DNA of 33,235 bases from Nemertoderma westbladi (Eukaryota; Animalia; Xenacoelomorpha). The stretch lies in assembly GCA_032718475.1 (NCBI GenBank), contig JAUCBJ010007458.1:1-33235 (forward strand). Direction: 5' to 3'. The notes beneath the pieces are model-generated. The model was not told the DNA's origin, did no database searches, and saw only the letters and a list, made by a program, of their open reading frames with translations. Made by a program: the position numbers and the translations under genes. Each line of letters starts with the position of its first letter. Position 1 is the first letter of the stretch. Below are positions 1 to 33,235 of this stretch, piece by piece.

Positions 1-1269
1 ACGAACTTCCTTTGATTAAGGTAATGTCGCTGTAGTATATTCTATTAAATACTATAGAGCAGCATTATATCTAGCAGCAAAAGTTATTTAGTATAATTTT
101 TGTCCCGACCCCCTGTTGTTAGGTTTCCTACCAGTCGCTGAGCCCCCGGTATGGGACCCCATTAAAATAGGAAATAGGTCCGCGCATGGGACTGCGGCGG
201 GGAGCTGGGCCTAATGCCTAGCGCACAGCGGTAAGCCAACAATCGCATTAAAATCTTGATTAAGCTAAACCACCAGCCTCTATAGGCCTCTGTGCACCGG
301 TACTAAGTACACATGCATTGAGTTGGGATGCGTGGAACAGCCAAATCAGGCTAATTAACACGACCGCACTGCCGAGTCAAAAATAGAAAAATCACGAACG
401 GAGATGAAGCTTGGGCAGTAGGATGAGACTGTAGGCTTGGGGTTATTATTATTCAATTGCTTTTAAATTATTGTTGTTTTTCTTTTATTTCGCTAAGGAC
501 ACGATTTTGCAATCCCTTGAGGCGTGATCCAACACTCCTGTGATTATAGGAGCTTTGGAGTGTTACATATAGTAAATCAACGGGCAATTATGATTCTCTG
601 TTAGGGAATGGGATATTTTTTTATATTTCCAATGATCATTAAATTATAACGGTTCTGTTACTACATTGTCCTTTAGGTATGTCTTCATTAATTACATTTT
701 ATTGCATTTCGGTCAGACTCAGAGTGACGAACGATCGTAGCGATCAGAGTAAAGCTATTTTAGAGTAACGCATTTATGTGATTTTTAATTATATTTTTCC
801 TGACGAAACAGTATACTAAACTGTAAGTAAACTTTACTATTTTTTTTTATTTGGCGTATTATATACAACATTGTTTGTTGTTTAATTGTATACGACTATT
901 AGTATATCAGTGCTCGTATTAAGTATTGTTTATAGTGCGTTCAGTGTGGTGTTATGTTAGTATTTATTTATATTATTGTATATTATTGTATTATTTGTAT
1001 TATTTGTTAGTATTTTCTCAGCTTGTCGTTGACATGAAAAACTAGTGAGAAGTGCTATGTACTCTTCTAACATTATAATAAATAAAATAATATATCAATA
1101 AACATGTCATATATAAGTTGTTTTAGCAGTCTCTCTGGCAGGGCACAAACCATAATTTCGACTTCTTAATTATAATGTAGCATCACATAATTGATAGTGA
1201 AAGACCATCAATTAATACCCCAATACCCAAGGTACATGATTGAGGGTCCTTCAAAGTCTAAATGGGCCT

Positions 1270-1338
1270 TTGTGTAACTCTATAGGTATATAAGTAGATG
1301 ACTAGGTCACTCCCACTCCTTGCAAATTGCAGATGAAA
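1270..1338 (+). repeat. 5' copy of a 69-bp target-site duplication of RTE element 1
   Basis: ttgtgtaactctatagg...gcagatgaaa recurs at 3693-3761 with one mismatch (T1299/G3722) and brackets the LINE exactly. Confidence 0.93.
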
Positions 1339-3644
1339 AGAAGTTCAAGAAGCGAACTGGAAAGCTATGGACTCATAGTGGACCCAGTGGTCACAAGTCC
1401 CAGATAGACCATATCCTGTTTCGTAGGAAATACAGGAGCTCTATGCAAGACTGTAATGCATTTACACTACGACCCTTCTCCAGTGATCACCGCCTTATTG
1501 TGGCCAAGGTAAGACTTAGTCTGCGTGCTAGCAGAACAACGAAATCTGCCTTGCCGCGGCATGACTTGTCCTCTCGGTTGAAACAGCCTAGTGTGAGATC
1601 CAGCTTCACACTACACCTGAGCAACAGGTATGAGGTTCTTGCCTCTGAGGCGACAGATCACTGTGAGGGCTATACTGCCTTCACAGGGGCAGTTAAGTTA
1701 GCAGCTGCAGAAACAGTTCCTGTATACCCTCGAAACAGAAAACGGGCCCCCTGGACTGACAACAAAATTCAGAAGTGACGAAATGACCTCTACAAGGCGC
1801 AGAAAGAGTCCCGACTCAAACAGACTACAGCGGCCAAGAATGCAGTTAAGGCTGCATCTAGGTCCCTGAACAGGCAGTACTCTGTTAATTTACAGGAGCT
1901 AATAAACCAACAGGTTGATGCCATCAATGATGCTGACGACAGCAGGCAATCATCCCAGGCATGGAGATCGATCAACTTGCTTGCTGGTTGAAAAAGCCAA
2001 CCAACCACCAAGGTTAAGGCTGAATCACCAGCCGATCGCCTCAATGGTTGGAAGGCCCACTTTGAAAAGCTCCTCAATAATGACAGGGTATTGCCTGATA
2101 ACTTTATAGAAGTAAAAGTGTCTGAGTCTGTACTCCCAGATATTCCCATTGGTGATATCTCCTTTGCAGAAATGAAGGCTGCTGCAAAGAGCATTAAGAC
2201 CAATCGTGCCAGTGGAGTAGATGGTGTTCCCCCTGAGGTTTTTAAAATACCTGAGTGTTTAAAGCTCATCTATCCCATCATAGTAGACATGTACCGTACA
2301 ACAAGAGTCCCACAAGAAATGAAAACAAATAAGTTGGTGCCAGTTCCCAAGAAGGGCAACCTAACACTCTATGGTTCTTTTCGGGGAATCTCATTGATCT
2401 CAATTGCTGCAAAGCTATACAATAGAATTATATTAAATCGCATCAGGGATCCCATTGAGAGACTGCTCCGTGGCAATCAGAATGGGTTCCGTAAAGGTCG
2501 TGGGACCATGGAGCCCATTTGGCACTTAGAAGGATAAGTGAAGAGTTATCAAAAAAGAAAGACAGGCATCTGGCTGTTATCTTTGTTGACTTCTTCAAGG
2601 CCTTTGATTCAGTCTCTCGCTCACGTATGTTCAGCATACTTTCATTATATGGGATTCCTGATGAAATTATTGCAGCAATCAGATCAGTATACGATGGTTC
2701 GACAACATTTGTGTCTACTGTTGACGGTGACACAGAACCATTTGAAGTGTTATGGGGCGTCCTCCAGGGAGACACACTTGCACCATTCTTGTTCATAATT
2801 GTTGTTGACTATGTTCTACGCATGTCCTTAGATCATCATAATGATGATGGGGTGATGATAACTCCACCTACTGGCTCCAGAAGTCGAGGAAATCCTGCCA
2901 AGTACCTAACTGATCTAGACTTTGCTGATGACTTAGGAGTACTCTCAGAATCACTAGAGGGAGCCCAACGGCTCCTCAGCTCATTAGAACATGCTGCTTC
3001 TAGTGTTGGTCTTTTTATTAACTCCAGAAAGACCAAAATTTTGACAGTTAACTTTGAAAGTCCTCAGCAAGTCTCTGATCGGATGAGCATAAGCTCAAAA
3101 GATGGTATGCTTGAGCATGTGGATGACTTCTGTTACCTGGGATCACGGATCCGGAAGTCAGGTGAGGACCTTCGAATACGTAAGGGAAAAGCATGGGCAG
3201 CCTTGAATAGGCTTTCCAGGATTTGGAAGTCACCGAGAATTAATCGGAAACTTAAGGTCCGGTTATTTAGAGCAGCAGTAGTTCCAGTACTCCTCTATGG
3301 GAGTCCATGCTGGGCTCTAACTGCTGAGGACACCAAATCTCTGGATGGCACATTCACAAGAATGCTACGCCGGGTTTATTGTGTCAAGTTCAATGCACAC
3401 ATCTCCAACCAGACACTATATAACATTGGAGGTGTCTCATTGGTTCCCCCAAGCTTGACACTAGAACAAAATCGCTTCCGCTTTGCAGGACATTGTGAAT
3501 AAGCATGGTGGACAGCCCATGACTTTCTTGAGACGCATCTTAAAGGACACTGGCCTTGAAGATGCGGATGATCTAGCAAATGTCATGGCTGATATGGAGT
3601 TGTGGCGGTGCAATTTTGTCGATAAGCCGGCACAGCATTCTTAA
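1339..3644 (+). pseudogene. Disrupted APE-RT ORF of RTE element 1
   Basis: ORF pieces 1320-1778, 2091-2537 and 2519-3502 are separated by stops and frameshifts; the C-terminal region after AGHCE appears internally deleted. Confidence 0.88.
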
Positions 3645-3692
3645 AAATGCAGCTGCAATGCAGCATGCCGATCCTAGTAGTAGTAGTAGTAG
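1339..3692 (+). mobile_element. 5'-truncated RTE-clade (RTE/RTEX group) non-LTR retrotransposon, family 1
   Basis: C-terminal APE motifs (SQIDHIL, SDHRL), RT motifs (LVPVPKKG, FRGISL, FVDFFKAFDSV, GVLQGDTLAP, LDFADD, YLGS, RFAGH), (TAG)n tail at 3675-3692 and a flanking 69-bp TSD. Confidence 0.93.
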
Positions 3693-3761
3693 TTGTGTAA
3701 CTCTATAGGTATATAAGTAGAGGACTAGGTCACTCCCACTCCTTGCAAATTGCAGATGAAA
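3693..3761 (+). repeat. 3' copy of the 69-bp TSD of RTE element 1
   Basis: Follows the (TAG)n tail directly; 68/69 identical to 1270-1338. Confidence 0.93.
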
Positions 3762-4105
3762 CTGTTCTTTGCTTCACCAATTATAGCCACTTCTAGGATT
3801 CTTACAATTCACCCTCTAGCGGTGGACAGTTGAATTATATAAATCTGTCTGAGTTTAGAAATTTTGATGTAAAATTTTGATAGACTACATGTGTACCAAG
3901 ATTGGTTCCATTTAATAAATGATTGGCCGACTTATTAGCGTTCAAATATTCCCAACGACGAATGACAGAAGGTCACTAATTATACCGCTACGCCAAGGTT
4001 CATCTAGACTTCATGGCTCGCCCCACAATTTTCCATATTTTATCAGTTTTCATGCTATCAGTTTCTATTTTAATGTAATATTTCAATACATCTGGGAGAT
4101 CGGAG

Positions 4106-4597
4106 CAATGGCGAAGCTACAGGGGGGGGGGGGGGGGGGCACGTTTTCATTTCAGGTAGGGGAGCCCCCATGTCGTGTTATGTCCCCGGCACTTTTTACA
4201 CCTTTTATATCAATTTAAAACTTTAAAGGTCAATGAATCTTATTTAACTCTGATCGGGTACTAAACCCCATGAACTGTTTTTGAACTGGCAATATAATTC
4301 AACCTCTGATTGATGTAAGGTGTATTTCCACATCCCCTAAATTTCGTATATTGTTTTGGTTAGAATAGAAAAATAAAATAATTGATGATTACATTTTTTA
4401 ATTCCCCGTGTCAAGATACGCTGACTCACCCATCACCCAGTAAGAAGGGTGGATGTGAAAACATCTCAGTTTCAAATTTCATGAAAACATCATTAATATT
4501 TGCAAAACTATTTTTTTTTGGGGGGGGGGGGGGGTTATTCCCCTAAAATTATTTTATCCCCCCCCACCACTCTTTCGGGGACGTGGCTGCGCCCCTG
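4106..4597. mobile_element. Non-autonomous hAT-type MITE
   Basis: Imperfect 15-bp TIRs (caatggcgaagctac / gtggctgcgcccctg, 11/15), 8-bp flanking repeat gatcggag/gatcgggg (4098-4105, 4598-4605), subterminal G and C runs. Confidence 0.65.
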
Positions 4598-6232
4598 GAT
4601 CGGGGTTAGATAATTCAATATTGTATTTTGCGTATCTTTGTGATCTATAGAGCTGAAGACCTCACAAACTTATTTGTTGACTTAATATCGCAGCTCGAAT
4701 GGTTTTGTCATAACAGGGCAAGGCATGTGAGACCGACAACCGACAATGTTTTACACCACGTATGGAGGTGTTCTATTTAGCAATTTAGTATCCCGCATGT
4801 CGCATCCATATTCCCACGCATTTTCCTTCACTCTACCTGAAAGGTGTGCAGCTGAATTGTAATGAGGTGCTGAACTCCACACATGTTGCTTAATGGCCCG
4901 CCCAGCTTCAGGCAAAGTAACAACTATTCATGGGTTAATAGCTGTAATATCAACAACATGATGAGGGGCCTTTCACTGGGAGTGGAGTAGATTTCAGCAG
5001 AGGTGGTCCCTCCAATCATGACGATCTACATATTGATTAGAATTGATTGTAAACAATACGACACGACCTCTCCTACGTTTGACTGACGTCTGTCTCTCCA
5101 TATCGCATCTCATCAGCTGCGAATGTTAATTTTACGATGGAGGATAAGAGTTGGTCATTTTTAAAATGATTCTGACATCGGTCAACTTTTTTAATAGTTG
5201 AATTATCTTATTACATGTTTGGCTCCAAAATAACGTGCACGTGAGGGGGGGGTCTGTCTTTCTGTCCTAAAAATTAATTTTTGGTTGATTCGACATGAAA
5301 CTGGTGTAAAACCACAGCCGACAATAATGAGAAAAAAGTGTTTATAAAAACCGTTTATTGTTTTGGTTAGAATAGCCTACCACTATAATTCGATTTTAAT
5401 ATTTATTCGTCGCGAACGACATCTTTTAAACTCTATGAACTTTGCAATAGAATTACTAAAGTATCTCAAACTTGCCATTTTTGTTTCATTGGAACCACCG
5501 CCACCGTATACCCTATGCGGAACTTACGGCTGGCCTATTTTATATGATCTGTGGAACATCGGTCTCTACTACATTTTATTCGTGAAGTCGGTGTGAGTCT
5601 GTCATGTTGGGAAATCGAAAAAGTTAAATTCAAAGATAAATAAATCGTTGTGTGCACCATTCCTTAAACGATTAAGTTTAGCACGACGAAATATCATTGT
5701 GATCAGCAGCGGGAGGAGAGGGTTTAAAGAAAGAGCACAACGAGACATTTGACATTAACTGAGACCGAATCAGTGGATGCTTGAATAATAGCATATAGTT
5801 TTAAAAATTATTTAATTCCAATAGGTTTATAACTGGTTTAGAACTTGGTGGTGTTGTATGTTTGCTAAAGTAAACCAGGAAGTTTCGTTTTGGTAGGAAT
5901 GCTTTCCCTATTAAACCCGGGGGGGGGGGGGGTCTCAATATGGCCCCCATGGTTTTTTGGTTATAACTCTGAAACAAACGCAGTTAAGAATCTGAAATTT
6001 TATGACTTTTCCTAATAATCTATTGTCTTAATAGTGAAAACGGTTTTCAAAAATATTGGGAAGTTTTCGAGTTACAGCACCATTTTTTAACCCTACTTTT
6101 GGAACCTACTTTTTGAAAATTACATTTCAATAAATATGATTTGTAACATCTCTATTTTTGATTTACACCAGCTTTTTGGTGTTGCAATTAGATTGAATTC
6201 ATATAAATTATTTTAGAAAATTCAAACTTGAA

Positions 6233-6562
6233 TTTTTCGGTGGGTACCAAATTTTGGTGCCAGCACCAAATTTTGAAATATGTCAATTTTGTAAATTGAT
6301 TGTTTGAACTTGTTTTTCGCGCAATATGGGTTTTTTGGAGTTCTAGTTTTGATGAAATGTATACGAGTTGCACCAGGCGTATCAAACTGGTATTTTTCGG
6401 TGCAGTCTGCAAAATTTGGTGCCAGCACGAAATTTTGAAAATCCATTCAATAGTACAATTGATTGTGGCAACTTGTTTTTCACATTTTACAGGTTTATGG
6501 CGGTTCTGAATTGAATAGAATAAATAAATATCTAACTAGACATCTCAAACTTGTATTTTTCG
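6233..6562. repeat. Diverged tandem duplication, ~160-bp unit x2, probably inside an old non-autonomous transposon
   Basis: tttttcggtg...tttggtgccagcac.aaattttgaaa...aattgattgt...aacttgtttttc...tcaaact.gtatttttcgg occurs twice about 160 bp apart. Confidence 0.7.
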
Positions 6563-7709
6563 GAAGTGGGTCATCAAATATCGGTACAATTAGAACGAGG
6601 GACCTAATGGCCCATGGCCCTACATGAGTACCAGTTCCCTCTGGGGGGGGGGGGGGGGGGGGGGGTTCTGGTGTTCTGCTGGGAGCGCTCTGTAAGTAAA
6701 TTTTGAGACGTTGTGTGTAAATATCCGAATATATAATATTCAGGCCAAATATCCGAATAAAATTATTTTTCTAGTTTTATTTCTACTTTATTTTGTAACA
6801 TTAAAATGCCTCCAGAATTGACTAATGACCAGTCATTCACTGTTGTTCAGCGAGTACCACGAAGTAAAATACGTAAACAACATCAGCATGAAGAACTTAC
6901 AGTAGTTTATTGTATGTATTGTATAATTATTGATAGGCGTATTTCGTATGCGGTAGTCGAATTGGCATCGCAATGTTAGTAAGAGATACCTCCCATAAAG
7001 GGAAACATCTGTTGGCATGAATCCCTAGAGATCCAATAATTAAAAGCAACACGATTTATCGACTCGAAGCTAAGGAGGTCTGAACGCCGCCGAGTTCACC
7101 CAAAGTGGCGCCCCAATAGGGTCCAAGTAGAAGGACCCTGTAGGTGGTAATTCACGACCAAAACAGAAGCCTGTAAAGAGAGCCATCCTATTCTCCATTG
7201 GGTATTGCTCGCATTCTGATGTCCCGTCACGTTTGACTTATGAAACGGTATCCTGCAGGGTTGTCACATGCACCGTGCGATACCGGTAGAGTTACCGAAA
7301 GCAGCCTACATCATCACTGACCACCGTGATATATTAATCTACGACTCACTTACTAACACATTAATAGCTATTTATTGCCTACAATTTTTTCCGTCCGATT
7401 TCGCAATGGCTTTCAATTACCCGCAAATCTCCTCACATTGTCTTGTCATATAGTTTGATTTATTGCCTGGCGATTGGGAACTCGAACAATGGGAAATTGT
7501 TTCTCACAAACAATGGTAAGATGGCAATTCGCGCGGAGAGTTCTTTGTGTGAGCTGTAGGATTGGTATGAGAGAACTGGAATTAATCAACAAAATCATGT
7601 TCATAGAAGTGTCTCCAACAGTAATATAATCTACACCTAAGTGGTTCAGGTACATTATCACACCATAACTTATATGGTACATGCTATATACGCTATGCTA
7701 TATATGCTA

Positions 7710-7759
7710 TATATGCTTGGCTATGATATACTGAAAAGTATATCATAGCCAAGCATATA
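7710..7759. repeat. Perfect 23-bp inverted repeat with a GAAA loop
   Basis: tatatgcttggctatgatatact-gaaa-agtatatcatagccaagcatata. Confidence 0.9.
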
Positions 7760-10700
7760 GCATTCGAGCATATTAATTGTCATAGAAACAACAGTAACAC
7801 GTAATGAAATTTAGTTTTAATTTATAAATTTAGACAAAGTTCAGTTCAACGACTATCAATGGACTAAATTCTACACTTCAATTCTCCCGTTGGTTTCCAG
7901 AGCAAAATAAATTTATCTATCAATTTTAGTCTCAGATAAATCATATATCATAATTACCATACTAAAAGTGTAATTATTTTTAAATTAAATTGTGTTATAT
8001 TGTACGGAAATTTGTGGCATTATTGAAATCGTCAAGTTGTATTAATTCTAGAATATTAGCTACCACATTGTTACATAATTATACTAACCGAACGTATTAA
8101 AATACAATCATTCTAGAAAATACTTAACTTTCCGGTTTAAAATAGATAATTCGAAAATGTTTGAACGCTAATAACTCGGTCAATCTTTGATGAAATGGAA
8201 CCAAACAAGGTACACAGGTTGTTCTATAAAAAGTATAGAAATTCTACACACAACACACAGAGAAACTTCTATAATTCATATATCTACCGCTAGGAGGCGA
8301 ATGACTAGGTCCCCTAATTGTACCTCTTGGCACATGCTCATTTGGACTTTCGTGTGCGCGAAGGCCCCACGAACGTGTGCAATAATACTACAGTAATAGG
8401 CCATCATATCGGTGGAATATTTAAAGTTGATCTGGGAAGTATTCAAGGTTATCTGAGACACAGACGTCAGAATAGATGGCACTACAATTTTTAACCTACA
8501 GTATTTTAGTGCAAAGTTGGCTAGTGGGAATTATGAATTTAATTAGCTCAGCCACAACCCCTCGTCCCTCGCAACGTTTTGTCAAATTTTAATGATATTT
8601 GGAAAACTTTTAAATAGAGATGGGACTCTCATTTTTCGGTGGGAAGGAGAGATTAACTTCTTACTTTGTAAGCGTTTGGAAAAAGGGTTTCCTCAATATT
8701 ACACCTATCGTAGCGGTAGCCGTATTGTTTGTTTGGTGCAGCTGGAAAGGCGGCTATATTCTTTATACAAGAATTCGATTCTATAACGAGAAGGCGTACA
8801 TATTTGGCATACCGCATTTGAAAAATCTGCATCTCAATTGCTGCTTTGTCTGTGGCCCCTTGATACTTAATATTCTTAAAATCATCACTATTTGCCACAT
8901 TGTGTGAATAGTAGCACATTTCAGTGAAAAGACCCGAGTGCAGCGAGGCGAGGGAGGTGTACATAAATATACAGAGGTGATGTATGAGATGATGAAATTG
9001 GTTAATGTCTGTAGGACTGAGCGACGACTGAGTGCCTTGGAGTGAGTTTCACAAAACGGTGAAACAAAACACGGCCTATATTGTTTACGATTATTTTACG
9101 ATTTATGTTTTTTTTTTAAACATAAGTCCGTAATACATACCGTTATTTATCTGATTCCCCAAAAATTCAGCCCCATTTTCTTTATTTCTTTACTCTCCTC
9201 CAAACAAAACCCCCCCAAAAAAGTGTAAACATCTCAGGGAGACAGCACATTTATTGAACTGTTATTGTCATTTTGGTCGGTAAAAGTAATATGAATCATA
9301 AACTCAATTTGAAAAAAAACTGTTTCGAAATCATTAACTCGCTAAGAAATCGTTAATTAAATATTAATAATACGAGACGAGTCCTTAATAAACAAATGAA
9401 TTACTGTCTATTGGCGTACACCCGCGGTAGGCCTACCGTTATTACTTACATGTAATGGTTAGGAGAAAAGGGCCGATTAAGACATTCGTTTGTCGACAGA
9501 CGCCATTTTACTTATGACCTATAATAATTGGTCCGATACCGATAGCGACCTAGCTGGTGCGTGCAGTACATTAAAGAGCACTTCCTTATTAGTTACAGCG
9601 GCTAATACAATCACGGACCCGGTGTAAAGGGGAGGGACTTTGAATGGAGTGAATTGCATGTCAAAGTTATTAACTCGGGACTTGATAAAAGGTAACACAC
9701 GACCGGTTATAGCATGAAAGAAAGGCCTCGAGTTACAGTGGAGCCGTTCATATAGGATTATTGGCTGTCAACGTTATGTAAACCGGATACGAGAGAAAAC
9801 ATAAAGCAAGTGGAAGTAAATTAATTTTAGTGGTTCGAACACGATTATTTTCATCTTCCTCAGGACCTTAGTTTATGGGAGTCGTGAAAGCATGGAAATG
9901 TCCACAAACTTGCTGGCGCGCTATATTGTCTGATGACTAAATGTGCCACTGCTTCCGCGGGCGCTGGTGACTCTAACTGAGAGTTGAATTTCACGGTATT
10001 TATTGCGGCCAGTGAAATATGAAACGCGCATGTCCATTATTGAGAAAACCAATGTTAAACGTAATTATCGTTTGATGGAAAAACAACATCATCGCTCTCA
10101 CACAGCTGTTTTGCATCTGTGAGGAAGAAATCGAGAAATGTTGAAACTTTGCGAGAGTGTATATATTTTGTTGTACTGTAGGTGGGGAGACCTTCATTTT
10201 ATTTATGATAGGACTCAAGTTCAATGTAACAAATGGCACATGTTTTTGAATGCTGATACCTTACCATGACAGCTCACCATCACCAATGATTGCATGCAAC
10301 TTCTACTCTTTCTTAAAATATTTTATTGATTATTTCTTATTGAATTTATGTGATAATGTATCAATAATATGTAGGTCTACTGTGTTTAAATATATTGATC
10401 ACTGATCACAGTGACTATGGTCATGGTGTTAATGTATGCTTTCCTCAAGTAAAAGTAAGAGACTATGACGTGGAAAATTCATGAAAATGAAACACTGTAA
10501 AGTAATTTAATGGCCATTCTCAAAACATACATTGTTAGTGTAGATTATATAATGTTGATTAAATAAGCAATAATAAGCAATAAATAAGCAGAGCCATCAC
10601 TATAACTCTGAGTATAATATTTTCTGAATAAACAATATTCTAATTAAAATAATAGAGTAATGCGTAAGGGTCAATGACTTCTCCATGCTATAAATTCTTA

Positions 10701-12034
10701 TTAATTTGTTAACAATATACATCTCAATGTTTGTAGATGAAAAGGGATGATTACCATGAGTGCTGGAGCTATGAGCAAACAGGTACCTAAATTGCTCTAG
10801 CTACATCTCCTGCAGCCCACTACCGCACGGCTACCTACGGACCCATCCGCAGACAGGAAACAGCGCTCCCAGGGCCAACCGCTCCGCCCACCGCCAACGA
10901 AAATTACTTCAATTACAAAGCTTTATCTGGAGGACGTCTTCTTCTAAAGATGTTTCCGGGATGCGCCGAAAGTGATGGGTAACTGCTACCGTATACTGGA
11001 GTGCTTGCTTATACCGCTACCGGTACCGTGGGACTGTATAGGAGGATGGGCCTATTACTCGTTACAATTAGCGAATTATTCGCTCAATCAGTCACGGCCC
11101 GGGGTCCAGGACGTGGGAATCGCGGCAATGAATTAACTATAATCGACCCTCTTGAAACAAATAATCGACTCTCAACAACACAAGTTGATCGGATAGATTA
11201 TGTTTTTATTTACCCATGGGAATTCTCATTGATTTCCTGTTAACTGTATGTGGCTTAGTGGCTTACTGTCTGTATTTTACGGCCATTTTTTTAATTTTAG
11301 AATCTTTAAGTTTTAAAGAGGGGTATGGGGTAGCACCGCAAAATGGAACATATTTTTGTGTCTCAAAACCCTAAAATTTGGAGAAAACTATTTTTTGTGC
11401 TGTTAAACATGGTCTGGAGTGTAAATAGCAAAACCAAATATTTTCAAAATTGGCATTATATTATTCAAAAGTGCCTTTTTTGCACCAAAGGCTATTATTC
11501 CACCAATTTACGTTCAAATGTGCGAAATTTGGAATATAGGTTCGGAAGGCCCCAGCATCCAATTTTCCAGAAACTTAAACATCCCAAAAAGTTTGTTCAG
11601 AAGTTTTATTGATAATGGTTCCGGCAGTCTGAGTGTACGAAATTTAAACTCATTTCAGTAAAAATTGACGGAGAAATAGCTTTTTCATGAAAAGAAGCTT
11701 ATTCTGAGCGAAAGATGTTTAAAGTTTAAGGAACAATGCAAACATTCCAGCTATTTGAGTTAATAGTCTCTACCATTTTTTGTTCGACAATAACTTTGTC
11801 AAAAATGAATGAAATTCATTATTTTTTTACATAATTCCTAACATGATATCTAATAAAACAATCTTTTAGCAATTTTATTCACATCTTTACATTAGATTGG
11901 GAGCCTTTCTGATAAAAATGTTCTTATTCAATTATTGTAAACTATCATGCTGTACGAAGGCTTGTCAAAAACGTACTCGAGTTTTTGAGAAATGAGAAAT
12001 TTGCTTGGAAATTTCTCGTTTGTTAATAGCTAAT

Positions 12035-15000
12035 AGACCCCTACAGTCGGCAGCAGGGCTGTAGGCTATGGATAGGCGGAAGGTATTCAACCAACAGCTA
12101 GACATGCTGAAAAGGTCGGCGGAAAGTAATCAACCAACGGCGACCTACTGCGAAGACGCTTGTAGGAGTTGCGACCACAAGCGGTTTACTCACGCAACTG
12201 AAAGATATGAGTATGAGAACCCTCCAGGAGAAATACCGGCTCGGTCGTTGCCCGGGTCAACAAGGACCGCGTCCCTCAGTGGTACACCAGGCTGGGGTCG
12301 ATAAATTGGCTACTGGAACAGAAGACCGAGAAGAAAGAAGAACCAACCTGTTGAAATGTAAAAAGACACTAAAGATTGCTACAATGAACGCACGCACGCT
12401 GAAAGCACATACCAAACAGGGTGACATGGTCGCTCTGGCAATGGAATATAACATCGACATCATCTGCATCCAAGAACATCGGATTTGTCATGAAGACACT
12501 GCCATGAAGTACAATGACATTGGAAATGGATGGACGTTAGTAACAAGCTCAGCAGTAAGAAACTCGACCAATGCATCAATTGGTGGAGTAGGAATTCTGC
12601 TTAGCCCATTTGAACTTAAGACCCTTAACAACAGCGAATCTATAAATTCCAGGGTTATGATCGCAACATTTGATGGGAATCCCAAGGCAACAGTTATATG
12701 TTGCTACAGTCCAACCAATGCCTCAGAGCCAGAACAAGCAGTCAAGTTTTATGAAGAACTGACTGGACTTATAAAAGACATTCCGAAACACAATGTTAAA
12801 GTCATTGCTGGTGATCTGAATGCCCAAATTGGCCCAGAAGACATCAAGGGTTACACCTATAACACCAGTTCTAACAGAAATGGGTACTTACTTTTAGACC
12901 TAATGGAAGAATGTGAATTGATACCAACAAACAACACATTCGAAAAGAGTAAGGGGAAGCTATTGACCTTTCAATACCCTAATGGAACCAAAGCACAACT
13001 GGATTACATCCTCATAAACAAAAAGTGGAGAAACAGCATGATCAACTGCGAGGCATACAGCTCGTTCAACCTAATTGGTTCGGACCACATAATTGTGACT
13101 GCAGAGATCAGACTCAGTTTGAGAGCCAGCAAACCCAGGACAAGCAAGCAAATCAAATATGACTGGGAAAAACTCAGAACTGACAATGCTGTAAAGGATG
13201 CTTATACAGTAGAAGTTCAAAACCGCTTTGAAGCACTTCAGTCAATGGATGAAGACCAATCCACCAATTCAATATACCAGAATATAATAACAGCCCACAA
13301 GGAATCAGCTAAGAAGCATATCCCCCAGAAACCCAAACGAAAACAATATATGCCATGGCAAAACTCTGAGGTTACTTGTAGGAGAGAAGATCTTATGATA
13401 GCCTACAAAGTTAAAACCGAACAACCAACAACCGAAAACATTAACAAGGTTGAGAAAGCTAAGGACGATCTTAAATTGGCCTACAACATCAGCCAGGAAA
13501 AGTACATACAGGATAAAACTAAAGCAATTACAACTACTCACATACAGCAACAATCAAGACTTCCTGGCAAACTGTAAATGAGGTATCTGGTCGGAAAAGT
13601 TGTGCAAAGGGGCGCCTCAAAGCCGATAGTCCTGAAGAACGTGTTGGGAAGTGGAAAAATCACTTCAGCAACTTGCTTGGGCAGCCACCAAACATCGAGG
13701 TCAGCCCTACAAGGAAAATATATGACAAGACACTACCTATAGAAACAGGGGACTTCACACCTGCCGAACTCCAAAGAAGCATTAAAAGCATGTCCAATAA
13801 TAAAGCGAGTGGATTAGATGAAATCCCAGCGGAGGTATGGTAAACCGGAGTGCTAAACAGACCATTATTGAATGTTTGCAACCGGATGTTAAAAGGGGAA
13901 TAGCCACCACCAATTTGGACTAAAGGTCAACTAAAGCCTCTCCCCAAGAAAGGAGACCTCGGCATACCAACAAACTATCGTGGGATCTGTCTGCTTGTGG
14001 TAGCTGCCAAAATATACAATAAAATGATTCTATATAGGATTAGGCATCACATAGAGAAACTACTGAGTAAGAGCCAAAACGGATATCGACCAAGTAGATC
14101 AACAATAGCTCAGATACTTGCACTACGGAGACTGATTGAAGGAATTAAGTCAAAGAATCTCCCCGCAGTCATGACTTTTGTGGACTTCAAGAAGGCATTC
14201 GACTCCATCCATAGAGGAAAAATGCTTGAAATCCTAAGAGCTTATGGAATACCAGAGGTAATAATTGTTGCTGGCATTGGATTGTTATATTGTGACACAG
14301 AAGCGCAGGTACTCTCACCAGATGGTGAAACTGAGTTTTTCTCAATCCTGGCTGGTGTACTGCAAGGTGACACATTAGCACCATTACTATTTGTAATTGT
14401 GCTGGATTACGCAATGAGGACAGCCACAAAGGGTGAAGACCTGGGATTCACACTTCAAGAACGCAGAAGTAGTAGATATCCGGCAACTACAGTCACAGAC
14501 ACCGACTTTGCGGATGACATCGCCCTGTTCTTTAATACCCTAGCAGATGCACAGCTTCTACTAAATAAAGTGGAGAGGGCTGCTAAGGAGGTTGGATTGC
14601 ATATAAATGCTGCCAAGACCGAATTTATGACCTTTAATGTTGATGGAAACTTGACAACCATTGACAATAATCAACTAAGGAAGGTTGACGACTTCCAGTA
14701 CCTTGGATCATGGATAGAGAGTAGCAAAAAGGACTTAAAAGTTAGGAAAGAAAAGGCTTGGGTAGCTCTATCAAAAATGGATACCATCTGGAAATCAGAT
14801 CTCTCCAGGCACCTGAAGACTAAGTTCTTTCGAGCCACAGTGGAAAGTGTATTTTTATACGGGGGTGAGACCTGGACACTGACTAAATCACTTGAACAAC
14901 GAATCGATGGTTGCTACACAAGACTACTAAGGGCAGCCCTAAACATCAGCTGGAGACAACACATGACAAACGCCGAGCTTTATGGTACAATACCACCTGT

Positions 15001-15265
15001 ATCAACCACCCTCCGTGAACGCAGATTAAGATTCAGTGGGCACTGCTGGAGAAGTAAAGACGAGGTCATACCAGATCTACTTTTCTGGCAACCAACTCAT
15101 GGAAAGCGTAGTCGTGGACGACCGGCCATAACATATATAGATCAACTTGAAAGGGATACTGAACTTGGGAGAAACGAAATTGCGACAACTATGGAGAATC
15201 GGGAAGCCTGGAAGGATCTCATTTCCACTGTCCGAGTTCGCTCGACCTAGTAGTAGTAGTAGTAG
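12035..15265 (+). mobile_element. Near full-length RTE-clade non-LTR retrotransposon, family 2
   Basis: Short 5' UTR, complete APE domain (ATMNARTL, CIQEHR, CYSPT, AGDLNA, LDYIL, SDH), RT (VDFKKAFDSI, GVLQGDTLAP, DFADD, YLGS, GRP), (TAG)6 tail, and 11-bp TSD taatagctaat at 12024-12034 and 15266-15276. Confidence 0.95.
12207..15250 (+). pseudogene. APE-RT polyprotein of RTE element 2, disrupted
   Basis: ORFs 12207-13577 (APE) and 13997-15250 (RT) are separated by a frameshift near 13560 and in-frame stops near 13841 and 13900; the stop codon is the first TAG of the tail. Confidence 0.9.
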
Positions 15266-15267
15266 TA

Positions 15268-15583
15268 ATAGCTAATGTAAATGAGTTCTAAAGTTTTGAG
15301 TGATAATGTTAACCTTACTCTGTGTAAGTGTTCAAAAGCATTCATCCTAACTAAAAGTTTTGTTAGGGGGTTTTCCTGATCGCTGATTTCATTCCAAATG
15401 CCAGTTTCACTTTTAATGAAAATTATTATGTCTCTATGTCTGTATGACATAGTGTGTCTGTGTGTCTGAGCGTCCGTACGACAATCTGTCTATCATCATA
15501 CCACCTAGCTAAAACGTTTTGTTGTTGTTTTCTTGGTCGCTGCTTTCCTTTCCGAAGTAAGTTTTCATTTTTAGCAAAATTTA
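15268..15583 (+). repeat. Non-microsatellite part of the left arm of a long inverted repeat (partner 27486-27788); carries a motif from a CAGA-microsatellite-associated interspersed repeat
   Basis: Reverse complement of 27486-27788 apart from a few SNPs and 1-, 2- and ~10-bp indels; diverged relatives at 24128-24240 and about 23295-23400. Confidence 0.9.
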
Positions 15584-16627
<1,044 letters not shown>

Positions 16628-16629
16628 AA

Positions 16630-17432
16630 TCATCATCAATAATTATATAATTAATGGGTTCCCAATTTGACACCACTGATTCCATCGGCGCCCTACTCAA
16701 TGCATCTGCATTCCCATGTTCAGTGCCTTTACGATATTCAACCACAAAGTTAAAGGCTGATAACCGAATTGCATATCTATGTAAACGTGCTGAAACCAAT
16801 TCTGGGAATCCCTTCTTAGAACTAAAAATTGCAACTAGAGGTTTGTGGTTTGTTACTAAAATAAAAAGCCTTCCCCATAAATATTATTAGAATTTCCCTA
16901 TTCCAAACATAATGGATAAAGCTTCCCGATCGATATTCGAATAATTTTTCTCTGCTGCTTGAAGAACTCTAGAAGAGGCAAAGGCAACAGGAAACTCCTT
17001 CCCGTCAATTCTATGTGACAACACTGCTCCTAGCCCAACCTGGCTGGCGTCACATGACAACACAAGAGTCTGGATGTCGCGTAACACAAGAGTCTGACTC
17101 GGGTCATAATGTTTTAGTGTGGGAGTGGATAATAGGGCCTTTTTAACATTTTCAAAAGATTATTTTTCTATATTCCCCCATTTCATACCTACATTGTTCT
17201 GAGTAGTTCAAACAAGGGCTGAGCAATCCCAGACAGTTTATCTACAAAACTACTATAGAACCTCAACATTCCCAGAAAGCTTTGTAAGCTTGGAATATCT
17301 AGTGCGTTGGCATCTCAACAATGGCCTTTATTTTAACAGGATCTACAGATCGGCCTTTATCTGAAACTACAAAACCAAGATAAGTTAAACTAGTTCGGGC
17401 AAATAAACATTTATCTCTCCGCAGTTGTAATG
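16630..17432 (-). mobile_element. Ty3/gypsy LTR retrotransposon pol fragment (end of RT, connection, RNase H), degenerate
   Basis: Minus-strand motifs KCLFARTSLTYLGFVVS, SFLGMLRFY, LSCDASQVGLGAVL, EKNYSNIDREALSI, VTNHKPL, NADALSR, with stops and frameshifts; no LTRs seen. Confidence 0.92.
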
Positions 17433-17466
17433 GATGGCGGGGGTGTCTCCGCAATGGATATGCCTC

Positions 17467-17875
17467 GTTGGTCGGTCTTCTGGTCTGGCAGTAGTCAGTC
17501 GGTTGGTTTTCTGGTCTGTCAGTGTATTTATTCAACCGATATTTGTTGGTTGGTCTTCTGGTCTGGCAGTGGTCGGTCAGTTGGTTTTCTGGTCTGTCGG
17601 TGTATTTATTCGGCCCATATTTGTTGGTCGGTCTTCTGGTCTGGCAGTAGTCTGTCGGTTGGTTTTCTGGTCTGTCAGTGTATTTATTCAATTGATATTT
17701 GTTGGTTGGTCTTCTGGTCTGGCTGTGGTCGGTCAGTTGGTTTTCTGGTCTGTCGGTGTATTTATTCGGCCCATATTTGTTGGTCGGTCTTCTGGTCTGG
17801 CAGTTGTCGTTTGGTTGGTTTTGTGGTCTGTCAGTGTATTTATTTGGCCTATATTTTTTTCGGTCTTCTGGTCTC
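17467..17875 (-). repeat. 78-bp minisatellite, ~5.2 copies, alternating A/B variants
   Basis: gtgtatttatt at 17522, 17600, 17678, 17756 and 17834; the minus frame reads NKYTDRPENQ(P/L)TD(Y/H)CQTRRPTNKY(GP/RL). Confidence 0.95.
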
Positions 17876-17908
17876 CCTATCGATCTGTCTTCTAAACCTG
17901 TCTGTGAG

Positions 17909-17946
17909 TCTAATCTAATCTAATCTAATATAATCTAATCTAATCT
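17909..17946 (+). repeat. (TCTAA)n pentanucleotide microsatellite
   Basis: About 7 units, one of them variant. Confidence 0.9.
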
Positions 17947-18089
17947 GTCAGTAATTCATGAGAAATTGAAAAGTTATGACAATTAATTGGGGATCTGCTA
18001 GAGACTCAGAAGTAATCACATACCCAAATTATAAATATTTATGACGAGTAAGGGTCTTGTGCCACGGCTAATATAAAATATTGTTAGTT

Positions 18090-18132
18090 TACCATATAGC
18101 TATTTCACGCTTCCCGCGCGTCTTCAGTGGTA
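18090..18132 (-). ncRNA. Minimal type I hammerhead ribozyme in the PLE 3' terminal region
   Basis: Minus RNA UACCA-CUGAAGA-C-GCGC(GGGAA)GCGU-GAAA-U(AGCU)A-UA-UGGUA: stem I UACCA/UGGUA, intact core, short stem III with a palindromic AGCU loop, AUA cleavage triplet. Confidence 0.85.
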
Positions 18133-18621
18133 TATTATTTTAAACACAATATTAATAAAATTTAACTAAAAAAACCAATTCAAAGCCTAAATATACAAAA
18201 CCGATACCGTTATGGTACTGTACAGTAGTTATTACTATTTTAATAAAGATATTAGCTGTGTAAAGTGGCAGACCGGTAGAAGTTGAGCATGGTTAGAAAT
18301 TATATCGGAAATTCATAATGCACCAAAACTAACTCAAATCAAAATTTAAAATAAAAGTATTAAAATGTTAAAAACGTTTTTTAAAAAAATTTAAAATAAT
18401 AATAGTAACTAAAAACTAAACCAATGGTGTACCCTATCCTGCTATTAAGTAGAATATCTATAAAAAATTATAAATAAAGGCTAATATAATAATAAAACAA
18501 CTGTGATATAGTATATACGAATGACATGTATATAAAAACAGATAAAAAAACATCAGAATTAAAAGCAGGAATAAAATCTTTAAAATTAATGAAATAAAAC
18601 TAACAGAATGATTGAATAATA

Positions 18622-21600
18622 CTAACTACGCCATAGGGTAAATATCCAGAGGGGCCAGCTATTCAAAAAGCAAATAGCAGCTGTATGACTGGAGTTGAAA
18701 GTATCATTAAGGCGGGCATGTGGGGCGAGCCACATAGTTAGCAAAACAATAATCTATAAAATAAAACAAACTGACTAATATAAAATCCTAAGTAGAATAT
18801 ACAAAACAAAGTTCACATGTTTTAGTACAGACCAATACGGGGAACTACAGCTTCAGAATGAATCCTACGCTCGTGGTTAGTAAACCTTTTAGAACATGTA
18901 ATATTGAGCGCACCGATCCCACAAATAGCAAAGTGCTGCAGGAGCAAGACTTCAGGACTCGATAAATCGACTCCTAGTCCCCTGCCAGCTGCGTCATTTA
19001 TGGCACTACGGTGACCTCGGAGGCGCTCATGTAAACGCTATTCTGTCTGGCCGAGATACCACAAGTGTGGATGCAGTTTACATTTAATAAAATAAATCAC
19101 ATTTAAATGATTTGCAGTTAAATCTCCCATGGATGGGGTCACCCCATGGTGTCCGGCGCTGGTCTAGAACGGCCGAGCAGAATTTGCTACGAGGCCCATT
19201 GCAAGAGTGGTTACCAAGAGGCAGTGTTGGCTCGTACTTGGTGATCAACAGTTTACCTAACGATGGGAGGTTACGCGGGACCGTTTGGACACTAATACCT
19301 AGCGAACGCAAGTCAGCATTATATTTTCGGATAACGGGCGCTAGGACAGGCAGGAACTGTGGGGTCGTAGGGAGATATATAGAGGTGTATTAGTATTTTG
19401 GCCCACTCGATGTAGTCTTATTTAAATTTTGGGGTGCTGATGGACCATCCCCCTCCGTTGGTAAAGACGACTGCTGCGTGATCGGCACTGGACCAAGAGC
19501 TGTTGGGTTCGACGCATGGAGGGAGAGGAGGAATCCAGCGGATAGCCTCGGTTCTCACACAACTTGAGGTACTGGTGTTTATAACATGTGAACGAATAGT
19601 TTGAGTCAGTTAAACGGCGAATACGTAAAATTTCAGATTTAACCACTGCCCGTAATGTAGGTTTATGGTGGAAACTAGAGTACATAATAGGTAGTTTATT
19701 AGCCATTGGTTTTCTAAATAAACGAGTTCTAAGGGTGTAGGCATTAGCAGCAATCGTTAGATCTAGGTAGTCGACACTAGCATGGGAGTACTCCATTGTA
19801 AATTGGATGGCATCACTATTATATAAATTGCTGCAAGCTGAATTGAATGCGGTCTTCATGAACTCGAAATGCTCATCAGTTAGTCGCTCATCGTAAATGG
19901 CGAAACTATCATCCACCAGAGTACGAAAGAATGAAGGAGTCCGTAGCGAAATAGTTATCGCCCTCTTGAGTACATTGTACGAACTGATTATAGAATAATC
20001 ACTACCGCTCATAGGTGCAGCTGCGATTTGCAGGTAGTAATAATTCTGGTAAAAGAAAAAGTTGTGGTATAGAAGAAACCGTAAAATTGTTGCGAGTTGA
20101 GTTGGTATAAAAATAGAACGTTCAGATAATGCATGCATGGTAGCCTCAATACCCAATTCATGAGGGATGGCGGTAAACATGTCGATTACATCAATAGTAA
20201 CTAAAGTAAAATGGGAATTATTAGTTGTTGTAGGCATGGTTTGTTTGAGAGCTTTTTATACTATGATCGGCATGCTGCATTGCAGCTGCATTTTTAAGAA
20301 TGCTGTGCCGGAACTTTTTAGATAGTTATCGGCAGTAGTAACTAAAGGGTGCAGGTAGTGGTGCATCATTTTTGGATAAGGGTTTAAAAAATGCGTCCGT
20401 ATTATTAGATATAATAGGTCTACCTTTTGGGATTAGGGCACCATTAGGGAGGGTTACCCACTCGTCACGTTAAGAGTTATAAAGATATGGCCGGTAGTGA
20501 AGGTATTAGGGAAGAGGTGATGGTGAAGCCGTTGGTGCACAATAGCAAGGGAATCTAATAACGATCGGCTTTCAACACGAAATCGTGCAGTAGGGTCTTT
20601 GCGTAGTTTCTCATATTTTTTCTATCACCCAAAATTCGAAGGATCTCATATTCCTAAGCAGATTTATCCAATAAAATAATATTTACCAGTTTTGTCACCT
20701 CTAAGGAATGCTAAATTCTTGTTATTTCGGAGCTGTTTGAGAGCCAAATGCTGTGCTGGGGGTGATATTAGGGCACACAACCTCATTAAGTTTATCTACA
20801 TTGACCCTTCGCACTGCTCTGTGAAAGCCAGAAATATATTCTCAACAGAAACGCAATCTACAGATGACGCTACCCAACGGGGATGTCTAAAGTGAGGGGG
20901 ATCAGGAGGTTTAACAGCTATAGGGGGTGACTGCAGGATGGCGTTAAGTCTAGAATTACTCCTACCTCGCAGATTGTAGTTAACTGAGTCCTGTGCTGTT
21001 CTCGAACGGGTGCGCGAAGAAGGAGTGTGAGGAATGAGAACCCCAGCACGGCGGTCGAGTTGTAAAGGAAAATCTGGGTGCAAATTGCAGTCTACCCGGG
21101 GTCGGGTCTGTGGAGGAGGCTGTGGATCTCTGTTCAGCTCATGTAATACCTCAACAAGTGGTGTTGGTTCATAAACATTTGGTGGTTGAATAGACACTAA
21201 CATTTGTTGGTTGCGAACGAGTATGAGATAGTTGCGTGGCAGTACTAACCTTGGGAGTAGCAGAAGTGTTTGATGCTACAGGGACTTCGGTGACATGATG
21301 CAGTTAGCCAGATGTTTGAGGGGGCGTTGCTGATTGTTCATCCATAGGTGGATTAACCAATTTTCGAAATCTAATTCTAATTTTCGTTGCTGCTGAGGCT
21401 ACGTCAATCTTAGCCTCTAGAACATCAGAGGGCGCTGTACCATGGTATGGAATGAAGGTAAACCCCAATCCAAGCAAGTCTCTTTGGTCCTGGTTGAGGA
21501 GTATTTTAGAAAGGTTATTTACTGGTGCCTGCAGAATGGGAATTGGATTCGTAGATTGAGGGTGGGAGGGGTCCAACCAAATCACGGAATCGTTGGTTGG

Positions 21601-22130
21601 ACGGAACTCGTCCATTTGCTGTATCTAAATAGCGACTTAACTTCCCGTCCCATCTCAAAAGCAAACTTGTAATCCAGACGTTGGCACGCGACCTCCAACT
21701 CACGCCCACCATCCAATCAATGGTAGCCAGGCGTTTAGATACTGCGTAGCGTAGCGATATAGTTGCCGCTGTTGATAGCATCCTGTTCGAGACGGGAAAG
21801 GCATTTGCTAAACGCAACCTTTAATCTTCTGAGCGATTTATACTTTAGGTTGAGCTCTTGCCGAAAGATTTTCGTTAAAAGTCCCTGGCTACAAAGTTGG
21901 ATAAAATTTAATAATTTGTTGCAGTCGTGCTGCCATAAATTGCGGCGGGAAACCAGCCCGGCGGCAATCTTTAAAATAGTCGATTTGTATAACGGTACGG
22001 TTTGTTTGATTTTTAATTTTAAACAATTCCTGACATCAGAAGAAGCTCTTCGGTTAATATCAAGCGAGTTAATGTAATGGAACGATGCCTTTCGTGGCGT
22101 AAGCATACTCAATATCTTCCATTGTTCCAT
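18622..22130 (-). pseudogene. PLE RT/GIY-YIG ORF broken by frameshifts, stops and an RTE micro-insertion
   Basis: Collinear ORF pieces 21735-22187, 21304-21615, 20796-21203, 19422-20237 and 19084-19311, plus hand-translated DKG-type and GIY-YIG segments. Confidence 0.82.
20259..20311 (-). mobile_element. 53-bp 3'-terminal copy of RTE family 1 inserted into the PLE RT
   Basis: 20265-20311 is the exact reverse complement of 3627-3673, followed by one mismatch and a TAGTA tail; flanked by cttttta at 20252-20258 and 20314-20320. Confidence 0.9.
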
Positions 22131-22260
22131 TACATTAACTCGCTTGATAATCACATACCAGTACGTTACTACTACGGTACTGTGCACCAGTAAGTACGAA
22201 ATTGCAGAATAAACATCAGTTCAGCCTCCATAAAATGACAGTATGCACTTTTTACCTCTA

Positions 22261-22307
22261 GCAGTATTGGCAGAGTCGTTTAGTAGGTTCGACTCCTACC
22301 AGCGGCA
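22261..22307 (+). pseudogene. Internally deleted tRNA-like remnant (A box + T arm), or a SINE head
   Basis: tggcagagtcg (A-box-like) joined almost directly to gtagg-ttcgact-cctac (perfect T stem-loop); no anticodon arm. Confidence 0.5.
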
Positions 22308-22922
22308 ATAAATATTTTGCAAGTTTTTTATAATTTAATTCTTGATAACCAAACTTGGTGCGTATGCAGTCCGTCAAAAGTATGGAGAGTGGCTGAAGTT
22401 TGGTCAAAAATGAAATCATCTGTCAGTCAGTACCGGTAGTTTCACACTTGATGAAATTGACAGGTCAACTGCAGTTGAAATTGAACCAAACTTGGTATGT
22501 ATGCGGTGTCGTGCTGCGCGAATGCCCCACGAACATGTTGTATTCTGTAAGACCCCACGAACGTGTTGTATACTGTTTCTGTTCCTATAGGCCTACTGTT
22601 TCACACTGCAACAGCAATGTTTAATGTTTAATATTATGATATAGAAAGCAGAAGCTTATTGTACCTATGTACAGACAGAATTTAAAACGAATAGCGAATA
22701 GCGCAAATATCTGTAACATCATATTATTTAAAAATAATATAACGTAAAATGCAGCTGACGTTCCGATTTATTAATAAACCATTTGAAAGAAAAATAGCAT
22801 TATTTCTAACAACAATTATTATTTAATACAGGTAGCATTGTAAATAATTATTCAATACCGGTAGCATTGTAAATAATTATTCAATCAACGTAATTCGCTA
22901 TATTTCGCTCGTCGATCCTCGA

Positions 22923-22995
22923 GCCTCCATAGCTCAGGGGTTAGAGCACTAGTCTAGTAAACTAGGGGTCGAGAGTTCGATTCTCTCTGGGGGCT
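22923..22995 (+). tRNA. tRNA-Thr, anticodon AGT
   Basis: Complete cloverleaf: acceptor GCCTCCA/TGGGGGC, D stem GCTC/GAGC, anticodon stem CTAGT/ACTAG with loop CTAGTAA (AGT at 22956-22958), T stem GAGAG/CTCTC with TTCGATT; 73 nt. Confidence 0.95.
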
Positions 22996-22998
22996 TCA

Positions 22999-23003
22999 TT
23001 TTT
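22999..23003 (+). terminator. RNA polymerase III T5 terminator
   Basis: TTTTT 3 nt downstream of the tRNA. Confidence 0.8.
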
Positions 23004-24049
23004 GTAATTACGACACAGGCGACGACGGCAAGCTGGTAGGCCTATTTAAGTGAAAATCAACTTAATTTAGCTTTGCTACTTATAGCATACTTATCAACTT
23101 ACTGATCAACGTCTCATTAATAATCTACATGATAAATTAATCATTTGGGTATACGTGTATATTTTTCTCGCGAATTTAATGGTTTATTAAACGAAATTAA
23201 TAATAATTATTTCCTAACTCGAAAATAAATTCAGAAAATCATAAATGGTGATAAAATATAGGGTAAACAATTAAGTAATAGTAAAGATATAAGAAGTCAG
23301 ACCGACAGACAGAAAAACAGACTGGATTCCACCAAACCTCAAAACCGACGTCAGAAATGAAATCAAATCAACGACCACGAGAACCCCCGCATTGACAATT
23401 AATGATCGGTGGTGTGTTTGCCATGGTGGAGCCACTCCGAACCAATTAATTACAGATTTACAGACAGATAGTATTGCGGGAAGGTTTAAACCTTGAAGGA
23501 ATTTATCTCAGAATGTCATTATTCATAATCAAATTAACTCCGCCATTTTCAACTACATTTAGATGATTTGTAGCTAATTTGAAAGGATTTACAAATATAT
23601 TGAAAACATATCGAGTCATTATTTTAAGAAACAGTCTTGTTCAAATATTATTGGTAATTTTAAATAATTACAGTTAATTAAAATTAATAATTTAGTAATT
23701 TAGTTAAATGGGTACCTTCAAAAATATCTTTTTGTAGAGTCGATGGTTCTAAGACCGAAAAAGTTGTTTTCGAAATGTTTGTATACATTATTAAGGAACT
23801 ATAGAAGATTATTGTTTTTATATCAAGTATTTTTGTTTATTATTACTAATTTAGTGAACTATTTAATTCCGCCACTACTCTCCGCTAGAAGGAGACAATA
23901 CATTTTGGGATTTCCATAGGGGGGCGGGCTTCTTGCAATCCCCACGTTGCGTTGGCCGACATAATATAGTGGCATTGAGCTACACACGGCATTAGAGCAG
24001 AGCTGTTTTTAAAACAGCAACTGTGCAGCACAACTGTGTAGATATGTTT

Positions 24050-24120
24050 TACTACTACTACTAGGTCGAGCGAACTCGGGCAATGGTAATGAGATCCTTC
24101 CAGGCTTCCCTATTCTCCAT
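24050..24120 (-). mobile_element. 3' end of RTE family 2 with an intact (TAG)n tail
   Basis: Reverse complement matches about 15191-15261 (atggagaat.gggaagcctgg...cgctcgacctagtagtag) with about 4 mismatches. Confidence 0.92.
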
Positions 24121-24245
24121 TCCTAAAACCGACAGAGATACATACAGACATACAGACATAGTAGGTTTTGGTAAAAGTGAAAACGGACATCGGAAATGAA
24201 ATCGGCAACAAGAATAACCGCCATAACAAAACTTTTAGAACTTTT

Positions 24246-27485
<3,240 letters not shown>

Positions 27486-27788
27486 TAAATTTAGCTAAAA
27501 TGAAAACTTACTTCGGAAAGGAAAGCAGCGACCAAGAAAACCACAACAAAACGTTTTAGCTAGGTGGTATGATGATAGACAGATTGTCGTACGGACGCTC
27601 AGACACACTGTCATATAGACATAGAGACATAATAATTTTCATTAAAAGTGAAACTGGCATTTGGAATGAAATCAGCGATCAGGAAAACCCCCTAACAAAA
27701 CTTTTAGTTAGGATGAATGCTTTTGAACACTTACACAGAGTAAGGTTAACATTATCACTCAACTTTAGAACTCATTTACATTAGCTAT
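27486..27788 (-). repeat. Non-microsatellite part of the right arm of the inverted repeat (partner 15268-15583)
   Basis: Mirror ORF text SYRHRDIIIFIKSETGIWNEISDQENPLTK appears in both arms; sequence alignment by eye. Confidence 0.9.
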
Positions 27789-27795
27789 GAGAAAG

Positions 27796-27908
27796 AGTGG
27801 AAATGAGATCCTTCCAGGCTTCCCTATTCTCCATAGTTGTCGCAATTTCGTTTCTCCCAAGTTCAGTATCCCTTTCAAGTTGATCTATATATGTTATGGC
27901 CAGTCGTC
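27796..27908 (-). mobile_element. RTE family 2 3' fragment lacking its tail
   Basis: Reverse complement of 15117-15229 with about 2 mismatches; ends where cagtgacggattaacc begins. Confidence 0.9.
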
Positions 27909-28665
27909 AGTGACGGATTAACCTTGGCATATAAGGCACGTGCCTTAGGGCCAGCCGAAAATACGGGACATTTTTTCTCAACGAGTCATTCCTGTGAAAA
28001 AAATATTTTCTAAAATTTGTAGAAAACAGAGCAAGAAAGACTACTTGCTATCCCTAAGTTTGTGATAGAAAGTGCAAAATTTTAGCTCAGTCGACCGACA
28101 GGTGCTGTGTTATTAGTTCGAGACCTGATGGCAGGGAATTAATATAACATGGGCAGTAAAACTTTTTTTTTAATTTAATTTTAATTATTTGTCGTTATGC
28201 TCTTAAACTTTCTAGAACAACCACATAAATAGTAGTTGATAAAATAGTTGTTGATAAAGAAAAACGTGTCAGAAGTAACTTCTTGTCACTAATTTAATTG
28301 AACCGAAATTCAGATGTTCTGCCCTCGTGTATTGAGTTTTGCATTCGATGGCATTTTAGGTGCAATTCCTGCAAAACCTAAAACTCTCGGACAGCATAAT
28401 GGAATTTTAGTAAATTAAAATTAGTGACAAAAAGTGCTTATTTCCGAGACTGTTCTCTTATTGAAGAACTATATTTTCTTAGCAAGTCCAAATCTAGATC
28501 AGAAATATTATGTCTTTGCACTAAGCCCACACCTTTTATATATTTCTCTGTAAGTCCTGTAAAGATAAGAAGTACCCTGCGAAACCTACCCTACAGCAAA
28601 TAAATAACACATTCCCACGATCCGATCAAAATTGTTAAATGCCTACAGGGGCCAGTCAGCCTTAA
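27908..28665. mobile_element. Probable MITE starting CAGTG.CGGATTAA, right end interrupted at a TTAA
   Basis: Left terminus cagtgacggattaacc...aaggcacgtgcctt; the right part ends gccttaa (matches the inner TIR), then switches to ggggg instead of the expected tccgtcactg. Confidence 0.4.
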
Positions 28666-28746
28666 GGGGGCCAACTATAACCCCCATATAGAAATGAAAT
28701 TTTCGAAAATTTACACAATTTTTTGTAGTGTGATAGAAGGGCTTTC

Positions 28747-29333
28747 TGTTCGCGCTTTCAGACCTTTGGCAGTTTAACCCGCCAAATTAGAATGTCTTCT
28801 AGATAATAAATCGCTTTTTAGCCTATGACAAGTATTTGATTCACTACACTAGTCGAAACCAATCCGTGCGCGACCATTCACCCGCTGGATATTCCCGGGA
28901 GATTGGGTTCGACGGTTTAATTTTTATTGCTATGTAAGCCTAATGTATTATTCGACTGACAGTATTATATAATCTCTGACAATATTATTCACCTTCGGTA
29001 ATATTAACAGTTCCTTTAGGACGTGGCGCTTTATCTATATAAACAGAGTTATGACTTAAACTACTCACAACGATATGGCTTAATTATAATTCACATATAT
29101 GGCGCATTCTTTAGGAATTGCTTCTTTAACAGACTCACTCATACACTATGCTGCACAATACTGCACACTAATCTGCCAATCTTCACTGATTTTAGTCACA
29201 TATAAAAGGAACACAGGCTGACTCATGTAGGGTCTATCAAATAACATTAGATTCACTTCAAACCACTTTAACATAAGTCACAATCGTTATTGGTAACCTT
29301 TCTCTCTTACCTTCGGTATATCAAGAATATTGG
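28747..29333 (+). repeat. Direct repeat copy 1 (partner 32650-33235)
   Basis: About 7 differences over ~587 bp; offset 3903 bp; the match runs off the end of the window. Confidence 0.97.
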
Positions 29334-29965
29334 GTTGCGGGGTTATTTATCGTTATTCCAAATATAATAATTCATCAACCATATTATGAAGAACTGACAG
29401 TAAATAGCAGTATAAAACAACAACTGAACAGTTAGGTAGATCGGTACATCAGTACCGGTATGTCAGCAGTGAGATATTTACAGTGAGATATTCAAGGACG
29501 TCAGTTAAAGGATATATGCCCTTTATAATTAAACCTACCAGTGTACGACTAAAAAACAGTACAGCACAAAATACTTCCAAGCCGTTCTTTCTTTGGCTCA
29601 AGACTGAATGTCAACACTGCATATAGGCATTGCGTCATTTCTCGGAAATTTTCTGTACAAGGAGCCACAAAAACGCTCTCATTGGCTGACTGAACTGAGA
29701 GACGCCGTAGAACAAAGGAAATCAACACGTATGAATGTCAGCTGTTAACCGTAGTCATAGTAACTACTGTTCAAGAGTAGCTATCACCCTTTTGCGTCAC
29801 GAATTGCCATAGAATCATAAAATATGCCTTTCACAGTACACATACGGAGGAAATAGGTCTTAGATCCTCTAAAAACACAGATACAGCAATAATACGGTCT
29901 CTTACACTTATTAAATCAACTACAGAGTATTTTAATGTAAAAGATAATAAAAATAACGGGGCAAT

Positions 29966-30450
29966 TCAGCAAAGGCTTTTACATGGGGCTTCTAATGTCT
30001 TCAGGATTACTAGCACTTTCTCTATCCTGGTTGCAAAGGCTCTGATGTTGGTTGGGCTGTCGATTAGTCTGCCTGATATTACCCCTTTCAGGGTCTGTTT
30101 ATCTTGGCTGGATGGCCATACCCCCTACCTAACGCCTTCCAGGTAACCTGAAACCGTCCCTCTATTCCTTGATAATGTCTGACCTAGTCGTAGGCCTGTC
30201 CCACGGTGTAAACTCGTAAGTACTGTTGCTGTTCCGCTGCCTTTTGGTCCCGCTTGACCTGAGCTCGAGTGCCTATGATAGACCTACGATGTTGGACCAG
30301 CCTAGGTTCTGTTATTACTACTGGAGGGATGACCTTCCTCACAGTGGGAGGTGAACTGGATTTACGACCAGACGTTTGTACGTCTCTATCTGAGTCGCAG
30401 ATAGTTACATCTAATAAACTGTCTGACAGGTTCTGCTTAGTATCAGACAT
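29966..30450 (-). other. Possible degenerate small ORF of unknown function
   Basis: ATG-started 88-aa ORF in a GC-richer island; an overlapping frame continues GVWPSSQDKQTLKGVISGRLIDSPTNIRAFATRIEKVLVILKTLEAPCKSLC after a stop; no recognisable domain. Confidence 0.25.
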
Positions 30451-31777
30451 GACTATGTATACCGTTGAATGTCTACTGCTGTATTACAGTCTGAGTAAGT
30501 CTAATAACTCAGTATTAACTGCTAGCCTAGTAATTAATTACCGGTACTGCTACTCAGTGTAGCGTGATATATAATATATTAGAATACCGGTATGCTTATA
30601 GTATATATAACTATTATTACAGACTAGGTTTATCACAGAATACCGGTATAATTTTAGCACAAATATATATAAATATATAATAGGCCTATCGGAATACCGG
30701 TATACAGCTTACTGTTTGTAGTATATATAATTCTGGAATAGAATTAATTACAAGTACCGGTATAATTTCAGCCTAGATTTATAGAAATAAGATAATAGGC
30801 CTATCGTAAATACCGGTATATCAATTATTTTAGAATAATTGAATTTCTGAACTTTAAGGGTTACTTTGTTACTTTACTTACTTTATTACCGTTATTTGAG
30901 CAGTAGTCCAACTGATATTGAGACCTAATGGTTTTATGGTAGGCCTACTATTTATAAATCGTTAGATTTGATTTATAATGTATTTATACCCGTTTTAATG
31001 GGTTTAGTCAATGTTTGAAATAAATGTTATTATTTCATGGGGTAATCACTACACAAAGCGTTGCGCTTTTAGTGAAGTGTTACGTATAGGACACTAAAAC
31101 AAATAATTCTAATTTACCTAAGTTACTTAATACTACAAATTACGTACAATTCGGGTGAGATTACAATCTCTAAATAAACACAAAAATTTTACAAAAAAAA
31201 CAAAATACGAATTTTTTAGGGTAATTTTACAAGAAGTCTACAAACCAGCCTAACAAAGGGTTAGATAACCGGTTATTACAACGGACAGAGTACTACGGTA
31301 TTTGAAATAATAAGTAGTAGTAAATACACTGCATTGTCTAGATAGGAAAATACCACCGCCTGACGACCTATAGCCGTATCGCTATAGGTTCTACGTTATG
31401 TATCACGGAGTGTTCCTACCTAGAAGTTAATAGAGCTAATCGAATGTGCCTATCAACCACTTTACAACACAGATATAATGTCTACAATAATTACTTCGGA
31501 AAGTACTGTACACTAAACCCTAAATTAGGTACGAGTACTTATATAACAGATAATCAGTAGTTAAATATACTTGAACAGCTAAAAGAACCACGGCATCTGC
31601 TGGAGTGACGATGCACAAAATCACCAGTCTTTACCTACGCCGAGCAGCCCGTGTAGTACCGGGGTTAATTTAACTATAGCGGTATGTATAACAAACACAA
31701 TTACTGTAGGAACAAACTTGGGGAATGAATGTTGCGGATAATCGCATAAACTCTGAATAATAAATATTACGCTACGC

Positions 31778-32056
31778 GTACAAACTACTCAAACAAAATA
31801 CAGACCGAACACTGACAGACTACTATCAAGCCTAAACAAACTACGGTATATGCAGACTCCGAAATGATTAGGGAGTATGCGCTCTAACCCAGTAGTGCGA
31901 CTTATTCTTTAGTTGGGGGTTTACCTTACAGCGTTCGCTGCCCCTACTGCCTAACCGTACTTAATCGGACAGATGATCTACACACACGGCAATCCGTTCA
32001 GACCTAATAACAGCCGGACAACTATCCAGCCTACAAATTATCTAAATAAATTATAC
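31778..32056 (-). ncRNA. Predicted G-U-rich rod-shaped structured RNA, copy 1 (family not recognised)
   Basis: On the minus strand 31989-32015 pairs with 31818-31844 at 27/27 positions (11 G-U); further 11-12 bp helices extend inwards and outwards. Confidence 0.7.
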
Positions 32057-32066
32057 GCTACCCGTA

Positions 32067-32340
32067 CAGACTTACACAAACAAAGTACAGACTAAACGAT
32101 GGCAGACTACTCTCAAGCCTAAATAAACTACAGGACATGCAGACTCCGAAATGATTAGGGAGTATGCGCTCTAACCCAGTAGTGCGACTTATTCTTTAGT
32201 TGGGGGTTTACCTTACAGCGTTCGCTGCCCCTACTGCCTAATCGTACTTAATCGGACAGGTGATCTACACACACTGCAACTCGTTCAGACTTAACAGCAA
32301 TCAGACAACAGCTCAGCCTACAAATCGTCTGTACAATCTG
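32067..32340 (-). ncRNA. Predicted G-U-rich rod-shaped structured RNA, copy 2
   Basis: Same helices despite many arm substitutions (27/29 pairs in the central helix); apical region 136/138 identical to copy 1. Confidence 0.7.
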
Positions 32341-32649
32341 ATCAGGCTTACACGCCTTCTGTTCAATACTGGCCTACAAACAAATAAAACTTGACAGAAA
32401 TAAGTAAAAATCTCAATAAAAAACCAGGGCTGCAGTCCCTGATTAATTATTAAGGCCTACTGGTATATAACAATCAAAATCGAATAATACTGCTGTACCT
32501 GTACTGCTGTAGGTACCGGTCCGGGTGGTTAGGTAGTCAGGCCTACTGGTACCGGTTCTGGCAGTTGGGCCTACTGACCTACAGATGTACCGGTTGACCG
32601 GTACTTTCAACTTTATTGCTTACTGCAATAAAGAAGCTATATCCTTTAA

Positions 32650-33235
32650 TGTTCGCGCTTTCAGACCTTTGGCAGTTTAACCCGCCAAATTAGAATGTCT
32701 TCTAGATAATAAATCGCTTTTTAGCCTATGACAAGTATTTGATTCACTACACTAGTCGAAACCAATCCGTGCGCGACCATTCACCCGCTGGATATTCCTG
32801 GGAGATTGGGTTCGACGGTTTAATTTTATTGCTATGTAAGCCTAATGTATTATTCGACTGACAGTATTATATAATCTCTGACAATATTATTTACCTTCGG
32901 GAATATTAACAGTTCCTTTAGGACGTGGCGCTTTATCTATATAAACAGAGTTATGACTTAAACTACTCACAACGATATGGCTTAATTATAATTCACATAT
33001 ATGGCGCATTCTTTAGGAATTGCTTCTTTAACAGACTCGCTCATACGCAATGCTGCACAATACTGCACACTAATCTGCCAATCTTCACTGATTTTAGTCA
33101 CATATAAAAGGAACACAGGCTGACTCATGTAGGGTCTATCAAATAACATTAGATTCACTTCAAACCACTTTAACATAAGTCACAATCGTTATTGGTAACC
33201 TTTCTCTCTTACCTTCGGTATATCAAGAATATTGG
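32650..33235 (+). repeat. Direct repeat copy 2 (partner 28747-29333), truncated by the window end
   Basis: Starts immediately after the TTAA at 32646-32649. Confidence 0.97.

What the first reader, a model, noticed from the sequence alone, without database searches (positions are those of the whole stretch)
31778..32340. Tandem G-U-rich rod RNAs with pairing-preserving divergence and an invariant apical domain: candidate new structured RNA
Seen: two ~287-bp units that are poor DNA palindromes but pair almost end to end as minus-strand RNA. In copy 1, GGCUGUUAUUAGGUCUGAACGGAUUGC pairs with GUAGUUUGUUUAGGCUUGAUAGUAGUC at 27/27 positions (11 G-U), and GUAGGCUGGAUA/UGUUCGGUCUGU, UAUUUAGAUAA/UUGUUUGAGUA and GUGUGUGUAGAU/GUCUGCAUAUAC also pair fully. 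The arms differ by roughly a fifth between copies, yet most changes swap G-U with A-U or G-C, and one is a double U-A to A-U change. The apical region is identical over 105 nt (31850-31954 vs 32137-32241), and its first difference (G-U to A-U) also keeps pairing. Inference: selection on RNA structure, with the long wobble stem as a scaffold for a sequence-specific domain (protein binding, catalysis, priming or packaging). Alternatives are an hpRNA-type endo-siRNA precursor, or edited dsRNA fixed by reverse transcription. I could not match it to hammerhead, HDV, twister, pistol, SRP or snRNA motifs.
Basis: partly seen in the sequence, partly recalled or inferred. Interest (0 to 1): 0.85.

Follow-up and report, generated by a model that had tools for sequence, protein, structure and literature searches.

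The report
Wobble-stem RNA in retrotransposon leader
Two tandem 287-base units in the untranslated leader of a many-copy jumping gene of a likely animal genome are each predicted to fold into a long RNA stem rich in G-U pairs topped by a conserved head, which likely serves as the docking site by which the element's capsid protein picks this RNA for packaging.

Summary
Both units fold only as minus-strand RNA (z -6.8 and -3.7; plus strand about -0.5 and -0.8) and poorly as DNA. Over a third of arm pairs are G-U. The arms differ at 28 of 138 sites and the heads at 2 of 118, and arm changes break fewer pairs than chance.

The units are not a free-standing RNA gene. They lie about 310-870 nt behind the 5' LTR, in the 2.2-kb leader of a high-copy LTR retrotransposon that is probably BEL/Pao and lacks a tRNA primer site. 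The folding strand is the sense strand: it has 5 AUGs where 32 are expected.

Best reading: a duplicated cis-acting signal of the genomic RNA, most likely a Gag-binding packaging site presented on a wobble-weakened stem (about 45%). An export or splicing element is the main rival. Editing, hpRNA and known ribozymes are disfavoured. Expression, binding and family-wide covariation are untested.

The scan had not noted this RNA on other DNA. It had noted tRNA-free priming in BEL/Pao elements of other genomes.

The parts
31778..32056 (-). Unit 1: predicted rod of 74 arm pairs (28 G-U) plus head
32067..32340 (-). Unit 2: predicted rod of 68 arm pairs (24 G-U) plus head
31858..31975 (-). Head of unit 1 (predicted): 6-nt bulge, 5-bp helix, internal loop, 7+4-bp helix with a 1x1 mismatch, then a junction with a tetraloop hairpin, a 10-nt bulge (31919-31928), a 15-nt A-rich single strand (31900-31914) and a weakly predicted second hairpin
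   Evidence: pair probabilities (lower helices 0.83-0.99; top hairpin and G4/C4 helix 0.4-0.67)
32145..32262 (-). Head of unit 2; 105 nt identical to unit 1 (32137-32241)
30451..32649 (-). 2199-nt 5' leader that holds both rods; strongly depleted of AUG on this strand only
   Evidence: 5 against 32.2 +/- 4.4; plus strand 26 against 29.7
32650..33235 (-). Inner part of the 5' LTR (cut by the window end); ends in ACA on the minus strand
   Evidence: (580 of 587 identical to the other LTR)
28747..29983 (-). Second LTR, 1237 bp, TGTA...AACA on the minus strand
   Evidence: contig pieces begin or end at 29983 and 28747; termini
32628..32649 (-). Primer-site position: no TGG start; the first 12 nt match a segment of the element's own LTR as an exact complement, extendable to 21 pairs (-20.3 kcal/mol)
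29505..29527 (-). LTR segment complementary to the primer-site position (candidate self-primer or cyclisation partner)
30091..30450 (-). Broken gag-like frame: 88 codons, a stop, then about 30 codons with a weak DUF1759 (BEL/Pao Gag) match
   Evidence: (E 0.051, 14 bits, cutoff 25.4)

Best explanation
The two units lie in the 5' untranslated leader of a many-copy LTR retrotransposon, on its sense strand, are each predicted to fold into a long G-U-rich stem carrying a conserved branched head, and likely act as a duplicated packaging signal that the element family's Gag protein would bind. Shown: the position 310-870 nt behind the 5' LTR; the LTR pair; the family's abundance in public contigs; strand-specific folding; pair-keeping divergence; AUG depletion on the folding strand. 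Inferred: the element is BEL/Pao and mostly non-autonomous. Inferred: the head's purine-rich single strands are the binding site and the stem isolates and presents them. Inferred: wobbles every 1-4 pairs roughly halve the helix energy, so that scanning ribosomes and reverse transcriptase can pass, the DNA forms no cruciform and the RNA is a poor perfect-duplex substrate. Inferred: two copies help a defective element compete for its helper's Gag.
For: LTR pair and ends. Summed contig depth in run X1 is 4.5e5-1.5e6 over 30238-33235, against 6.7e3 in the flank bin 28500-28657; 12,739 contigs were laid on the 1.15-kb stretch. The minus-strand leader has 5 AUGs against 32.2 expected, and AUG is the most depleted of 64 trinucleotides. 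The rods have 1 AUG against 8.5 expected. The plus strand of the whole leader and the outside controls are normal. Arm pairs broken between units: 5 of 63 against 10.8 +/- 2.1 simulated (P 0.004) and 3 of 60 against 10.4 +/- 2.1 (P 1e-4). Longest Watson-Crick run in unit 1: 3 against a shuffle mean of 6.8 (P 0.001). The arm-arm duplex is -81 kcal/mol against about -147 for a perfect duplex of one arm. Both rods persist when the whole leader is folded. Precedent: plant pararetrovirus leaders expose a purine-rich, coat-protein-binding packaging signal on top of a large stem-loop whose basal arm sequences are not conserved (PMC5902531, passages). [quoted passage not shown]
Against: No binding, expression or probing data exist. 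Covariation rests on two units with a single double change, and the shuffle control is not exceeded (249 of 500), as expected for two rows. The even spacing of wobbles is not significant in unit 2 (P 0.069). Of the 18 single-letter family differences inside the units (taken from the 40 of 170 rows shown), 5 keep a pair, 7 are unpaired and 6 break one. Three of those six are the other unit's letter, but one of the remaining three (32287) is carried by about half of the X1 depth. The upper head is only weakly predicted (0.4-0.67). The BEL/Pao label rests on a sub-threshold Pfam match. Position alone does not separate packaging from export or splicing control. Head identity could come from conversion between units.
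Confidence: 0.45

Rival explanations
1. The same leader module binds a host factor and controls export, localisation, splicing or polyadenylation of the unspliced genomic RNA, as the HIV RRE or the musD transport element do.
For: The RRE also has a long terminal Stem I topped by a multi-stem junction, and the LTR retrotransposon musD has its own structured transport element (PMC5767303, passages). Each head holds a 5'-splice-site-like word in its predicted 10-nt bulge (31927 and 32214). Poly(A)-like hexamers lie about 500 nt upstream in the 5' LTR (32830 and 32824).
Against: The position just behind the primer site is the usual place of packaging signals (own knowledge). No Rfam match to such elements. 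The splice-site-like word pairs only about six bases with U1 (by eye, U1 sequence recalled) and does not need a 105-nt context.
Confidence: 0.22
2. The rods control translation of gag, as an internal ribosome entry site or as a ribosome-shunt stem.
For: The leader is 2.2 kb long with two rods near -100 kcal/mol. CaMV, RTBV and foamy virus shunt across leader stem-loops (PMC5902531, passages).
Against: AUGs are depleted before, inside and after the rods (0 against 3.0, 1 against 8.5, 4 against 18.5), which fits scanning through them. No short ORF lies in the 306 nt before the first rod. The rods end about 1.3 kb upstream of the gag-like start.
Confidence: 0.08
3. The head is a catalytic or primer-handling RNA that helps this tRNA-free element make or position its own primer, or cuts the transcript.
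For: The element lacks a tRNA-type primer site and carries a self-complement instead. The head is the most conserved part and has alternative pairings and pseudoknot candidates. Earlier scan notes report many ribozyme-bearing repeats in this genome (unchecked).
Against: No Rfam match at E up to 10. No CUGANGA hammerhead core lies in either unit, and no twister-like or HDV-like loop word lies in the element (recalled motifs). A cut inside the leader would destroy the genomic RNA. In Tf1 the primer is released by RNase H (recalled).
Confidence: 0.07
4. The rods are hpRNA-like sources of small RNAs, or decoys that absorb the host's silencing machinery.
For: They are long imperfect G-U-rich duplexes, and unit 1 has a 27-pair uninterrupted helix. 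The CaMV and RTBV leaders yield decoy siRNAs (PMC5902531, passages).
Against: The arms, which would be the guides, drift by 20% while the loop region is kept. The longest helix in unit 2 is 12 pairs. The arms match nothing else in the window.
Confidence: 0.07
5. The G-U pairs are a fossil of A-to-I editing, or of neutral decay, of an old inverted repeat fixed by reverse transcription, and the heads are identical through recent conversion.
For: An LTR element passes through RNA in every cycle. Of the 16 one-sided pair-keeping arm changes, 10 are A-U/G-U and 6 are G-C/G-U. Conversion between tandem units was not testable.
Against: A/G and C/U differences are 12 and 12. The 5' neighbours of G in G-U pairs resemble those in G-C pairs. 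Of the 12 A/G sites, 6 have a 5' G in at least one unit, a context ADAR disfavours (recalled). Neutral DNA-level decay would put wobbles on both strands, which searches exclude.
Confidence: 0.06

Closest known systems
Leader stem-loop of plant pararetroviruses (CaMV, RTBV; Caulimoviridae, order Ortervirales); PMC5902531, passages read
   Same: A large leader stem-loop with basal arms whose sequence is free to change, and a purine-rich, coat-protein-binding packaging signal exposed on top.
   Different: Here the module is in an animal LTR retrotransposon, is duplicated in tandem, has about 37% evenly spaced G-U pairs, has no upstream short ORF for shunting, and is depleted of AUGs inside the stem. 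Binding is untested.
HIV-1 Rev response element and the musD transport element; PMC5767303, passages read
   Same: The RRE has a long terminal stem closing a multibranch protein-binding domain of similar overall size (size recalled). musD shows that LTR retrotransposons carry structured cis elements.
   Different: No sequence or Rfam match, no Rev-like gene is seen, and the module lies in the 5' leader.
Retroviral Psi with looped purines (MMTV); PMC8096270, abstract read
   Same: Position near the primer site, with purine-rich unpaired stretches in a branched stem-loop.
   Different: Psi elements are clusters of short hairpins (own knowledge), not heads on 70-pair wobble rods. No conserved palindromic dimerisation loop was identified here.
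BEL/Pao LTR retrotransposons (Belpaoviridae); PMC8742986, whole text read
   Same: LTR of about 1.2 kb (upper end of the 0.2-1.2 kb range), TG...CA ends, and a weak DUF1759 Gag match.
   Different: The profile describes an 18-nt tRNA-Arg or tRNA-Gly primer site and a polypurine tract; neither is seen in this copy. The profile calls replication poorly understood and describes no leader RNA structure.
Self-primed LTR elements (Tf1/Sushi, Tcn1, TAR); PMC6317226, passages read
   Same: A 12-nt exact complement between the first bases after the 5' LTR and a segment of the LTR meets that paper's criterion (at least 10 bp, starting 0-5 bp after the LTR).
   Different: Those are Ty3/gypsy or Ty1/copia lineages. 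The RNA 5' end is unmapped here.

Membership tests
LTR retrotransposon | Two long direct repeats with TG...CA ends | tested here: met
   580 of 587 identical. Ends at 28747 and 29983 from contig edges, TGTA...AACA on the minus strand. Both LTRs share a letter at 28791/32694 that about 91% of X1 depth lacks.
LTR retrotransposon | Target-site duplication | not testable with these tools
   The window ends inside the 5' LTR and no genome is held.
LTR retrotransposon | Polypurine tract before the 3' LTR | tested here: not met
   The LTR abuts gag-like sequence at 29983/29984. In run X3 the same segment continues into other sequence (records 12 and 13), so this copy looks truncated or rearranged.
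BEL/Pao (Belpaoviridae) | BEL/Pao-type Gag and Pol domains | tested here: inconclusive
   DUF1759 E 0.051, below cutoff, on a 30-residue piece. No homologues found. No pol in this copy.
BEL/Pao (Belpaoviridae) | 18-nt tRNA-Arg/Gly primer-binding site (PMC8742986) | tested here: not met
   The leader does not start with TGG. Its first 12 nt are instead complementary to the element's own LTR.
Packaging signal (Psi) of reverse-transcribing elements | Lies on the sense strand near the 5' end of the genomic RNA | tested here: met
   310-870 nt behind the 5' LTR. The strand is fixed by AUG depletion and by the gag-like frame.
Packaging signal (Psi) of reverse-transcribing elements | Specific Gag/NC binding; needed for encapsidation | not testable with these tools
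   Needs bench work.
Known self-cleaving ribozymes and other Rfam families | Covariance-model match or conserved catalytic core | tested here: not met
   0 matches at E up to 10 on 31750-32360. The 4 weak matches in 28000-33235 all lie outside the units. The motif scan found no CUGANGA in the units; a looser CUGANNGA occurs at 31812 (+) and 32288 (-), each in one arm only.
Retrozyme (ribozyme-flanked tandem repeat) | One ribozyme per unit and mobility as free tandem arrays | tested here: not met
   No ribozyme motif. The units are embedded in a longer LTR element whose flanking leader is covered as deeply as the units.
hpRNA (endo-siRNA precursor) | Dicer-dependent small RNAs from both arms | not testable with these tools
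   No small-RNA data offered. The conservation pattern is the reverse of that expected.
ADAR-edited retroelement copy | Excess of A-to-G changes in ADAR context | tested here: not met
   12 A/G against 12 C/U differences, with no context bias. Two units only.

The most novel reading that the evidence does not exclude
The head is an undescribed class of catalytic or primer-positioning RNA that belongs to tRNA-free BEL/Pao elements and helps cut or place their self-primer. It is carried on a 'stealth' helix whose regularly spaced G-U pairs let a 70-pair RNA stem exist without a DNA palindrome, without blocking scanning ribosomes and without looking like perfect double-stranded RNA.
Probability: 0.07. 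Interest if true: 0.9.

Novelty: new variant of a known kind. Interest (0 to 1): 0.52.

Why it matters
BEL/Pao elements are among the least studied LTR retrotransposons: the ICTV profile (PMC8742986) calls their replication poorly understood and names no RNA signal besides the primer site and the purine tract. A compact, duplicated, selected leader module gives a concrete candidate for how such an element's RNA is recognised, and it can be tested by probing and binding assays on a 280-nt transcript. The wobble-spaced stem (never more than 3-4 Watson-Crick pairs in a row) is a natural example of a long helix that exists as RNA but not as DNA. If it proves general, it would be a searchable signature for functional RNA in transposons that palindrome finders miss. 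The kind of thing, a cis-acting leader structure of a reverse-transcribing element, is known.

Tried and rejected
No whole genome is held, so other genomic copies could not be aligned.

Exact-pattern scans for relatives found nothing: viral contigs 0 in 3 scans, metagenome contigs 0 in 2, prokaryote genomes 0 in 2. These collections are not animal genomes, so this says little.

Protein searches with the gag-like frame found no homologue. An atlas look-up was not carried out, so the BEL/Pao label stays weak.

Sequencing runs: no RNA holder listed. Run X5 is only guessed to be RNA and is kept as contigs, so expression, strand, ends and circular junctions are untested.

A one-unit joint (31830 to 32117) appears in one contig of depth 9. 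Short contigs cannot span the 105-nt identical head, so the frequency of one-unit copies is unknown. The junction between the units is covered at about 5e5 summed depth, so two-unit copies are common.

Considered by eye and dropped, with motifs recalled: pistol, twister, HDV-like, permuted hammerhead, group II intron domain V, SRP, telomerase template, HBV-epsilon-like priming bulge. Cross-pairing between the two units is minor (2-4 pairs).

Literature: searches gave no listed paper on BEL/Pao leader structure or BEL/Pao self-priming. In some searches only 10 of 16 and 10 of 309 hits were listed. The phrase 'bel pao' scored 0 in every listed paper and may not match the spelling with a slash, so absence from print is only weakly tested. 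PMC554778 and PMC3118150 (term passages only) had nothing on primer sites or leaders. No supplements were read; those of PMC3118150 could bear on LTR lengths. (hpRNA) and one search gave only listings, apart from PMC5767303.

Full report
1. Observation. Tandem Repeats Finder gives two units of period 287 at 31759-32325, and BLAST finds no third copy in the window. As RNA, the minus strand folds at -108.4 and -97.0 kcal/mol (z -6.76 and -3.66; 0 of 200 shuffles as stable). The plus strand is unremarkable (z -0.52 and -0.84). As DNA, all four strands reach only -23 to -28. Unit 1 has 74 arm pairs with 28 G-U; unit 2 has 68 with 24.

2. Is the fold selected? In the gap-free stretch the arms differ at 28 of 138 positions and the heads at 2 of 118 (P 1e-6). 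I scattered the same numbers of transitions and transversions at random over the arms, 20,000 times. This breaks 10.8 +/- 2.1 of the 63 unit-1 pairs (observed 5, P 0.004) and 10.4 +/- 2.1 of the 60 unit-2 pairs (observed 3, P 1e-4). The simulation puts all changes on one branch. A pair count gives 45 unchanged, 16 one-sided, 1 double and 5 broken among 67 arm pairs. Its column-shuffle control is not exceeded (249 of 500), which two rows cannot do, while slid registers pair only 32-45%. Wobbles are more evenly spaced than chance in unit 1 (longest Watson-Crick run 3 against a mean of 6.8, P 0.001) but not clearly so in unit 2 (4 against 6.4, P 0.069). Family differences seen in public contigs are mixed. 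Of 18 rows inside the units, out of 40 shown of 170, 5 keep a pair, 7 are unpaired and 6 break one. Three of the six are the other unit's letter, and one of the rest is common. Two frequent head differences (31873 and 31949) fall on the two sides of one predicted 1x1 mismatch. Loose ends at 31864, 32151 and 31977 show more distant relatives with changed heads. Read by eye, the changes are compatible with the helix below the junction, including one double change, but the two sides come from different contigs, so this is unphased and uncomputed.

3. Context, the main new result. Public DNA contigs cover the units and their surroundings massively: 12,739 contigs in X1 and 2,713 in X3 on 31500-32650. 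Summed depth in X1 is 4.5e5-1.5e6 over 30238-33235, against 6.7e3 in the flank bin 28500-28657. The tool warns that this is no copy number. A single X3 contig inside the leader has depth 8,566, against about 20 for a contig that looks single-copy, so hundreds of copies is a rough reading. A direct repeat starts at 28747 and 32650 (580 of 587 identical). Contig edges at 29983 and 28747 define a 1237-bp LTR that reads TGTA...AACA on the minus strand. Between the LTRs, the minus strand has a 2199-nt stretch without long frames, then an 88-codon frame, a stop and a 30-residue piece that weakly matches DUF1759 (E 0.051, below cutoff), which I recall as the BEL/Pao Gag domain. The 2199-nt stretch holds 5 AUGs against 32.2 +/- 4.4 in 1000 shuffles. 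AUG is the most depleted of 64 trinucleotides, while the plus strand of the whole stretch (26 against 29.7) and the outside controls are normal. So the strand that folds is the sense strand, and the rods sit 310-870 nt into a real 5' leader. The bin 30080-30237 is about 40-fold shallower than its neighbour, and X3 contigs carry 29983-30226 on into other sequence. Most copies therefore lack this gag part, and this copy is truncated at the LTR edge with no polypurine tract. A nested insertion followed by LTR-LTR recombination would explain that (inference). The leader does not begin with TGG. Its first 12 nt are the exact complement of 29505-29516 inside the LTR, extendable to 21 pairs. That meets the self-primer criterion of PMC6317226 (passages read) and departs from the tRNA-Arg/Gly site in the ICTV profile (PMC8742986, whole text). 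I noted this before seeing that the scan has recorded the same signature in BEL/Pao elements of other genomes (unchecked notes).

4. The head. Pair probabilities give, from the stem upward: a 6-nt bulge, a 5-pair helix, an internal loop, a 7+4-pair helix with a 1x1 mismatch (0.83-0.99), and then a junction. The junction carries a firm 4-pair tetraloop hairpin, a G4/C4 helix and a second hairpin (0.4-0.67), a 10-nt purine-rich bulge and a 15-nt A-rich strand. Alternative 5-6-pair helices exist, so a switch or pseudoknot is possible. Rfam gives nothing at E up to 10, and recalled ribozyme cores are absent from the head.

5. How it most likely works. A conserved, purine-rich, branched head on a sequence-flexible stem, just behind the primer site of a reverse-transcribing element, is the architecture described for CaMV and RTBV. 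There the coat protein binds a purine-rich signal on top of the leader stem-loop, and the basal arm sequences are exchangeable (PMC5902531, 12 of 19 passages shown). MMTV Gag likewise binds looped purines (PMC8096270, abstract). I therefore read the unit as a packaging signal (0.45). Unlike CaMV there is no short ORF ahead of the stem, and AUGs are depleted inside the rods too (1 against 8.5; the two units are not independent), which suggests that ribosomes scan through. The wobbles make that plausible: the arm duplex is -81 and -69 kcal/mol, against about -150 for a perfect duplex of the same arm. Avoidance of DNA cruciforms, of reverse-transcriptase stalling and of duplex sensors are further inferred benefits; none was tested. 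Duplication would raise avidity for a helper's Gag (inference). Both rods fold independently inside the whole leader.

6. Rivals. An RRE- or MTE-like export, splicing or polyadenylation element (0.22) has a similar shape (PMC5767303, passages), and each head's bulge holds a splice-donor-like word. Translation control (0.08) conflicts with the AUG pattern. A catalytic or priming role (0.07) is not excluded but has no motif support. An hpRNA or decoy role (0.07) conflicts with drifting arms, a kept loop and a 12-pair longest helix in unit 2. Editing or decay plus conversion (0.06) conflicts with 12 A/G against 12 C/U differences and no ADAR-type context (ADAR preference recalled), though conversion of the heads alone remains open.

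7. Novelty. No relative was found in the collections at hand, none of which holds animal genomes as such. The scan's own index had no look-alike. Paper searches listed nothing on BEL/Pao leader structure, but the search phrase may miss the slash spelling and only part of the hits were listed. The class, a structured cis element in the leader of a reverse-transcribing element, is known. This form is, as far as these searches reach, undescribed: a tandem, wobble-spaced 70-pair rod with a 118-nt head in a probably self-primed BEL/Pao family. Verdict: real and selected, a new variant of a known kind, with function inferred from position and analogy; interest 0.52.

Noticed in passing
window 29096-29313 and 32999-33215 (minus strand, in both LTRs): A strong splice-donor-like word (29313 and 33215) is followed by a cluster of 7 AUGs (29274-29096), and only one more AUG follows in the last 350 nt of the LTR. 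This may be an intron inside the LTR, as scan notes report for other BEL/Pao elements.
   Followed up: partly
window 29422-29500: The LTR segment right behind the candidate self-primer is atypical in this copy: depth falls to about 2e4, and contigs skip or replace it.
   Followed up: no
window 31300-31499, 32400-32699, 30900-31099: Further stable folds in the same leader (z -5.9, -4.4 to -6.1 and -5.4 on the minus strand with 15 shuffles each). They have few G-U pairs; the last folds on both strands.
   Followed up: partly
window 30581-30845: Degenerate 57/114-bp tandem repeats built on an ACCGGT palindrome inside the leader; unit number varies among contigs.
   Followed up: no
window 1302-3502 and 12111-15250 (+): Two broken LINE copies with endonuclease and reverse-transcriptase motifs (RTE-like by recalled motifs).
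   Followed up: no
window 19084-21624 (-): Fragments resembling a Penelope-like reverse transcriptase and endonuclease (recalled motifs; no Pfam hit).
   Followed up: partly
window 15117-16627 and 24050-27908: Two inverted copies of a repeat that carries very long (ACAG)n tracts (261 and 810 units) with 94-98% matching flanks.
   Followed up: no
window 17467-17874: A 78-bp G/T-rich tandem repeat (5.3 copies) beside a short frame resembling a Ty3/gypsy pol fragment (label recalled).
   Followed up: no
window 22922-22997 (+): tRNA-Thr(AGT) gene called by ARAGORN.
   Followed up: no
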